Shown here piece after piece: positions 1-64,000 of a stretch of 64,000 nucleotides of DNA. A program made the position numbers and the translations under genes. The DNA is from Candidatus Thermochlorobacter sp. (GTDB lineage: Bacteria > Bacteroidota > Chlorobiia > Chlorobiales > Thermochlorobacteraceae). The first letter of the stretch is position 1; every line of letters starts with the position of its first letter. A model generated the notes under the pieces. That model searched no databases. It saw only the letters and a program-made list of their open reading frames with translations, and had not been told where the DNA came from. Where the stretch lies: positions 128,054-192,053 of the forward strand of contig JBKBSK010000001.1 of NCBI GenBank assembly GCA_046291735.1. The letters run 5' to 3'.

Positions 1-410
1 AATCTATCCGCGAGTTTATCAAAAGCTATAACGAAGAGGCGCAAACCACCATTTTGCTCACTAGTCATTACATGCAAGATATTGAGACACTCTGCAAGCG
101 CGTTCTCATTATTGATTCGGGTAAAATTTTTTTTGATGGTGAGTTAGCGGCAATTATTGAGCAGTTTTCATCTGAGAAACTGCTCTCACTTGAGTTTTCT
201 TCACCGGTTGAGCGCGCGCATCTTGAACGATTCGGTCAACTTGAAACCTACTCACCGCTTTTTGCTAAATTGCGTGTGCCGCGTCAAGCTATCTCCAAAA
301 GTTCCGCTGAAATTTTGTCGTCGCTTCCTGTTACGGACTTGAACATTGAGGAAATTCCAATCGAGGATATCATCCGCGCCATTTTTGCACCTAAAACCAT
401 ATCGCAGTAG
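1..410 (+). CDS. ABC transporter ATP-binding protein, C-terminal part (5' end lies outside the window)
   Basis: The frame of ORF 54..410 stays open back to nt 3 (IREFIKSYNEEAQTTILLTSHYMQDIETLCKRVLIIDSGKI). This is the D-loop/H-loop (LTSH) region typical of ABC ATPases. Confidence 0.8.
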   Translation, partial: SIREFIKSYNEEAQTTILLTSHYMQDIETLCKRVLIIDSGKIFFDGELAAIIEQFSSEKLLSLEFSSPVERAHLERFGQLETYSPLFAKLRVPRQAISKSSAEILSSLPVTDLNIEEIPIEDIIRAIFAPKTISQ

Positions 411-492
411 CACAAACTGGACTTGGAAACGAATCACATAAAAAAATCATTTAACAGCAAAAACTACGCAAGCTCATAGAGAGAAACTGAGT

Positions 493-1677
493 TTGCGAAA
501 ACTCATCGCACTCTACGCTATGCAAATCTCGTCTTCTTTGAAGCATGATGTCTGGCACGACCTCACTGAATCTGGCTCTTACGAATGGTGGTATTTTGAC
601 GCCCTTGATGAGAGTCAAGATTGCTCTTTTGTAGCAATCTGGTATTCGGGCTTTCCATTCTCGCCATACTACCTGCAGCAGTATTTCAAAGCGCAGCGCT
701 CTGGTCGTTCTCGCTCTGCTAATCCACTTGAGCATGTTGCATTTAGCTTCAACTTCTATGAGCATGGTCGAGAAGTAATCAATTTCATCAAAGAAGGTGA
801 TGCGCCGCTATTTTCAGCCTCGCGCAATGAGCCTTATGCGCGTTTCGAGCGCAACGAATTTCGCTTTGATGAATCGCGCCAGACCTATGTACTTAGCCTT
901 GATTTTGAGATGCCTTCACGCCACAAAAAAGTGCGTGCAAAACTCTACTTCAAGGTGCGGCCACTTCAGGGCAACAAACAACTCTCGCGCTATTCTTCTA
1001 GCATGCACATTCATTCTTGGGTGCTGGCATCGCCTTCAAATGATGTGAGCGGTGAAATTGAAATTCATGATGGCGATCAGTGGCGCACCCTTCGCTTCAA
1101 TGGCAGAGGCTACCATGACCATAACTACGGTCGCGCCCCAATGAACGCTGACATCAAACATTGGTACTGGGGCAGGGCACACTCTAACGATCTTGACCTC
1201 GTTTATTACATTACCACTTACAAACACGCACAACAAGAACCATTTAGTTTTCTTTTGCTCACGCAAGGCGATCGTGTTATCAACGTCGCCAATAATCTCA
1301 AAACCCTTGAGCACGAACAAGGCAAAAATCTCTTTTCGCCTTCTTACGGGAAACGATTTTCGCTGATAAACTCACGCATCGTCTTTCACATTGAGCATCT
1401 GAAAGCTTTAGACGCTGGACCATTTTACCTGCGCTTCCATTCCAAGTTTAGCCTTATGCGCGAGGATGGCTCTTCGGTGGAAATGACAGGCATCTCAGAA
1501 TCTTTGCATCCACAGAGTCTCAACTCAAGCGTTGTGCGGCACTTAATTAAAAGCAAAATTTGGCGCGAAGGCAAACGCTCCATGATGTACACGCTCTATA
1601 ATTTTTTTGCTCAACTCGTTGATTTCGGAACGAAAAAAATTGGACCTGTTGTTGCTCAGACGATTGCGGAAAAGTAG
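493..1677 (+). CDS. CrtC-like carotenoid 1,2-hydratase (hydroxyneurosporene synthase family) candidate
   Basis: The N-terminal SGSYEWWYFDAL motif and the ~390-aa size recall the CrtC family. Position 493 is a TTG; the first ATG is at 520. Assignment is from motif memory only. Confidence 0.45.
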   Translation: MRKLIALYAMQISSSLKHDVWHDLTESGSYEWWYFDALDESQDCSFVAIWYSGFPFSPYYLQQYFKAQRSGRSRSANPLEHVAFSFNFYEHGREVINFIKEGDAPLFSASRNEPYARFERNEFRFDESRQTYVLSLDFEMPSRHKKVRAKLYFKVRPLQGNKQLSRYSSSMHIHSWVLASPSNDVSGEIEIHDGDQWRTLRFNGRGYHDHNYGRAPMNADIKHWYWGRAHSNDLDLVYYITTYKHAQQEPFSFLLLTQGDRVINVANNLKTLEHEQGKNLFSPSYGKRFSLINSRIVFHIEHLKALDAGPFYLRFHSKFSLMREDGSSVEMTGISESLHPQSLNSSVVRHLIKSKIWREGKRSMMYTLYNFFAQLVDFGTKKIGPVVAQTIAEK

Positions 1678-1779
1678 AACCATTCATTATTTTTGGCGCT
1701 CAGCAATCCACATGCTTAGGAGAACTGCTCTTAGCATAATCCTATGCATCCAACAACAACTTTAAGGAGACTCCAAATT

Positions 1780-2331
1780 ATGGCGCAAATTGTTAGAGGC
1801 GAGTACGATCGTTCAAAGCGTCTCGCTGTCATCTCTGAGACCGATCAAGAACGCCGTGAAGCCGTTGAGAAAGCTCAGAAAGCTGTCCAAGAAGGTGAAG
1901 CGGCAATGGGCACAGGTCGACGCAACGTGCTCAACATCATTGTTGGTACGCTTGGTGCTGCCTTTGTCTTGCCCGTTCTCTATGTTGTCGGACGCTTCGT
2001 TATTCCGCCCGAGAAGAAAAAGAAAGAGGAAACGTCTGTTGTTGTTGCCAAAACATCGGATGTTCCACCAAACTCTGGCAAAATCGTGCTCTTCAATGGG
2101 CAGAAATTGCTGCTTACGAATGTCAATGGCGAATACAGAGCTATTTCTGCTATCTGCACACATTTACAGTGCATTGTGCAGTGGAAAAAAGACGAGCAAT
2201 TGGTGTGGTGCGCTTGCCACAACGCCAAATACACGGTCGATGGCGAGAAAATCTCAGGTCCTCAGCCTACAGGTCTCGCCAAGTATGTCGTCAAAGTTAA
2301 AGATGATAACATTGTTGTAGAAAAAGCATAA
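1780..2331 (+). CDS. petC: Rieske 2Fe-2S subunit of the cytochrome b/Rieske complex
   Basis: Box I is CTHLQC and box II is CACHNAKY. There is a Tat-like GRRNVLN motif followed by a TM helix. AAGGAG (1764..1769) lies upstream of the ATG at 1780. The gene sits immediately upstream of cytochrome b. Confidence 0.85.
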   Translation: MAQIVRGEYDRSKRLAVISETDQERREAVEKAQKAVQEGEAAMGTGRRNVLNIIVGTLGAAFVLPVLYVVGRFVIPPEKKKKEETSVVVAKTSDVPPNSGKIVLFNGQKLLLTNVNGEYRAISAICTHLQCIVQWKKDEQLVWCACHNAKYTVDGEKISGPQPTGLAKYVVKVKDDNIVVEKA

Positions 2332-2366
2332 CCCATAACCTATTTTGAAAGGAGTATTTTAGCATT

Positions 2367-3581
2367 ATGGCAGATCTTGTTCAAACCAAGAGCGCTGCAG
2401 CGCCAACTGGTGAGGCGTCAGCGAGCAACGGCACCGCCGAAAAATTCAATCTTCAAGATTGGATTAACGTCCGCCTTGGCTCAATGACCTATGCCATTGA
2501 TTACCTCAGCAAAAAGACCGTACCGATCCATCGCCAATCCATTTGGTACTACTTCGGCGGTCTTACCCTGTTCTTTTTTGTCATTCAAATCATCACCGGC
2601 TTGCTGCTGCTGCTCTACTACAAACCCACAGAAAAAGAAGCCTTTGACTCTTTTGTCTATATCCAAAAGGAAGTCGCTTTCGGCTGGCTTATTCGCCAAG
2701 TGCACAGCTGGTCAGCCAACCTCATGACCCTGATGATGTTCATCCACATGTTCAGTGCCTACTTCATGAAAGCCTACCGTAAGCCACGCGAACTGATGTG
2801 GCTTACAGGCTTTGTGCTTTGCTTGCTGACACTTGGACTAGGCTTCACAGGCTATCTGCTTCCATGGAATGAACTTGCCTTCTTTGCCACACAGATTGGC
2901 ATTTCAATCCCCGGCTCAATTGGCGGTATGCCCTTGATTGGCGACCTCATTGGACCACCGATTATTGAAGCCACTGCTAAAATTCTTGGCGCTGATATCT
3001 TGATGATTGATGGCAAACCTGTACCACAAGTTACAGGTGAGACGCTCACGCGCATGTTTGGCTTCCATGTCGTCTTACTTCCGGGCATCACCCTGCTGGT
3101 GCTTTCCGCACACTTGCTTCTGATGCAAACCCTCGGCAACTCCGTGCCGATTGGCTATCGTGAGCGCGGTCTTCTCAAAGGTGAAGAGCCCTTCTTCCCG
3201 AATTTCTTGATGAAAGACTTCATTGGCTGGATGATTGGCTTTGCTGTACTCATCTTCCTTGCGGTCATGTTCCCTTGGGAAATCGGTGTCAAACTCGACC
3301 CCGTTAACTCCGCGCCAAGCCCTGAAATTAAGCCTGAATGGTATTTCTGGGCACAATTCCAGTTCCTCAAGCAAGTGCCGGGCTGGGTCGCTGCGATTTT
3401 CTTAGGCGTTGCTGTGCTCGTGTGGGCGCTTGTACCCTTCCTTGATAAGAAAGCCTCGCGCGAGGAAAAGAGCCCAGCTTACACCATTTTCGGTGTCCTA
3501 ACATTGGCTTTCTTCCTCTTTGAGTCATTCCTTGTCTATTACAATTACTCGCTCACGCATAAGCACGGACCTTGGTTCTAA
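2367..3581 (+). CDS. petB: Cytochrome b (fused b6 + subunit IV type)
   Basis: The 404-aa multi-TM protein has cytochrome b haem-ligand helices ([30 protein letters not shown]). AAGGAG lies upstream of the ATG. Confidence 0.9.
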
Positions 3582-3604
3582 GGCACATTTTATGCATAGA
3601 GTTT

Positions 3605-3631
3605 GGGCGGTCTGCTAACCGCCCTTTTTTG
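3605..3631 (+). terminator. Rho-independent terminator after petB
   Basis: Stem GGGCGGT / ACCGCCC with a 6-nt loop, followed by TTTTTT. Confidence 0.7.
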
Positions 3632-3670
3632 TTTGAGTGTTGCGTGTTCACAAAACAAGATGAATCACAA

Positions 3671-3698
3671 TAAAAAAGGCAGCCATGTGTGCTGCCTT
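3671..3698 (-). terminator. Rho-independent terminator after ahcY
   Basis: Minus strand reads AAGGCAGC-acacatg-GCTGCCTT followed by TTTTTA, 25 nt past the ahcY stop. Confidence 0.65.
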
Positions 3699-3723
3699 CT
3701 GTATAGCTTGCAAAAGCATGAGT

Positions 3724-5040
3724 TTAGTAGCGATAGTGCTCCGGTTTGAATGGACCTTTTGGATCGACACCGATATAGGCAGCTTGCTCTGGTGTTAGCT
3801 CTTCAAGCTCTACGCCGAGCTTTTCAAGATGCAGCCTTGCGACCATTTCATCAAGATGCTTTGGCAACACATAGACTTTGTTCTCATACTTATCTGAATT
3901 TTGCCAGAGCTCAATTTGTGCAAGCACTTGGTTAGTGAAAGACATTGACATCACAAATGATGGATGCCCCATTGCCACGCCTAAGTTCACCAAGCGCCCT
4001 TCTGCAAGCACAATAATATCTTTGCCATCGATATTGTAAAGATCGACCTGTGGCTTGATTTGTGTCTTGGTATGTCCATAGTTTTTGTTTAGCCAAGCCA
4101 TATCGATTTCAATATCGAAGTGACCGATGTTGCAGACGACGGTTTTGTCTTTCATCAGTTTGAAGTGCTTGGCGGTTACAATATCACGATTGCCTGTTGC
4201 TGTTACAACAATATCGGCTTGCGGAATAGCGTTTTCCATCTTTTTGACTTCGTAACCATCGATAGCGGCTTGTAGCGCGCAGATAGGATCGACTTCTGTG
4301 ACAATCACGCGCACGCCTGCACTGCTTAGCGATTCAGCCGACCCTTTGCCAACATCGCCATAGCCTGCTACCACCGCTACTTTCCCTGCTAGCATCAAGT
4401 CTGTGCCACGACGAATGGCATCCACCAGCGATTCACGACAGCCGTATTTGTTGTCAAACTTTGATTTTGTAACGCTATCATTGACATTAATTGCTGGCAG
4501 TGGGAGCTTACCGTTTTTCATTCTCTCATAGAGACGATGCACGCCTGTCGTAGTCTCTTCGGAGATTCCTTTGATATTTGGGACAAGTTCGGGATACTTG
4601 TCTAAGACCATATTGGTCAGATCGCCGCCATCATCCAAAATCATATTGAGCGGTTGCCCATCGGGGAAGAAAAGCGTTTGCTCAATACACCAGTCAAATT
4701 CTTCGGCGCTCATGCCTTTCCAGGCATAAACTGGAATACCTGCGGCAGCTATTGCTGCGGCTGCGTGGTCTTGTGTTGAAAAAATGTTGCAGCTCGACCA
4801 TGTTACTTCGGCACCCAGTTCTTTGAGTGTCTCAATCAGCACAGCAGTTTGAATCGTCATATGCAGACAACCCGCAATGCGCGCACCTTTGAGCGGTTTT
4901 TTTGGACCGTATTCTTTGCGAAGTTGCATCAAACCGGGCATTTCCGCTTCTGCCAGACGAATTTCTTTGCGTCCCCATTCTGCAAGTGATATATCTTTGA
5001 CCTTGTAGGGCAATCGTTTTGTTTCAGTTGCTGTTGCCAT
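3724..5040 (-). CDS. ahcY: Adenosylhomocysteinase (SAH hydrolase)
   Basis: Full-length match in character to SAHH: NAD-binding [10 protein letters not shown] and C-terminal PEHYRY. Confidence 0.95.
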
Positions 5041-5091
5041 CTTTCTAATTCAGTTTAGTTGTTGAAGGAAAGCAGGTTTGTTTTCAGAAGA

Positions 5092-6300
5092 TTATTTGAA
5101 TGCACGCTGCAAGTCTTTCACCTTGTCTAATTTTTCCCAAGGGAACATCTCACGCCCGAAGTGACCGTAAGCCGCGGTGTCTTGATAGCGCCAACCTTTG
5201 GGTTTATGCAGGCTAAAGCGCTCAATGATTGCTAACGGACGCAAGTCGAAAATCTTCTCGACTTTTTCTTGCAGTTCCCCATCGCTGATGTCACTTAGAC
5301 CCGTGCTGTGCGTATTGACATAAATAGATACAGGTCGTGCTACACCAATAGCGTAGGAGACTTGAATGGTGCACTTCTCTGCCAATCCTGCCGCCACGAT
5401 ATTTTTGGCGATGTGTCGCGCAGCGTAAGCAGCACTACGGTCTACTTTTGTTGGGTCTTTACCACTAAAGGCGCCGCCACCGTGTGGTGCAGCACCACCG
5501 TAGGTATCGACGATGATTTTTCTGCCCGTCAGACCTGTATCGCCATGCGGACCGCCGATTTCAAATTTTCCTGTGGGATTGACGAAGAACTTGGTGTTTT
5601 TATCTATTAACTCTTTTGGAATGACTTTGTTGATAGCGCATGCAATGACATCCTCTTTGATTTTGGCTTGCCATTGCTTGTCTGTCATTCCATTTGGTTT
5701 AGGATCGTGCTGCGTAGAGACCACAATGGTATCAACACGCACCACATTATTGCCATCATACTCAAGCGTCACTTGGCTCTTTGCATCAGGACGCAGGTAA
5801 GTCATCTCCTTGCCCTCTTTGCGAATATCTGCCAAACGCTTAACTAAGCGATGCGCAAACATAATCGGTGCCGGCATTAGTTCAGGGGTTTCCTTGCAGG
5901 CATAGCCAAACATCATGCCTTGGTCGCCTGCACCAATACTATCGAGCCGATCTTTATATTTTTCATACTTGTGTCTATCCACCCCCATATTGATATCTGG
6001 TGACTGGGCATGAATCGCAGAGAGAATTCCACAGGACCTTGCTTCAAACATATACTCACCTTTTGTATAGCCAATTTCTTCAATCACCTTGCGCACCAAA
6101 TCGGGCACTTCCACATACGCTTTCGTGGTTACTTCACCACCCACAATCACCTGCCCTGTGGTAACAAAGGTCTCACAAGCCACACGCGACTGGCTATCTT
6201 GCGCTAAAAACGCATCCAAGAGCGCATCGGAAATCTGGTCTGCCACTTTGTCGGGATGACCCGCTGAGACGGACTCTGATGTAAAAAGGTATTTTGCCAT
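5092..6300 (-). CDS. metK: S-adenosylmethionine synthetase
   Basis: [24 protein letters not shown] and [19 protein letters not shown] motifs. Confidence 0.95.
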
Positions 6301-6338
6301 TGATGTACGCAGTTTGCTGGTTTGCTTGAGTTACACGC

Positions 6339-6483
6339 AAAAAAATCTTTATCGCTTCTGCAGCGAAGCCAAGCGAGGTTCACGCGCATGCAGGTCTTGG
6401 AACGGACACGGATTGTCATCGCGGGAACTGCATGCACTTGGCTTGCAGTCTCGACACCGTGTCCATAGATAATGGGATGTCGA
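6339..6483 (-). promoter_or_regulatory. Structured 5' leader RNA of metK-ahcY (copy 1 of a motif shared with the metH leader)
   Basis: Helix TCGACA/TGTCGA encloses the loop CCATTAtcTATGGACACGG. The loop GGACACGG is complementary to CCGTGTCC 45 nt downstream. There is an inner hairpin ACTGCA/TGCAGT and a U7 tract at 6345..6339. Confidence 0.5.
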
Positions 6484-6494
6484 AAGCGTTAATA

Positions 6495-6523
6495 AATATA
6501 CGACAGCGTGTTTTTTTTCGCAA
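6495..6523 (-). promoter_or_regulatory. Sigma70-type promoter for the metK leader
   Basis: Minus strand reads TTGCGA, a 17-nt spacer, then TATATT. It lies about 190 nt upstream of the metK ATG. Confidence 0.45.
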
Positions 6524-6581
6524 AAGTAAAGACTTGATTCGTGTGCGACTTACAGCCTATTCTTCTTGCCTTTTGATGGCT

Positions 6582-7460
6582 TTATTCGCTTTGCAGGGCA
6601 TTTGCGCCACTGACAATTTCAATAATTTCTTTGGTAATCGCCGCTTGACGCACCCGATTGTATGTGATACCTAAAACCCGAATTAGTTCTTTGGCGTTAT
6701 TGGAAGCAGCATCCATTGCAGTCATACGTGCCGCTTGCTCTGCAGCATTGGATTCAAGTAGCATTCGCCAAATTTGATTGGCTAAATACAACGGCAAGAG
6801 TTGCGCAATGATAGACGCCGGGTCTGGCTCAAAGATATAATCACCAACAATTTTGTTTTGCGCTTTCGGCGGTTCAATCGGCAAGAAAATTTCTTTACGC
6901 AAGTTCGGCGAAAGCACCGTCTTAAATTCGTTGTAGATTAGTAAGACTCGATCCACCTCACCCTTAGCATAAAGCTCCGTGGCTTTGTCTGCAATCGCTT
7001 TTGCGGTCTCAAACTCTAACTTTTGAAAGACGCCCGGGAAGCGCTCGACAATCGGATAGCTTTGCTTGGCAAAGTAATCTACGCTGCGCCGACCTACAGG
7101 CAGCACAAGCAAGTTGTTTTTTTCTGTCCAATCTTTGTATTCGCCATTGAAGGTTTCGCGCGCCAGTTTAAGAATATTTGTATTGAATGCGCCACACAGT
7201 CCCCTATCAGCGGCAACCACAATTGCCAGCACTTTTTTGATATTCTTGCGTGGCGTAAGCAATGCAAATTCACTGGTATCGATTTTCTCAATAACAGATG
7301 CCAAGATTTTTTTCAAGGCATTGGTGTAAGGGCGTGCGGCTATTGCACGGTCTTGTGAGCGGCGCAACTTAGCTGCAGCCACCATTTTCATGGCTTTGGT
7401 TACCTGCTGCGTATTCTTGACGCCCTTGATGCGTGTGCGAAGTTCTCTTAGTGTTGCCAT
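6582..7460 (-). CDS. atpG: ATP synthase F1 gamma subunit
   Basis: MATLRELRTRIKGVKNTQQVTKAMKMVAAAKLRR is a canonical gamma N-terminus. The ORF-track extension to 7586 overlaps atpA and was trimmed. Confidence 0.9.
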   Translation of the reverse strand: MATLRELRTRIKGVKNTQQVTKAMKMVAAAKLRRSQDRAIAARPYTNALKKILASVIEKIDTSEFALLTPRKNIKKVLAIVVAADRGLCGAFNTNILKLARETFNGEYKDWTEKNNLLVLPVGRRSVDYFAKQSYPIVERFPGVFQKLEFETAKAIADKATELYAKGEVDRVLLIYNEFKTVLSPNLRKEIFLPIEPPKAQNKIVGDYIFEPDPASIIAQLLPLYLANQIWRMLLESNAAEQAARMTAMDAASNNAKELIRVLGITYNRVRQAAITKEIIEIVSGANALQSE

Positions 7461-7536
7461 TGTGGATATAAGTTGATAGTACGCGCCAGTCGCATTTCGC
7501 CTTATCCTGCGCTGCCGCTCGTGCTTTTCCCTTAAC

Positions 7537-9153
7537 TTAATTGGTTTTGTTTTTTGCCTTGAAGACTTCCACGTAGTTCTTTGCAAGCTCTTTGAGTTGC
7601 TTAGTTACTTCGTCCGTCATTTCCTTTTTCTCTGCAATAGACTTCAAAATTTCAGGATTTTTATCGCGCAGACTTTGCAAGAATTCTGCTTCGAACTTGC
7701 GCACCTGATTGATTGGCAGCGTATCAAGAAAACCATTTGTGCCGATGAAGATAGAGACAACTTGCTCTTCGACAGGCACTGGGGCATACTGTCCTTGCTT
7801 TAAGATTTCGACTAAGCGTGCCCCGCGCGTCAGTTGCGCCTGTGTTGCTTTGTCAAGGTCAGAGCCAAATTTGGCGAAGGCTTCCAAGGAGCGGTACTGC
7901 GCAAGGTCTAAACGCAGCGTACCTGAAATTTTCTTCATCGCTTTGATTTGCGCGTTACCACCGACGCGTGAGACCGAAATACCAACGTTGATGGCAGGAC
8001 GCACACCGGCATTGAAGAGATTGGACTCGAGATAAATCTGCCCATCTGTAATAGAAATTACGTTGGTCGGAATGTAGGCTGAGACATCACCGGCTTGCGT
8101 TTCAATCACAGGCAATGCCGTCAGCGAGCCGCCGCCTTTGACCATAGGCTTAATTTGTTCGGGCAAATCGTTCATTGCGCGTGCAATCTCATCATTGCGG
8201 TTAATTTTTGCGGCGCGCTCTAAAAGCCGTGAGTGCAAGTAAAACACATCTCCGGGATAGGCTTCTCGTCCCGGCGGGCGACGCAAGAGCAACGACACCT
8301 GTCGATACGCCACCGCTTGCTTTGAGAGATCATCATAAATCACCAGAGCGTGCCGTCCTGTATCTCTGAAAAATTCTCCGAGTGCTGCACCTGCAAAGGG
8401 CGCAATAAACTGCATTGGCGCAGGGTCAGAAGCTGTTGCAGAAATGACCGTCGTGTATTCCATTGCACCATACTTTTCCAGCGTGCCGACAACTTGCGCA
8501 ACCGATGAACCTTTTTGACCGACCGCCACATAAATGCAATACATGGTCTCACCTTTGCGTTCGGGCGGGAGACTGCGGTTGATGTTGGCTTGGTTGATAA
8601 TGGTGTCAATCGCCACAGCAGTTTTCCCTGTTTGTCTATCGCCGATAATCAATTCACGCTGACCGCGTCCAATCGGAATCATGGAGTCAATCGCTTTAAT
8701 GCCAGTTTGCAGCGGCTCTTTGACCGGCTCACGGTAAATGACACCGGGAGCACGACGCTCAAGCGGTAAGCGGATTTTGGTTTCAATAGGTCCCTTACCA
8801 TCAATAGGCACGCCCAGAGGATTGATGACACGTCCCAGCATGGCTTCTCCAACAGGCACCGAAGCCAGTATACCCGTGCGCTTGACCGTATCCCCTTCAC
8901 GAATTAGCTCAGAATCACCAAAAAGCACGGCACCGACATTGTCTTCTTCAAGATTTAGCACCATTCCCATCACGCCGTTAGGGAATTCAACCAGTTCACC
9001 TGCCATCACTTTTGCAAGCCCATAGATGCGTGCAATACCATCGCCCACTTGCAACACCGTACCAACTTCATAGATATCTGATTCAGCCTCGAAGCCAGAG
9101 AGCTGTTTGCGGAGAATCGCCGACACTTCGTCGGGTCTGACTGCTGTGGTCAT
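7537..9153 (-). CDS. atpA: ATP synthase F1 alpha subunit
   Basis: Walker [10 protein letters not shown] and full-length alpha-subunit character. Confidence 0.95.
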
Positions 9154-9382
9154 TGAGGTAAATTGTTTAGAGAGTTGATTTAAGCAAAGAAACTGTGCAA
9201 ATTAGCAAAAATCAAAATAGCCACCCTTTGCGTTTGCACGTTGAGTTGCATTTGAATTTTACAAAATGCAAAGTTATGAAAATTTTTGCGACGCAAAAAA
9301 CACCGATGATGCGTTAGTTGCTTCCTGACTTACGCTGCAGAATTTTCTCAAAACCATCATGCTCGAGTAACCTGCACTCTCT

Positions 9383-10585
9383 ATGCGTCATCTTAGTTTG
9401 CTGTTTCGCAAAAAAGAGCGTTTTGCAATTGGCGTGCTTTCAGGAACATCAGTTGACGGCATTGATGTCGGCTATGTGCATCTCATGGGCTATGGCGTGC
9501 GTACCAAGATTGAACTACTCGCCTTTCAAACCTATCCCATCGATGCCGCTTTACGTCGTGCTATTCTACGCAACTTTGCGCCAGACTCAGCTTGCTTACC
9601 TGAACTTTCTGCGTTAAACTTTCTGATTGGGGAGAAGTTTGCGGACGCCATTCTCTCGTTCAAGACCTCGTTCAAAGTTAAGCAGTTAGATTTTATTGCC
9701 TCACACGGTCAAACGTTTTGGCATCAGCCGGAGCCTTTTCGGATTGGCAAGTATAAAGTTCGCTCTACACTTCAGCTTGGTGAAAGCGCCGTGATTGCCA
9801 ATCGCGTTGGCGTACCTGTCGTCTCTGACTTTCGCGTCTCCGATGTAGCTATGGGCGGTCAAGGCGCACCGCTTGCACCATACTTGGATTGGCTACTTTT
9901 TCGGCATCGACAGCGCTCACGGCTCTTCATCAACATCGGTGGTATCAGCAACCTGACAGCGCTTAAAGCAAATGGTCAGCGTTCTGACATCATCTACTTC
10001 GACTGCGGCGCAGGCAACGCGCTCATAGATATGGCTGCACAGCACTTTTTTCACAAGCCTTTTGACAAAGATGGCAAATTTGCGGCGCGGGGAACTCCCT
10101 CGCCAGCATTGCTCAACATGTGGCTTCGTGAGCCCTACTACCAACGCAAGCCGCCGAAGTCGACAGGGCGAGAGCTTTTTAGTCAAGACTATTTCAACCG
10201 ACTTCTCGAGCAGGGCAAAGCCTTGCATTTGAGCCCCTACGACATCATTGCCACGCTGACCGCCCTTACAGCCGAGAGCCTTGCTATGCAACTGCGAAAA
10301 TTTGTGCTGCCAAAGTTCCCTATCGACGAAGCATTTGTCGCTGGTGGCGGTGCTGAAAACCCTACGCTGATGCGCCATTTGCAAAGCGCACTTGCACCAA
10401 TTCCTGTGTATCGGCAAAGCGCGCTCGATAGCCATGCCATCCCCGCAAAAGCCAAAGAAGCAGTACTTTTCGCTGTGCTCGGTAATGACTTTCTCTCAGA
10501 GCAAAGTGCCTCGCTTTCCACGCCTGCAATTTTAGGCAAACTCTCTTTACCTGCTACTACATCTGTAAGTTCAAAGTCGCACTGA
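9383..10585 (+). CDS. anmK: Anhydro-N-acetylmuramic acid kinase
   Basis: N-terminal GVLSGTSVDGIDV motif and ~400-aa size typical of AnmK. Confidence 0.85.
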   Translation: MRHLSLLFRKKERFAIGVLSGTSVDGIDVGYVHLMGYGVRTKIELLAFQTYPIDAALRRAILRNFAPDSACLPELSALNFLIGEKFADAILSFKTSFKVKQLDFIASHGQTFWHQPEPFRIGKYKVRSTLQLGESAVIANRVGVPVVSDFRVSDVAMGGQGAPLAPYLDWLLFRHRQRSRLFINIGGISNLTALKANGQRSDIIYFDCGAGNALIDMAAQHFFHKPFDKDGKFAARGTPSPALLNMWLREPYYQRKPPKSTGRELFSQDYFNRLLEQGKALHLSPYDIIATLTALTAESLAMQLRKFVLPKFPIDEAFVAGGGAENPTLMRHLQSALAPIPVYRQSALDSHAIPAKAKEAVLFAVLGNDFLSEQSASLSTPAILGKLSLPATTSVSSKSH

Positions 10586-10719
10586 AGCAGTACGTTTTTG
10601 AAAAACAAGCATTATTTTGATTGTACTGCATTGCGCCACATAGCGTTGCACTTTCAAACTTTTCTTTTTCTCAACTTTTTTCTTAACTATACTTAATTTT
10701 CAGTAACTTTTGAATATTT

Positions 10720-11724
10720 ATGATTACAAAAGCAATTACAACCTGTCTCATCATTGGAGCAGGTATCTGTGGGCTGATTGCTGCAGACGCTTTGAAGCGT
10801 GCAGGCGTGAAAGTTATCGTTCTCGACAAAGGTCGTGGTGTTGGAGGCAGGTTAGCCACACGCCGCATTCAGGACGGCACATTTGACCATGGGGCGCAGT
10901 ATTTTACGGTCAGAGATCCAAAATTTCATGAGATTGTCGAAGAGTGGCTTGCTGCAGGCATCGTCGAAGAGTGGAGCAGAAACTTTCTGACTCCTACAGG
11001 TCCTTGTGGGGATGAATCCGAACCACGCTACTATGGCATTAATGGCATGACAGGAATTGCAAAATATCTTGCGCGTGACCTTGATGTTCGTCTCAATGAG
11101 CAGGTAATACAGCTTATAGCGCAGCACAGTCGCTGGCAGGTTGCAACGAAGAGCGGCGCGCTCTACCACGCTGACACCGTCATCTTAACACCACCTGTAC
11201 CACAGTCGCTCGAGCTTGTCAAGCGCGCCGGGATTCCGATTCCTATCAAAGAAAAGCGACTGCTGGAGTCTGTTACTTACCTTCCCTGTTTAGGTGTTTT
11301 AGCCTTGCTTGATAGTGCCAGTAAAATCCCTTCGCCCGGCGGTATATGGCTCTACGATAGTCCTGTACTCTGGATTGGCGACAATCAGCAGAAGGGTGTC
11401 TCCAAAGTGCCTGCGGTAACGATTCATGCTACACCGGCATTTAGTCGGATGTATTGGGAGTCCGATGATGAAGCCATTGCACAAGAACTTATTGCTCAAT
11501 CTGCCGCGTGGATTGGTGCGAATGTTATTCATGCCGAGGTGAAGCGCTGGCGATATAGTGCTCCTGACACGTTCGTCCCTGAGCCGTACCTCGTACTTAC
11601 TGAGCCTGCGCCGCTGCTTTTTGCTGGCGATGCATTTGTCTCGCCGTGTGTTGAAGGCGCTATGCTCTCCGGTCTTGCCGCTGCCGAACATCTACTGACT
11701 GAAATTCGCGCCACATCATTGTAA
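10720..11724 (+). CDS. NAD(P)/FAD-dependent oxidoreductase (renalase/amine-oxidase-like)
   Basis: Rossmann motif IIGAGICGLIAA followed by LDKGRGVGGRLATRR and HGAQYFT. Confidence 0.7.
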   Translation: MITKAITTCLIIGAGICGLIAADALKRAGVKVIVLDKGRGVGGRLATRRIQDGTFDHGAQYFTVRDPKFHEIVEEWLAAGIVEEWSRNFLTPTGPCGDESEPRYYGINGMTGIAKYLARDLDVRLNEQVIQLIAQHSRWQVATKSGALYHADTVILTPPVPQSLELVKRAGIPIPIKEKRLLESVTYLPCLGVLALLDSASKIPSPGGIWLYDSPVLWIGDNQQKGVSKVPAVTIHATPAFSRMYWESDDEAIAQELIAQSAAWIGANVIHAEVKRWRYSAPDTFVPEPYLVLTEPAPLLFAGDAFVSPCVEGAMLSGLAAAEHLLTEIRATSL

Positions 11725-11739
11725 AGATGCATGGCATTT

Positions 11740-12219
11740 TCAGTGATGATGATGCCGCAGGCGACGCTCGGCTTCGTGATAGACGCGCATTAATTCTGCT
11801 GGAATCGGCACGGGGCGCATTGTAGAGAGCTTGATGAAAATGCCAAGTTGCTCGGCATGCGCCACTGGCTTGCCTTCAACGAGGAACTCTGCCGATGCCG
11901 TCCAGCGCAGTTGTGTTGCATGGCTAATCCACATCTTGCCAATGAGTTTATCTAAAAACTTCACGGCTTTTTTGTAGTGAATTTCCGTTTTGAGTAAGAC
12001 AGGTGAAATATCCATCTTCAATTGCGCCTCAACGGAGAGATACGATTCAATCATTTTCACGCGCAACACTTCCAACCAACGCACATAAGTAATGTTACTT
12101 ACGACCCCTGCGTAGTCAATGTCGTGGGGCATAATGTCAATTGGCATTGAAAATTCAAAGGCTTTGACTTTTGGCTTGTGCTGAATGGCAAGCGCCGAAT
12201 GGCTGTGATGCTGCGACAT
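11740..12219 (-). CDS. Acyl-CoA thioesterase, 4HBT/YbgC-like hotdog fold
   Basis: Sequence DIDYAGVVSNITYVRWLE is typical of hotdog thioesterases. It has a natural C-terminal HHHH. Confidence 0.65.
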   Translation of the reverse strand: MSQHHSHSALAIQHKPKVKAFEFSMPIDIMPHDIDYAGVVSNITYVRWLEVLRVKMIESYLSVEAQLKMDISPVLLKTEIHYKKAVKFLDKLIGKMWISHATQLRWTASAEFLVEGKPVAHAEQLGIFIKLSTMRPVPIPAELMRVYHEAERRLRHHHH

Positions 12220-12340
12220 AAATTTTCATGTATTAAATTGAACGAACATAAAGTTGCAATATACTTAAAGCGTGCGCCTTGCGCATTTATCTCGTTCAAC
12301 TTTAGGCATCATCATTAGAAGCTATTTCATTAGGAGCACA

Positions 12341-14620
12341 TCAGAGAAATGGAATATCCACATCGTCGCTTTTTGTACGACGGTCTGGTCCTTTCGTTTG
12401 GCTTGCCGTACGATTGGCTTTGCGACGCTCTACGGCTACAGGGATATTGACTTTACGACGCTCTTCACGCTCACGACGCGGTCCTTTGCGCCGATCCAAT
12501 ACTCCAGCACCTTCTTTGTAGCGTTTTTCAAGTTCAATGTAAGATTCTAGTGAGAGCAGTGGTGCCGTGGAAAGTTTAATTGTCTTTTCACCTGTTGCAA
12601 CCGCAAGACCACTGCCATCGGGACTTAGCGTTACGGCATAGAAGCGTCCCTCGCTTTGGTCAATTTGAGCACCGGTTTTTACATCCCAGAGTTTAATCTG
12701 ACACTGTTTTGAAATCCGATTGTAAGACGTGCTTGTCAAGGAATGACCTTCTTTTGCAAAATGCACCGATTCTACACCGCTCTCATGCCCTACCAGTGTA
12801 GTGATTTCCTTACCTGATGGGATTTCCCATAAGCGTACGGTTTTATCCCAACTGCCCGACGCAAGCATATCACCTGCTGGATTGTAATCAACCCATGTCA
12901 CACTGTGCGTGTGTCCCGTGAGTGTTTTCGGCTTTGCGCTGCTCTTTAGACTCCAAAGTTTGATGCTTTTATCAGCGCTTGCTGATGCCAGTTGCTTGCC
13001 ATCAGGACTAAACGCCACTTTGTTTACCGTATGCTTATGTCCTTTGAGGGTTTTCACTTCTTTACCCTTTGCGACATCCCAAATTCTCACGGTTTTGTCG
13101 CTGCTCCCTGAAGCCAGAAGTTTGCCATCGGGGCTAAAGGCAACGGAGTTTACAGCTTGTGTATGACCTTCCAAGCGTTTGAGTTCTTGTCCTGTTTCAG
13201 AATCCCAAAGTATGATGAGATGGTCGTTACCTGCAGTTGCAAGCAGTTTGCCATCGGGGCTAAAGGCAACGCTATAGACATAGGTTCGTGCTGAGCCTTG
13301 CATTAGCGTTTGCAGTTGCTCGCCCGTGCGTGTATCGGTGATGATTGTTCTCCAACTTGCCGAAGCCAATCGGCGTCCATCTGGGCTAAAAGCCATCGCG
13401 TTGATGCGCAGCGCATGTCCTGCAAGTGTTTTTTGCAAGCGAAAACTTGTCGGCAGTAATCGCCACTTGCGCTCTCGTTTAATGTCGGCTTCAATTTCAC
13501 ACAGATTCAGGAAGTTTTTCTCTTCGAAATTACGTTCTAGTTCTTCAACGATGCTTTGCGCTTCACTATCACTTACCATCATCTCACGGCACTTTTTGAG
13601 TAGTTCCCCCACTCTCGTGGCAGCATTATCGCGCAGAGTGCTGAGGCAGTCTATGACAAACTGACACGAAACCAGTTCGTAATCCGCCATCACTCTGACC
13701 ACATAAAACTTTTCTGCTTCAATCACACGGCGCAAGAGATCGGTTGCATCTTGCTCTTTTCCACACAGTGCATAGCCTTTTGCCGCAAGAAATCCTGCTT
13801 CTGAAAACTTTGGAGAGAGCTGGTAGGCTTTCAAGGCAAGTTCAGCCACGCTCTCTGGCTTATTGAGCACATAGCATGCCACTGCTGCATGGAAATATGC
13901 GTCTGCAGTTGCAATTCTTAGAGCATCTTGAAAGTCCCAATCTTCACCGTAGAAGACACGCAGTAGCGGCAGAGCCAGTGCGTCCTCCTCTTTTTCGGCA
14001 AGTTCAGCAGCTTTACGCAGCGCTTGCTCGGCTTTTTCAGGATTAAACAGCGTAGGCACATAAAGTGAAATCAACCCGGCACGATGCCAGAGTGTGTATT
14101 CCTGCGGTTTGCTTGCCAGTATTTCCTCAAAGCGCCTGAGGGCAAGTTCATACAGATCGTAATCTGTTACACCTTTGGCATAGTGTTGAAACGCTTGCTC
14201 CATACGCTTAGTCAAGCCCTCTTCATTGACGGAGAGGCGATAGAGAATCTGTACATCTCGAGTCTCAAAACGCTCACAATTTTTTTGGTCAGTGTTGAAG
14301 GCATAGACCCAGTCAAGTGCCGTTGCCGACTCTGTCCAAACTGTTGAGTGCGTGCCAATAGTCTTAATGCTATTCCATATTTTTTCATCATCTTCGCCGA
14401 CAACAATTTCCTTTGCCTGCTTTACCATCTGTGCTAGCTTCTGTTCCTCTTCATTGCCATCTCGAAGCCGATCTATCTCTTGCATCTGCTGCTGTATGCT
14501 CTTCATGATCATTTCTTGAGCATGTTCAGGCGTCGTTACCTCTGACATTCGTCTCAGATATGCTAAAAACTGTTCAGTGCGAGTATCACGAGACACAGGA
14601 TTAAATGAGAAGGCCGGCAT
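12341..14620 (-). CDS. WD40-repeat protein with an N-terminal helical (TPR-like) domain
   Basis: About seven repeats of the form GH...V..VAFSPDG..LASxS.DKT..LW. A ~390-aa helical N-terminal region and an Arg/Lys-rich C-terminal tail flank them. Confidence 0.8.
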   Translation of the reverse strand: MPAFSFNPVSRDTRTEQFLAYLRRMSEVTTPEHAQEMIMKSIQQQMQEIDRLRDGNEEEQKLAQMVKQAKEIVVGEDDEKIWNSIKTIGTHSTVWTESATALDWVYAFNTDQKNCERFETRDVQILYRLSVNEEGLTKRMEQAFQHYAKGVTDYDLYELALRRFEEILASKPQEYTLWHRAGLISLYVPTLFNPEKAEQALRKAAELAEKEEDALALPLLRVFYGEDWDFQDALRIATADAYFHAAVACYVLNKPESVAELALKAYQLSPKFSEAGFLAAKGYALCGKEQDATDLLRRVIEAEKFYVVRVMADYELVSCQFVIDCLSTLRDNAATRVGELLKKCREMMVSDSEAQSIVEELERNFEEKNFLNLCEIEADIKRERKWRLLPTSFRLQKTLAGHALRINAMAFSPDGRRLASASWRTIITDTRTGEQLQTLMQGSARTYVYSVAFSPDGKLLATAGNDHLIILWDSETGQELKRLEGHTQAVNSVAFSPDGKLLASGSSDKTVRIWDVAKGKEVKTLKGHKHTVNKVAFSPDGKQLASASADKSIKLWSLKSSAKPKTLTGHTHSVTWVDYNPAGDMLASGSWDKTVRLWEIPSGKEITTLVGHESGVESVHFAKEGHSLTSTSYNRISKQCQIKLWDVKTGAQIDQSEGRFYAVTLSPDGSGLAVATGEKTIKLSTAPLLSLESYIELEKRYKEGAGVLDRRKGPRREREERRKVNIPVAVERRKANRTASQTKGPDRRTKSDDVDIPFL

Positions 14621-14790
14621 AAGACTACAATCATTTATGGGTTTTAGCTAAAACTTCGGTCGTCTAAAATGCTACTTTTTTTTCAAATTTTTATGCTTCT
14701 GCTCTCTGAGATAAGAGGGCAGGATTGCACGGCACAGGCTGTGCAATTTTTGCGGTTCTATTAGCAACCATTTCAGCCTTTCTCGGCTGT

Positions 14791-15912
14791 CTAAAAATAG
14801 CCCTCGACGAGCAGCGTATCGCCCAAAACTTTTAGCGAGAGCTCATGCAACTCAATGCTATCTTCCAAGTGCCGTAGGTTTAACTGCCCAATGCCCGAGA
14901 GTGCATCGGCACCGAGGATTTTTGGAGCAATGAAGAGATGCAATTTGTCGCACAGTTTTGCGCGCAGAAAACTTGTAATGAGTTTTGCACCGCCTTCAAT
15001 CATCACCAAGAGCAGTTTTTTCTCGTGCAGAACCTCAAGCACTTCATTGAGATTCAATTCATCGTTTTTCTCTGTTACAAAGCAAGTTTCTACATCTTGA
15101 CGCGCAAGGGCTTTGAGTTTTGGGTGCTTGCGATTAACCTTTGATGTAATCACAAGGGTTTTTGCATCTTTGTTGAAGATATTTGCGTGCAGCGGCACAC
15201 GGAGTTTGCGATCGAGCAACACGCGCATAGGGTTACGCCCTTTGACGAAGCGGACGGTAAGTGAGGGATTATCGGCAAGTGCCGTGCCTGTGCCAATTAG
15301 CACAGCGTCGGCTTCGGCTCGCAACTGATGCAAATAAGCACGCGCGATTTCACTTGTAATCCATTTTGATTCTTTTGTCTTCGTAGCAATTTTTCCATCG
15401 AGCGTCTGCGCCAGCTTGAGCGCCACAAACGGCACGCCTTTTTTGTGAAACTTGATAAAGGCTTCATTGAGTCGCTCCGCTTCCTCTTCCAGCACACCGA
15501 CCGTTACGCTCACACCAGCTTCACGCAGTTTTTTGATTCCTCTGCCTGCGACTTTTTTGAAAGGGTCTTTGCAACCAATCACAACACGGGGAATTTTTTT
15601 TTCTATGATGAGGTCAGCGCAAGGCGGGGTTTTGCCAAAGTGCGAACAGGGTTCAAGATTGACATAAAGTGTCGACTCACGCAGCAGTGTTGCATCCTTC
15701 ACGGCGGCAATGGCATGCACTTCCGCATGTGGTCCACCATAGCGTTTGTGCCAGCCGCGTCCAATAATTTTTCCCTGATGCACTACCACTGCACCTACCA
15801 TGGGATTAGGGCTCACTGCGCCTGCACCGTGCCGCGCTAAACGCAGACACTCTCGCATAAACTTTTCATCTTGCGCAGTATCCCCCTCCTTGTGAGGGCG
15901 TCTTTCAGACAT
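14791..15912 (-). CDS. ribD: Bifunctional riboflavin biosynthesis deaminase/reductase
   Basis: HAEVHAI and PCSHFGKTPPC deaminase zinc motifs plus a C-terminal reductase domain. Confidence 0.9.
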   Translation of the reverse strand: MSERRPHKEGDTAQDEKFMRECLRLARHGAGAVSPNPMVGAVVVHQGKIIGRGWHKRYGGPHAEVHAIAAVKDATLLRESTLYVNLEPCSHFGKTPPCADLIIEKKIPRVVIGCKDPFKKVAGRGIKKLREAGVSVTVGVLEEEAERLNEAFIKFHKKGVPFVALKLAQTLDGKIATKTKESKWITSEIARAYLHQLRAEADAVLIGTGTALADNPSLTVRFVKGRNPMRVLLDRKLRVPLHANIFNKDAKTLVITSKVNRKHPKLKALARQDVETCFVTEKNDELNLNEVLEVLHEKKLLLVMIEGGAKLITSFLRAKLCDKLHLFIAPKILGADALSGIGQLNLRHLEDSIELHELSLKVLGDTLLVEGYF

Positions 15913-16035
15913 TGCACTTTGCCTGTTTGGTTTTTTTCATTGTCGCTAAGTTACGAACGAGACAATCGAGATAAGACTGCCCGATGACCAACATGGTGCA
16001 TCTAAAAGCCTGCACTTGTTCGTGCTATGTTCAGA

Positions 16036-16935
16036 TTACTCTTTCGGCAACTTGCTGATGGATTTGAGTATCAAGGTGTTAATCTGCTCCTTTGGTAAGG
16101 TTACAAAGAAATCTTCACTTGATAAATCCAGCAGCCGATACGAGTAGGTAATCAACGGTTGTGGATTAGGCTTTGTGATAACTTCGGTGCAAAAATCATA
16201 GATATGTCTATCAATTTCTGCTGTAATGAATGGTGCAAGTCGATGTACCAAATAACAGGCTTCAAGTGCTACATCTAACAACTTGGCGCATCGCTCCAAA
16301 TGACTGACCGCAACTTGTGAGCCCGGCGGTTCTTCGTAATACAGAATATACTCCATGGCTGCATCATGCAGGTACCTGCCCATCACTTTGAGTGAGAGCG
16401 CGCAGTAATTCTCCCAAAAGTCTGGCTCTGCTACTGCAAAGAAACGCTTGTAGATCGGTAGCAGCGCTTTCTCATAGAGATTCCACAGCAAGATAAAACT
16501 TGCATCTGCTAGAATACTTTTCCAGCGCAACATCAAGGTTACCGCATCAATCATGGTCTCCATCACAACTGTATCAAACGGGGCATGCAGCAGCAATGCT
16601 GCAACACGCAAACTCTCATACTTCCAATGCTGTTCATCAATTTTGACATTCTGACCACTTAATGTTTCTAGCAAGGCTTCAACTTCATCTAAAATTTTTT
16701 CTCTATCTGCCGAAAGCACAATTTGTTCACCTGCTTTGATGAGCTCTGTCTTGGCTTGAATTTCCAAGCGTTCTTCCTTGGCTACACCCGATGTGTAGAG
16801 AAAAAACAGCACGGCTTTAGCCGCATACTGCTTTTCTGGTAAGAGTGCAGTCTGCAGGTCAAGTATCGCCGATTTAGTCAGCGCGTAGGGGTCAAGATGA
16901 TAGCGTTCATTCCAGAGTTGAAAGTTTGGTCTCAC
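16036..16935 (-). CDS. Hypothetical all-helical protein
   Basis: Long ORF with a GTG start 13 nt after the stop of the upstream gene. No motif recognised. Confidence 0.5.
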   Translation of the reverse strand: MRPNFQLWNERYHLDPYALTKSAILDLQTALLPEKQYAAKAVLFFLYTSGVAKEERLEIQAKTELIKAGEQIVLSADREKILDEVEALLETLSGQNVKIDEQHWKYESLRVAALLLHAPFDTVVMETMIDAVTLMLRWKSILADASFILLWNLYEKALLPIYKRFFAVAEPDFWENYCALSLKVMGRYLHDAAMEYILYYEEPPGSQVAVSHLERCAKLLDVALEACYLVHRLAPFITAEIDRHIYDFCTEVITKPNPQPLITYSYRLLDLSSEDFFVTLPKEQINTLILKSISKLPKE

Positions 16936-16948
16936 AATCAGTGTTATT

Positions 16949-17476
16949 TTAGGTATGATTTGGGAAAATGTGCGGTTGCTCGATGTGCACTTGAATTAAG
17001 CGCACACCTGAAAGACGTAAAAGCTCAGAGATATTTTCAATTTTGTAAGGCTTGTCGTAGTAAATCGTTTTGATACCTACGTTGATTAGGGCTTTGAGGC
17101 AATTAATACATGGGCTTGCTGTTATGTAAATCTCCGCATCTTTGATGGCTACACCATGTTTTGCAGCTTGAATAATCGCATTCATCTCTGCATGAATTGT
17201 GCGCATGCAGTTCTCCTCGACTGTACCATCAGGGTGAGTGGATTTGTAGATGAGACAATTGGGTCCATCGCAGTGTGGCAAGCCAGAGGGTGAACCGTTG
17301 TAGCCGGTTGCTAAGATGTTGTTATCGCGTACGATGACTGCACCGACATGTGCCCGCTCGCATGTTGAGCGTAGTGAAATCAAATGCGCCACACGCATAA
17401 AGTACTCTTGCCAGCCAATTCGCTTCGGCTTTTCAGCAAGGTGAGATAGAGCATTTTGCTCATGAAAATCTTGCAT
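16949..17476 (-). CDS. Deoxycytidylate (dCMP) deaminase
   Basis: HAEMNAI and [14 protein letters not shown] zinc-binding motifs. Confidence 0.85.
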
Positions 17477-17485
17477 GCTCTCTTT

Positions 17486-18310
17486 CTACTTTGCTTCGTT
17501 CAAATTCCAGTTGTAATCCAAGAACTTGATTGTAACATTGCCGCTCTCCAAGCGCTCGCGTTCTTCACCTGAAAAGTATTGAGCAATATACTTGAGTAGT
17601 GATCCTTTCTTCTTCTCAAAGTCGCTCCGATACCACTCAAAAATTTTCGACAGATAGAGCGTATTGCCTTCTAATCTAAACTGGTTGCGTGTGGTATCGC
17701 TTAGAAAAGCTTGTGCTTGTTCTTTTAATTGCGCACTTAGCTTTTCTCCTGTGTAGGCTTCAGGGCGAAGTGCTGGGCACGATTCTGAGGCACAATTTAC
17801 GGCAAAATGAATTTGCTCTTCGCCTAACTCACCGCGCAAAATCGTGTGTTCAATATCGTCCAGCGAATACACTTTCCCTCCAACTTTGCAGAACTTACGT
17901 TTCCACGGACTATCGATGGGCAAAGAGATGTAGCCCAGTGCACTTAAATCCGTGATGCTTTTAATTGGGTAATTGTCGACGACAAGTTTGAGCGTATAAG
18001 CATTGTAGGCATTGATCCAAAACGCAATTTTTTCTTCACGTGTCTCTAGAGCGTCAGGGTTTGCGTGCTCGAGCTCTTGCAAATACTCATCTAAGCGCCT
18101 ATCCTCTTTGAGCGCCGCATAGTTGACTTTATCGTTTTGCACATATTGTTTCAGCAGCACGTCAAATTTGCTATGGTCAAATCTTGTACTTTGCTGTGCC
18201 GCGCTCTGTGACTGGTACATGATGACTGCTAAGATAACTGATATGACTGATAGCCTTAGCGTTGAGACTGCAAGATATAACTTTTTCATGCTTTCTGAGA
18301 TTTTTGCCAT
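17486..18310 (-). CDS. DUF547-domain secreted protein
   Basis: AFWINAYNAYTLKLV and CASESCPAL motifs are typical of DUF547. It has a signal peptide. The start may instead be the MKKLYL codon at 18289. Confidence 0.7.
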   Translation of the reverse strand: MAKISESMKKLYLAVSTLRLSVISVILAVIMYQSQSAAQQSTRFDHSKFDVLLKQYVQNDKVNYAALKEDRRLDEYLQELEHANPDALETREEKIAFWINAYNAYTLKLVVDNYPIKSITDLSALGYISLPIDSPWKRKFCKVGGKVYSLDDIEHTILRGELGEEQIHFAVNCASESCPALRPEAYTGEKLSAQLKEQAQAFLSDTTRNQFRLEGNTLYLSKIFEWYRSDFEKKKGSLLKYIAQYFSGEERERLESGNVTIKFLDYNWNLNEAK

Positions 18311-19970
18311 GATAAAAAATTACTTTACGCTCTACGCTCTCTCGCTTGAGCTCAAGTCGCTCTTCGAAGGTGGCTATGTCTTCGAGGCGTTTTCACAACA
18401 AAAAAATGAACTGTGCCTTTCTCTTATCGCTCACGACAAGCGACGCTTTACACTCTTTGCGGTTGCACAGTCAACGCATCTTTCAATTTACTTTTCCGAA
18501 ATGTTTCAGCGCCAGAAGCGCAATACGGTCAACTTGATGACTAAAGCAAATGAAAAACAAATTCAAGCCGTAAGAATTTCCGATTGTGAACGCATTCTCT
18601 ACTTTGAACTCGAAGCCGGTCTCACGCTCGTCTTTCAACTCTTCAGTGCCGCAACCAATTTCTTTCTGCTCGAAAATGGTCTTGTTGTGGAAAGTTTCAA
18701 GAAAGAGACAGATTTACTTCATCAAGCTTTTCTTGAGCGTTCACACATTCCCATCTTGCGCACACTTGAAAGGCTTGCCACAGACTACGACTTATTCTGC
18801 CAGACACTCGATTTTGGCGCCTTCAGGTCGCTTTCTGCAAAAGAGCAAGAGCGATGGCTTCCCAAGAAGCTGATAGGGTTTGATGCGTATCTTTCTCGTG
18901 AAACACTCTTCCGTGCACGTGCACAATCAGCTGACTTAGAGCCGCAGGCTCTCCACGAAGCCTTTCAAGATGTGTTCTATGAACTGATTTCACCCGAACC
19001 CAAAGTTTATTTCTCTGCAAACGATGTATGGTTTTCAAATCTCTCTCACACTCACACACCCTTCGAGCGCGTTGAAGCCTTTGACTCCATCAATGATGCA
19101 CTGCGCTTTTACGCCCAGCAGGTTCATCAACGCGCTAATTTCGGCAAGGACTTGCTTCTACTGAGAAAATCGCTTGAGCGGCTCATTGAGAAAACCCGCG
19201 AGCAAGTGCGCACCATGCAAGCCCAGTACACCGTCAACCGCGCCGAGATGTATGAGACATTCGGCAAACTGCTCCTGCTTCACCGTGATATACCTAAAGG
19301 GCTCACAGAGATTGAAGTAGAGAATGTCTTTTCAGATGGAGAGCGTGTTAAAATTGCGCTCGACGCCGCAAAATCTATTCAGGAAAACGCAGAGAGCTAT
19401 TTTGAGCGCGCTAAGAAATCGCGTCAACAGCGCACACTTACTGCCAAACGTCTCAATGAAGTTGAGACTGCGCTTCTTGAACAGCAGCGTCTTTTAGCGG
19501 AGCTTTCAGAAGTTACTTCGCCCAAGGCACTTAAAGCATGGCGAGAAAGACATTCCGATTGGCTCAAAAAGTTTGGTCTGCTTCCCAAAGCTGATGCCGA
19601 GCAGGCGTATCTCTTTCGTCGTTTCAAACTCAGTGAGCAAAGTGAACTGTGGGTTGGCAAGAATGCGCAGAATAACGACTTGCTTACGTTCAAATATGCA
19701 CGTCCTAACGACCTTTGGCTTCATGCGCGCGGGGTTTCCGGCTCACACTGCATTTTGAAGTCGCCACGCAAGCCCAGCAAAGACGACATCATGCGCGCCG
19801 CCGAGATTGCCGCCTATTACTCTGCAGCACGTACAAGCGAGCTTGTGCCGGTCATCTACACCGAGAAAAAATATGTACGCAAACCTAAAGGTGCACCTAC
19901 TGGCAGCGTTATCGTCGAACGTGAAGAAGTCTTGATGGTCAAACCGCGTCTGCTCTTTGAGGAAGCGTAA
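18309..19970 (+). CDS. NFACT/FbpA-like protein with a C-terminal DUF814 (RqcH-related)
   Basis: N-terminus MIKNYFTLYALSLELKSLFEGG and C-terminal LWLHARGVSGSHCILKS. The ORF-track start at 18123 would overlap the divergent gene by 190 nt. Confidence 0.75.
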   Translation: MIKNYFTLYALSLELKSLFEGGYVFEAFSQQKNELCLSLIAHDKRRFTLFAVAQSTHLSIYFSEMFQRQKRNTVNLMTKANEKQIQAVRISDCERILYFELEAGLTLVFQLFSAATNFFLLENGLVVESFKKETDLLHQAFLERSHIPILRTLERLATDYDLFCQTLDFGAFRSLSAKEQERWLPKKLIGFDAYLSRETLFRARAQSADLEPQALHEAFQDVFYELISPEPKVYFSANDVWFSNLSHTHTPFERVEAFDSINDALRFYAQQVHQRANFGKDLLLLRKSLERLIEKTREQVRTMQAQYTVNRAEMYETFGKLLLLHRDIPKGLTEIEVENVFSDGERVKIALDAAKSIQENAESYFERAKKSRQQRTLTAKRLNEVETALLEQQRLLAELSEVTSPKALKAWRERHSDWLKKFGLLPKADAEQAYLFRRFKLSEQSELWVGKNAQNNDLLTFKYARPNDLWLHARGVSGSHCILKSPRKPSKDDIMRAAEIAAYYSAARTSELVPVIYTEKKYVRKPKGAPTGSVIVEREEVLMVKPRLLFEEA

Positions 19971-19973
19971 CTG

Positions 19974-20570
19974 CTACTTTTTTTGTAGCAGGAATTGCAT
20001 TTGCAGCAGTGTTCTCTCTTTTGCCAGTATTGCAAAGCCAGTCTCTTGACATAGCGTTAGCACTTCATTTTCTTCTCTCAAAAAAAGTGCGTGCAATTGC
20101 ACATAGCGCAGCAAGTTTAGCCATATGCGTGTTGAGGCAGTCAGCGCTAAATAGCCTTTTGGCTGCAGCGTGCGCGCCAGTTCGCATAGGAGCGCTCGGA
20201 GATTTTGCACATACTCTGTCACGCCGACGCATAACACCAAATCAAACGTGCTTTCAGCAAATGGTAAATTTTCGGCATGTGCTTGTTGCACTTTTACATT
20301 TGGAAATTTTCGATGCAAACGCTGCAACATCTTCTCTGCACAATCTACAGCATAGCATTCACGGCATACCAATTCAGAGGCGTAGAGCACCGAGAGCGCA
20401 TTACCCTCACCTGTACCTATATCCAAGACTTTCTCAAAGTGCTTTTTTGGAATTTTGTGCAGCAGCTGCATCAGAGCTTGATTTTCTCTTTCCAAAATTC
20501 CTTGAGAGATCGGGTTTGCGCGCAGTGCGCCATAGAACCTTGCTTGCGCATTCCAGAGTGCTCTCGACAT
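19974..20570 (-). CDS. Class I SAM-dependent methyltransferase
   Basis: Motif I VLDIGTGEGNAL. Confidence 0.7.
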   Translation of the reverse strand: MSRALWNAQARFYGALRANPISQGILERENQALMQLLHKIPKKHFEKVLDIGTGEGNALSVLYASELVCRECYAVDCAEKMLQRLHRKFPNVKVQQAHAENLPFAESTFDLVLCVGVTEYVQNLRALLCELARTLQPKGYLALTASTRIWLNLLRYVQLHALFLREENEVLTLCQETGFAILAKERTLLQMQFLLQKK

Positions 20571-20591
20571 GAGAACAGTATTGATGCAGTG

Positions 20592-21251
20592 TTACAAGTA
20601 GCCTAGTTCTTTTAAGCGTGCTTCGCTAAGCGGCTCTCGAGACAAGTTCGCATTTTGCAAAAATGCTTGCACCTGTTTTGCAATGTATTTGCCTAAAATG
20701 TCGAACTCAAGATTGACTTTATCGCCAGCTTTACGCTCTTTGAGTGTCGTGTGCTGATAAGTGTAAGGAATAATCGCTACGCTAAAGACATTACGCTGCA
20801 AGTCTGCCACAGTGAGGCTGATACCATCGACGGCAATAGAACCTACTGGCACAATGTAAGGCTCAAACTGCGGTTCGAACATGATTTTGCAGAGCCAGCT
20901 TGCTGATAGCTTGCGCAGTTCAAGAATTTCTCCGACGCAGTCGACATGACCTTGCACATAGTGCCCGCCCATTCGGTCGCTTGCGCGCAGGGCGCGCTCA
21001 AGATTGACCTTTGTGCCCACGCGCCAACTGCCTAGCGTTGTCTTCTTCAAGGTTTCTTCCACCGTATCGACTTCAAATGTGTTGTCCTGCACGGCAACTA
21101 CGGTTTGACATGCGCCGCTCAAGCAAACACTTTCATCTACTGCAAGATCACTCATATCTTCGCTGTGATACTCAATGCGCAATCTCAAACCGTTACCGCG
21201 TTGCGCTACATTTTTCACAATACCAATATCTTTGATAATACCTGTGAACAT
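20592..21251 (-). CDS. ribE: Riboflavin synthase alpha chain
   Basis: MFTGIIKDIG N-terminus and an internal duplicated lumazine-binding fold (GGHYVQGHVD). Confidence 0.9.
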   Translation of the reverse strand: MFTGIIKDIGIVKNVAQRGNGLRLRIEYHSEDMSDLAVDESVCLSGACQTVVAVQDNTFEVDTVEETLKKTTLGSWRVGTKVNLERALRASDRMGGHYVQGHVDCVGEILELRKLSASWLCKIMFEPQFEPYIVPVGSIAVDGISLTVADLQRNVFSVAIIPYTYQHTTLKERKAGDKVNLEFDILGKYIAKQVQAFLQNANLSREPLSEARLKELGYL

Positions 21252-21257
21252 TTTGCA

Positions 21258-22373
21258 TTATGGCTCTTCACCACTCTTAGGGTTTGTTTCGTTTGTTTTT
21301 GGTTCATCAGACTTTGGTGTTTCAGGCTCAGTTTCTTCGGGCGGTGGCACATAACCTTTGCGCCGAAATGCTGCTTGATCGAGCTCCAATTGCAAGGAAA
21401 TACGATGTGAATTGCCCAGCTGGTCAATACCATCAAAGCGTGCAAAACTGTAATCGATATTGAGTTTTGCGATTCTTAGTCCAGCGCCTAAAGTTAGGCG
21501 TCCGATATCATCGATGCCGCCGCGCAGTGCGACAATGTTCTTGTAGCTGTATTCTACCCCCCCACGAAAATTCAGGCTCACTGTCCCCACAGCAAGATGC
21601 GATGCGCTGCGGCGTCCTTCAAAGCGCACATCGGTATCGATGCCAAGTGTAAAGCGTCCATAAAGCGCCTCAACGACATAGCCACCGCCGAGTTTTGCTG
21701 TTGGCGCAATAAGTTCTTGACGTCCAGTTGTCCATGAAATGAATGTTGTGGTAACATCTTGCAGTGATACACCTACGGTGATGCCACTGCCTAAATCGTA
21801 GATGACCCCAGCATCGACACCGATACCCCAAGCGTTTGCAAACTCGCCGATGTTGCGCAAAATGAATTTCGCATTCAGCCCATACCTTAGCTTGTAAGGT
21901 GTTGCAACCGAGTAGGATACCAGAAACGCCCAATCGGCAGCACCAAAGCGTGTGATGAGATTTTCCGCATTATCAATCGGACGGTTGCGTGCTTCGTCCC
22001 ATGCCCCACGCGTGTCAGGAATGTCAGAGACGCCAAGTCGAACGATGCTAAGGGCAAAACTTTTGTTTTCTTCGAATGGGATAGCTACTGCGCCGTAGTT
22101 GTAATTGACCACATTACCAAAACTTTGTGCATGCATCAGTGCAACTTGTGGGTAGTTAATTTTTGACAATCCTGCTGGATTCCAGTAGCCTGCAGTTACA
22201 TCTTGCGCAAGCGCTGCTGCCACACCGCCCATGCCAAGCGCACGTGCACCGACACCAAATGCCAAAAACTCTCCTGCATACTTGCCTAGCACAACTTGCG
22301 CATGGCTTGCTTTGACAAAAAGGAAGATGGCACAGACAACAAATAGACTTGTAAGTTTTTTGGACTTTGACAT
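21258..22373 (-). CDS. FadL/PorV-like outer-membrane beta-barrel protein
   Basis: Signal peptide, then GARALGMGGVAAALAQDVTAGYWNPAGL, typical of FadL/PorV-family barrels. It has a Pro/Glu/Thr-rich C-terminal tail. Confidence 0.55.
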   Translation of the reverse strand: MSKSKKLTSLFVVCAIFLFVKASHAQVVLGKYAGEFLAFGVGARALGMGGVAAALAQDVTAGYWNPAGLSKINYPQVALMHAQSFGNVVNYNYGAVAIPFEENKSFALSIVRLGVSDIPDTRGAWDEARNRPIDNAENLITRFGAADWAFLVSYSVATPYKLRYGLNAKFILRNIGEFANAWGIGVDAGVIYDLGSGITVGVSLQDVTTTFISWTTGRQELIAPTAKLGGGYVVEALYGRFTLGIDTDVRFEGRRSASHLAVGTVSLNFRGGVEYSYKNIVALRGGIDDIGRLTLGAGLRIAKLNIDYSFARFDGIDQLGNSHRISLQLELDQAAFRRKGYVPPPEETEPETPKSDEPKTNETNPKSGEEP

Positions 22374-22388
22374 TCACATTTGCGGGAA

Positions 22389-22427
22389 AATTGAAACCTC
22401 TCCTGTTTTCTCTACAAGAGAGGTTTC
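22389..22427 (-). terminator. Hairpin terminator candidate after the small repeat protein gene
   Basis: 10-bp stem GAAACCTCTC/GAGAGGTTTC followed on the minus strand by AATTTT. Confidence 0.4.
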
Positions 22428-22494
22428 GATATAGACGTTTTCAAAGAGACTTCAAAGCCCGTCAGTTGCCTCAGATAGGCTCTTATACTGTGGC

Positions 22495-22713
22495 TTAGTT
22501 GTCCGTTGCCATAATGTCATCGTGTCCAGCCGTGCGCACTGTGTCGGGCATTTTTCGCTCTTTTTTGATGGTCGTCTTTTTGACTTCGCCTGTTACTTTC
22601 GGCTTAGTGAGCATTGTGCCCATATCCGTTTCGCGAATTGTATCGGAGCCTGCCGTGCGAACTGTATCAGGCATTTGGCGCACTTCCGTGCGTCCGTCTT
22701 TTGTTTCTGCCAT
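22495..22713 (-). CDS. Small hydrophilic tandem-repeat protein (72 aa), function unknown
   Basis: AAAGGAG lies 8 nt upstream of the ATG (MAETKDG). It has two copies of the motif (R/K)xMPDTVRTAGxDxIxxTD. Confidence 0.6.
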   Translation of the reverse strand: MAETKDGRTEVRQMPDTVRTAGSDTIRETDMGTMLTKPKVTGEVKKTTIKKERKMPDTVRTAGHDDIMATDN

Positions 22714-22855
22714 TGATTTTTCTCCTTTCATCGTTGCGACCTCTTACTCCACTGGTCTTGGTTAAAAGAATTAACTACGCTACTAATAATCTTGCTAACA
22801 TTACCCTTATACTCAGAGCACAACACTTTTTTGTTGCACTTGCTTGTGCAGGCTT

Positions 22856-23266
22856 TCAGTGCCGTTCAGGGTGCGTGACTTTTGTCGCTTCGCGCCCTTT
22901 GTCTGGCGTGGGGTCTTTGACCAATCCGTAGATTTGCCGCCCTTCATGGTCTTCTGGTAAGTATTCGGTAATCGGCAAGCCTTCTTTGGTTACAAATAAT
23001 AGACAGTGACAATACTTGTAGCGTTTCATTTCATCACAAGCGCAGATCCACTCGCGTTTTTGGACTTCAGCTTTTTTATCTGCGTAGAAATTGCATGGAC
23101 AAAGCGGTTTTCCAAGTTCATCAATGTGTAGCGCCAATCCATTTACTACAGCTTCTGTGATACTGCGGTCAGGGTGCGCAAATGTGCCAGACTTTTCAAG
23201 GTAGTTCTCTACATACTTCCACACTTTTTTGAGTGCCGCTTCGGATGGTTGAGCCGGTTGAGCCAT
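22856..23266 (-). CDS. Ferredoxin:thioredoxin reductase catalytic-subunit-like protein
   Basis: Cysteine signature CPC-x16-CAC-x8-CHC followed by LLF, matching the FTR catalytic chain pattern. Confidence 0.75.
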   Translation of the reverse strand: MAQPAQPSEAALKKVWKYVENYLEKSGTFAHPDRSITEAVVNGLALHIDELGKPLCPCNFYADKKAEVQKREWICACDEMKRYKYCHCLLFVTKEGLPITEYLPEDHEGRQIYGLVKDPTPDKGREATKVTHPERH

Positions 23267-23343
23267 ACTGTCTTTATTTTAAGTTGTTATGTTGTGCCCT
23301 ACACTTTCTTCAACGATAGTTTCGCTTAAATCGTTAAGCTAGG

Positions 23344-24204
23344 TTAGTAGCGCACGAGATTTCTGCCGCTGCGTTTTGCTTCATAGAGTTTTTTATCGGC
23401 TTCGGAAATCATTTTTTCGTGGTTAGGCATCTTGGTGTCTTCAGCAAGACCGATGCTGACTGTTACACGCAGTTCTGGTTTGACGACAATCCAGTTGAAT
23501 TCCTCGACAGCACGACGCAGTTTTTCTGCCACGAGCACAGCGCGCATAAGCGATGTTTCCAAGAGACCGATGACAAACTCTTCACCGCCGTATCGCCCAA
23601 CCAAATCCATGGAGCGCAAGTTATTTTTGAAAATTTGTGCAACCGTTCTAATCACTTCATCGCCCACTTGATGTGAGAAGGTATCATTGATATTCTTGAA
23701 ATGATCGATGTCAATGATTCCAATGGTGAAGGGATGTTTGAAGCGCTTGCTGCGTTCAAATTCTTGTGCGAGGAGTGTATCAATGTAGCGCCGGTTGTAG
23801 AGTTTGGTAAGGCCATCTTCACGGCTTTGTTGTTCAAATGCCTGTCTTTGATGCTCTAATTCTGCCATTAACTCGGTTTTCTGTTTATCCAAAAACTGTA
23901 AGGCTTCATTTGCCAGTTGCAGCTCTGCACGCATTTCTTGAAGCTCTAAAATCAAATTCTGATCGTCTTCATTGTTAATGTTTGCGGCGTGGTTAGCTTG
24001 CGTATTGTAATAGTCGAGTAAGGCGTACAAGTCTGCGCGATGTCGCTCGAGCAGTGCAAGCGCTTCTGATGACATTAAAGCCTTTTTACGCAGCTTCTCG
24101 CAGTCCTCAATGAGCCTTGTCAGACGCTCTTGTGGCATCATTTTCTCTCTGGATACAGTTGATGTATAACTTTTCTCACTCATATTACAAACACACTTAG
24201 TCAA
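23344..24204 (-). CDS. Diguanylate cyclase (coiled coil + GGDEF)
   Basis: GGEEF active site, RSMD (RxxD) I-site 5 residues upstream, and a long coiled-coil N-terminus without a recognisable sensor domain. Confidence 0.85.
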   Translation of the reverse strand: MTKCVCNMSEKSYTSTVSREKMMPQERLTRLIEDCEKLRKKALMSSEALALLERHRADLYALLDYYNTQANHAANINNEDDQNLILELQEMRAELQLANEALQFLDKQKTELMAELEHQRQAFEQQSREDGLTKLYNRRYIDTLLAQEFERSKRFKHPFTIGIIDIDHFKNINDTFSHQVGDEVIRTVAQIFKNNLRSMDLVGRYGGEEFVIGLLETSLMRAVLVAEKLRRAVEEFNWIVVKPELRVTVSIGLAEDTKMPNHEKMISEADKKLYEAKRSGRNLVRY

Positions 24205-24230
24205 ATTGCCAAATAGCGTAGCATTCAGTT

Positions 24231-24707
24231 TTAGTCGTCGTATGAGACTTGCGCCCCCACTTTGATGCCGCGCTTTGCAAACCAGCCTTGATTGACTTCT
24301 AAAGCAAATGGGACAGGTACAGACGACTCATAGCGCGGTCCTTCATCTAATGGTTTCATCTGGTGAATATCTGTAATTTTGCCTTTCGCATCAATGAACG
24401 CAATGTCGAGCGGAATGTAGGTATTGCGCATCCAAAACGACTGAATATCAGGTCGCTCAAAGACAAAAAGCATTCCTTCATCTTCCGGCAGTTCATTGCG
24501 AAACATCAGTCCTCTCTGACGCAGGTCCTCTCGGTCTGCAATTTCAACCCAGACAATTGCTGTGTCGATTCTGACCTTACGCTTACCTGCGCGCATTGTT
24601 TTGGACGATGTTGCGCTTTTCTCTGTACTTTCTTTCTTGGAGAGCATATCGCACCCTATGAGCGCCGTTGCTAAGATGAGCAGAAGCACAGGTATTGTTT
24701 TCATCAT
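24231..24707 (-). CDS. DUF192-domain lipoprotein
   Basis: GLMFR, MLFVF and FWMRNTYIPLDIAFID motifs. Lipoprotein signal MMKTIPVLLLILATALIGC. The ORF-track N-terminal extension was trimmed. Confidence 0.7.
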   Translation of the reverse strand: MMKTIPVLLLILATALIGCDMLSKKESTEKSATSSKTMRAGKRKVRIDTAIVWVEIADREDLRQRGLMFRNELPEDEGMLFVFERPDIQSFWMRNTYIPLDIAFIDAKGKITDIHQMKPLDEGPRYESSVPVPFALEVNQGWFAKRGIKVGAQVSYDD

Positions 24708-24811
24708 AATTTGCTTGTTAAAGCCTTTCACGGTCTTGTCTCTACACGGATTTTTCATTTCTCTCTGTCGCCTCGCCTTGCTCTTAGGCTTCAGGCAAGG
24801 TGGTTTTACTT

Positions 24812-25636
24812 TCATTCGCTGTCTTCGGATTCATCGCTTTCGGTTAGCGCCGTGAGCTGTTTGCCATAGTGAATTTTCCACAGGAAAAGCCCATTTGGCT
24901 TTGCAGAAGCGCCTGCCAGACGCACATCTTTTCCTGCAAAGATACGCTGAAAATCACTAAGCGTCAGCTCGCCTTTTCCCACCTCAAGCATCGTTCCCAC
25001 AAGCAAACGCACCATGCTGTGCAAAAATCGATTTGCTGTAATCTCAAACATGATTGTGCTGCCCGACTTTTTCCACTGCGCAGTTTTTATGCAGCAGAAT
25101 TTGTGTCTTACAGCAGACCCTGCTTTGCAGAACGATGTAAAATCATGCTCACCAATGATAAGGTTAGCACACGCTTGCAGGGCGTCAAGCGAGAGCGTCG
25201 GATAAGGATAAAGTGCCTTATAGCGATGCGCCAGCGCGCTTTTTTCAGTTGTAAGGAAATATCGATAGGTGCGTGCCGTAGCAGAAAATCGAGCATGAAA
25301 CGCTTCATCTACTTCTTTTACACTACTCACGGAAATTTCTTTTGGTAAAAGCCGATTAAGTACATAGCGCAGCTTGTCTGTACTCATTTTGCTATGCGTC
25401 CAAAAATTTGCAACTTGCATTTTTGCATGAACGCCCGCATCCGTTCTGCCTGCGCCAATGACTTCAATAGATTCTTGCAGCACTTGACAGAGCACTTTTT
25501 CGATTTCGCCTTGGATTGTGATTTGATGGCGATTTTGCGGTTGACGCTGCCAACCTGCAAACGGCGTCCCATCATACTCCAGCACCAGTCGAAGATTGCG
25601 GGTTTTACTTGTTGGTTTTGTTGATGCCGCTTTCAT
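24812..25636 (-). CDS. truA: tRNA pseudouridine(38-40) synthase
   Basis: GAGRTDAGVHA catalytic motif and size. Confidence 0.9.
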   Translation of the reverse strand: MKAASTKPTSKTRNLRLVLEYDGTPFAGWQRQPQNRHQITIQGEIEKVLCQVLQESIEVIGAGRTDAGVHAKMQVANFWTHSKMSTDKLRYVLNRLLPKEISVSSVKEVDEAFHARFSATARTYRYFLTTEKSALAHRYKALYPYPTLSLDALQACANLIIGEHDFTSFCKAGSAVRHKFCCIKTAQWKKSGSTIMFEITANRFLHSMVRLLVGTMLEVGKGELTLSDFQRIFAGKDVRLAGASAKPNGLFLWKIHYGKQLTALTESDESEDSE

Positions 25637-25775
25637 TTTGCTTCAAGCAAGAGGAAAACTTTTCAAGCAAGAGCTAAGTTCGAGCCTTGCATCATCATAT
25701 GCTGCAATTTAGCGACAACACCTCTTTAACGAGGCTCTATAGCTTCGTTATCGGACTATCAAGTTTTAAGACCAC

Positions 25776-27047
25776 ATGATGATAGAGCACTTGCGCAAAG
25801 GCGATTTTTTCTCTCGTGAGCAGCTTTTGCTCATCATTTTGGCAACAGTACAATTGACCAATGTCCTAGACTTTGTCATCATGATGCCACTTGGACCGCA
25901 ATTTATGCGGCATTTTGAGATTTCGCCTCAAGCCTTCGGGCTCATTGTCTCTTCCTACACCTTCAGTGCTGCCGTGTTCGGGTTTCTCGGAGCATTTTTT
26001 ATCGATCGTCTCGATCGCCGGCTTGCTTTGCTTGTGCTCTATGCAGGCTTTACACTCGGCACTCTCTTTTGCGCTGTTGCCCCAACTTACGAACTCCTAA
26101 TGCTTGCACGCGCTACAGCAGGCGCATTCGGCGGTATTATGGGCGCACTTGTCATGGCAATTGTCGGTGATGCTATTGCTGAAGCACGACGCGGCGCCGC
26201 CACTGGCATCATCATGTCCTCTTTTTCTGTTGCCTCCATCGCTGGCGTGCCGTTTGGACTTTACCTTGCGCATTTGCTGTCGTGGCATGCACCATTTCTT
26301 ATGCTCGCCGCCTTAAGCACAGTCACATGGCTTGGGGCGTTTTACTTCCTTCCACCTATGAGACAACACCTCTCACGCTGCACTTCTACATCGCCACTGG
26401 ATGATATGCGCGTGGTACTTTCCACACCGAACAACTGGCGCACCTTCATGTTTATGAGCATGTTGATGCTGTCAGGCTTTTCCGTGATTCCTTTCATCAG
26501 TCCATATATGGTCGGCAATGTTGGGCTTTCAGAAGCAGATTTGTCTTACATCTATCTTTTTGGTGGGCTTGCCACGTTTTTTACATCGCGCTATGTCGGG
26601 GCGCTATCGGATAAGTACGGCAAGAAACGCATCTTTCAGTTAGTAGCCGCCTGCTCGATTGTGCCCATCTTACTGCTTACCTCATTGCCAAAAATACCTC
26701 TTGCGCTTGCACTGTGCGTTACGACACTTTTTATGATTTTCGTTTCAGGTCGGTTTGTACCTGCAGTTTCGCTCATTACGTCCAGCATTGAATCGCGCTA
26801 TCGTGGAAGTTTTATGAGCATCAATGCTTGTGTGCAACAGCTCTCGTCAGGGCTTGCATCATTTCTTGCTGGTTTGGTGATTGGCAAGGGCGAAGGTAGT
26901 GCGCTGACCAACTACTGGCTGGTCGGCATCGCTGCCAGTGCCGCAACCCTGCTCTGCATCGCTTTCGTTGAATGGATAAAGCTAGCCGAAGCGCCTATCG
27001 CTCGCATGGAACCTAAAGTAGCTTCTCTTGCCGAAAGCTCTCTCTGA
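25776..27047 (+). CDS. MFS transporter
   Basis: About 12 TM helices and a DRLDRR-type loop motif. Confidence 0.8.
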   Translation: MMIEHLRKGDFFSREQLLLIILATVQLTNVLDFVIMMPLGPQFMRHFEISPQAFGLIVSSYTFSAAVFGFLGAFFIDRLDRRLALLVLYAGFTLGTLFCAVAPTYELLMLARATAGAFGGIMGALVMAIVGDAIAEARRGAATGIIMSSFSVASIAGVPFGLYLAHLLSWHAPFLMLAALSTVTWLGAFYFLPPMRQHLSRCTSTSPLDDMRVVLSTPNNWRTFMFMSMLMLSGFSVIPFISPYMVGNVGLSEADLSYIYLFGGLATFFTSRYVGALSDKYGKKRIFQLVAACSIVPILLLTSLPKIPLALALCVTTLFMIFVSGRFVPAVSLITSSIESRYRGSFMSINACVQQLSSGLASFLAGLVIGKGEGSALTNYWLVGIAASAATLLCIAFVEWIKLAEAPIARMEPKVASLAESSL

Positions 27048-27138
27048 GCATTCTTACCCATCAGCACTGCAACTTTATTCTCGCAATTTAGCGTAATTGC
27101 TTTAACTTTGTATGTTTAGCGCTCTAAAATGACGTCTT

Positions 27139-27753
27139 ATGCCGACTTACCGATTTGCTACGCCAACATGTATGGCACTCGTTATGAGCTTATGGGGACT
27201 CATGCTGGGCTGTCAATCTACGACCTCTTCCTTGCGCTATAAAGCTAAACCCACCACTCGAGACGAAGTTACAGCGTTAGAGTCTGAAGTTCGCTCTGCT
27301 ACTACTTCTTCCAAAAGCAACGATAAAGAAGTGCGTCTGTTCTATGCTAGCCTGAAACGCGCTTCGTTGAGCTCTTCTGCCAAAGCGCGCTTGCAGGAAG
27401 AAATCAATCGTTATGTTGGTGTGCAATATCGCTACGGCGGACAAGATGCGCAGGGCTTTGATTGTTCGGGATTCACCGGTAAAGTTTTTCGTGATGCACT
27501 CAATATCGAACTGCCCCGTTCTTCATCTGCACAAGCACAAATCGGCACTCCTGTTGCTAAGTCCGATTTACAGTTCGGCGATTTGGTCTTTTTTAACATC
27601 TATGGCAAGGGCATTTCACATGTGGGCATCTATATCGGCAATGGGAACTTTGCTCATGCAAGCGTCAAAATTGGCGTAACGGTCAGCAATTTGAGTGAGC
27701 GTTACTATCAACAGCGCTATGTTACAGCGCGTCGCATTGTGCAACTTCAATAA
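27139..27753 (+). CDS. NlpC/P60 (C40) peptidoglycan peptidase lipoprotein
   Basis: Lipobox LMLGC, catalytic GFDCSGF, and ISHVGIYIGNGNFAHAS. Confidence 0.8.
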   Translation: MPTYRFATPTCMALVMSLWGLMLGCQSTTSSLRYKAKPTTRDEVTALESEVRSATTSSKSNDKEVRLFYASLKRASLSSSAKARLQEEINRYVGVQYRYGGQDAQGFDCSGFTGKVFRDALNIELPRSSSAQAQIGTPVAKSDLQFGDLVFFNIYGKGISHVGIYIGNGNFAHASVKIGVTVSNLSERYYQQRYVTARRIVQLQ

Positions 27754-27772
27754 CTTATTTTGTTTGCACGTT

Positions 27773-30523
27773 ATGTCTTCACTCCGGTTTCGTCGCCTTC
27801 TTTTGCTATGCATGGCAATTGCTGCTGGTGTGCTTGAGAGTTCGGCACAACCTTCACATCCAAAACAAAAGCATGTTTCATTTTCACTCTCCGCACTTGC
27901 GCGCCTTAGTGCATTGGGTGAGCATGAGCGTGTTACTCTCACGCTTACACCGAAACATCGAGCATTTTCTTACGACGAACTCCGGCGCATTGAGCAAAAA
28001 GTGCACGCTCTGCAAGGCACTCTCTCACAAAGCCTTTCACGCGTGGTACTGGTTTCGCTACCCATACGCCGGCTGTCTGAATTAGCCACACTGGCTTCAC
28101 TGTGCCACATTTCGCTCTCTGTCATAGAAGATGAGCCGCTTTCAATGGATCTTAGTCGCAGTAATCAACAATCTAGCGGGCGCTGGCTTGGCACAAATGC
28201 AGATTCCGTGCATGCCTTAGGCTATCGTGGGCAAGGCACGATTGTAGGCATCGTGGATTTAGGATTTGACATCTACAACCACGATTTTCGCAACCCTGAC
28301 AATACTACACGCATTGTGAGCCTGTGGCATCAAGGCGGGACAGGCACACCACCTACTGGATTTACTTTTGGCGCAGAGTACAACAGTGCTGACATCAATA
28401 CTCTGAGCGTCAGTGTGCCGAACAATGCGCATGGAACAGCTTGCCTTGGTATTGCTGCTGGGAACGGGCGCTTGAGCGGACAAGAAGGCATTGCTCCTGA
28501 AGCCGATATCATGCTCGTTGTTCTTGCTAACACCATTGATACTTCTGTCATTCATGCTTTCACTTATCTCAAACAAAAAGCTGCTGCCTTAGGCAAGCCT
28601 ATTTCGATTTCATACAGTTATGGCAGCAATTTTGGCGCGCATGATGGCTCGCGCTCTACAGAACTTGCAATCAGCTCACTGGCGGGTGCTGGTACGCTCT
28701 TTTCAATTGCAGGTGGCAACAACGGTGGCGCTACTGTTCATATTGATGCTACTGTGCCCCCCAGCGGTCAAAATGAAACTTCTTTTACCACTGGCAATAA
28801 CAATGCTAACGGCTTTAGCTTTTATGGACACTTGTGGTATCCGGGCTCAGCAAATCTGACAGTGAGCTTAATTGCGCCTGATAACACTGAATACGGTCCA
28901 TTTGGACTAAGCCCGACCGTGCAAGTGAGTCTGCCCGTCAGAGTCTATCACAACACTTATGCCCCGAATGGCGACAAAGAAATTCAGTTTGTAATTGAGA
29001 ATCGACAAAATGAATCTAATTGGCGTGTTCGCCTCAACAACTTGGGCTCGAGCGCAGTACCATACGATGGCTGGCGCGTGCACGGCGGATTTTGGACAAG
29101 CAACCAAAACGACTATCGCAGTCTAACAACACCCTCGACAGCCGATTCCGCTATTTGCGTGGTAGGCTATGATGTTAGTTCTGGCAATCATGATGCTAGT
29201 TCAAGTTTAGGTCTGACACGCAACAATCAACTCAAACCCGAAGTCAGCGCCCCCACGAATGTTACAACTACAAACGGACCTTTTGGCGGCACTTCAGCTT
29301 CAGCACCGCATCTTGCTGGACTTGGCGCTCTGCTGTTGCAAGCAAATCCTTTACTGTCTAGCTCTCAGTTCAGAGCTCTTCTTGCCGATAGCTCACGACG
29401 TGATATTGCCACTGGGATAATTCCACCGCATCGTATTGATTGGGGATATGGTAAAATGTATGCTCTTGGCGCCTTTCAAGCCGCATTGCCCAAGAGTGGA
29501 CAAAGTGTTCAAATTACGCGCACAGGGAATTTCATCTGGAATGATCTTAGCGGGAAGTATGGCGCCTTTCTCAACTTTGCCAGTGAAGACATTGATCAGG
29601 TTACAGTTGAAATTTATCCTAACACCACTCCCAGTTTCATTGGCAGTGCAAAAGCTGTACATCGTCGCGTCGTTATTACATCATCTGGCGGCTCGGGTGT
29701 ATTCAATACTACGCTACGCCTCTATTACGACGATGCTGAAGTTGCTGCAGGCGGGCTCAGCGAAGGCAATTTGAAGCTCTATCGCTTCAATGGTTCTAAT
29801 TGGGAGTTACAAGGCGGCACCAATAACACTGTTGATAATTATGTGGAACTCTCCGGCGTTACAGCATTTAGTGAATGGGCAATTGCCGATCCTTCTGATA
29901 ACCCTTTGCCAGTTGAACTTATTCGTTTTACAGGTGCTGCTACATCTGCTGGAGTCCGACTCTCTTGGTCAACTGCCAGTGAGCGCAATAATGCCGGCTT
30001 TGAGATTCTGCGCACAGTGCAAACGCCTAATGAACCTCAGGCATGGCAGATGATTGCAAGCTACGCTTTTTCGCCTGACTTGCGTGGTAAAGGCACAACT
30101 ACCTTGCTCACACACTATGCCTTTCTTGATGCAACCGTCGAAGGTGGCAAAGCCTACACCTACAAACTTCGCTCTAGAGATTTTAATGGCGCAATGCATG
30201 ACTATGCACCACGCGTTACAGTAGAAGTACGCAATGTCTCGACAGCTCTCCCTACCGAGTATCGCCTTGAGCAAAATTATCCGAATCCGTTCAATCCTTC
30301 TACCATCATTGTATATGAATTGCCAAAAGTCTCGCAAGTAAGTTTGAAAGTCTATGATGTGCTGGGGCGTGAAGTCGCCACGCTGGTCAATGCACACCAA
30401 GCCGCCGGGCGGTATCGCGTCGTATTTTCTGCTGAGGGCTCTTCGCTGTCTGCTGGCGTTTATCTCTATGTCCTTTCGGCTTCAGGATTTCAGAAAATGC
30501 GCAAGATGTTGCTTGTCAAATAG
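27773..30523 (+). CDS. Secreted S8 subtilisin-family peptidase with a T9SS C-terminal sorting domain
   Basis: Asp (IVGIVDLGFD), His (AHGTACLG) and Ser (GGTSASAPHLAG) triad. The C-terminus NYPNPFNPSTII..VSLKVYDVLGREVATL..AGVYLYVL is typical of the Por secretion tail. The signal peptide starts at MSSLRF. Confidence 0.85.
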   Translation: MSSLRFRRLLLLCMAIAAGVLESSAQPSHPKQKHVSFSLSALARLSALGEHERVTLTLTPKHRAFSYDELRRIEQKVHALQGTLSQSLSRVVLVSLPIRRLSELATLASLCHISLSVIEDEPLSMDLSRSNQQSSGRWLGTNADSVHALGYRGQGTIVGIVDLGFDIYNHDFRNPDNTTRIVSLWHQGGTGTPPTGFTFGAEYNSADINTLSVSVPNNAHGTACLGIAAGNGRLSGQEGIAPEADIMLVVLANTIDTSVIHAFTYLKQKAAALGKPISISYSYGSNFGAHDGSRSTELAISSLAGAGTLFSIAGGNNGGATVHIDATVPPSGQNETSFTTGNNNANGFSFYGHLWYPGSANLTVSLIAPDNTEYGPFGLSPTVQVSLPVRVYHNTYAPNGDKEIQFVIENRQNESNWRVRLNNLGSSAVPYDGWRVHGGFWTSNQNDYRSLTTPSTADSAICVVGYDVSSGNHDASSSLGLTRNNQLKPEVSAPTNVTTTNGPFGGTSASAPHLAGLGALLLQANPLLSSSQFRALLADSSRRDIATGIIPPHRIDWGYGKMYALGAFQAALPKSGQSVQITRTGNFIWNDLSGKYGAFLNFASEDIDQVTVEIYPNTTPSFIGSAKAVHRRVVITSSGGSGVFNTTLRLYYDDAEVAAGGLSEGNLKLYRFNGSNWELQGGTNNTVDNYVELSGVTAFSEWAIADPSDNPLPVELIRFTGAATSAGVRLSWSTASERNNAGFEILRTVQTPNEPQAWQMIASYAFSPDLRGKGTTTLLTHYAFLDATVEGGKAYTYKLRSRDFNGAMHDYAPRVTVEVRNVSTALPTEYRLEQNYPNPFNPSTIIVYELPKVSQVSLKVYDVLGREVATLVNAHQAAGRYRVVFSAEGSSLSAGVYLYVLSASGFQKMRKMLLVK

Positions 30524-30729
30524 TTACTGACAACTGACTCTTGCTTGGCTTCAACTTACGCATCATCTTACAAGCCTAAGTCTTTGTTTTCAGAGCACTT
30601 GCCTAAAAAAATTCGTTTTGATAGCGCGCTTGCTGTGCGTAACTTTACATCGAGAAGCACAGTTGAATTACTTTTAAGGTGGAAATTTGAGTTTGCTGAA
30701 CTTTGCAACCACTTTCCTGTAACATTCAT

Positions 30730-31734
30730 ATGAGCAAACCTGCCACTTTGCCGCTTCGTGAAAAACTCAAGGCTCACCTTGAACTTTTAGACCCGATTAC
30801 TTGGGTTGGCGTCTTGCAAGGCATTGTATGTGGTGCAATTGCATCTGGCGCTCTCACACTTAGTCTTGAGAGCATTGGCAAATTTGGGTTACTGACCCTC
30901 CTCTTCGGTCCCCTTGGTACAGGCTTTGCTCAATCGCTCAACGATTACTTCGATCGCGATCTTGATCGTGTCAATGAACCGACGCGCCCTATTCCTTCTG
31001 GTCGACTGACGGAACGCGAAGCGCTGTGGAATTGGATTATTGTTGGCATCATCACACTCGGCGTTGGCATTTTGCTTAGCTCACTTTTGGAGCCCAATCG
31101 CGGTCTGCTGCTCATTGGACTCACCGTATTGGGATTGATTATGGGCTATATTTACTCTGCGCCGCCTATCAAACTTAAAACCAATGTCTTGCTCTCTGCG
31201 CCCAGTGTTGGGCTTACCTACAGTTTTATTACTTGGATTGCAGGAAATATCATTTATGCGGACTTGCGTCCTGAAGTATTGGCTATGGCAATCATCAATG
31301 CACTCGTTGCTATTGGACTCATTTTTCTCAACGACTTCAAGTCTATTGAGGGCGATAGAGCACAAGGCTTAAAATCTCTGCCTGTCATGATTGGTGTGCG
31401 TAATACCTATCTCGTGTCGTTTCTTATTATTGACTTACCGTTGATCTGGTTTGTTTATTTGATGAAAGCATGGGGTTTTGACATTATGTTTTTCTTCTCG
31501 CTTATCTCACTTCTGATTATTATGGCTATGCAAATTGCACTCTACCGCGATCCTGAAGATGGTGCAAAGGCACTTGATGCTGCTATCCAGCAAACTGGTT
31601 TGAAGAATGTGGTTGGACAAAGTGAGACCAAAGCACATCGCTCCTACTTGAGATATTTGGTTGTCAATAATGGGCTCTATGTGCTGAATGTGTTTGCTGC
31701 CTCGTTCTTTATTGCTCAAAAGCCACTTGCATAA
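30730..31734 (+). CDS. (Bacterio)chlorophyll synthase, UbiA family (ChlG/BchG/BchK type)
   Basis: NDYFDRDLDRVNEPTRPIPSG motif, characteristic of chlorophyll synthases, and 8-9 TM helices. Which paralogue it is cannot be decided from sequence alone. Confidence 0.8.
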   Translation: MSKPATLPLREKLKAHLELLDPITWVGVLQGIVCGAIASGALTLSLESIGKFGLLTLLFGPLGTGFAQSLNDYFDRDLDRVNEPTRPIPSGRLTEREALWNWIIVGIITLGVGILLSSLLEPNRGLLLIGLTVLGLIMGYIYSAPPIKLKTNVLLSAPSVGLTYSFITWIAGNIIYADLRPEVLAMAIINALVAIGLIFLNDFKSIEGDRAQGLKSLPVMIGVRNTYLVSFLIIDLPLIWFVYLMKAWGFDIMFFFSLISLLIIMAMQIALYRDPEDGAKALDAAIQQTGLKNVVGQSETKAHRSYLRYLVVNNGLYVLNVFAASFFIAQKPLA

Positions 31735-31795
31735 CGCATGCTGAAGTTGTAAATACACTCTAACTTGCTCTATCAACAAAAACCAACGCATAACC

Positions 31796-32515
31796 ATGCT
31801 GCTGGCTTTTCCGCTCTTCGCAGTGCTTGGGCTTTCGCCTTTTTGGAACAATGTGCTGATTGCCCTCATGATGGTCATTTATGTGTTCAGTTTGGTTGCA
31901 TTGCTCAATTTTTGTGTCGCTAAACTGGGCTTAGCCGCTGACCTTAGCCGAAAAATCACGCACATTGGCGCTGGCTGTCTGGTCTTGTTCCTTGCGCTCT
32001 TCGATGATTCAGATTGGTCGAAGTATCTCAACATCACGATTCTTGTTATCTGGTTTTTCCTACTTATTCAGAAAGGTTTTTTTGCTGATGCCAACGATGA
32101 AGCCGTCAAAACCATGACGCGCACTGGCGACCGCACCGAACTTCTTAAAGGTCCATTTTACTTTGTTATTGTCTCGATTATTTGTGCCACCGTGTTCTAC
32201 AAGACTTTTGCAGGTGTTGCCGCCATGGGTTTTCTTACCTTTGGCGATGGATTAGCACCTGTGGTCGGCACACGCATCGGAAAATTGAAGTATCAGATTT
32301 TTAGCCCGAAAAGTGTTGAGGGTAGCCTGACGATGCTCATTGCTGGCATTCTTGGCGCTATGCTGTTTATCTGGATTGTGTTGCCACAGGAATTTAATCT
32401 TACGCGTATCGCACTGCTTGGCATCGTGGCTACAGTCGCAGAAGGTGCTAGCCCAAAGGAAATTGATAACTTTCTTATCCCTCTTGCTGTCATTGGCGCA
32501 ACATACATCATTTGA
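31796..32515 (+). CDS. Phytol-kinase-like (VTE5 / CTP-dependent isoprenoid-alcohol kinase family) membrane protein
   Basis: SRKITHIGAG and FGDGLAPVVGTRIGK..KSVEGS motifs, a polytopic membrane protein, adjacent to the chlorophyll synthase. Confidence 0.55.
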   Translation: MLLAFPLFAVLGLSPFWNNVLIALMMVIYVFSLVALLNFCVAKLGLAADLSRKITHIGAGCLVLFLALFDDSDWSKYLNITILVIWFFLLIQKGFFADANDEAVKTMTRTGDRTELLKGPFYFVIVSIICATVFYKTFAGVAAMGFLTFGDGLAPVVGTRIGKLKYQIFSPKSVEGSLTMLIAGILGAMLFIWIVLPQEFNLTRIALLGIVATVAEGASPKEIDNFLIPLAVIGATYII

Positions 32516-32675
32516 TTCTTCCCTAAATTACATCGGACATAGCCAGAGCTTGCCTTAATCTCTAATTTTCTTCCCTGCAGCAACTTTACTTTTTTCAGTG
32601 CGTAAGATTTTTGGAAGTTTTTTAACTATAACTACCTTACATTCCTTGCATTGTTCAACTACTTTGTTTGAAACT

Positions 32676-33824
32676 ATGAATACATCTCTGTTTGCGTCTG
32701 CTGCTATCGTTATTTCGTTCTTTATCATCACCTGTGATACTTTGCATGCTCAAACCAAGCCTGCCAAGAAGAAATCCCAAACTGTTGCCCAGCCCCAAAA
32801 AATCGCTCCGACCGAACTTCCTGCCGAAGTCAAGCGCGCCTTTCAAGACGCCTATCCTAATGCCACACTCCTCAGCAGCGTTAGTTTTGTTAGAGATGGT
32901 GCAACTTTCTTCAAACTCTCTACCCTAGATGGCTCCAAAAGCCGTGAGTTGCTTTATACCGCCGATGGGGAGTTGCTGGAATTCACCGAGAGCATCTCTG
33001 CGCTTGAGCTTCCTGAAGCAATCAAAGTCGTACTCCGTGAGGAGCATCCTAACGCATTGATTGTGTCTGCACGCAGAATTGTGAGTGCTGCGCCCACACT
33101 CTATGAAGTCACACTGAAGGTTGGTCAAGAGCAAGAGACAACAGTCTACGACACGAAAGGCAATGTGGTGCGCAAAGTCGACACGCTTCCAAATGCTGTG
33201 CAGCAAGCTTTTCGCACGACCTATCCGAATGCAGAAATTTTGGCGTTCAGAAAGCATGACCGTGAGGGCTTTGTGCGTTGGATTGTTGAAAGCAAAGATG
33301 GCAAAGTTTTCCGAGAAGTGATTTATGCCGAGAATGGTAGCGCAATTAAAATCACGGAAAGCCTCTCACCGCTCGACTTGCCCGAAGCTATCAAAGAAAC
33401 TTTAGCAGATAATTTCACGAGTTCAACTATTGAGCGTGTTAAGCGTACGACCAGCATTGAATATCATGTCGACATTGCCGACAGTCTTGGCAAATCTGAA
33501 CTTGCGCTGGATGCTTCAGGCATGTTGCTAGATCTTCACAGTGATGGTCAGGATGCACAGCCCAACCTTGCTGAAGACACCTTGCAGCTTGGAGCCTCTC
33601 TTGCTGCCGCCTCCAAAGTTGGTGCTACACCCCCTATTCCAGTAAAATTGCCAGAATTGAGCATCGATTCCACAGTCATCGCTGCACCTTTACCCGAAAA
33701 AGCAAAAGTTGATTCAGAGAAAAAAGAAAAGCGCACGATTATTATTCGTCGCTACTATGCGCCTTCTCTTGCTTGGGTGCCCCCTCTTGTGCGCATCTGG
33801 CGACCACGCTGGTTTTGGTGGTAA
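32676..33824 (+). CDS. Secreted protein with repeated PepSY-like (DUF2874-type) modules
   Basis: Signal peptide MNTSLF..LHAQ. Repeated modules are (V)KRAFQDAYPNATLL and VQQAFRTTYPNAEIL, each followed by LPEAIK. Confidence 0.5.
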   Translation: MNTSLFASAAIVISFFIITCDTLHAQTKPAKKKSQTVAQPQKIAPTELPAEVKRAFQDAYPNATLLSSVSFVRDGATFFKLSTLDGSKSRELLYTADGELLEFTESISALELPEAIKVVLREEHPNALIVSARRIVSAAPTLYEVTLKVGQEQETTVYDTKGNVVRKVDTLPNAVQQAFRTTYPNAEILAFRKHDREGFVRWIVESKDGKVFREVIYAENGSAIKITESLSPLDLPEAIKETLADNFTSSTIERVKRTTSIEYHVDIADSLGKSELALDASGMLLDLHSDGQDAQPNLAEDTLQLGASLAAASKVGATPPIPVKLPELSIDSTVIAAPLPEKAKVDSEKKEKRTIIIRRYYAPSLAWVPPLVRIWRPRWFWW

Positions 33825-33850
33825 AGTTTTCTACACATTCCGTATCAATG

Positions 33851-33882
33851 AAGGCTCGGCGTACTGTTGAGCCTTTTTTTTC
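33851..33882 (+). terminator. Rho-independent terminator
   Basis: AAGGCTC-11 nt-GAGCCTT followed by T8. Confidence 0.7.
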
Positions 33883-33978
33883 TTCTTTTTTTGCGCTCTT
33901 GCAAGTTTTTTTTGATTTAGCAAGAAAAAAATTTTTTTCCGTAACCTCTCATTCTAAAAGCACTTAAGCTCTTAACAA

Positions 33979-34023
33979 GCGCTCGAATTATCGATTTCTT
34001 ATCGATTTCTTATTGCGCTCGAA
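33979..34023. repeat. Nested direct repeats upstream of the two-component cluster
   Basis: GCGCTCGAA [TTATCGATTTC]x2 TTATT GCGCTCGAA. This gives two ATCGAT palindromes 11 bp apart. Confidence 0.6.
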
Positions 34024-34101
34024 GGTCTCAAGTGCATTTTTGCAGCATTTCAGCGTGTAGTACTCGCCTAACTTCTTCAATCTAAACTTGCAATTGACGC
34101 T

Positions 34102-35208
34102 ATGATACAGCGACCAGCTAAACTTAAAATCGTCTTTGTCGACGATGAGCCCATGATTCTTGAGGGTTTATCACAACTCTTTGATATGATGTATGATGTA
34201 CAGACGTTTTCTAATGGACAGGATGCTATTAGCTATGTGCGTGAGCATCCAGAGGTTGCTATTGTGGTCAGCGATCAACGCATGCCGGGGCTCAAAGGCA
34301 TTGATGTGCTGAAAGCTATTAAGGACATCTCGCCTGATACAATTCGCATGTTGCTCACAGGTTTTGCTGACGCTGATGCGATACTTGACTCAGTTAATGT
34401 TGGTGAAGTTTTCCGCTATGTCAAAAAGCCGTGGAATCCTGAAGAATTGGTGGCACTGATGTCGCTTGCGGCTACGACCCACCTTGAGCGCAAGAAAGCC
34501 AGAGCCGCTAAAGCAGCAGCTGCTGCACTAGCCAGCCCCCCGCCGCCTGTACCTGAAAGTTTCTCGCTCCAACAGGCAGCACTCTCTGAACTAAAAAAGC
34601 AGCAGTCTGTCGAGGCACAGTTTCTCAATAAACTTGCACAATCTTCTGGCAATCAGATTGAGCGCGCTTTCCATAGTGCAAGCGGTAAACCAAAAATTTT
34701 AGTCGTCGATGATGAGCAAGGTGTGCTGACTGCGCTGTCTCAATTGCTGTCTGATACCTATGAAGTTCTCACAGCCAAATCAGCCGATGAAGCACTCGCA
34801 CTGCTCAAGCAAGATTCTTTTATGACACTGCTATTGACCGACCAAAGAATGCCGAAGAAAACTGGCACAGATTTTCTCATTGAGTCACGTGAGCTTGCGC
34901 CTATGGTACCCAAGATTCTCATCACGGCTTACACCGATGTTGAGGATATCATTCGCCTCATCAATGAAGGTCAAATTTATCGCTATGTGCAAAAGCCGTG
35001 GAATCCTGAAAAACTGCGAGAGCTCATTTCTGAAGCCGTTGAACTTTACCTTCACCAAGTTAAAGCCAAACTTGGCGAAGACGGCAATGCTGCATCTACG
35101 GCTGAGCATGATCATAACAACAGCAATGCACAACACACCACTACAAACCAAACACTCAGCGCACTTGCAGCACTCAGCAAAATGGCTAAGGAAAAATCAT
35201 CAACCTAA
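34102..35208 (+). CDS. Tandem-receiver response regulator (REC-linker-REC, no output domain)
   Basis: Two complete receiver domains. They carry DDE, SDQRMPG / TDQRMPK, LLTG / LITA and KKPW / QKPW. Confidence 0.85.
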   Translation: MIQRPAKLKIVFVDDEPMILEGLSQLFDMMYDVQTFSNGQDAISYVREHPEVAIVVSDQRMPGLKGIDVLKAIKDISPDTIRMLLTGFADADAILDSVNVGEVFRYVKKPWNPEELVALMSLAATTHLERKKARAAKAAAAALASPPPPVPESFSLQQAALSELKKQQSVEAQFLNKLAQSSGNQIERAFHSASGKPKILVVDDEQGVLTALSQLLSDTYEVLTAKSADEALALLKQDSFMTLLLTDQRMPKKTGTDFLIESRELAPMVPKILITAYTDVEDIIRLINEGQIYRYVQKPWNPEKLRELISEAVELYLHQVKAKLGEDGNAASTAEHDHNNSNAQHTTTNQTLSALAALSKMAKEKSST

Positions 35209-35227
35209 ACATCAGGAGAGCGACACT

Positions 35228-38200
35228 ATGCTAACCACAGATGCTCAACCCAATCGTCCCAGCGCCTCAAATGGAAACGGGAACAGCTATCACACCGAAT
35301 CTACCTTTGTTACAAAAGAAGAGTATCTACGCGTCCTGCAAGAGCGTGACATCTTGCTTCAACTTATCGATAACCTGCCCGATAGCATTTATGCCAAAGA
35401 TGCCTCAGGACGCTTTTTGATTTCAAATCGGAAAAACACGGAACTGTTAGGCAAAACAGATGCTAGTGAAGTTATTGGCAAAACAGATTTCGATTTTTAT
35501 GACCGAGAGCTTGCAGAGAAATATCGTCAAGATGAACTTGTGCTGCTTAGCAGCAATCAAGATGCTGTGCACATTGAAGAGCCAAATTTCAACACCACAT
35601 CTGGTGAAAAGCGCTGGATTTTAACGACTAAAGTGGTTCGACGTGATGAGCATGGCACACCAGTGGGGCTATTTGGTATCGGACGCGACATCACGCTAAG
35701 AAAGCAAACCGAAGAAGCCCTGCGTCGGAGTGAAGAGACTTTCCGCAAAACGGCTAACGCGCTGCCCGGCATGATTTACCAAATTCTCTTTCATCCCGAT
35801 GGCAAAATAACTTATCCGTTTGTAAGTGAAGGTAGCCGTGCAATCTACGGGATTGCACCCGAAGTGATTATGCAGGATAGCTCGGTCATCACTAAGATGT
35901 GGCATCCTGACGACGTGGATGAATACATGCGTCGCGTCGAAGAGTGTCGCCGCACCTTGAAGCCCTTCAATATGGATTGTCGCATTATCCTTCCTGATGG
36001 CAAAATCAAGTGGCTTCATGTTCAATCCACCCCGCAATTAGAGCCCGGTGGCTACTTGCGTTTCTACGGCGTGCGTACAGACATCACGGCACAAAAAGAA
36101 ACTGAGACAAAACTGCGTCTGCAACCGCAACAAATGAATGCCGCTGCTGACCTTGCCAAACTCGCCTTCTGGGAAGGTGATGTAAGCAGCCAGACACTCA
36201 TTTTCAATGCTCAAGTCTTCATGCTACTGGGCACCAGCCTTGAAAAGGAAGGCTCTTACGAAATCAGTGTGCAAGATTACCTCGGTCGCTTCGTCCTCGC
36301 TGAAGATGTGCCTATGATGATCTCGAACTTGGAGATGGTTCTATCTGGTAAAGCCCCCATGCGTGGTGAGATCACATATCGCATTCGTCGTGCAGATGAC
36401 GGCAGCATTCGCTACCTCAAAGCCATTTACAACATCATCCGCAATGCAGAGGGCGTTCCTGTCCAGCTTTTCGGTCCGATTCAAGACATCACCGACCAAA
36501 AACAAGCTGAAGAAGCCCTGCGTCAAAGCGAAGAAACTTTCCGCAAAACCGTCAACACGGTACCCAGCGTCATCTACCAACTCAAATTTGAACCTGACGG
36601 TTCGTACTCATATCCTTTCGTCAGCGGTAGATGCAAGGAGCTCTATGAAGTCAGCGCCGAAGAGGCTATGCGTGATGCGAGCGTTCTGACTAAGATGTGG
36701 CACCCTGATGACGTTCAAGAGTACTGGCGACAAATCAAACACACTTTGGACAATCTGGTGCCGCTTGATATTACCGTGCGCATCATTACGCCTTCTGGAA
36801 AGACCAAGTGGGTACGCATCAATTCTCAACCAGAAAAGCAACCTGATGGCAGCATTGTGCTCTACGGTGTACTCACAGACATCACGGCACAAAAAGAAAC
36901 TGAGGCAAAACTGCGTCTGCAACAGCAGCAAATGAATGCCGCTGCTGACCTTGCCAAACTCGCCTTCTGGGAATGCGATTTGAGCCGTCAAACCTTCATT
37001 TTCAATGCTCAAGTCTTCATGCTACTGGGCACCAGCCTTGAAAAGGAAGGCTCTTACGAAATCAGTGTGCAAGATTACCTCGGTCGCTTCGTTCTCGCTG
37101 AAGATGTGCCTGAAATGCTCAGACACTTAGAGATGACTTTATCCAGCAAAGACCTGATGCGTGGCGAGGCAACTTATCGCATTCGTCGTGCAGATGATGG
37201 TAGCATTCGCTATCTCAAGGTGATTTACAACATCATTCGCAATGCAGAGGGCGTTCCTGTCCAGCTTTTCGGTCCGATTCAAGACATCACCGACCAAAAA
37301 CAAGCTGAAGAAGCCTTGCGTCAAAGTGAAGAAAACTTCCGCAAAACGGTCAATGCTGTACCCGGCATGATTTATCAACTTGCGTCTATGCCTGATGGTA
37401 CACTCCAGATGCCTTATGTGAGCAGCGGCAGCCGCACCATTTTTGGTCTTGAGCCTGAAGCCATCATGAATAATCCTATGACATTTTTTGGCACTGTTCA
37501 TCCCGACGATGTTGCCAAAACTCAAGTGGCTGTGGCAGAATCAGCGGCAAACTTATCACCTTTCAGTTATGAAGTGCGCCACATTTTACCCTCAGGCAAT
37601 CAGATTTGGACACGCTATAATGCTCAACCAACTCCCCGTGAAGATGGCTCGATTGTCTGGTACGGGGTGTGTGTTGACATCACTCACCTTAAGGAGCTTG
37701 AGGCTGAACTGCACGCTCGTCTAAAAGAAATTCAGGATACACAAAAGTATCTGATTCAATCGGAGAAGATGTCTGCGCTTGGACAGATGGTGGCTGGCGT
37801 TGCGCATGAGCTTAACACACCGATTGGTTATGCCTCAAACAATGTCTCTATCATTCGCGACCGCTTCAAGAACATCTCTTCCGTGCTGCGTAAAGCTCTC
37901 GAGGCACAGGAATGCATTTACAACAATCAGTTGGAACAAGCCTTTGTCAAGATGCAAGAAGTGTCTAACTCTCCGAACGGGACGCTTGCAGAACTTGACG
38001 AAACGATTCGTCGCACGGATCGGCTTTTTGCAGGCATCTCGTCGGGCTTTGAGCAAATGTCTAATCTTGTCAAGAGCATGCGTAATTTCTCGCGTCTGGA
38101 TGAAGCTGAGATGAAAAAAGCCGATATCAATGAAGGCTTGCGCAATTGTCTTTTGATGATTGGGCATAAACTCAAGGACAAAAACATTGAGCTTATCACG

Positions 38201-38581
38201 GAGTATGGTGACCTTCCCATGGTGGATTGCTATCCGGCACAACTCAATCAGGTGTTTCTCAATCTTATTGATAATGCTATTCATGCGGCTGAAGAGCGAC
38301 CGAATGGTCAAATCTGTGTCAAGAGCTCGCTCGAGCAGGACTACATCATTGTGCGCGTTACTGACAATGGCAAAGGCATTCCGAGACATGTGCAAAGCAA
38401 AATTTTTGATCCCTTCTTTACCACGAAGCCTGTCGGTAAAGGCACAGGACTTGGTCTTTCGATTTGCTACAACATCGTGCAAAAGCACAAAGGTGAGCTT
38501 TACTTTGAGACCGAAGAAGGTGTTGGCACCACTTTCTTTGTGAAAATTCCTGCAGTGGATTTTTTGGACACACAAAGTTAA
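35228..38581 (+). CDS. Cytoplasmic multi-PAS sensor histidine kinase
   Basis: Six PAS-like modules, H-box HELNTPIGY, and the ATPase boxes NLIDNAIHA, DNGKGIP and GKGTGLGLS. No TM segment. AGGAG lies upstream of the ATG at 35228; the ORF-track extension to 34880 overlaps the previous gene. Confidence 0.9.
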   Translation: MLTTDAQPNRPSASNGNGNSYHTESTFVTKEEYLRVLQERDILLQLIDNLPDSIYAKDASGRFLISNRKNTELLGKTDASEVIGKTDFDFYDRELAEKYRQDELVLLSSNQDAVHIEEPNFNTTSGEKRWILTTKVVRRDEHGTPVGLFGIGRDITLRKQTEEALRRSEETFRKTANALPGMIYQILFHPDGKITYPFVSEGSRAIYGIAPEVIMQDSSVITKMWHPDDVDEYMRRVEECRRTLKPFNMDCRIILPDGKIKWLHVQSTPQLEPGGYLRFYGVRTDITAQKETETKLRLQPQQMNAAADLAKLAFWEGDVSSQTLIFNAQVFMLLGTSLEKEGSYEISVQDYLGRFVLAEDVPMMISNLEMVLSGKAPMRGEITYRIRRADDGSIRYLKAIYNIIRNAEGVPVQLFGPIQDITDQKQAEEALRQSEETFRKTVNTVPSVIYQLKFEPDGSYSYPFVSGRCKELYEVSAEEAMRDASVLTKMWHPDDVQEYWRQIKHTLDNLVPLDITVRIITPSGKTKWVRINSQPEKQPDGSIVLYGVLTDITAQKETEAKLRLQQQQMNAAADLAKLAFWECDLSRQTFIFNAQVFMLLGTSLEKEGSYEISVQDYLGRFVLAEDVPEMLRHLEMTLSSKDLMRGEATYRIRRADDGSIRYLKVIYNIIRNAEGVPVQLFGPIQDITDQKQAEEALRQSEENFRKTVNAVPGMIYQLASMPDGTLQMPYVSSGSRTIFGLEPEAIMNNPMTFFGTVHPDDVAKTQVAVAESAANLSPFSYEVRHILPSGNQIWTRYNAQPTPREDGSIVWYGVCVDITHLKELEAELHARLKEIQDTQKYLIQSEKMSALGQMVAGVAHELNTPIGYASNNVSIIRDRFKNISSVLRKALEAQECIYNNQLEQAFVKMQEVSNSPNGTLAELDETIRRTDRLFAGISSGFEQMSNLVKSMRNFSRLDEAEMKKADINEGLRNCLLMIGHKLKDKNIELITEYGDLPMVDCYPAQLNQVFLNLIDNAIHAAEERPNGQICVKSSLEQDYIIVRVTDNGKGIPRHVQSKIFDPFFTTKPVGKGTGLGLSICYNIVQKHKGELYFETEEGVGTTFFVKIPAVDFLDTQS
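35687..37680 (+). repeat. Intragenic tandem duplication, 798-bp period (PAS-A + PAS-B unit, about 2.5 copies)
   Basis: GACATCAC junctions recur at 35687, 36485 and 37283, and at 36080 and 36878. Segments 36080..36560 and 36878..37358 are near-identical at the DNA level. Confidence 0.85.
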
Positions 38582-38700
38582 ACTTTTCTAGTGTGTTATC
38601 TCTAGCCTCTAAGCCCAAGAGCAGCAAGCCTAATGCGGTTTGCTGCTCAGCTTACGAGGTGTTTGTATAAAAAATTTTAGCAACAAAGCACCGCAAGAAT

Positions 38701-39978
38701 ATGCATCCAAAACCTAAAATGCTTATTGTCGACGACGAGCCGAATGTGCTCGAGTCGCTCTGCCAACTTTTCGATCTTGAGTTTCATGTGCTCACGGCTT
38801 CTGATGGGCAAATGGCGCTTTCACTGTTACAACATCATCCTGAAGTTGCTATTGTCATCAGCGATCAGCGGATGCCCGGCATGAGTGGGGTCGAGCTTCT
38901 CAAACATGTCAAGCAGCTTGCGCCCAATACCATGCGAATTTTGCTCACCGGCTATGCTGACTTGGAAGCAGTGTTAGATTCGGTCAATGTCGGTGAGGTC
39001 TTTCGGTATGTCCGCAAGCCATGGGTTGCTGAGACGCTCAAGTCTATCGTTGCTCTTGCAATGGCAAGTTATATGCTGCGCTGTCAGAAAGAGCATCGTC
39101 ATAAACAGAATGGTACAATCCTGCAGTCTCCACCCACACTCTCGCAGCCTGTTGCGCAGCGGCGACGCACTGATGCCGGTTTTGTGCCACCGCCGAACCA
39201 AGTGCTGCCGCCGATTCCAGACCCGCTGCCTCAACGTCGGGCGACCGATAAGGTCTTTTCAAGTTTCGAAGAAGAGTTTTTTGCACATCAAACTCCAGAT
39301 GAATCCCTTAAGCCCTTACAAGTTGAGCGTGTCTTCGAGAGCTTTGAAGAAGAGTTTTTTGCGTCCTTTCGTGAGGAAGCCATTTCGGAACTCAAAAAAT
39401 TTGAGAGTTTCGAAGAAGAGTTTTTTGCTCGCCTCAATTCACGTCTGGCACAGTTAGAGTTACCGCTCCGGTTGCCCAAGCAGCCCAATGCTCTTGAGTT
39501 ACAGCCATCAGAGAAACACATCTTCGACAAAGTTTTCTATGGACGGAGTGGCAAACCAAGAATTCTCGTTGTAGATGATGAAGTGCGCGTCTTAAGTGCC
39601 CTTTCCGAACTGCTCAGCAGCGACTATGATGTGCTCACCTGCACCTCTGCTGATGCAGCGCTTGACATTTTGGAAAACAGTGCATTTGTCGCCTGCATTC
39701 TCACAGATATGCGCATGCCGCATAAATCAGGCAGTGATTTTCTCAGAGAATCCCAATCGCTCGCACCAATTGTGCCCAAAATCTTGATGACTGCTTTCTC
39801 CGATGTGGAGCATATCACATCGCTTATCAATCAGGGATTGCTCTTTCGACACATTGAAAAGCCATGGGATATCAGCAAACTTTCTGCCTCGTTGCAAGAA
39901 GCAGTTGAAGTTTGCCGCCGAAATGTGGAAAGAGGTCTCAAAATTCGCTGTGAGACGGTCAGTCGGTATTCATTCTAA
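38701..39978 (+). CDS. Tandem-receiver response regulator paralogue with a repeat-containing linker
   Basis: Two complete REC domains (SDQRMPG, TDMRMPH, RKPW, EKPW). The ~160-aa linker has three F(E/S)SFEEEFFA repeats. Confidence 0.85.
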   Translation: MHPKPKMLIVDDEPNVLESLCQLFDLEFHVLTASDGQMALSLLQHHPEVAIVISDQRMPGMSGVELLKHVKQLAPNTMRILLTGYADLEAVLDSVNVGEVFRYVRKPWVAETLKSIVALAMASYMLRCQKEHRHKQNGTILQSPPTLSQPVAQRRRTDAGFVPPPNQVLPPIPDPLPQRRATDKVFSSFEEEFFAHQTPDESLKPLQVERVFESFEEEFFASFREEAISELKKFESFEEEFFARLNSRLAQLELPLRLPKQPNALELQPSEKHIFDKVFYGRSGKPRILVVDDEVRVLSALSELLSSDYDVLTCTSADAALDILENSAFVACILTDMRMPHKSGSDFLRESQSLAPIVPKILMTAFSDVEHITSLINQGLLFRHIEKPWDISKLSASLQEAVEVCRRNVERGLKIRCETVSRYSF

Positions 39979-40131
39979 GGTATTCTCAGAACATGAGCGT
40001 GCAATTTTTTCGGGCACCTAAACTTTTCTAGGCAGAACGCGTTGCCGGCGTTAGCTATTCTCAAATGCTGTAGTTGAAATCATCTTGAGAAGTCGGCGTT
40101 GAAAGCGTTGAGTGTTTATTTTGGCAGCGGG

Positions 40132-41538
40132 TTATTTTGGCAGATCAATACTGTAGCGCTTGCGAATTTCCCACAGGGCTTTAGTAGAAATACCTAAAAT
40201 TTTTGCTGCTTCACTGAAACTGCCGCTTTCTTTGAGCACCGCTTGAATGTAAGCCAGTTTGACTTCCTCGAGCGACTTGCCTATCGGAATACTGAATGTG
40301 TGTCTATTTTCCTCTGTTGGCATGTATGGAATAGAAGGCAGCGTAATTTGAGCTACATCAATGCATTCTCCAGCCGGTGTAAAGATAACGGCGCGTTCTA
40401 TTACGTTTCGCAGTTCGCGCACATTGCCTTTCCATTCGTGTGCACGCAACCTTGCTTTGGCTTCCTCTGAGATCCCTGCAATCGGTTTATTCATCTCGCG
40501 CGAAAACTGCGCAACAAACTTTTCTGCAATCAGAATGATGTCATCACCTAATTCGCGTAGCGGCGGCATGTAAATTGAAACCACATTGATTCGGAAGAAT
40601 AAATCTTCTCGGAATTTTTGTTCCGCTACTTTCTCTTCAATTTTTGCATTGGTTGCCGCAATGACGCGCACATTCGAGTAAATCGGTTGATTGCCCCCAA
40701 GTCTTCGAAAGGTGCGTGTCTCTAAGACCGAGAGCAATTTTGACTGCACCACGAGCGATGTGGCATCAATTTCATCGAGAAAAATCGTGCCGTTGTGGGC
40801 AACTTCGAAGAGCCCTTTTTTTGTTGTGCGCGCATCAGTAAATGCTCCGGGCTCATAGCCAAAGAGTTCCGCTTCGAGCAAGTTATCTGGGATAGCAGCG
40901 CAATTAATTTCCACGAATTCACCTTTTGCTTCTCTTGGCGAGAGCCGATGAATCAGACGCGCAACAACGGTTTTGCCTGTGCCTGTCTCACCACGTATTA
41001 ACACTGTAGAATCTGTGCAAGCCACTTGTTGAATCGTGGCTCGTACTGCTTGAATGGCAGGGCTATTGCCAATCAACTCCAGCGTATCCGATTGCCGAAC
41101 TTTTTTCTTGAGTTGCTCGACTTCAGATTTGTAGCGTGCGGTTTCTTCTTTGAGCGAGGCACTTTCAATTGCACGTGAAATCAGCGTGCGCAGCACCGTG
41201 AAGTTTGCGCTTGCACTTGCCCCCGATGTTGTTTTTTCCACATAGTGAAACGCCCCAGCTTTGAGCGCTTCCACTGCCGACTCAATGCTGCCATAGCCCG
41301 TTAGCACAATCACGGCAACTGACGGACTTTTTTGCCGAATGAGACTTGTCAGCTCAACACCGTTGATGTTCGGCATCGTGTAGTCGGTCAGCACCACTGC
41401 AGGCTGCTCATGCTCAAGTGCACTTAGACACTCTTCCGCTCGCGTAAATGTCTTCACGGTAAAATCTCGCGAAAGCACACGCTCCAACAAGAGACGAAAA
41501 CTTGGGTCATCGTCGACGATATAAATCAATGGACGCAT
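40132..41538 (-). CDS. Sigma54-dependent response regulator (NtrC family: REC-AAA+-Fis HTH)
   Basis: REC with DDD and TDYTMP, Walker A GETGTGKT, a GAFTDA loop, and the C-terminal HTH EAAKILGISTKALW. Confidence 0.9.
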   Translation of the reverse strand: MRPLIYIVDDDPSFRLLLERVLSRDFTVKTFTRAEECLSALEHEQPAVVLTDYTMPNINGVELTSLIRQKSPSVAVIVLTGYGSIESAVEALKAGAFHYVEKTTSGASASANFTVLRTLISRAIESASLKEETARYKSEVEQLKKKVRQSDTLELIGNSPAIQAVRATIQQVACTDSTVLIRGETGTGKTVVARLIHRLSPREAKGEFVEINCAAIPDNLLEAELFGYEPGAFTDARTTKKGLFEVAHNGTIFLDEIDATSLVVQSKLLSVLETRTFRRLGGNQPIYSNVRVIAATNAKIEEKVAEQKFREDLFFRINVVSIYMPPLRELGDDIILIAEKFVAQFSREMNKPIAGISEEAKARLRAHEWKGNVRELRNVIERAVIFTPAGECIDVAQITLPSIPYMPTEENRHTFSIPIGKSLEEVKLAYIQAVLKESGSFSEAAKILGISTKALWEIRKRYSIDLPK

Positions 41539-41556
41539 TCCGCATGTAACTTGTCA

Positions 41557-43710
41557 TTATAGGTCTTCGGGCAATCCTGTGTTTATGCTTTGGTTGATGC
41601 GGAAGGTAGATAGGGTAGTTAGCACTTGACTATACAGCGCAATCGGTGCAAACTCACTTTCAAGTGATGCCATAAAGGCTTCAACTTCTTCACGATGTCC
41701 TTTGCCGCCATTAAACTCACGCACACGCGTTGCACCCTGTTCCGAGAGCGTCACCGTTTTGAAATTCTCCATGATTGCAATTCGATTGCCACCAAAAATC
41801 TCAATGCGCTCTTTCGGATACAACTTGTCGCCATTGCAAAGATACTGAATTGTACCGACACTCCCGTTTGCTAAGCGAATCGTGATGAGAAAATTCTCAC
41901 GCACTTTGGTTGGCAATATCTCTGCATAGACGCGCACAGGTTCAGACCCTGTGAGATACTGAATCGTATCAATAAAATGACACACCTCACCAATTAGCCG
42001 TCCACCGCCCTCCTCTGGGTCTTGCGTCCAATGCTCGGGCGGCAGCGGTCCTGCATTAACACGATACTGCACTGAAATCGGCTCAAGTAGTGACTTGAAA
42101 TACGACCGCATCGTTACAATAGGCTGACTAAACCTGCGGTTGAAGCCAGTCATAACTTTCAAATGCGGACGTTTCTCAGCTTCTTCCACAATGCGCATCA
42201 GACTTTCTTCGTCAAGTGCAAGCGGTTTTTCGACAAAGACATGTTTTTCAGCTTGCAAGGCTTTGAGCACCAATTCTGCATGTGTATTGTGGCGCGTTGC
42301 AATGAACACTGTTCCTATCGTCTCATCACCAAGTACATCCTCCACGTTTGAAGTCGCTCGTTTGAATCCAAACGTCTGCTTTACACTTTCTGCTGTGATA
42401 CCCGTTGCGTTGCAGACCGTTACCAGCTCCACACCGTCAATGTTCTTCAAATTTGGAATAAGGTAGCCGGTAGCAAAACTACCTGCACCGATAAAGCCGA
42501 TACGTTTGGGATTGACTTTTGCGCGCGCTGGTGCACCATTTCGCTGCGGCATGAGACTTTCAGCGCGCATAGGCTTCTCTTGAAACTCACCATAATCCAA
42601 GAGAATACCGATATAGCGTTCTTTGCGCTCACCTGTGATGAGCTTATAGGCTTCTTCGCCTTGCTCAATTGGGAAAATGTGCGTGGTGATGTTTGAAAGT
42701 GAAAGTTTCTTTTCTGCAAGCAATTGCAAAAAGGCTTGCATGTTGCGGTTTTCTGTCCAGCGCACATAGCCGATAGGGTAATCAATTCCTTTTTCTTCGT
42801 AGTGCGTGTCGTATCGACCTGCGCCATAAGAGCGAGAGAGTTTGAACTCCAATTCTTTCATGTAGTAGGGCGTGCGCGGCAAGTTCATGCCTGTAACTCC
42901 GACCATCACCACGCGTCCTCTATCGCGCATCACATCGGCAGCAAATTCCACAGGGTCGTTCGATGAGGTTGAAGCTGTGATAATGACCGCATCTGCACCA
43001 TAGCCATTGGTGAAAGCCATCACTTGCTCTTTGAGACTGTCTTCACTACGCGAAAGTGCAAGGTCGCAGCCATGTGTCTTTGCCAAAGCAATTGCATCGG
43101 GATTGATATCAATGCCGATGACGCGGCAGCCGTTAGCTTTGAGAAGTTGAACCAACAATTGCCCAAGCAGTCCTAAGCCAATCACCATGATGCTCTCGCC
43201 GAGTGTTGGTGCAGCTTGACGCACTCCTTGCAGCGCAATCGCCCCAAGTGTCGTGTAAGCTGCATCGCTTAGCGATACATTATCTGGCACCTTAGCCACC
43301 AAATTTTTTGGCACAACAACTAACTCGGCATGTGAAGCATATCCGCCGCCTGCACAGGCAACCCTATCGCCCACACGAAATTCTGAAATATCATCTGCGA
43401 CTTCAACAACCACGCCCGCTGACGAATAGCCCATTGCAGAATCCGCGCCCAGCTTGTTGAAGACGCGCTGTGCAGTCTCCAAAAGTCCTTGCTCTTTGAC
43501 TTGTTTTAATACCAGTTTGACAAGGTCAGGACGCGCCATTGCCTTGCCTAAAAGGGATTTCTTGCCAAGTTCTACTTTGGTACGCTCTGTGCCCGCACTA
43601 ATCAAACTGAAACGATTGCGCACCAACACCATTCCTCTTTTGAGCGCAGGCGGCGGTACAGATCTAATTTTGATTATACCCGAACGCGAGTTCTGAACAA
43701 GTTGCTGCAT
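41557..43710 (-). CDS. Bi-domain oxidoreductase (N-terminal Zn-ADH/MDR domain + C-terminal Gfo/Idh/MocA domain)
   Basis: The N-terminal part has an MDR fold with GLGLLGQLLVQLL. The C-terminal part has IGFIGAGSFATGYLIPNL and a Gfo/Idh/MocA-like core. Confidence 0.8.
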   Translation of the reverse strand: MQQLVQNSRSGIIKIRSVPPPALKRGMVLVRNRFSLISAGTERTKVELGKKSLLGKAMARPDLVKLVLKQVKEQGLLETAQRVFNKLGADSAMGYSSAGVVVEVADDISEFRVGDRVACAGGGYASHAELVVVPKNLVAKVPDNVSLSDAAYTTLGAIALQGVRQAAPTLGESIMVIGLGLLGQLLVQLLKANGCRVIGIDINPDAIALAKTHGCDLALSRSEDSLKEQVMAFTNGYGADAVIITASTSSNDPVEFAADVMRDRGRVVMVGVTGMNLPRTPYYMKELEFKLSRSYGAGRYDTHYEEKGIDYPIGYVRWTENRNMQAFLQLLAEKKLSLSNITTHIFPIEQGEEAYKLITGERKERYIGILLDYGEFQEKPMRAESLMPQRNGAPARAKVNPKRIGFIGAGSFATGYLIPNLKNIDGVELVTVCNATGITAESVKQTFGFKRATSNVEDVLGDETIGTVFIATRHNTHAELVLKALQAEKHVFVEKPLALDEESLMRIVEEAEKRPHLKVMTGFNRRFSQPIVTMRSYFKSLLEPISVQYRVNAGPLPPEHWTQDPEEGGGRLIGEVCHFIDTIQYLTGSEPVRVYAEILPTKVRENFLITIRLANGSVGTIQYLCNGDKLYPKERIEIFGGNRIAIMENFKTVTLSEQGATRVREFNGGKGHREEVEAFMASLESEFAPIALYSQVLTTLSTFRINQSINTGLPEDL

Positions 43711-43886
43711 TGATATGTTGGTTATGTAATTTGAACGCGCAAAATTAACGAAAAATCCTCTCTATGCTCCGATGCGCTGCAAATGTCGCACTTGCCTTCT
43801 CAGACGCCGCCCAAACTACAACGCACAAAACTTTACATCGCGTAAGCATTTTGATATATTTTCGGAAAGTTACTGTCTAACCTCTT

Positions 43887-45326
43887 ATGCCAATGGAATA
43901 CGAACTGATTGTAGGACTTGAAGTCCATTGTCAACTCAACACGAAGACAAAAGCCTTTTGCGGCTGTTCAACTGCATTTGGCGCACCTGCCAATACGAAT
44001 GTTTGTCCTGTCTGCTTAGCTTTACCCGGCAGTTTGCCTGTGCTCAATAGAAAAGTCTTGGAGTACGCTGTTCGGCTTGGGCTAACCACCAATTGCCAGA
44101 TTCGTCCGCGCTCGATTTTTGCACGCAAAAATTATTTCTATCCCGATTTACCTAAAGGCTATCAAATTTCGCAGTATGATGAGCCGATTTGCTACGATGG
44201 TAGAGTAGACTACGAGCTTGATGGCGTGCAAAAAAGTGTTCGCCTCATCCGTATTCATATTGAAGAAGACGCTGGCAAATCTATTCATGACATTGGCTCC
44301 GAGACTTACATCGATGCGAACCGCTGCGGTGTGCCGCTCTTAGAAATTGTCTCTTATCCTGACATTCGCTCTACAAAAGAAGCCTCTGCGTATCTGCAAA
44401 AACTTCGGCAGATTGTGCGCTGGATTGGCATCTCTGACGGCAACATGGAAGAAGGCTCGCTGCGCTGCGATGCCAATGTCTCCATTCGTCCGAAAGGCTC
44501 AGATAAGTTTGGCACACGCACAGAAATCAAAAACATCAATTCATTTAAGAACGTCGAGAAAGCCATTGAGTTTGAAGCAGCACGGCAAAGAGCCATTTTG
44601 GAATCGGGCGGCACTATTGTGCAAGAGACTCGACTCTGGGATAGTGAGCGGCAAGAGACACGCTCAATGCGCTCCAAAGAAGAAGCACATGACTACCGCT
44701 ATTTCCCTGAACCTGACCTTGTGCCTATTGAGGTTACGCCAGAGATGCTTGCACACATTCGTGCAGAGTTGCCCGAACTGCCCGAGCAGCGCCGTGCTCG
44801 CTTCGAAGCTGAATATAAAATCCCTGCTTATGATGCCAGTGTGCTTACAGCTGATCGAGATGTTGCCGACTACTACGAAGCCGTAGTCCATGTCTGCGGT
44901 GATGCCAAAATCGCCTCGAATTGGGTGATGGGCGAAGTCTTGCGCACACTCAAAGAAAAAGCTATTGAAATGCGCGAATTTCCTATCCAACCCGAGCGTC
45001 TCGGTGAACTCATTCAGCTCGTGCAGAAAGGTGTTATCAACAACAATACCGCAAAAGAAAAAGTCTTCACGCAAATGCTCGAGACACTGCTCTCGCCTAT
45101 GGCAATTGTGGAACGTGATGGCTTAGCGCAAGTCTCCGATACGTCTGTCATTGAACAAGAAGTGCTTGCCGTCTTAGCTGCAAGTCCTTCGCAACTTGCT
45201 GACTATCGCTCTGGCAAAACCAAACTCTTCGGCTACTTTGTTGGTGAGACGATGAAGCGCATGAAAGGCAAAGCCAATCCGCAGATTATCAACACTATCT
45301 TGAAACAAAAATTAGAGCAAGTTTGA
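43887..45326 (+). CDS. gatB: Asp/Glu-tRNA amidotransferase subunit B
   Basis: [16 protein letters not shown]-terminus and full-length GatB character. Confidence 0.95.
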
Positions 45327-45440
45327 GCGCGCTGATTGTGCGCGTTGTTCTTATCAATAGCCCATTTCTCTGTTGCTGAACTTCTTAGCCTAAAACCTAT
45401 GCGCTGAGCATAAACCCAATCTACAACGATACACAAATAC

Positions 45441-45476
45441 AAAAGCCGCAACGGTAAATTGCGGCTTTGCTTTGTT
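45441..45476. terminator. Bidirectional terminator hairpin between the convergent gatB and redoxin genes
   Basis: AAAGCCGCA-9 nt-TGCGGCTTT, flanked by A/T-rich runs on both sides. Confidence 0.6.
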
Positions 45477-45493
45477 ACAAGATTTCTCCAGAT

Positions 45494-46129
45494 TTATTGC
45501 GCCTTGTCAGCATACTTAACGGAACAGCCATACGGCTTTGTGGTAGCTGTTGAAATAGGCTTGCCAGCAAGCACTTCATCGAGCGCTTTGGCAACATAGT
45601 TGACCTTTGCATTTGCGCCACCTTTGGTGCTGTTATCATCATCGATTGCGCCATTGTAGACCAAAATGCCGTTCTTGTCGATGATGTACATGTGCGGGGT
45701 TGTTTTGGCTTCGTAGAGTCTGCCAACCGTACCATCGTGGTCAAAAAGCAAGTTCGTTGCCTTCACATTGTTTTCTTTGAGCACGCCGGGTGCGGTTTCT
45801 TTGGTCAAATGCCCTTGCTTGCCTTGCGCCGAGGAGTTGATAAGCAACCAGCTTACACCTTTTTCAGTATAAGTTTGCTGCAATTTCTGCATGTTGCCTG
45901 TCTTATAGTGCCCAACCACGAAAGGACATTCAGGATTATACCACTCCAAGACCACAATTTTTCCCTTAAAGTCAGAGAGCTGATGCATCTTGCCTTGATA
46001 GTCCATGAGCTTGAAGTCAGGTGCAGGTTTGCCAATTTCGACTGCACTTATCTTGAATGAAAAAGCATAGCCCAATGCAGCCAGCGCAAAGAGCGCAATT
46101 ATCAATTTTGGAACAGATGAGACTTTCAT
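45494..46129 (-). CDS. Secreted thioredoxin-fold (redoxin/TlpA-like) protein
   Basis: Signal peptide and VVLEWYNPECPFV around the redox-active position. Confidence 0.7.
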   Translation of the reverse strand: MKVSSVPKLIIALFALAALGYAFSFKISAVEIGKPAPDFKLMDYQGKMHQLSDFKGKIVVLEWYNPECPFVVGHYKTGNMQKLQQTYTEKGVSWLLINSSAQGKQGHLTKETAPGVLKENNVKATNLLFDHDGTVGRLYEAKTTPHMYIIDKNGILVYNGAIDDDNSTKGGANAKVNYVAKALDEVLAGKPISTATTKPYGCSVKYADKAQ

Positions 46130-46339
46130 AGTGATGTGTTTTAGTTAAACAAACAAAAGTAGATGCGTAGAAAAGACTTGCGAATATAACATTTTTGATA
46201 GCGTTGCAAGTAACCAGTTTTACCCCTATCGTTTGTGTTGCCTTTAAGCAGGGTCGTTGCTAGACTTGTAATTGCAGCTCTGAATGGGCTACTTTTTTTG
46301 CAACTGTTTGCAACACTACCTTTTCTACTGCCCAGAATT

Positions 46340-49300
46340 TTATGCTGCGCTTACCTCTGCATCCACAGTACTGGGGTCGTAGTTCAAATTTTGCGCAAGC
46401 CAGCGTTCCACTTCTTCAATTGACATGCCTTTGCGCTTTGCATAATCTTCTACCTGATCTTTTCCAATTTTGCCCACACCGAAGTAGACCGCTTCTGGAT
46501 GTGCAAAGTAGAGTCCTGATACCGATGCCGCCGGATACATTGCAAAGTTTTCTGTCAGGAAAATGCCTACACGTTTTTCAACTTCTAAGAGATCGAAGAG
46601 CAAGCGTTTTTCTGTGTGGTCAGGGCAAGCTGGGTAGCCCGGCGCCGGACGAATACCTTGATATTTTTCTTCAATCAAATCGTCGTTCGTTGTTTGTTCA
46701 TTTGGTGCATAGCCCCAGTACTCGGTACGAATTTTCTTGTGCAGCATCTCTGCGAAGGCTTCTGCAAGCCTATCAGCAAGGGCTTTTGCCATAATGCTGT
46801 TGTAATCATCTTTTACATCCTCAAACATTTTGACCAGCGTCTCTAACCCATGACCTGCTGTTACAGCAAAGCCACCGATGTAGTCAATGAGCCCTGTGGA
46901 TTTTGGGGCAATGTAGTCAGCAAGGGCGCGGTTGGCGCGTTCTGCCCCTTTTTCATTTTGTTGGCGTAGTGTGTGAAACACGGTCAGCACGGTTGCACGC
47001 GATTCATCGGCATAGACTTCAATGTCATCGCCGATAGCATTTGCTGGAAAAAGTCCGAACACGGCTTTTGCTGTCAGCAAGTTCTCTGCCACAATGCGCT
47101 CCAAGAGTTGATTGGCATCACGGAAAAGTTTTTGTGCTTCCTCACCGACCACTTCATCGTGCAAGATGTTAGGGTAGCGTCCTGCAAGTTGCCAAGTCTG
47201 AAAGAAGGGTGTCCAGTCGATGTACTCGCATAGTTCAGATAGTGAGACTTGCTCCAGTGTAGTGATGCCTAGCTTTTTGGGTTTGTAGATATCTTCGGCG
47301 CGCCAAATAATTGGCGTCCGATTCTCACGCGCTTCAGCCAGCGACACATACTTGCGTGTTACGCGCTTTTTGAGATACGACTCACGCAGTTCATCATACT
47401 CGGCTTTGACTTGAGACACAAACCTATCTTTTTCTTCAGGCGTGACGAGACTTTGCACCACAGGCACGCTGCGCGAGGCATCGAGCACATGCACCACCGC
47501 ACCTGAATAGTTCGGCGCAATTTTTACAGCGGTGTGAATCTTTGAAGTGGTCGCCCCACCAATGAGCAGTGGAATTTTGAAACCCAGTCTCTCCATTTCT
47601 TTGGCAACATGAACCATTTCGTCAAGCGAGGGAGTAATCAATCCTGATAATCCAATGATATCGACTTGTTCTTTCTTTGCGGTCTCCAAGATTTTTTCAG
47701 CAGGCACCATCACGCCAAGGTCAATGACTTCAAAGTTATTGCAGGCGAGCACCACGCCCACAATGTTTTTGCCAATGTCGTGCACATCTCCTTTGACCGT
47801 TGCCATCAGCACTTTTGCTGCCGCCTTAGCATTGGGGTTTTTCGCTTTTTCTGCCTCAATGAAGGGCACAAGATGGGCAACGGATTTTTTCATCACGCGC
47901 GCCGACTTTACCACTTGCGGCAAGAACATTTTACCTGCGCCGAAAAGATCGCCAACCACATTCATGCCATCCATTAGCGGACCTTCAATGACGGCAAGCG
48001 GAGTTGGATATTTCAGGCGTGCTTCTTCGGTATCTTCTACAATGTAAGTATCAATGCCTTTAATCAGGGCATATTTCAAGCGTTCTTCGACTGTGCCCTT
48101 GCGCCATTCTTCTTCTTGCACTTCGGGTGTTTTCGCCTCAGAGCGTTTCTTTAATTCTTCGGCAAATTCCACTAAACGCTCGGTTGCATCGGGGCGTCGA
48201 TTGAGCAGCACGTCCTCAACGCGCTCCAAAAGTTCTTTATCGATTTCTTCATAGACCTCAATCATGCCGGCATTGACAATGCCCATATCGAGCCCGGCTC
48301 GGATTGCATGATACAGAAATGCTGAGTGCATCGCTTCGCGCACAGGATTATTGCCCCTGAACGAGAATGAAATGTTCGAGATGCCGCCCGAGACTTTGGC
48401 ATGTGGCAAGTTCTCTTTAATCCACTTGGTTGCTCTGATGAAGTCTACGGCATAGTTATTATGTTCTTCAATGCCAGTAGCAACCGTGAGAATATTTGGG
48501 TCAAAGATGATATCCTGTGGTGGGAAGCCAACTTCTTTGGTGAGAATATCGTAAGCGCGCTTGCAGATTTCAATTTTGCGCTCGAAGGTATCGGCTTGTC
48601 CGCGTTCATCAAATGCCATGACAACCGTAGCAGCGCCATATTCCATAATCTTCTTTGCCTGCTCTTTGAACTTCTCTTCACCTTCTTTGAGTGAAATAGA
48701 GTTCACAATGGCTTTACCTTGCACGCATTTGAGACCTGCTTCAATGACAGACCATTTGGAGGAATCAATCATAATTGGCACGCGCGAAATATCTGGTTCA
48801 GCAGCAATTAGGTTCAGGAACTTGACCATTGCCGCTTCAGAGTCAAGCATGCCCTCATCCATATTGACATCGATAATCTGTGCGCCGTTTTCAACTTGCT
48901 GACGTGCAATTGCAAGTGCTTCTTCGTATTTCTGCTCTTTGATAAGTTTTGCAAACTTCGGCGAGCCTGTCACATTTGTGCGCTCACCGATGTTGAGGAA
49001 GCGCGTCTCTGGTGTTACCACAAGTGGCTCAAGTCCAGCAAGTTGCATGTAGCTTGTGCGCGCCTTGGGCTTGCGTGGTTTGAAGCGTGCGGCAACCTCG
49101 GCAAAGGCTTTGATATGCTCCGGTGTTGTGCCGCAGCAACCGCCGATAATGTTGACGAATTCATTGCGCAAAAAGTCTTCAAACTGCGCCGCCATATACT
49201 CTGGCGTCTCATCATACTCGCCGAAAGTGTTGGGCAAACCTGCGTTCGGATAGAGACTGGTATAACACGTCGCATGGCGCGCTAGCGTCTCAATAAACGG

Positions 49301-50215
49301 GCGCATTTGTGCTGAACCTAAGGCGCAGTTCAAGCCAACGCTAAGCAAATTTGGCGCATGTGAAATTGAAATCCAGAAGGCTTCGGTGGTTTGTCCTGAC
49401 AGCGTTCTGCCGCTTTGGTCGACAATCGTGCCTGAAATCATGACAGGAACACGCCGTCCAACCGTGTCGAAGTACTTGCGAATCGCTGAGAGTGCTGCTT
49501 TGGTATTGAGTGTATCGGTAATGGTCTCGATCAGCAAGAGATCTACCCCGCCATCAATGAGACCGCAGATTTGCTCGTAGTATGCCTCAAAGAGTTGGTC
49601 GTAGGTGATGGCGCGAAAGCCGGGGTCGTTGACATCAGGCGACATTGACGCCAGTTTCGTCGTCGGTCCAATCGCCCCTGCCACGAAGCGCGGTTTGTTA
49701 GGCGTCTTCTGCATTATCTCTCGCACTGCTTCTTTAGCCAGCTTTGCCGATTTGAAGTTCATCTCATAGACCAGATGCTCCATCACATAATCTGCTTGCG
49801 AGATACGATTTGCGCTGAATGTGTTGGTTTCAATAATATCCGCGCCGGCTTCGAGATATTGCAGGTGAATTTCTTTAATGATTTGCGGTTGTGTGAGCGA
49901 AAGCAGTTCGTTATTGCCTTTGAGTGTGCCTTTGCTGGGCACAGTGCCATGTGCATGAGCAGGATTAGCACAGCTGTGCCCATTGCGCTCAACACCCGTC
50001 CCCGACTGCGCAGGTGCTCTGTGAAGAACTTCATCGAGCTTGTGCTCCATGGCTTCTGCGATAGGGTCGTGCGGCTGGACAGGATTGAAGTCTTTGAACC
50101 GCTCGCCACGATAATCTTCTTCAGTAAGTTTGTAGCGCTGAATCATCGTCCCCATCGCGCCATCGAGCACAAGGATGCGCTCTTTAAGCAGCTCGTAGAT
50201 TGTCGGCTGTGACAT
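46340..50215 (-). CDS. metH: Cobalamin-dependent methionine synthase
   Basis: All five modules are present: Hcy (GGCCGTTP), pterin, the B12 DxHxxG motif (GDVHDIGKN), cap, and the AdoMet activation domain ([12 protein letters not shown]). Confidence 0.95.
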
Positions 50216-50266
50216 ATCATTAGGTTAAAATTGGACTGCGAAACTGGTGTTTCGGCAAGCGAGGGC

Positions 50267-50301
50267 AAAAAACAGAAAAGCCTCTCCGAAGTGGAAAGGC
50301 T
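50267..50301 (-). terminator. Intrinsic terminator inside the metH leader (attenuator)
   Basis: Minus strand reads AGCCTTTCC-actt-CGGAGAGGCT followed by TTTCTGTTTTTT, about 50 nt upstream of the metH ATG. Confidence 0.6.
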
Positions 50302-50320
50302 GCCGTGTAATTATGATGCT

Positions 50321-50407
50321 GGACACGACCTCCATTTCGGAGCAACTTTCGGGCGCTCGCCGCCGAAAGCCTTTAACGCCGTGTCCATACCTAATGGCGC
50401 GTTAAAG
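50321..50407 (-). promoter_or_regulatory. Structured 5' leader RNA of metH (copy 2 of the metK-leader motif)
   Basis: Helix CTTTAACGC/GCGTTAAAG encloses the loop gCCATTAggTATGGACACG. There is an inner hairpin CTTTCGG/CCGAAAG. A downstream CGTGTCC is complementary to the loop. A TATATT -10 box lies at 50422..50417. Confidence 0.5.
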
Positions 50408-50576
50408 CTAGTGTGCAATATACAGCAGATTTTTGAAAGTGAAAAGTTTCTTCATGCACAACAGGAAGCTCACTCCAACAACCATCTTTTGCTTTAATGC
50501 GTAAGATATTTTACATAACTATAAGCGTACATCTATCGTACGCGGCGACTTTCTCAAGCCAACCTTTGTAAAAGCT

Positions 50577-53297
50577 ATGGTAGTAGAAAAAGACCTTGAG
50601 CGCTCTTTGGCTTGGTTTGCTCTGGATGCTGAACAAGCGTTGGAGCAAGCCAGTGTGTCGCTGTCGCAGGGATTGAGTTCGGAAGAAGTGCGACAACGGC
50701 AAGCAAAATACGGACTGAACATCATTCCTAAGAAAAAGCAAAAAACGCCTTTAGAACTTTTCCTGCAGCAATTTACACAGCCGCTCGTTGTGATTTTGCT
50801 TGTTGCAACCGTTATCACGATGCTCTTACAGGAGTGGGTTGATGCGGCAGTCATCTTTGGCGTTGTGTTTGTTAATGCAATTATCGGCTTTATTCAAGAG
50901 TCAAAGGCGCTCAAAGCTATTGAAGCACTAGCCAAAGCCGTTGCTAGCGAAGCCACTGTGATACGCAATGGTGAAAAGCAGCGCATACCATCGTCAGAGC
51001 TCACGATTGGTGATGTGGTCTTATTACAATCGGGTGATAAAGTGCCTGCCGACTTGCGTCTGGTGCAAACACGTGAACTTCAAATCGATGAATCAGCGCT
51101 CACTGGTGAATCTGTTCCTGTCATCAAACAAATTGCGGCACTCGACTCTGATACTGTGCTAGCAGACCGCACAAACATGGCGTATTCTTCCACGCTTGTT
51201 ACCTATGGCACCGGTACAGGCATTGTTGTTGCAATTGGCAGCAACACTGAAATCGGCAAAATCAATCAGATGATTGCTGAAGCTGATGTATTGGAGACGC
51301 CGCTTACGCAATCTATCGCAAAGTTTAGTAAAGTACTGCTCTATGTGATTTTGGGCTTAGCTGCACTTACCTTTGCGGTTGGGCTACTGCGTGGTGAAAA
51401 GTGGGTTGAGATGTTTATGGCTGCTGTTGCTCTGGCAGTTGGCGCCATTCCCGAAGGCTTGCCTGCTGCGGTTACGATTACCTTAGCAATTGGTGTTGCT
51501 AGAATGGCAAAGCGCAATGCCATCATCCGTAAGTTACCTGCTGTCGAGACACTTGGCAGTGCTTCGGTTATCTGCTCCGACAAAACCGGCACACTGACAC
51601 AAAATCAAATGACCGTGCAGAAAGTCTATGCAGGCGGCATGCTCTACGACGTTACAGGTGTGGGCTACGACCCCAAGGGCGAATTTTTGCAAGGCGAACG
51701 CACTGTTTCGCTTTCATCTAACCTTGCCCTGCAAGAGACCCTGACCTGCGGACTGCTCTGCAACGATTCAAATATCATCACTCTCGACGGGCAAAACAAA
51801 GTAGAAGGCGACCCAACAGAAGGCGCTCTGGTGGTTTCTGCACAGAAAGCCGGTCTTTCACGCAAAACCTTGCTTCAAAGTCTCCCGCGCATCGACACCA
51901 TTCCCTTTGAATCAGCTCATCAATACATGGCTACATTGCACCGGTGCGCAGATAAAGAAAAGTCTATCGCTTATGTCAAAGGTTCAGTAGAACGGCTGTT
52001 AGAGCGTGCCTCTGCCATGCTCTCAGAGCGAGGCGAAATTATTTCGTTAGACAAACACCAAGTGCTCTTGCAGTCCAATGCAATTGCCTCAGAAGGGCTG
52101 CGAGTGCTTGCTTTCGCCTACAAAATTTTTGATGGCTCAAAAACTTCACTTTCGCATGATGACATTTCAGACGACCTTGTTTTCTTAGGGCTACAAGCGA
52201 TGATTGACCCGCCGCGTCCTGAAGCCATTGATGCTGTCGCAACTTGCCAAAGCGCTGGGATTCAAGTCAAGATGATTACGGGCGATCATGAACTTACTGC
52301 ACTTGCTATTGCCAAACGCTTAGGCATTGTACAACAGGATGCCACAGGCGATGCTGTCGTCAATGGCAAATCGCTTGTGACTTTGCCCGAAGAGCGCCTG
52401 CCTGAAGTTGTCAAACGTGTCTCAGTCTTTGCGCGGGTTGCCCCAGAAGACAAACTGCGTCTGGTTAAGGCATTGCAGCAAAATGGCGCTGTTGTTGCTA
52501 TGACAGGCGATGGGGTCAATGATGCGCCCTCGCTTCGGCAAGCCAATATCGGCATTGCCATGGGCATCACCGGTACAGATGTTGCCAAAGAAACAGCCGA
52601 TATGATTCTCACAGACGACAATTTTGCCACGATTGAAGCGGCTGTTGAAGAAGGGCGCAATGTTTATGATAATCTTGTAAAATTTATTACTTGGACGCTG
52701 CCCACAAACTTCGGTGAAGGATTGGTGATTCTAGCATCGGTTGTTGCAGGCTTAACACTTCCGATTTTGCCTGTGCAATTGCTTTGGATTAATATGACGA
52801 CTGCCATCTTGCTCGGCTTGATGCTTGCGTTTGAGCCAAAAGAGCCGGGCATTATGAACCGTCCACCCCGTGATGCCAACGAACCGATTTTAACGACTTC
52901 TCTCGTTGTGAGAATCATCATCGTTGGCACACTGCTTTGTGCTGGCGCACTGCTCTTCTTTGAACTTGCCCTGCAGGCAGGACGCACCGACGCCGAAGCA
53001 CGCACGATTGCGGTCAATATCTTCGTGCTGGGCGAGCTGCTCTATCTTTTCAACTGCCGCTCCTTGCGCTACTCTATGTTCAAAATCGGTCTCTTTTCCA
53101 ATCCGTTAATTTGGGTCGGAGTCGCCGGTATGCTGCTGCTGCAACTGCTTTATACCTATGTGCCTTTTATGAATAGCGCTTTTCAAAGCGCGCCACTGAC
53201 ACTCGAAGATTGGGCTATCTCACTTGTGCCCGGATTTGTGATTTATGTCGTGATTGGCTTTTTGAAATACTGGCGCTATGGCAGACATGCAAAATGA
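50577..53297 (+). CDS. Cation-translocating P-type ATPase (type II, Ca2+/Mg2+-like)
   Basis: CSDKTGTLT phosphorylation motif, TGES, GDGVNDAPSL, and 10 TM helices. Confidence 0.9.
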   Translation: MVVEKDLERSLAWFALDAEQALEQASVSLSQGLSSEEVRQRQAKYGLNIIPKKKQKTPLELFLQQFTQPLVVILLVATVITMLLQEWVDAAVIFGVVFVNAIIGFIQESKALKAIEALAKAVASEATVIRNGEKQRIPSSELTIGDVVLLQSGDKVPADLRLVQTRELQIDESALTGESVPVIKQIAALDSDTVLADRTNMAYSSTLVTYGTGTGIVVAIGSNTEIGKINQMIAEADVLETPLTQSIAKFSKVLLYVILGLAALTFAVGLLRGEKWVEMFMAAVALAVGAIPEGLPAAVTITLAIGVARMAKRNAIIRKLPAVETLGSASVICSDKTGTLTQNQMTVQKVYAGGMLYDVTGVGYDPKGEFLQGERTVSLSSNLALQETLTCGLLCNDSNIITLDGQNKVEGDPTEGALVVSAQKAGLSRKTLLQSLPRIDTIPFESAHQYMATLHRCADKEKSIAYVKGSVERLLERASAMLSERGEIISLDKHQVLLQSNAIASEGLRVLAFAYKIFDGSKTSLSHDDISDDLVFLGLQAMIDPPRPEAIDAVATCQSAGIQVKMITGDHELTALAIAKRLGIVQQDATGDAVVNGKSLVTLPEERLPEVVKRVSVFARVAPEDKLRLVKALQQNGAVVAMTGDGVNDAPSLRQANIGIAMGITGTDVAKETADMILTDDNFATIEAAVEEGRNVYDNLVKFITWTLPTNFGEGLVILASVVAGLTLPILPVQLLWINMTTAILLGLMLAFEPKEPGIMNRPPRDANEPILTTSLVVRIIIVGTLLCAGALLFFELALQAGRTDAEARTIAVNIFVLGELLYLFNCRSLRYSMFKIGLFSNPLIWVGVAGMLLLQLLYTYVPFMNSAFQSAPLTLEDWAISLVPGFVIYVVIGFLKYWRYGRHAK

Positions 53298-53338
53298 GTT
53301 TTGCAAACATGTCGTTTGCGCTACACATGAGGTAGTGT

Positions 53339-54292
53339 TTAAGCTCTATCATGGAGCAGCACTTTCAAGACAGCCATTCTCACAGCGACACCATTTGTTA
53401 CTTGTCTCAGAATTAGGCTTTCAGACTTTCCCGAGGTATCATCACGATCGGTTACGACACTGGAGAGTTCAATTTCACGGTTGACAGGTCCGGGGTGTAA
53501 GACAAAAATCTTGTGTGATACTTTTGAGAGGGCTTCATCAGTGAGCGCAAAGAAGGTGTTGTATTCGCGCAAGGTTGGAATAAAGCCTGCGGCTTCACGC
53601 TCGAGTTGTAAGCGCAGCACAATCGCTGCATCGCATTGCTCTAGTGCTTGAGCGATATTAGCAAAGACTTTTACGCCAAAATGCTCGATGCCGACAGGTA
53701 ACAGTGTTGGCGGTGCGCATACCGAGACGCTTGCACCCATCTTTCGCAATCCGAAGATATTGGAGCGTGCAACGCGGCTATGCAGAATATCGCCTAAAAT
53801 TAGGATACGCAGACCAGACAAGCGTCCAAACGTCTCGAGCAGCGTGAACATATCGAGCAAGGCTTGCGTAGGATGTTCATGCATTCCATCGCCTGCATTG
53901 ATTACAGCTTTTTGAGTATGCTTGGCAACAATTTCCGCAGCACCCGATTCACCATGACGAATGATGAATGCATCGACTTGCATTGCCTCAATGTTGGCAA
54001 TAGTATCAAGAAGCGTTTCACCTTTTTGCAGGCTACTGGTGGCTGCAGAAAAATTCAGTGTGCTGCCGCCTAAACGACGCACCGCAAGCTCAAACGATGT
54101 ACGCGTGCGCGTTGAGTTTTCAAAGAAAGCCAAGACCACGGTTTTGCCATTCAGCAGTGAAAACGATTGCGGCGGGGAACTCAAAAGCGCCGGCTTGAGC
54201 ACCGCTGCTTCTTGCAAAATTAGTGCAATATCGCGTTCAGAGGCGCGGTATAGTCCGAGCAGGTGTTGCATCATGCTGTATCGAAATTTCAA
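53339..54292 (-). CDS. pyrB: Aspartate carbamoyltransferase catalytic subunit
   Basis: ENSTRTRTSFE, HPTQALLD and HPGP motifs; 317 aa. Confidence 0.9.
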   Translation of the reverse strand: MKFRYSMMQHLLGLYRASERDIALILQEAAVLKPALLSSPPQSFSLLNGKTVVLAFFENSTRTRTSFELAVRRLGGSTLNFSAATSSLQKGETLLDTIANIEAMQVDAFIIRHGESGAAEIVAKHTQKAVINAGDGMHEHPTQALLDMFTLLETFGRLSGLRILILGDILHSRVARSNIFGLRKMGASVSVCAPPTLLPVGIEHFGVKVFANIAQALEQCDAAIVLRLQLEREAAGFIPTLREYNTFFALTDEALSKVSHKIFVLHPGPVNREIELSSVVTDRDDTSGKSESLILRQVTNGVAVRMAVLKVLLHDRA

Positions 54293-54392
54293 GCAAAGTT
54301 ATTTGAAAAATCTCAATTACCTATTAGTTTCAGCTTTTAAGTGCTGCAGCGCGTATAGCCACCATATAACTTCAAACTTAAACCTGTAAAGC

Positions 54393-55577
54393 ATGAGAAC
54401 ACTGTCTTTTGCTCTTGCTCTTTTAGCACTCTCTGTTAGTACAGCTTTGGCACAAGTGCCAAATTCTGTCAAGTCCATGATTCAGCGCAAGGAATATGAC
54501 CGCGCTATCGCTGAACTTGAACGGTTGAGCAAAGAAAATCCGAACAACATGGAAGCCTTCTATGTGCTCGGCAACGTTTATTACGAAAAGGCACAAAATG
54601 ATAAGCGCCCTGAGGACTACCGCCGTGCTACTGAAAATTACCGCAAGGTACTGACCATGAAATCCAACGAGAAGCAGGCTGCCATCTTCCAACTGCAATC
54701 AGAGAACACGATTCGCACCATGTGGGCAATTGTGTTCAATGATGGCGTCAATGCTTTCAATGAATCGGTTCAAGATAAAGATGCCAACACACGCAAAATG
54801 CGCATGGACACAGCTATTGCTAAGTTTCAGCTTGCCATTGAAATTGCTCCCGATAGCATGCAGGTTTATCTGCCACTGGCACGCGGCTACATTGTTGAGG
54901 GTCAATATGCTAATGCTGAACCAGTTTTGCGCAGCTACCTTGCTAAGTACCCCGATGAAGTTGATGCTTATACCCTTCTGGATTATGCCTTGGAAAAGCA
55001 GGAAAAATTTTCTGAAGCTATTGAGGTATTGGAAACTTTGGTCCAGCGCGGCAAAGCAACACCTGACACTTACAACCGCCTGATGGTAGCTTACATCAAA
55101 GGCAATCGCATCAACGACGCAGAGAGAATTCTGGAAAAGGTCTTAGAAAATCCGACTCCCGACACAAAGAAAACCGCTGTACCGCTCTTGCGCTACCTTG
55201 CGCAGGTGCTTGCCGATAGTGGCAAATACGAAGCTGCAATGCGTCAGACAGAACGCGCTTTGCAGTTAGACCCGACCGTCTCTGACGCAGCTTACAACTA
55301 TGCCGTCTACAGCATTCAGTATGTAGATAAACTTCGCAAAGCTTACGAGGATAGTATCAGAGCGACAAGCAAAAAGGGGAAGAAAGCCAAAATTCCTGAA
55401 TATACAGGCGGCACATCTTACTATGAACAAGCTGTTGCAATCCTGCGTCCTGCTGCTGAGCGCGAAAATACCAAGCAGTACTGGCGCTTGATGGCGAAAC
55501 TCTATGCGCTGCTCGGCAAAAATGCCGAATCCAGAGATGCACTTAACCGCGTCAATTCCGCTAAAGAAGATAGTTAA
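54393..55577 (+). CDS. Secreted TPR-repeat protein
   Basis: Signal peptide ..STALAQ and multiple TPR-like helical repeats. Confidence 0.7.
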   Translation: MRTLSFALALLALSVSTALAQVPNSVKSMIQRKEYDRAIAELERLSKENPNNMEAFYVLGNVYYEKAQNDKRPEDYRRATENYRKVLTMKSNEKQAAIFQLQSENTIRTMWAIVFNDGVNAFNESVQDKDANTRKMRMDTAIAKFQLAIEIAPDSMQVYLPLARGYIVEGQYANAEPVLRSYLAKYPDEVDAYTLLDYALEKQEKFSEAIEVLETLVQRGKATPDTYNRLMVAYIKGNRINDAERILEKVLENPTPDTKKTAVPLLRYLAQVLADSGKYEAAMRQTERALQLDPTVSDAAYNYAVYSIQYVDKLRKAYEDSIRATSKKGKKAKIPEYTGGTSYYEQAVAILRPAAERENTKQYWRLMAKLYALLGKNAESRDALNRVNSAKEDS

Positions 55578-55590
55578 TTCTCTCTCTTGC

Positions 55591-55626
55591 AAAGCCCTGC
55601 GCAAAGGTCAGGGCTTTCTTTTTTTC
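55591..55626 (+). terminator. Rho-independent terminator
   Basis: AAAGCCCTG-9 nt-CAGGGCTTT followed by a T-rich run. Confidence 0.7.
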
Positions 55627-55634
55627 TAACCACT

Positions 55635-57704
55635 ATGATTTGTGCCACTCGTTTTTTCTTTCTCTTTTTCTTTCTTGTTTTTTCTGCACCGCTTGCTACT
55701 GTCTTTGCACAGCCCTTTTGGCAGAACTCTGAGATGCGCGCCATTAAAGCTGCTGCCGACCGGCGCGATGTTGCTACCCTTTTGTCGTATTTTGATAAAT
55801 CTGATGCGCTGGATGCCTTCGCACTTTATGCACTCATTAGCGTGCAATCCGATAGCGCCTTGCCTGTGATTATGCGCAAACTCTCTTCGCCCTCCTCTCG
55901 CGTGCGCGAATATGCTGCACTTGCACTTGGTCAGACCTTGCGACTCTCTTCTCATTCTGCTCCTTATGCCGATTCTGTACTTACCTTCATTTCTCGTGAG
56001 CGCAATCGTGCTGTGCGTTATGAACTCATCATTGCGCTAGGTCATTTTGGCAGCCTTGATGCGATGGAGAAACTCGTGGACTTGAACTTGAACGATCGCG
56101 TCTTGAAAGATGCTGTTGCTGAAGCCCTTGCACGTGCCGCTATTCGCCGAGTACGTTCTGCAAAACTCACTGCTGCTGTCGCCAAACTTTACAATGAGAC
56201 CAAGCGCGCACCGATGTTTAACTTTTCTATCTATGCCTTAGCGCGCATTGCTGATGCAAACTTGCTCACGCCACATCAATCCACCATTCTTGAAGCCTGT
56301 CGTGCCCCCAATCCAGAAACGCGTGCTTATGCTGTGGTTGCTGCATCATTTTTGCCCACTTCAGAAGCGCTTACGGCACTCCTTAACGCTACGCAAGATC
56401 GAGATTGGCGCGTTGCCACAAATGCAATTCGTGCCTTAAGTCGTTTTTTCCCAGATGACACTCGCCAGATTTATGATGCTGCACTTGCACTGCTGCGCTC
56501 GCCAAATTATCACCTAAAAAAAGAAACGCTCCAGATGCTGGCACGACGCAACATGCTGCGCGACGCCGCCGAGCAGCGCGAAACACTCATCGCCGCTATT
56601 GAGTCTTTGCTTGATTCACCTTCACCTGACCTCTGCGCTGAAGCCTTGCGCACGCTGGCACAGATTGCCCCTGAAAAAGCAGCTATGCACCTTGACACAA
56701 TGACATCAAAACCTGCACTAACACCCGCTGCACTGGATGCAATTGGTATTTTAGCGACAATCGAGCAGCGTCCGCGCCTCAATTTTTTGAGTACCTTGCA
56801 AACCTGCGCTGTTGATTTGCAACCGCTTCGTGCTACAGCTGCCATTCGCGCCTTGGGCACGATTTGGAAAAACTTTCACTCCGATACGGCATTGAGTCAC
56901 TCCATTGAATCGACTCTCATCTCTGCGCTGGCGCATCATGCTCAATCAAAACCACAGAACACTTCTGCCATTCAAATGCTGGCTGCAATTTTTTCAGATT
57001 CGCTTCTTGCTTCTCCAAAATTTTTTGAGCCACTGCGCGCCGCCCTAACACAACTTTCTTCCAACAGCGACGCAGAAACTGTGATGACGCTTCTGGAAAG
57101 CCTCGCTAAACTGCAAGGCTCGGCTGCTGCTTCGACCATAGAGCACTACCTTACAGATAGCCAACTTTCCGTGCGTAAAAAAGCCGCAGAGCTGTACGCA
57201 CGCCTCACAGGTCAGCACACCTCGATTGTCTCCACGCTATCCGATATCTCACCTGACTGGGCATTCTTTCAGCGATTCTCTAAAAACCCAATAGCCACAA
57301 TCCAAACCAGTAAAGGACGCATCACAGTTGAGCTTTTTATTGAAGAAGCCCCTTTTACCGTTCAAAATTTTGTCAAACTCGCCGAGCAGCACTTTTTTGA
57401 TGGTCTCACCTTTCACCGTGTTGTCTCCAACTTTGTCATTCAAGGTGGCGACCCAAAGGGTGATGGCTCAGGCGGTCCACCCTACTCAATCCGCTCTGAA
57501 TTTACCCGTCGCCGTTTTGAGCGTGGCATTATTGGTATGGCATCTGCCGGCAAGGACACGGAAGGCTCACAGTTTTTTATCATGCATTCGCACCACCCAC
57601 ATCTAGATGGTCGCTACACGGCTTTTGGTCTTGTCAAGAACGGGTTTGAGACGCTCGACAAAATTGAGATTGGCGACAAAATTCTTTCTGTGAGCCTTCA
57701 GTAG
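55635..57704 (+). CDS. Secreted HEAT-repeat protein fused to a cyclophilin-type peptidyl-prolyl isomerase
   Basis: Signal peptide from MICATRFFF, about 500 aa of HEAT/ARM-like repeats, and the C-terminal cyclophilin core FHRVVSNFVIQGGDP..GSQFFI. Confidence 0.8.
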   Translation: MICATRFFFLFFFLVFSAPLATVFAQPFWQNSEMRAIKAAADRRDVATLLSYFDKSDALDAFALYALISVQSDSALPVIMRKLSSPSSRVREYAALALGQTLRLSSHSAPYADSVLTFISRERNRAVRYELIIALGHFGSLDAMEKLVDLNLNDRVLKDAVAEALARAAIRRVRSAKLTAAVAKLYNETKRAPMFNFSIYALARIADANLLTPHQSTILEACRAPNPETRAYAVVAASFLPTSEALTALLNATQDRDWRVATNAIRALSRFFPDDTRQIYDAALALLRSPNYHLKKETLQMLARRNMLRDAAEQRETLIAAIESLLDSPSPDLCAEALRTLAQIAPEKAAMHLDTMTSKPALTPAALDAIGILATIEQRPRLNFLSTLQTCAVDLQPLRATAAIRALGTIWKNFHSDTALSHSIESTLISALAHHAQSKPQNTSAIQMLAAIFSDSLLASPKFFEPLRAALTQLSSNSDAETVMTLLESLAKLQGSAAASTIEHYLTDSQLSVRKKAAELYARLTGQHTSIVSTLSDISPDWAFFQRFSKNPIATIQTSKGRITVELFIEEAPFTVQNFVKLAEQHFFDGLTFHRVVSNFVIQGGDPKGDGSGGPPYSIRSEFTRRRFERGIIGMASAGKDTEGSQFFIMHSHHPHLDGRYTAFGLVKNGFETLDKIEIGDKILSVSLQ

Positions 57705-57735
57705 GCCGGTCGATATTGACTTTCTTGGCAAAAGT

Positions 57736-58572
57736 TCAGTGAGCAGGTTGAGAGGCACCTTGACGCAAATTTTGCCAGAATGCCGCAGCACGTGCAGCGG
57801 TCTCTTCAGGCGTTCTAGCGTCTGCAAGGTAACGCAGCAGCGCCGAGCCTACCACGACACCATCGGCTATCTCAAAAATTTTTGCAGCTTGCGCTGCCGT
57901 CTCAATCCCAAAGCCTACAACAAACGGCTTCTTTGCATTGCGCCGAACACGTGTGAGATAGTCTTCGAGTTGCGCACTTTGTTGCTCACGGAGTTTCTTT
58001 GTGCCCGTGGTTGCATTCACCGAGAGCGCATAGAGAAAGTGCGTCGCTAAATTATCAATCTTTTGAATTCGCGCTTCTGGTGTTGTGGGTGAAATCAGAA
58101 ACACAAGCGCCAGATTGCGCTCTAAGCAGCCTTGTCGAAAGTCCTCAGCTTCTTCAGGCGGCAAATCCGGTATGATAAAGCCATCTACGCCGGCGGCTTT
58201 AGCATCATCTAAAAAACGTGTCTGACCGTACTGCAAAATCGGGTTAATGTAGCCCATCATGATGAGCGGCACGGTAAGTGGCAACTGCGCCGCACGTGCT
58301 GCACAAACCAAGTGAAAAATTTTTGTCAGTGTTGCGCCATTTTGAATAGCTCGCTGTGCCGCCTTTTGAATCATGCGTCCATCTGCCAGTGGATCGCTAT
58401 GTGGAAAGCCAAGTTCAATGAGGTCTGCACCGCATTGCTGCAAAGCTAGCAGCGTTGGCACGGTCGTATCCGGCACAGGAAATTCAGGCATTAGATATGG
58501 TATCCAGAGCTTTGAGTGTGTCGCAAGCAGTGCATCAAGGCGAGTCTGCATCGTTTGTTCTAAGGCTGTCAT
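57736..58572 (-). CDS. trpA: Tryptophan synthase alpha chain
   Basis: IELGFPHSDPLADG and GFGI motifs. The start was chosen at MTALEQ (58572) so it does not overlap the upstream gene; the ORF-track start is 58602. Confidence 0.85.
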   Translation of the reverse strand: MTALEQTMQTRLDALLATHSKLWIPYLMPEFPVPDTTVPTLLALQQCGADLIELGFPHSDPLADGRMIQKAAQRAIQNGATLTKIFHLVCAARAAQLPLTVPLIMMGYINPILQYGQTRFLDDAKAAGVDGFIIPDLPPEEAEDFRQGCLERNLALVFLISPTTPEARIQKIDNLATHFLYALSVNATTGTKKLREQQSAQLEDYLTRVRRNAKKPFVVGFGIETAAQAAKIFEIADGVVVGSALLRYLADARTPEETAARAAAFWQNLRQGASQPAH

Positions 58573-58579
58573 GCGTGTT

Positions 58580-59446
58580 TTACTCCAATTGTCCCAGTGC
58601 AATGGCTACAATGCCTGTCAGCATTGCCCATTTGAGCAGCGAGTTGAGTCTATAAAAATTTTCCTTTGTTTGAGTTTGCCATGCCCGCACAATCACATAA
58701 AGCATGATGGCATCGGTCGTGAGCACTACGCTCAGCAGGTACCATTTGCCATAGCACCCCTGAAAATAAGGCACAAGTGAGAGCGCTACGACAGAGAGGT
58801 AGATGATTGAAATCACATAAAGTGTCTTTACCGTACCAATTTTAAGTGGAAGTGTATTTGCACCGCCAGCTTTATCACCTTCGGTATCCTCGAGATCTTT
58901 GAGAATTTCACGTCCTAAATTGAAGAAAAAGCAAAATGTAACTGGGAACCACAGCGCGCTTAAGTCGCCAACTGCTAATGCTGCATAAATTAGTCCTAAG
59001 CTTACGACTGCCGACACCACGATATTGCCTAACAAGGCGATGTGTTTGAGCGCTGCACTATAAGCGTACAGCACAGCGGTTGCACTTACTGCAATCATCA
59101 GATGCGGAAGAGAAATCCAAGCTGCCGTCAAGATACCTAATGCGCTTAGTGCAAGCCAATACCAACGTGCTTCCTGCGCTGTGAGTGCTCCGCTGATGAG
59201 CGGACGTTTTGGTTTGTTGATACGGTCAATTTCTATATCCATCACGTCGTTAATCACATTTGCTGCTGCTCCGACCAAGGTGCCTGAAATTGCAGCGAGC
59301 CATACCTTTGGTTCTTCAAACGCACTGATGCCCGAGGTAACAAACGCGCCAAGCAGAATGGCAAGAAAAAACAGGACAACATTGGAGGGACGCGCAATGG
59401 TACCAAACGCAAGAATTTTACTTGTATGAAATGCTACGGTTGGCAT
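58580..59446 (-). CDS. UbiA-family prenyltransferase
   Basis: NVINDVMDIEIDRINKPKRPLISG motif and about 8 TM helices. Confidence 0.8.
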   Translation of the reverse strand: MPTVAFHTSKILAFGTIARPSNVVLFFLAILLGAFVTSGISAFEEPKVWLAAISGTLVGAAANVINDVMDIEIDRINKPKRPLISGALTAQEARWYWLALSALGILTAAWISLPHLMIAVSATAVLYAYSAALKHIALLGNIVVSAVVSLGLIYAALAVGDLSALWFPVTFCFFFNLGREILKDLEDTEGDKAGGANTLPLKIGTVKTLYVISIIYLSVVALSLVPYFQGCYGKWYLLSVVLTTDAIMLYVIVRAWQTQTKENFYRLNSLLKWAMLTGIVAIALGQLE

Positions 59447-59474
59447 TTGCTCAAATGTTCAATTTAGGACGCTG

Positions 59475-60212
59475 TTAGTTCGATTTCGTCTCACTCTCTG
59501 GTGTTGTCTCTTTGGTAAGGTCTACCATCTCGATACCATCCAGATAGGTTTTTGTGGAGTATTGGCGTAAGCTCATCAATCTTTTGACCACATCTTCAAT
59601 TCGCTTACCTTGTTCGTGCACACGCTCGAGCATTTTCTTGACCTTTTCCAGATCCTCTTCTTGCAGTGGTTCCCGATTTAGTTTTTGTAGCGCAAGTTCT
59701 AAGAACCCCAGCAGTCCTGTGAGCGGATTATTGATTTCGTGCGCCAGTGTCGCTACCACTGCCATTGCGGCGGCTGCACGCTCAAGACTGACAATCTGCT
59801 CTTGCAACTCCAAAATGCGAAACCCAACTTGAACGCGCGCTAAGAGTTCAGACGGCTTGAGTGATTTGGATAGGTAGTCATCGACGCCTTCGCTGAGTGC
59901 ACGCACTTTTTCATCTTGTGAGCCTAATGCCGTAATCATGATGAAATAAATGCCCTTTGTCTTGGGGTTTTGACGCAAACTACGACATAAATCTAAGCCG
60001 CTTCGCTGTGGCATCGTCTTGTCGCAGATGACAATCGGCAAATCGTACTTGTTCAAAATCGCTTCCGCTTCATCTGCACTATTTGCAAGCACTGTTTCAT
60101 ATCCATTAGCTTGAAGTTGGCGACTAATAATTTGTAGCACACTCGGGTCATCATCCACAACAAGAATTTTTCTCTCCTTCTTCTGCACTTTTTTTTCGGA
60201 TTCCGATGTCAT
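59475..60212 (-). CDS. Response-regulator receiver fused to a HisKA (DHp) domain, with no ATPase domain
   Basis: REC (ILVVDDDP, CDKTMPQ, LSKSL) followed by the H-box ATLAHEINNPL. The protein ends about 70 aa later. The start was trimmed to MTSESEKK. Confidence 0.75.
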   Translation of the reverse strand: MTSESEKKVQKKERKILVVDDDPSVLQIISRQLQANGYETVLANSADEAEAILNKYDLPIVICDKTMPQRSGLDLCRSLRQNPKTKGIYFIMITALGSQDEKVRALSEGVDDYLSKSLKPSELLARVQVGFRILELQEQIVSLERAAAAMAVVATLAHEINNPLTGLLGFLELALQKLNREPLQEEDLEKVKKMLERVHEQGKRIEDVVKRLMSLRQYSTKTYLDGIEMVDLTKETTPESETKSN

Positions 60213-60445
60213 AGTAAAATTGACAAGATGAATTTTTTCGCAAGCAAGGCTTGCCACATTTTTGCACAAAGTAATAAAAAAATCAGCGATTGCCGTATTG
60301 CTAAACGTTCTTATGCAGACGTTGCAGCAAGGGTTTATTGCTCGTGCATGAGACATGAACAACATCTGTTTCCCCCTTATCTTTGCGATTTGCAAACCTG
60401 TCTTTGAACCTGTATCTTTGCGTTCCTATGTTTTTTCGGGCTACT

Positions 60446-60518
60446 TGGGGCTATAGCTCAGTTGGTAGAGCGCTGCAATCGCACTGCAGAGGTCAGGAGT
60501 TCGAATCTCCTTAGCTCC
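60446..60518 (+). tRNA. tRNA-Ala (anticodon CGC)
   Basis: Cloverleaf: acceptor GGGGCTA/TAGCTCC with the G3:U70 alanine identity pair, D-arm GCTCAGTTGGTAGAGC, anticodon loop atCGCac, and T-arm AGGAGTTCGAATCTCCT. Coordinates may be +1. Confidence 0.9.
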
Positions 60519-60608
60519 ACATACTTGTGCATCTTTCACCCATCTTTGAGTCGATGCTGATTGAGATACTGTTTGTGAGTTTTTGACCTGCCTAAAGCAG
60601 TTGTCCTT

Positions 60609-62765
60609 ATGACTAAGAAAAGAGTTCATCATGCTTGCCCGAATGCTGCGCGCGACCTTCTAGAGCGAGCCAAAACGCTCCGCTACACCGACACTCGCAC
60701 AGCATACACCGACCTCGAAGTTGCACTTCATCAAGCTGAAGCTCAAGGCGATACACACGCATTACTTGACGCTCTCAAAGAACTTGCAATTTGCTCACAT
60801 GTCCTAAATAATTATGCGCAAACGATTGCGTGGGCAGAACTTTTGCTCGAGAAAGCGCGCTACTATCGCTCCAACCAGTATGAAAGCAGCGCCCACAACC
60901 TTCTTGGCATTGGTCATCACGACATTGGCAACTTAGATATAGCATTGGAGCATTTTCAGGCTGCACTTTCACTTCAAGAGAAAATAGGTCAGAAGCGTAG
61001 CATTGCGTCATTTCTGCATAACATTGGCAATATCTATGTCATCAAGGGGCAATTTGAAGTCAGTCTCGAGTGGTATTTGCGCGCGCTGGCATTACGCGAA
61101 CATATCTCACGTGAATTGATGCCAAGATTGCTCAATGGTCTGGGTTACGCTTACTATCACCTCGGCAAGCACGATGACGCCGTACGCTACTTGACCCAAA
61201 GCTTGGAGATTGCTGAGGCAGATGGCTTTTCCTTCATGCAAATTGTCTCGCTCGAAAGTCTCGCCGACGTCTACATAGACTACGGCGATTACACCACAGC
61301 ACTCAATTTCTGTATCAAAGCGCTTGTTCTTGCTGAACAACTGGACAACAAAAAGGAAATTGCTAGCAAAAAATTGCGCTTAGGCACCATTTATCTGCGC
61401 ATGGGCGATTATCTAGCGGCTATTGCTGCCTTCAGCGAAGCACTCAGCATTGGCGAGCAACTTGGCGCAGTTTTGATAAAAATCACGGCACTTGCCAAAT
61501 TAGGTGAAGTCCAACGGGCGCTCGGCGAGCGCGAGCGTGCTCAAGATTCTTTCACTCAAGCACGCGCCCTTGCCCAAAAGTATGGATATGAGTTTTTAGA
61601 TGCGCAAGCCTCGCTCGAACTAGCCAAACTTTTCATTGCACAAGGCGAACACAGCGCCGCACAAGCCTTGCTTCAAGACGGACTCTCAGCTTCAGAGCGC
61701 GCTTGCTCAAAGGTCATGCAACAGCAATACCACGACACACTTGCCGTGCTGTACAAATCGCTTGGCGACATCACACGCAGCGCAAGGCATACCAAACTCT
61801 CACAACAGCTTTACGCCGAGGTCTCTGCACGCGGCACAGCCCATCACTTGCTCGTTGAATTTGAAACACAGCGCCTTCTGAAACATCCCGCCTTGTGCAA
61901 TCAGTCGGACCACCACGCTGCTATCGTATTTGCACGCAAAGCCATTGAGCAAAAGTATTCAAGCCTCTCACTGCGTTATAGCACTCACACAACCGCTAGC
62001 GCCGCTTCCGACAGAAAAGCTCTTGCAGTCTTTGTCAAAACCTTTGGCGAGTTCGTGGTTACCATTGGTGGATACACTCTCACCAAAAGTGATTGGAAAC
62101 GCAAAAAAGCACGCGACATCTTCAAAATCTTGCTCATCCATCACCAGAAAGCAGTTACAACCGATGAACTTATCGAGTTGCTCTGGAATGGCAACGTCGA
62201 GCGCCACGTTGAACAGGTCATCAAAAATAGCATCTCATTTATTCGCAAGGCGATTGAACCTAACTTAGGCGCACGCGAACCTTCTGCCTTTTTGCGCAAT
62301 GAAGGCAAAGCCTACATCTTAGATCTTGGAGAAAATGCTTTTATTGATTTCTTGGAGTTCAAATCGCTCATCGCACAAGCAGCCAAACTCTCTGACCGTA
62401 TTGCGCTCTACAAAAAAGCCGTTGCGCTCTACACCGGCGATTTTCTCAAAGAAGATTTGTATGCAGATTGGGCAATTTTCGAGCGTGAATCGCTCAAAGA
62501 TACTTACCTTAGCACGCTTTCGTACTTGGCTGAGCATGCGCTCAAGCAAAGTGAAAAAGAAGAAGCTGTTTTGTACGGTCGCCAAATTATTGAAACCGAT
62601 TGCACACACGACAAAGGCTATGATATTCTTTTGCGAGTCTACTTACAGCACGGCAACCACGCCGAAGCGCGACGCGTTTATGCACAGTGCAAAGACGCCT
62701 TTGAAAAGGAACTTGGAACACTGCCACCGAAACACTTACAAACCTTAATGTCTGGCTTAGAGTAG
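60609..62765 (+). CDS. TPR-repeat transcriptional regulator with a C-terminal OmpR-type winged helix + BTAD (SARP-like) module
   Basis: About 400 aa of TPR repeats come first. Then FVKTFGEFVVTIGG..KARDIFKILL..ELIELLW (trans_reg_C-like) and a BTAD-like helical end (LYTGDFL..DWA..ERE). Confidence 0.7.
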   Translation: MTKKRVHHACPNAARDLLERAKTLRYTDTRTAYTDLEVALHQAEAQGDTHALLDALKELAICSHVLNNYAQTIAWAELLLEKARYYRSNQYESSAHNLLGIGHHDIGNLDIALEHFQAALSLQEKIGQKRSIASFLHNIGNIYVIKGQFEVSLEWYLRALALREHISRELMPRLLNGLGYAYYHLGKHDDAVRYLTQSLEIAEADGFSFMQIVSLESLADVYIDYGDYTTALNFCIKALVLAEQLDNKKEIASKKLRLGTIYLRMGDYLAAIAAFSEALSIGEQLGAVLIKITALAKLGEVQRALGERERAQDSFTQARALAQKYGYEFLDAQASLELAKLFIAQGEHSAAQALLQDGLSASERACSKVMQQQYHDTLAVLYKSLGDITRSARHTKLSQQLYAEVSARGTAHHLLVEFETQRLLKHPALCNQSDHHAAIVFARKAIEQKYSSLSLRYSTHTTASAASDRKALAVFVKTFGEFVVTIGGYTLTKSDWKRKKARDIFKILLIHHQKAVTTDELIELLWNGNVERHVEQVIKNSISFIRKAIEPNLGAREPSAFLRNEGKAYILDLGENAFIDFLEFKSLIAQAAKLSDRIALYKKAVALYTGDFLKEDLYADWAIFERESLKDTYLSTLSYLAEHALKQSEKEEAVLYGRQIIETDCTHDKGYDILLRVYLQHGNHAEARRVYAQCKDAFEKELGTLPPKHLQTLMSGLE

Positions 62766-62781
62766 CCAAACACTCTTAGCA

Positions 62782-63909
62782 TTAGCTAAAAAAACGTAAC
62801 AACTGCTCTTCTTGTGCTTCCCAGTTGAAGACTTCGCGCGCTTTGCGGCAGTAACTGCGATACTTTTCCAAATTTTCATATACTTCAAGCACACACTCTG
62901 CAATGCGTTTTTCTTCCTCATGCGCAGAGACGACCGCGCCAACATGATGTGCTTCTACTACTTCTTTCATTGCAGGCAAATCACTTGCCACGACAGGCAC
63001 ACTTGCCATGACATACTCGAAAAGTTTGTTCGGTAAAGCTAAGTTGTAACTCTCAGAGAGCGGTTCAATCAACGCAAAGCCGATATCCGCCGAAGCTGTC
63101 AGGCGCAACAGTTCCTCATGCGGTACGCGTCCTATAGCAAATGCACGCTGCTGATAATTTCGTGCAGCAATTGCCTGCCTGAGGTCTGCGAGCTTATCGC
63201 CATCGCCAATAAAGACCGCAACGAAACGATTTTCCAGCCAAGTGAGCATGTTGAGCAATTTCCAGATGCCGCGTCCTTCTGTAATGATGCCTTGATAGAG
63301 CAAAATCACAGCACTGTCGGGAAGTTGTAGCCTTTGGTGCAGTGTGCGACTGCGTCTGTAGGCATGATAGCGTGGGTAATTAAAAATGACTTCTGGTCGC
63401 TTGATGCGGTAGCGTGCAACCAATGCATCGGCATCACGTGTGCCTGAGGTAAAGACTTTTGCGCGCCGAATACAATGCGCTTCCACACCTGCCCAGAAGC
63501 ACTGTTTGATTCGTTTTTTAGCAAGTTGGGCAAGTGCGAAGAAAAGTTCTCGCGAATCGTAGTAAAGCCGAGCTTTTCGACGGCGCGCCGCTTGATAGGC
63601 TAAGGGCAATGAAAAGACATCTTCAGCACAAAAAAACTTTGCTCTGATTTTGAGTACTTCGGGTCCAAGTGCTCGATAAAACTTCAGAAATTTTGCAGCG
63701 CCGCGCAGACTTGAGGCAATAGCAAACGCTCGCACCTGACAGCGTTCAAACTCAAAGCTCTCATCTTGCTGCGATGTCTGTAAGAGCAACAAGCGGGAAT
63801 ACTTTTTGGAAAGTGAGCGCAAAATGTTCTGCAAGCGCGAATCAAAACGCACATCGCCAAAGAAAATGAAGCAGCCATCGAAAGTTTCAGACTTCGGGTA
63901 TTTTGACAT
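62782..63909 (-). CDS. Glycosyltransferase, GT-B fold (family 1/4-like)
   Basis: C-terminal EPLSESYNLALPNKLFEYVMASVPVVASDLPAMKEVV is typical of group-1 glycosyltransferases. Confidence 0.8.
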   Translation of the reverse strand: MSKYPKSETFDGCFIFFGDVRFDSRLQNILRSLSKKYSRLLLLQTSQQDESFEFERCQVRAFAIASSLRGAAKFLKFYRALGPEVLKIRAKFFCAEDVFSLPLAYQAARRRKARLYYDSRELFFALAQLAKKRIKQCFWAGVEAHCIRRAKVFTSGTRDADALVARYRIKRPEVIFNYPRYHAYRRSRTLHQRLQLPDSAVILLYQGIITEGRGIWKLLNMLTWLENRFVAVFIGDGDKLADLRQAIAARNYQQRAFAIGRVPHEELLRLTASADIGFALIEPLSESYNLALPNKLFEYVMASVPVVASDLPAMKEVVEAHHVGAVVSAHEEEKRIAECVLEVYENLEKYRSYCRKAREVFNWEAQEEQLLRFFS

Positions 63910-64000
63910 TGGTGTTGCTTGAGCGTAAAAATCGCAGAGATTGTTACTGAGCTTTTTTCGAATTTAGCTATGGCGTACTGGGGCGAATGTGCTCTTGCCA

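Follow-up and report, generated by a model that had tools for sequence, protein, structure and literature searches.

SAM-Chlorobi-type RNAs ahead of metK-ahcY and metH in Candidatus Thermochlorobacter as candidate switches of mutually exclusive helices

The stretch of DNA analysed here, hereafter the window, spans 64,000 nucleotides of a Candidatus Thermochlorobacter MAG from the Chloroherpeton lineage of the Chlorobi and contains two loci of the SAM cycle, both on the minus strand, on which the features described below are read. At the first locus, metK (5092..6300; NCBIfam TIGR01034, 556 bits) and ahcY (3724..5040; NCBIfam TIGR00936, 646.7 bits) form an operon (3724..6300) that is proposed to be regulated by the leader preceding it. 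This leader lies in a gap of 281 nt between the atpG stop (6582) and the metK ATG (6300). The promoter originally reported at 6523..6495 (TTGCGA, 17 nt, TATATT) is present and is the sole sigma70-like site in 6200..6700 (1 site against 0.7 expected); the Bacteroidetes-type pattern TTTG ... TAtaTTTa fits it too. At the second locus, a promoter at 50417..50445 (TTTTCA, 17 nt, TATATT) precedes metH, which encodes a cobalamin-dependent methionine synthase (46340..50215; NCBIfam NF007024, 2130 bits). The MetH protein of the window is 100% identical to a protein of one Candidatus Thermochlorobacter sp. MAG and its MetK is 83–86% identical to Thermochlorobacteriaceae and Chloroherpetonaceae proteins, identities to Chlorobi proteins which show that the taxon fits SAM-Chlorobi, a Chlorobi-restricted RNA family.

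SAM-Chlorobi was described from 10 Chlorobiaceae sequences upstream of metK-ahcY, with a consensus of P1, an inner CCAU/AUGG, P2 and a 3' UUUUCCGUGUCC drawn unpaired; pseudoknot, alternative pairing and terminator were left unmarked, and its covariation was rated modest (Weinberg et al. 2010; PMC2864571). Consistent with the original prediction, which had raised this motif as a candidate, the element downstream of the metK promoter (6402..6485) is almost certainly a SAM-Chlorobi RNA (RF01724) at the 5' end of the mRNA, and as such an added member of a known family. Its Rfam match (6482..6402; cmscan, Rfam 15) covers the full model (positions 1–87) with a score of 47.0 bits, above the curated gathering score of 35 bits used as the threshold for membership. 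P1 starts about 10 nt past the -10 box, so that the RNA element begins within a few nucleotides of the inferred transcription start. At E≤10 the only other match in this leader is a chance one of 13.9 bits. The models of the SAM-I, SAM-II, SAM-IV, SAM-V, SAM-VI, SAM/SAH and SAH riboswitches match nothing in the whole window at gathering score and nothing in either leader at E≤10, in agreement with the absence of SAM-I and SAH-riboswitch signatures noted beforehand.

The metH copy (50319..50407) is a diverged paralogue at the 5' end of the metH mRNA. Its match (50404..50319) likewise runs over model positions 1–87, at 32.3 bits, under the gathering score (E value of 2e-4 in a 411-nt search). 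Both copies show the consensus architecture, in which P1 surrounds CCAU/AUGG and ACAC, the latter unpaired, and is followed by P2, which is variable, and by the 3' tail; the metK copy also sits directly after the promoter ahead of metK-ahcY, whereas the gene behind the other copy is metH. A hairpin-domain model built in this analysis (R1) scores 52.8 bits on the metK copy and 59.4 bits on the metH copy. Exactly two occurrences of the 19-nt core CCATTANNTATGGACACGG are present in the 64 kb (6475..6457 and 50397..50379, both minus strand; matches in 0 of 100 shuffles). In both leaders the core starts 19 nt past the TATATT box, the equal distance that had been claimed. A search for a third copy in the window, with a degenerate core pattern and with the hairpin model run with filters off, gave none (next best 12.9 bits), R1 finding one copy per locus and only two overall; CCGTGTCC at 57561..57554 was discarded as a chance match inside coding-looking sequence. 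Because they have the invariant core, P1, P2 and the tail in common, the metH copies found here and in relatives are treated as a diverged variant that lies outside Rfam's own membership criterion.

In the metK leader, the 5' hairpin domain (6450..6484) is delimited by sequence, covariation and the R1 score. It is closed by P1 (6484..6476 with 6458..6450), a longer helix that includes the TCGACA/TGTCGA pairing first recognized at 6483..6478 and 6456..6451. The loop of that shorter helix does measure 21 nt, but its sequence had been written with one C missing and correctly reads TCCCATTATCTATGGACACGG. Within P1 lie the inner hairpin CCAU-UAUCU-AUGG (6475..6463) and an unpaired ACAC (6462..6459). 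The complementary segments ACTGCA (6449..6444) and TGCAGT (6432..6427), earlier called the inner hairpin, are present but correspond to P2 (6427..6449; ACUGCA, an 11-nt loop, UGCAGU). They are followed by the tail CCGUGUCCGU (6402..6411), the proposed switching sequence, whose complement is the 3' half of the core at 6466..6457; its segment CCGTGTCC (6411..6404) had rightly been recognized as a complement of the loop. The minimum free energy (MFE) fold of 6488..6396 (93 nt; -29.3 kcal/mol, z value of -2.87) contains the long-range tail:core helix. Further downstream (6339..6369), a small hairpin GCUUC/GAAGC (GCTTC at 6369..6365, GAAGC at 6358..6354), an A-rich spacer and a U7 tract (6345..6339) are located where the original prediction placed the hairpin and the tract, but they fall short of the terminator criteria, a scan for which returned no terminator-like site in the metK leader. 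The 5-bp hairpin and U-run are kept in the close relatives L143 and L144 (leaders are numbered with the prefix L), and the closest relatives of this leader (L143, L144 and L145) are also devoid of a canonical terminator, having the 5-bp hairpin, A-rich spacer and U-run only.

The metH leader comprises P1 (50407..50399 with 50379..50371), the inner hairpin (50397..50385), P2 (about 50370..50345), an extra hairpin P3 (50342..50330) and the tail UCGUGUCCA (50328..50320). The downstream complement that it was said to share with the metK leader does exist, but at 50328..50321 it reads TCGTGTCC (= UCGUGUCC), not CCGTGTCC / CCGUGUCC, and forms seven Watson-Crick pairs and one G-U pair with the metH core. 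An intrinsic terminator, AGCCUUUCC-ACUUC-GGAGAGGCU followed by a U-rich run, is predicted at 50267..50301 (terminator-like site 50301..50279, then a T-run). Directly 5' of it, a box ACACGGC (50302..50308) copies the core and would offer the tail an alternative partner. P3 is complementary to the terminator hairpin, so that an extended antiterminator is predicted within 4 kcal/mol.

Related leaders were collected with a genome scan (15-base pattern), a metagenome scan and look-ups through MetK and MetH homologues, for a total of at least about 45 distinct leaders. Among the matches listed, the genome-collection scan contains at least 25 Chlorobi loci, 24 of these with the full motif, the remainder being mostly chance matches. 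The metK copies of the Chloroherpeton lineage score 39–52.8 bits against RF01724. Copies linked to metH, each followed by the N terminus of MetH, are found in at least three sub-lineages (the window with L120, L138 and L141; L074 with L136 and L150; L149). None of them reaches the RF01724 gathering score, and those of L074, L136, L149 and L150 are undetected by the model even at E≤1, so that the range of SAM-Chlorobi is under-annotated. Upstream of metH, neither Chloroherpeton thalassium (L148) nor any of four other relatives or outgroups (L151–L154) has the motif within the sequence compared (144 nt for L153); the metH association is therefore lineage-restricted in this comparison, outside of which lie the Chlorobiaceae metH leaders. 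P2 is a hairpin in every lineage, with a different sequence each time and a length that varies. Compared with the published family, the leaders studied here share P1, the inner hairpin, P2, the conserved 3' tail, the post-promoter position ahead of metK-ahcY and the phylum. They differ in the P3 hairpin and the sub-threshold or undetected scores of the metH copies, in a regulon that includes metH in addition to the published metK-ahcY, and in the P1 register, which is 1 nt off between Chloroherpeton-like and Chlorobiaceae leaders.

A comparison of 27 to 30 related leaders shows two-sided changes that preserve complementarity in P1, in the CCAU/AUGG inner hairpin and between tail CCGUGUCC and core GGACACGG. 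In P1, six of nine pairs show such changes (90.6% of cells paired, calculated over 13 Chloroherpeton-like leaders). Its covariation score was reached by none of 500 shuffles, and sliding its 3' partners by 1–3 columns lowers pairing to 27–47%; in the Chlorobiaceae register, 3/7 P1 pairs covary. All 27 sequences compared keep the inner hairpin paired, and in L149 it reads CCGA/UCGG in place of CCAU/AUGG, a replacement of two compensatory pairs. The tail of the same leader, GUGUCUGAAGA, stands opposite UCUUCGGACAC over 11 bp, its CCAUAG having become CUGAAG. In L150 the core changes from ACAC to ACGC, the tail from GUGU to GCGU and the box from GACAC to GGACGC, while L041, the metK leader from that MAG, retains ACAC/GUGU; in L074 and L136 the tail:core register is extended to CUAUGGACAC/GUGUCCAUAG. 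Two-sided changes affect 4 of 12 tail:core pairs, a level reached by 2 of 500 shuffles, one of five measures clearly beating the shuffles and the others not being significant. Six central tail:core pairs are otherwise invariant (columns 25–28 and 30, and column 29 except in L150), and G-U pairs are frequent in the P1 and tail:core alignments. Measured against the original proposal to look for covariation in orthologous leaders, P1 thus covaries strongly and the tail:core and inner-hairpin pairings covary in two lineages, represented by one sequence each, but the C. chlorochromatii seed sequence carries an uncompensated U-U in tail:core. The earlier argument for a structured RNA rather than a protein operator, that the metK and metH helices are built from different sequences, holds for P1 and P2.

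The tail takes its partners from the 3' strand of the inner hairpin and, in the majority of sequences, also from the uppermost one or two pairs of P1. Since the inner hairpin and the tail:core helix compete for the same bases, the alignments favour the two folds as alternative structures over a static pseudoknot. Predicted energies for the metH leader differ little between the hairpin state (-53.6 kcal/mol) and the tail:core state (-55.0 kcal/mol), and the MFE switches between them among relatives. The pseudoknot potential noticed at first thus comes from a real complementarity, with coordinated changes in two lineages, but alternative conformations are favoured over a fixed H-type fold, and a static pseudoknot as the only state is not supported, given that the inner hairpin covaries.

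Most Chloroherpeton-like leaders, as well as the metH leader of the window, have a strong predicted intrinsic terminator 30–75 nt past the tail, whose stem GCCUUUYC...GRAAAGGC is unusually conserved across metK and metH leaders. A box copying part of the core sits immediately 5' of the terminator (ACACGGC in the window metH leader, GACAC in L074, GGACGC in L150, CACGGAA in L140), and in L150 it co-changed with tail and core. The 5' strand and loop of the terminator are complementary to a purine-rich linker, or to P3 in the metH types. In L041, for instance, the complementary segments are CGAUAGAAAAG and CUUUUCUAUCG; covariation of the outer pairs is seen in L121, L122 and L130. For 15 of the 16 leaders, the duplex of linker plus tail with box plus terminator 5' strand has a predicted energy between -16 and -26 kcal/mol (mean z value of -3.07 relative to shuffles; in seven leaders none of 300 shuffles was as good), and the antiterminator is the MFE structure of the isolated linker-to-terminator segment in 8/13. 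Folds of the metH types with and without the terminator differ by 1–4 kcal/mol. In folds of the metH leader at full length, tail:box hairpin and terminator can occur together, so antitermination would need a further strand exchange between P3 and the terminator, comparable in energy (within 1–4 kcal/mol) and not favoured. The Chlorobiaceae downstream consensus fold is weak (-1.45 kcal/mol), with a faint equivalent in a tail GUG/CAC box and UUUUU/GAAAA. For the window metK leader, a terminator/antiterminator model was rejected: its only components, a linker:post-tail hairpin and a P2-to-downstream complementarity, are too poorly conserved.

With moderate confidence, the best overall explanation of these features is that SAM-Chlorobi RNA acts as a cis-acting switch made of a chain of mutually exclusive helices. 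The 5' hairpin domain, with P1 around CCAU/AUGG and the unpaired ACAC, would fold first. The tail (C/U)CGUGUCC would then anneal to ACAC and extend by strand invasion into the inner hairpin and the uppermost part of P1; the resulting tail:core helix would measure 8–11 bp. If left free, the tail would instead pair with the core-copying box while the linker or P3 pairs with the 5' strand of the terminator, forming an antiterminator; otherwise the terminator would form and transcription would halt ahead of the gene. The first two of these steps, 5' hairpin and tail:core, are those that covariation demonstrates. Complementarity, one coordinated change and the statistics of the duplex support the candidate antiterminator. 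The terminator is predicted by consensus, and termination is the inferred read-out; an antiterminator/terminator read-out was not part of the original prediction. The relay as a whole, from hairpin to tail:core, antiterminator and terminator, is considered probable. The sequences suggest that the metK and metH leaders are both RNA switches deciding on an early stop of transcription, the metK leader of the window being one in which these first two steps are kept and a canonical terminator is absent.

Since its description in 2010, SAM-Chlorobi has had the status of an orphan among regulatory RNAs. In-line probing of four C. tepidum constructs, some with the tail, revealed no change at 1 mM SAM, SAH, methionine or homocysteine (PMC2864571), and later work in the searchable literature consists of regulon catalogues only, with no mechanistic study. 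In one of these (Sun et al. 2013), the SAM-Chlorobi regulon is metK-ahcY only, including in Chloroherpeton thalassium, and metYX is under SAM-I riboswitches in the same Chlorobi genomes. The metH-linked variant, the tail as a strand competing with the inner hairpin, and the terminator/antiterminator platform of the Chloroherpeton lineage are all absent from the searchable literature. Sequences from this lineage show what the original Chlorobiaceae alignment could not, namely a metH target, tail:core co-changes and clear terminators. The advance is modest but useful: SAM-Chlorobi gains a concrete model open to mutational testing, and the Thermochlorobacter metH leader, with its predicted terminator, is a better construct for ligand screening.

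With metH as a second target, the regulon comes to resemble those of SAH-responsive systems. The genes ahcY, metH, metF and metK make up the core regulon of SahR, an SAH-responsive regulator, and the conserved core of the SAH-riboswitch regulon likewise includes ahcY. [quoted passage not shown] The likeness does not extend to the regulators, as SahR is a DNA-binding protein and the SAH riboswitch (RF01057) has no sequence or structure match at E≤10, the C. tepidum SAM-Chlorobi RNA being without SAH response. The direction of switching that we tentatively prefer is that an effector linked to the SAM cycle would stabilise the 5' hairpin or cover the ACAC toehold, leaving the tail free and the genes on. 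This leaning is based on the selection acting on the inner hairpin, on the tail:core state, which seems thermodynamically at least as good unaided, and on a regulon of ahcY-metK and metH that is that of SAH-responsive systems in genomes already equipped with SAM-I. The published negative result with SAH weighs against a simple version of such an on-switch, so that a protein is still plausible as the effector.

SAM riboswitches most commonly follow a logic in which SAM feeds back to repress metK and metH, and one possible, if rather doubtful, alternative to the on-switch agrees with it: P1 and tail:core would coexist as an H-type pseudoknot binding SAM or a related metabolite, the tail would be withheld from the antiterminator and, at high levels of the metabolite, the terminator would form. 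Eight Watson-Crick tail:core pairs of the metH copy (50387..50380 with 50320..50327) are indeed compatible with a full P1, the 11-bp tail helix is clear of P1 in L074, L136 and L150, and the tail would be the strand common to aptamer and antiterminator, as in classical off-switches. SAM-II and SAM-V provide a structural parallel, in that an H-type pseudoknot made of P1 and tail:core is topologically feasible, its first loop being long and spanning the second helix, and their regulated genes likewise belong to methionine and SAM metabolism. However, the leaders have no Rfam match to either class, and published constructs containing the tail showed neither a response to 1 mM SAM nor, more generally, any detectable SAM binding. 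Here, moreover, the loop strand CCAU pairs with part of the second helix strand, which points to a two-state switch rather than a triplex-forming loop. An off-switch of this kind also gives the covarying inner hairpin no role, comes in genomes where SAM-I is already in use for metYX, and implies a SAM-repressed ahcY, which would be unusual for a core member of SAH-responsive regulons.

A second alternative, likewise unlikely, keeps the same relay and assigns the role of effector to a protein or other macromolecule bound to the invariant 5' hairpin, comparable with PyrR, TRAP or BglG/LicT. All four small molecules were negative in the published probing, the sensing hairpin is small, with scant room for a complex ligand pocket, and its loop bases U18 and A19 and its internal loop are invariant in a way that no pairing accounts for. 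However, the authors of the probing caution that construct design could cause negatives, and in the loci examined there is neither a candidate protein effector nor a conserved neighbouring regulator gene. Attenuators of the PyrR, TRAP, LicT/SacY RAT and T-box types similarly use a small conserved 5' hairpin to pick antiterminator or terminator through competing helices, but the leaders resemble neither PyrR-binding loops nor RAT or T-box sequences, and the UGGN-like bases are not conserved in L149. T-box-like UGGN/NCCA pairing was discarded, as L149 has CGGA.

The preferred on-switch could also take the form of a new class with a small-molecule ligand, in which SAH or another SAM-cycle metabolite would cover the ACAC of the 5' hairpin and block tail invasion so that the antiterminator nucleates. 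We regard this version as improbable; if true, an on-switch with ahcY-metK and metH as its regulon would be structurally a solution of its own, with no relation to the known SAH riboswitch.

A DNA operator, in which a SAM-cycle transcription factor analogous to SahR or MetJ binds the invariant core adjoining the -10 box as well as the core repeats in tail and box, would accommodate the fixed distance of about 10 nt past the -10 box, the threefold occurrence of the same 6–8 bp word and the lack of ligand response in vitro. It is nevertheless very improbable. P1 and P2 vary freely in sequence with pairing kept, including G-U pairs that read as A-C on the other strand, the length of P2 varies, and the partners lie 50–130 nt apart at variable spacing. 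Moreover, R1 scores 12.7 bits on the reverse strand of the metH copy as opposed to 59.4 on the forward strand, and one MAG has ACAC/GUGU in its metK leader but ACGC/GCGU/ACGC in its metH leader, which single-factor specificity cannot explain. Strand asymmetry, G-U pairs and the within-genome divergence of the two copies are the grounds on which the operator was rejected. A leader-peptide attenuator opened by the AUG of the core (MDT..., 16 codons in metK and 25 in metH from the conserved AUGGACACGG) can be dismissed, its ORF being conserved in neither length nor sequence and devoid of a ribosome-binding sequence, the variation tracking base pairing rather than codons, and L149 having UUCGG in place of UAUGG and hence no AUG, a refutation as long as L149 is a functional leader.

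Downstream of the predicted metH terminator, the segment CCCUCGCUUGCCGAAAC (50249..50265) is complementary to the 5' strand and loop of P2 (50370..50356); this complementarity is present in the sequence of the window and shows up as a pairing when L120 and L138 are folded (MFE).

The terminator stem, GCCUUUYC...GRAAAGGC, is near-identical across lineages and in metK and metH leaders alike, both in the related leaders compared (L041, L121, L122, L128, L130, L140, L074, L136, L149 and L150) and in the metH leader of the window (50279..50301, minus strand). Such likeness between leaders is unusual for terminators, and it is best explained by the requirement that the stem pair with the purine-rich linker preceding the tail. 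In the Chlorobiaceae, the consensus fold of alignment A5 (loci L003..L119) pairs the GUG of the tail with a CAC box that lies some 30 nt to its 3′ side, the U-run 5′ of the tail with GAAAA, and the GGA of the linker with UCC. The logic of this predicted fold matches that of the Chloroherpeton-type antiterminator, although its energy is weak (-1.45 kcal/mol). In the published seed alignment, the Chlorobium chlorochromatii sequence (NC_007514.1/2027693-2027794) has GGUCACGG as its core while the tail remains CCGUGUCC, so that the tail:core helix, as proposed, would contain a U-U mismatch with no compensating change.

Immediately downstream of its terminator, the window metH leader carries a segment, CCCUCGCUUGCCGAAAC (50249..50265, minus strand), that is complementary to the 5′ strand and loop of hairpin P2 (50356..50370, minus strand). 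The same pairing is present in three related metH-linked leaders (L120, L138 and L141), where it spans 10-14 bp with one bulge, and may constitute a second regulatory layer beyond the terminator.

The window metK leader can form a hairpin, CGCGAUG/CAU(G)CGCG (6417..6423 with about 6382..6389, minus strand), that encloses the tail in its loop, and the 3′ half of its P2, GUGCAUGCAG, is complementary to a downstream CUGCAUGCGC (6428..6437 with about 6383..6392, minus strand). The two pairings may provide a lineage-specific read-out in place of the absent terminator. Short ORFs start at the AUG within the conserved core of both window leaders, one encoding MDTVSRLQAKCMQFPR up to its stop (6415..6465, minus strand) in the metK leader and one of 25 codons (50312..50389, minus strand) in the metH leader. 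Neither ORF is conserved, and the AUG is missing from the metH-linked leader L149, so translation of either is unlikely.

The metK-ahcY operon itself is not contiguous in every case, because metK and ahcY of the GBChlB genome are separated by a gene (L146, 2719..3138) for a 139-aa protein that has retroviral-type aspartyl protease domains. Elsewhere in the window, a fourth CCGTGTCC (57554..57561, minus strand) is a chance match, sitting in coding-looking sequence with no core nearby. The tRNA gene at 60447..60519 (plus strand; 69.7 bits) is probably tRNA-Ala(CGC), as its anticodon loop reads AUCGCAC.

Follow-up and report, generated by a model that had tools for sequence, protein, structure and literature searches.

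A diverged SAM-Chlorobi RNA ahead of metH in Thermochlorobacter, probably a transcription attenuator

SAM-Chlorobi RNA (Rfam RF01724) has remained an orphan among riboswitch candidates since 2010, with a single gene context, metK–ahcY. The stretch of DNA analysed here (64,000 nucleotides of a Candidatus Thermochlorobacter sp. contig; hereafter, the window) carries such an RNA ahead of metK–ahcY and a look-alike ahead of metH, which encodes B12-dependent methionine synthase, and thus raises the question of whether the family also serves metH and by what mechanism it might do so. Judged from sequence comparison and conserved pairing, the metH leader is a real, diverged second SAM-Chlorobi copy belonging to a divergent subclass, and we suggest that the segment 50422..50216 of the minus strand, the metH mRNA 5′ leader, is probably a cis-acting transcription attenuator.

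The curated SAM-Chlorobi model aligns to the metH leader over its full length (model positions 1–87 on 50404..50319; 32.3 bits, E=2.3e-4 in a 451-nt search), in keeping with a sequence-only reading of this DNA that had proposed a second copy of the metK-leader motif here and all of whose listed elements were recovered at their minus-strand coordinates. The features described for the family in this phylum (Weinberg et al. 2010, PMC2864571) recur: P1 around the hairpin CCAUUAnnUAUGG followed by ACACGG (exact core at 50397..50379), a variable and covarying second hairpin (here P2), a conserved 3′ (C)CGUGUCC in a single-stranded tail (CCGUGUCC, here UCGUGUCCA), and a position just past a TA..TTTG-type promoter with a methyl-cycle gene downstream. 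Bacteroidetes-type TTG...TAnnnTTTG promoters were annotated ahead of the family (Weinberg 2010), and every metH leader has TATATT(T/C)G at a matching distance upstream of P1 (about 12 nt), an element that also precedes the metK copy in the window (6500..6495). The 18-nt core and the tail match exactly between the metH and metK copies, and the window contains just two occurrences of the pattern CCATTANNTATGGACACG-N35-65-GTGTCC (0.00 expected from 100 shuffles); no third copy was found there, the next-best covariance-model match reaching 10 bits (E 1.4).

The metH leader departs from the canonical family in its gene (metH rather than metK–ahcY), in a P1 register that lies 1 nt off the Chlorobiaceae consensus in the Rfam alignment, in an extra hairpin (P3) that the Rfam model lacks, and in an explicit intrinsic terminator preceded by a box that mimics the sensor. 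Its Rfam score also falls below the gathering score of 35 bits, and routine annotation therefore overlooks it; that cut-off is operational, having been trained with metK leaders of Chlorobiaceae, and is not a structural feature. Relatives score 20–22 bits (for example, 21.5 for L035 and 20.5 for L018), and a 50-kb search with this model reported none of seven genome metH copies at E≤1. In 50150..50600, the only other Rfam match at E≤10 was one spurious snoRNA (16 bits), and the SAH, SAM-I, SAM-II, SAM-V, SAM-SAH and T-box models gave none. The same holds for cobalamin riboswitch models, which also gave no match at gathering across the whole window, so that the earlier statement that the leader has no B12 box and is not a cobalamin riboswitch stands. 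Such riboswitches likewise form leader RNAs ahead of methionine synthase genes, as in Chlorobium metE (PMC8620254), but the enzyme encoded here is the B12-dependent one, for which repression by B12 is not the norm.

From 50410 to 50267 (minus strand), the leader runs through TATATT, a P1/P1a hairpin with the core CCAUUAGGUAUGGACACGG, P2, P3, the CGUGUCC tail, the ACACGGC box and a strong intrinsic terminator (Table 1). The strands of P1, which has 9 bp, enclose gCCATTAGGTATGGACACG. P3 equivalents in relatives differ in sequence (CUCCG-AAG-CGGAG, UUCCG-AAA-CGGAG, ACGG-GAAAG-CCGU). The terminator (9 pairs, 5 of them G-C, and a loop of 5 according to a standard scanner; duplex energy −13.9 kcal/mol) is followed after 51 nt by the metH ATG at 50215, and because the upstream neighbour, a P-type ATPase gene (50577..53297, plus strand), is transcribed divergently, it is taken as part of the metH leader and of no other gene. 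The coupled terminator some 50 nt before the ATG that had been read from the letters is thus called by the scanner as well, and is conserved in metH leaders; in the leader of copy A, the scanner found no canonical terminator. All five MetH Pfam domains were found in the ORF 50215..46340, and its product matches, at 100% identity, a protein recorded as ‘MAG: Candidatus Thermochlorobacter sp.’.

Table 1. Elements of the metH leader and of its paralogue at metK–ahcY, in window coordinates.
Feature	Positions	Strand	Basis or remark
Promoter-like site TTTTCA-17 nt spacer-TATATT	50417..50445 (TATATT 50422..50417)	-	Standard scanner; putative promoter function
P1 helix, CTTTAACGC (50407..50399) with GCGTTAAAG (50379..50371)	50371..50407	-	Encloses P1a and sensor
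P1a hairpin CCAU-UAGGU-AUGG	50385..50397	-	Letters and Rfam model alignment
Sensor UGGACACGG	50379..50387	-	P1a 3′ strand, ACAC internal loop and first G of P1 3′ strand; complementary to tail
P2 hairpin GGCTTTCGG...CCGAAAGTT	50344..50371	-	Includes CTTTCGG/CCGAAAG 50369..50346
P3 mini-hairpin CUCC-GAAAU-GGAG	50330..50342	-	3′ arm complementary to terminator 5′ arm
Tail UCGUGUCCA (CGTGTCC 50327..50321)	50320..50328	-	Partner: sensor or pre-terminator box
Pre-terminator box ACACGGC	50302..50308	-	Copy of sensor sequence; abuts terminator stem directly
Intrinsic terminator AGCCTTTCC-acttc-GGAGAGGCT (50301..50279) plus TTTCTGTTTTTT to 50267	50267..50301	-	Standard scanner
metH, B12-dependent methionine synthase, 1291 aa	46340..50215	-	Five MetH Pfam domains
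Copy A, canonical SAM-Chlorobi RNA	6402..6482	-	Rfam 47.0 bits, above gathering 35
metK and ahcY, downstream of copy A	6300..5092 and 5040..3724	-	Pfam confirms MetK and AhcY

A pattern search of 185,579 species genomes returned 117 matches (104 before metK, 7 before metH, 4 at contig ends and 2 by chance). Besides the window, metH leaders were found in 7 species-representative genomes, on 9 metagenome contigs and at 3 loci reached through MetH homologues; homologous elements before metH in relatives, the lack of which would have spoken against the earlier reading, thus occur at 19 further loci, all from Thermochlorobacter/Chloroherpetonaceae-type genomes and hot-spring metagenomes and all with a terminator. 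Chloroherpeton thalassium and four more relatives lack the leader before metH, and the best 120 MetH homologues include no Chlorobiaceae MetH. The regulon thus extends beyond metK/ahcY, as the sequence-only reading had envisaged, but within this subclade and not across the Chlorobi. Eight metK leaders from these deep-branching Chlorobi lineages also have a near-identical terminator, which is therefore not confined to metH. A match in ‘bacterium SKW228’ (24.7 bits with our own model, no Rfam match, inside a penicillin-binding-protein-like ORF) was rejected as a third gene context, and one in Furfurilactobacillus (20.7 bits) as a chance match.

Given that the search patterns demanded the core, its invariance in the pattern-derived sets is no evidence. 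For P1 and P2, covariation was scored in 102 family members on a covariance-model alignment with explicit structure, which replaced RNAalifold on a plain MAFFT alignment; the latter had recovered only the pattern-imposed long-range helix because the P1 and P2 registers differ between clades. All 7 pairs of P1 (observed values reached in none of 500 shuffles) and all 8 outer pairs of P2 show compensatory changes, and for both helices together 15 of 19 pairs are compensatory and 87% of cells are paired, as against 23–41% in slid controls (equalled in 0/500 shuffles).

In the proposed switch, sensor:tail is paired in 84% of cells (reached by none of 500 shuffles; slid controls 24–55%) with 4 compensatory pairs, and one of its pairs is broken without compensation in the published seed NC_007514 (GGUCAC). 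P1a is 100% paired in 12 distinct metH leaders and has 2 compensatory pairs in L130 (CCGA...UCGG), a value equalled by 3 of 500 shuffles. Of the 48 cells in the four core pairs of tail:box, 46 are paired, and the changes there are 1 compensatory (in L131) and 7 of wobble type; taken over 8 pairs, tail:box is weak overall (65.6% paired; compensatory count reached in 47/500 shuffles). Tail variants comprise AAGUGUCC in L018-type leaders, GCGUCC in L131 and GUGUCU in L130. L131 alters sensor, tail and box jointly (GGACGC, GCGUCC, GACGC), with the metK leader of the same genome staying canonical (GGACAC/GUGUCC), and in L130 (P1a CCGA/UCGG, tail CUGAAGA) both alternatives remain paired and the box, UCUUC, again copies the leader's own sensor. 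Being coordinated, these changes speak for P1a, sensor:tail and tail:box as three alternatives that exclude one another, with the covariation of the switch helices resting on about two independent lineages, L130 and L131; the GGACACG/CGTGTCC pairing and the alternative ACACGGC box noted earlier both show compensatory changes in divergent relatives. The exact ACACG box is not general among Chlorobiaceae metK leaders (14 of 95, with 6.8 expected), where a longer box that complements the tail and its flank takes its place.

Four segments of the leader can thus pair in mutually exclusive ways, and we propose that the sensor UGGACACGG would be held either inside the P1/P1a hairpin or by the downstream tail CGUGUCCA. 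As the partner of the tail lies in the loop of the P1 hairpin, the sensor:tail state is topologically an H-type pseudoknot in which the outer P1 may persist. A tail that the sensor does not capture would pair with the sensor-mimic box ACACGG abutting the terminator, and GGAG just 5′ of the tail would extend this helix into the terminator 5′ arm CUUUCC, giving an antiterminator; otherwise, the terminator AGCCUUUCC/GGAGAGGCU with its U-run would form and transcription would stop 51 nt short of the metH ATG. The published SAM-Chlorobi description (PMC2864571) offers no expression platform, and its consensus structure line does not show sensor:tail. This arrangement resembles four-segment attenuators (trp-type 1:2, 2:3 and 3:4) and riboswitch platforms in its successive exclusive pairings that end in an intrinsic terminator just before the start codon, but differs from trp-type attenuators in having no leader peptide and an additional upstream hairpin, P1a, that competes for segment 1. 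In H-type pseudoknot SAM riboswitches (SAM-II and SAM-V), which serve methionine/SAM genes, expression is set by the capture of a 3′ tail whose pairing partner is the loop of a 5′ hairpin. The likeness of the metH leader to these is a topological analogy only, as neither Rfam model matches it, as large hairpins (P2 and P3) stand between its pairing partners and as its platform is a terminator.

Folding calculations are consistent with such a competition. The terminator is present in 8 of 8 metH leaders of the first set, and likewise in later ones, and all eight adopt the two-part tail:box/5′-arm helix when P1a is kept. The same antiterminator is the unconstrained minimum-free-energy fold of the transcript truncated ahead of the terminator 3′ arm in seven of the eight terminator-bearing metK leaders of the clade, the eighth (L078) having the same tail:5′-arm helix in a more extended shape. 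In all 20 leaders compared, the antiterminator duplex outdoes those formed by shuffled tails (mean z about −2), and it is stronger with the leader's own partner (−13.4 kcal/mol) than with the cross-gene partner (−9.4). In the window leader, the two states lie only 1.8–2.4 kcal/mol apart before the terminator 3′ arm emerges; at full length, tail:box and terminator coexist at −52.5 kcal/mol, as against −54.7 for the sensor:tail state, and the terminator is kept in both. The switch alternatives read from the letters hold in that sensor:tail and tail:box show compensatory changes, but here ACACGGC:CGUGU can coexist with the terminator and the antiterminator is weak (that is, the terminator 5′ arm is invaded only by a weak outer helix). 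Because this helix alone competes with the terminator, read-through in the window leader would have to be kinetic.

What the switch might sense is bounded by earlier experiments, in which four constructs of the C. tepidum metK leader showed no binding of SAM or SAH on in-line probing; the ‘SAM’ in SAM-Chlorobi is a name only. We suggest that a methyl-cycle signal, perhaps a small molecule and less likely a protein, would decide whether the sensor captures the tail, and we favour an OFF switch in which this signal stabilizes the pseudoknot and the terminator then forms. That the family, including its metH copy, is a metabolite riboswitch with an H-type pseudoknot aptamer for a ligand that is neither SAM nor SAH (for example, homocysteine, methionine, 5-methyl-tetrahydrofolate or adenosine) is a tentative idea that we think unlikely as it stands; if it is true, another methyl-cycle ligand would account for the negative probing of 2010, and the ligand could at last be identified by using the terminator-bearing leaders of Thermochlorobacter as constructs. 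The metH copy may have been born by duplication of a terminator-bearing metK leader in an ancestor of the Thermochlorobacter/Chloroherpetonaceae-type lineages.

The direction of the switch may also be the reverse, with an effector such as SAH or homocysteine stabilizing P1/P1a and so freeing the tail for the box and the terminator 5′ arm, which would lead to read-through. Termination as the default thermodynamic state of every metH leader (by 11–17 kcal/mol at full length) would suit an activator, and P1a is maintained through compensatory change in L130. The genes point the same way, as metK, ahcY and metH of the methyl cycle are the same core set as in the SahR regulon (ahcY, metH, metF and metK; PMC4239095), one of the SAH-responsive systems that activate methyl-cycle recycling; the SAH riboswitch (RF01057), which also controls recycling genes, has a core of ahcY and metF, with metH in some taxa (PMC4239095). 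SahR is an SAH-responsive repressor protein, and the SAH riboswitch has no match at E≤10 here. Against an ON switch, SAH riboswitches never control metK, SAH binding was not detected in the C. tepidum constructs, and the 4-bp P1a (−1.9 kcal/mol) would need substantial ligand energy against a competitor of 8–11 bp. We consider an ON switch unlikely. More doubtful still is a protein effector (that is, an RNA-binding attenuation factor or a methyl-cycle enzyme) that reads the invariant CCAUUAnnUAUGGACACGG hairpin and controls tail capture on the same RNA and terminator; it would be in line with the negative probing, with a conservation of the hairpin-loop and internal-loop sequence far beyond pairing needs, as is typical of protein-binding sites, and with the flag ‘cov TFBS’ in the table of Weinberg et al., who also considered factor binding. 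Against it, no candidate protein gene is linked to the examined loci, and the tolerance of L131 and L130 for changes in the supposed recognition sequence, given matching changes in the partner and a canonical metK leader in the L131 genome, fits intramolecular pairing better.

The same ‘TFBS’ flag, together with the perfect inverted repeat that the two boxes form, might suggest that GGACACGG and CCGTGTCC are half-sites of a DNA operator at which a repressor blocks transcription downstream of the promoter. This is very improbable: half-site spacing varies (47–61 nt), the box variants ACACG, GCACG and GCAUG stay paired only as RNA, the orientation agrees in every case with that of the gene downstream and each metH leader continues into a terminator. 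The reading is rejected because of G-U pairs, which would be mismatches in DNA, together with helix covariation: the intervening P1 and P2 covary with abundant G-U, and at one P1 position the strand-specific U-G is the commonest pair (75 of 102 sequences). Least credible is a leader-peptide or T-box-like attenuator using the AUG within UAUGGAC. The sensor does contain this AUG, and some gene callers begin metH there (1351-aa calls starting MDTALRAFGK), but L130 has UCG in its place and P2 covaries as a helix and not as codons; the putative peptides (6–64 aa) have no conserved stop and are not Met-rich, and there is no Rfam T-box match, and both readings were rejected on these grounds.

The preferred reading, a cis-acting attenuator, bears on the family as a whole. 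The searchable literature places the motif only at metK/ahcY (PMC2864571, PMC3766115, PMC4239095), as the earlier reading also stated, and the extension of the regulon to metH appears to be unreported. For annotation, the lessons are that the entire metH subclass escapes the curated Rfam model and that some gene callers absorb the leader into an over-long metH ORF. The unambiguous intrinsic terminators of these leaders make single-round transcription termination assays feasible, a more functional read-out than the unsuccessful in-line probing, and the L130 and L131 leaders, which map the pairing partners (P1a versus sensor:tail versus tail:box), offer a ready-made mutational design. With metH added as a third target, the methyl cycle (MetK, methyltransferases, AhcY and MetH) is closed, and the plausible signals are thereby narrowed to the metabolites of that cycle.

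All the features that the sequence-only reading had listed for the metH leader are present on the minus strand (see table). The terminator that it placed between the motif and metH was also called by an independent consensus scanner (9 pairs, 5 of them G-C), with its T-run ending at 50267, that is, 51 nt before the metH ATG at 50215. The open reading frame (50215..46340) encodes a B12-dependent methionine synthase with its five Pfam domains, and the protein is 100% identical to one annotated 'Candidatus Thermochlorobacter sp.'. Given that the upstream neighbour, a P-type ATPase, is transcribed divergently, the terminator lies inside the metH leader.

Features of the metH leader and other RNA elements in the window
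Feature	Position	Strand	Remark
TATATT, promoter-like	50422..50417	minus	sequence check
TTTTCA-17-TATATT, promoter-like		minus	metH leader; independent call, consensus scanner
P1 helix, CTTTAACGC with GCGTTAAAG	50407..50399 with 50379..50371	minus	encloses CCATTAGGTATGGACACG
CTTTCGG/CCGAAAG hairpin	50369..50346	minus	sequence check
Small hairpin CTCC-GAAAT-GGAG	50342..50330	minus	holds second CCGAAA
CGTGTCC	50327..50321	minus	sequence check
ACACGGC	50308..50302	minus	sequence check
Terminator hairpin AGCCTTTCC-acttc-GGAGAGGCT	50301..50279	minus	then TTTCTGTTTTTT to 50267
Copy A, SAM-Chlorobi RNA	6482..6402		upstream of metK 6300..5092 and ahcY 5040..3724
tRNA gene	60447..60519	plus	Rfam tRNA, 69.7 bits; unrelated to metH leader

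At the gathering threshold, Rfam reports one SAM-Chlorobi RNA (RF01724) in the window, copy A in the metK-ahcY leader (47.0 bits). In a narrow Rfam search, 50404..50319 aligns over the whole model (positions 1-87); with 32.3 bits (E 2.3e-4) it falls slightly short of the gathering score, which is 35. The window has exactly two matches to the pattern CCATTANNTATGGACACG-N35-65-GTGTCC, where chance would give 0.00; both results bear out the proposal that the metH leader is a second copy of the metK-leader motif. The cobalamin, SAH, SAM and T-box models gave no match to the metH leader at E<=10 in the narrow search, in line with the earlier statement that no B12-box is present. A covariance model built in this analysis, as that reading had suggested, recovered both copies; the further members that it envisaged were not found in the 64 kb, where the next match scored 10 bits.

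Homologous elements also lie upstream of metH in relatives, as the reading entailed. A core-plus-tail pattern scan of 185,579 species, each represented by a single genome, gave 117 loci: 104 precede metK, 7 precede metH and 4 are too near a contig end for gene assignment; the other two, L099 from a Furfurilactobacillus and L040 within a PBP-like ORF, were rejected as chance matches. The 7 metH loci belong to Candidatus Thermochlorobacter aerophilum, GBChlB and Chloroherpetonaceae/Thermochlorobacteriaceae MAGs, with a metK copy in every one of these genomes as well. A scan of metagenomes, biased toward the metH class, added 9 metH leaders (3 with new sequence) and 2 metK leaders. When upstream DNA of distant MetH homologues was fetched via a protein route, the leader was present at L131 and L133 (73% MetH identity each) and L130 (70%), and absent at L134 (74%; upstream sequence only 144 nt), L135 (72%), L136 (69%), L132 (68%) and L129 (67%). 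L129 is from Chloroherpeton thalassium ATCC 35110, the sole Chloroherpeton in culture. The motif was not found upstream of its metH (L129:2540-3000), and the species is not among the metK pattern matches; regulation of its methyl-cycle genes may be of another kind, or the core may have diverged.

The curated Rfam model returned nothing at E<=1 for the 7 genome metH loci in a 50-kb search. Narrow searches of relatives' metH leaders scored 20.5 and 21.5 bits; the metK copies of the same genomes were detected at 39-51 bits. The whole metH class escapes the curated model. Some gene callers place the metH start at an AUG inside the sensor (UAUGGACACGG), and the over-long calls (1351-aa JGI entries P0007, P0009, P0010 and P0012; P0005 is 1312 aa; compare L127) read through the whole leader and terminator, with the N-terminus MDTALRAFGKRDVRELLRSG...DMAQPSIY. 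The added 60 aa are an artefact of annotation and conceal the leader from intergenic-only searches.

In a model-based alignment of 102 family members, the hairpins P1, P1a and P2 are paired in 87% of cells, with compensatory changes at 15 of 19 pairs; none of 500 shuffles matches the observed values, and with slid partners pairing falls to 23-41%. One P1 position is U-G in 75 of the sequences, a pair that exists at the RNA level only. Core invariance in the pattern-derived sets is imposed by the search pattern and carries no evidential weight.

MFE folds contain a long-range helix between the sensor UGGACACGG (that is, the P1a 3' strand, the ACAC internal loop and the first G of P1) and the tail CGUGUCCA, of 8 bp in the window leader and 11 bp in L018-type leaders (UCUAUGGACAC/GUGUCCAUAGA); this helix and P1a are mutually exclusive. 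The loop to which the tail pairs is the one that outer P1 closes, so that sensor:tail and outer P1 could, in topological terms, form together as an H-type pseudoknot. When P1a is kept, the tail folds onto a sensor-copying box in 8/8 metH leaders (ACACGG in the window leader; GCACGG, GCAUGG or GACAC(A/G) elsewhere); the box directly adjoins the terminator, and the tail:box helix extends via GGAG or GGGAAAG into the terminator 5' arm. In transcripts truncated before the 3' arm, this antiterminator is the unconstrained MFE in 7 of the 8 terminator-bearing clade metK leaders; in the eighth (L078) the tail:5'-arm helix is again formed, within a more extended fold. The full-length transcripts mostly switch to sensor:tail plus terminator. 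The tail-to-box/5'-arm duplex beats shuffled tails in 20/20 leaders (mean z about -2.0 for metH, -2.4 for metK), and tail duplex energy is -13.4 kcal/mol with its own partner versus -9.4 with the cross-gene partner.

The alternative pairings of the sequence-only reading (GGACACG with CGTGTCC, and ACACGGC with CGTGT) are thus seen in folds, and compensatory changes in two leaders obtained without the search pattern, L130 and L131, are suggestive. In L131 one position is altered in all three partners (sensor GGACGC, tail GCGUCC, box GACGC) while GGACAC/GUGUCC is retained in L011, the metK leader of that genome (assembly JANWWM/SKYG21); this favours pairing in cis over recognition by a trans factor common to both leaders. 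Of the metH leaders, L130 has diverged furthest (L130:2822-2965, plus strand; 23.8 bits with our covariance model): P1a is CCGA-UAUCU-UCGG versus CCAU...AUGG and the tail is GUGUCUGAAGA versus GUGUCCAUAGA, so that P1a and the 11-bp sensor:tail helix both still pair; its pre-terminator box is UCUUC, not ACAC, and copies its own sensor UCUUCGG. Such variants escape pattern searches, and the family may therefore be wider than counted.

Across 12 distinct metH leaders, P1a is paired in 100% of cells (2 compensatory pairs; 3/500 shuffles; 17-38% when slid), sensor:tail in 84% (4 compensatory; 0/500 shuffles on percentage paired; 24-55% when slid) and the 8 pairs of tail:box in 65.6% (1 compensatory; 15-45% when slid). 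For tail:box, 8/500 shuffles attain the observed percentage and 47/500 the compensatory count; in its core of 4 pairs, 46 of 48 cells are paired, with 1 compensatory and 7 wobble-type changes. This covariation, from roughly two independent lineages, is suggestive of the switch pairings. A counter-example to the pairing model is the seed sequence NC_007514 (Chlorobium chlorochromatii), whose sensor is GGUCAC, not GGACAC, while the tail stays GUGUCC (supplement, PMC2864571), leaving an uncompensated mismatch in the sensor:tail helix.

All metH leaders have a strong terminator with a nearly constant stem (AAGCCUUUCC...GGGAAGGCUU or AGCCUUUCC...GGAGAGGCU), and the stem is AAGCCUUUUC...GAAAAGGCUU in eight metK leaders from these deep-branching lineages; this likeness suggests duplication of the entire leader, together with its platform, from metK to metH. 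L018-type metH leaders (L018, L046, L057, L084, L092, L124, L131 and L133) have an extra hairpin, GCCGC...GCGGC, between tail and box, which in L092 holds tandem AAGUGUUUCAGC repeats; their tail-to-terminator distance is 56-80 nt versus 25-29 nt in the window type. By the same criteria, 80 of 95 Chlorobiaceae metK leaders have no terminator and the other 15 short stems only, mostly 5-6 bp. About 25 nt 3' of the tail, Chlorobiaceae metK leaders (L001-L117) have a box such as CAC(G/A/U)GAAAAnCUUUCC. This box, which lies outside the Rfam model and has U-rich sequence after it, complements the tail and its 5' flank (GGAAGUUUUUCCGUG; mean z -2.4 versus shuffles, n=95) and may be the expression platform of these leaders. 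The window's own metK leader (6300..6401, minus), unlike those of sister lineages, has no canonical terminator, which suggests a different or degenerate platform. Downstream of copy A, CUGCAUGC repeats and complements the P2 3' arm GCAUGCAG, and the metK leader of Ca. T. aerophilum (L036) resembles that of the window.

We favour an OFF switch, in which the effector would stabilise the pseudoknot and thereby promote termination. In the window leader, the two predicted states differ by 1.8-2.4 kcal/mol before the 3' arm is transcribed, a range that a ligand could tip. At full length with P1a kept, the terminator is still present (-52.5 kcal/mol versus -54.7 for the sensor:tail state); tail:box can coexist with it and only a weak outer helix competes, so that read-through would have to be kinetic. 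The regulon equals the core gene set under SahR, a repressor that responds to SAH (ahcY, metH, metF and metK; PMC4239095), and an ON switch with SAH or homocysteine as its signal would fit it; metK is never controlled by SAH riboswitches (PMC4239095), and in-line probing of four C. tepidum constructs did not reveal SAM or SAH binding (Weinberg et al., PMC2864571). A protein effector acting on the same RNA is possible, and we consider it improbable. The motif was marked 'cov TFBS' in a table of Weinberg et al., who also noted strong Bacteroidetes-type promoters for it (PMC2864571); a DNA operator is contradicted by the helix covariation, the G-U pairs, the variable spacing of 47-61 nt and the strict co-orientation with the gene. 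A leader peptide or T-box was likewise rejected, as the ORFs (6-64 aa) are non-conserved and the AUG is lost in L130.

The observation of the sequence-only reading is confirmed, and its interpretation is supported. Earlier work described 11 sites in 11 Chlorobiales genomes (Sun et al. 2013, PMC3766115) and regulation of metK-ahcY (Leyn et al. 2014, PMC4239095), and no link between the motif and metH was found in the searchable literature. The metH leader is a divergent addition to an orphan family already described, with a new gene context and a clear expression platform. This is not surprising in kind, as riboswitch paralogues on pathway genes are common; what the SAM-Chlorobi motif senses is a 15-year-old question, for which the metH leader offers better experimental handles.
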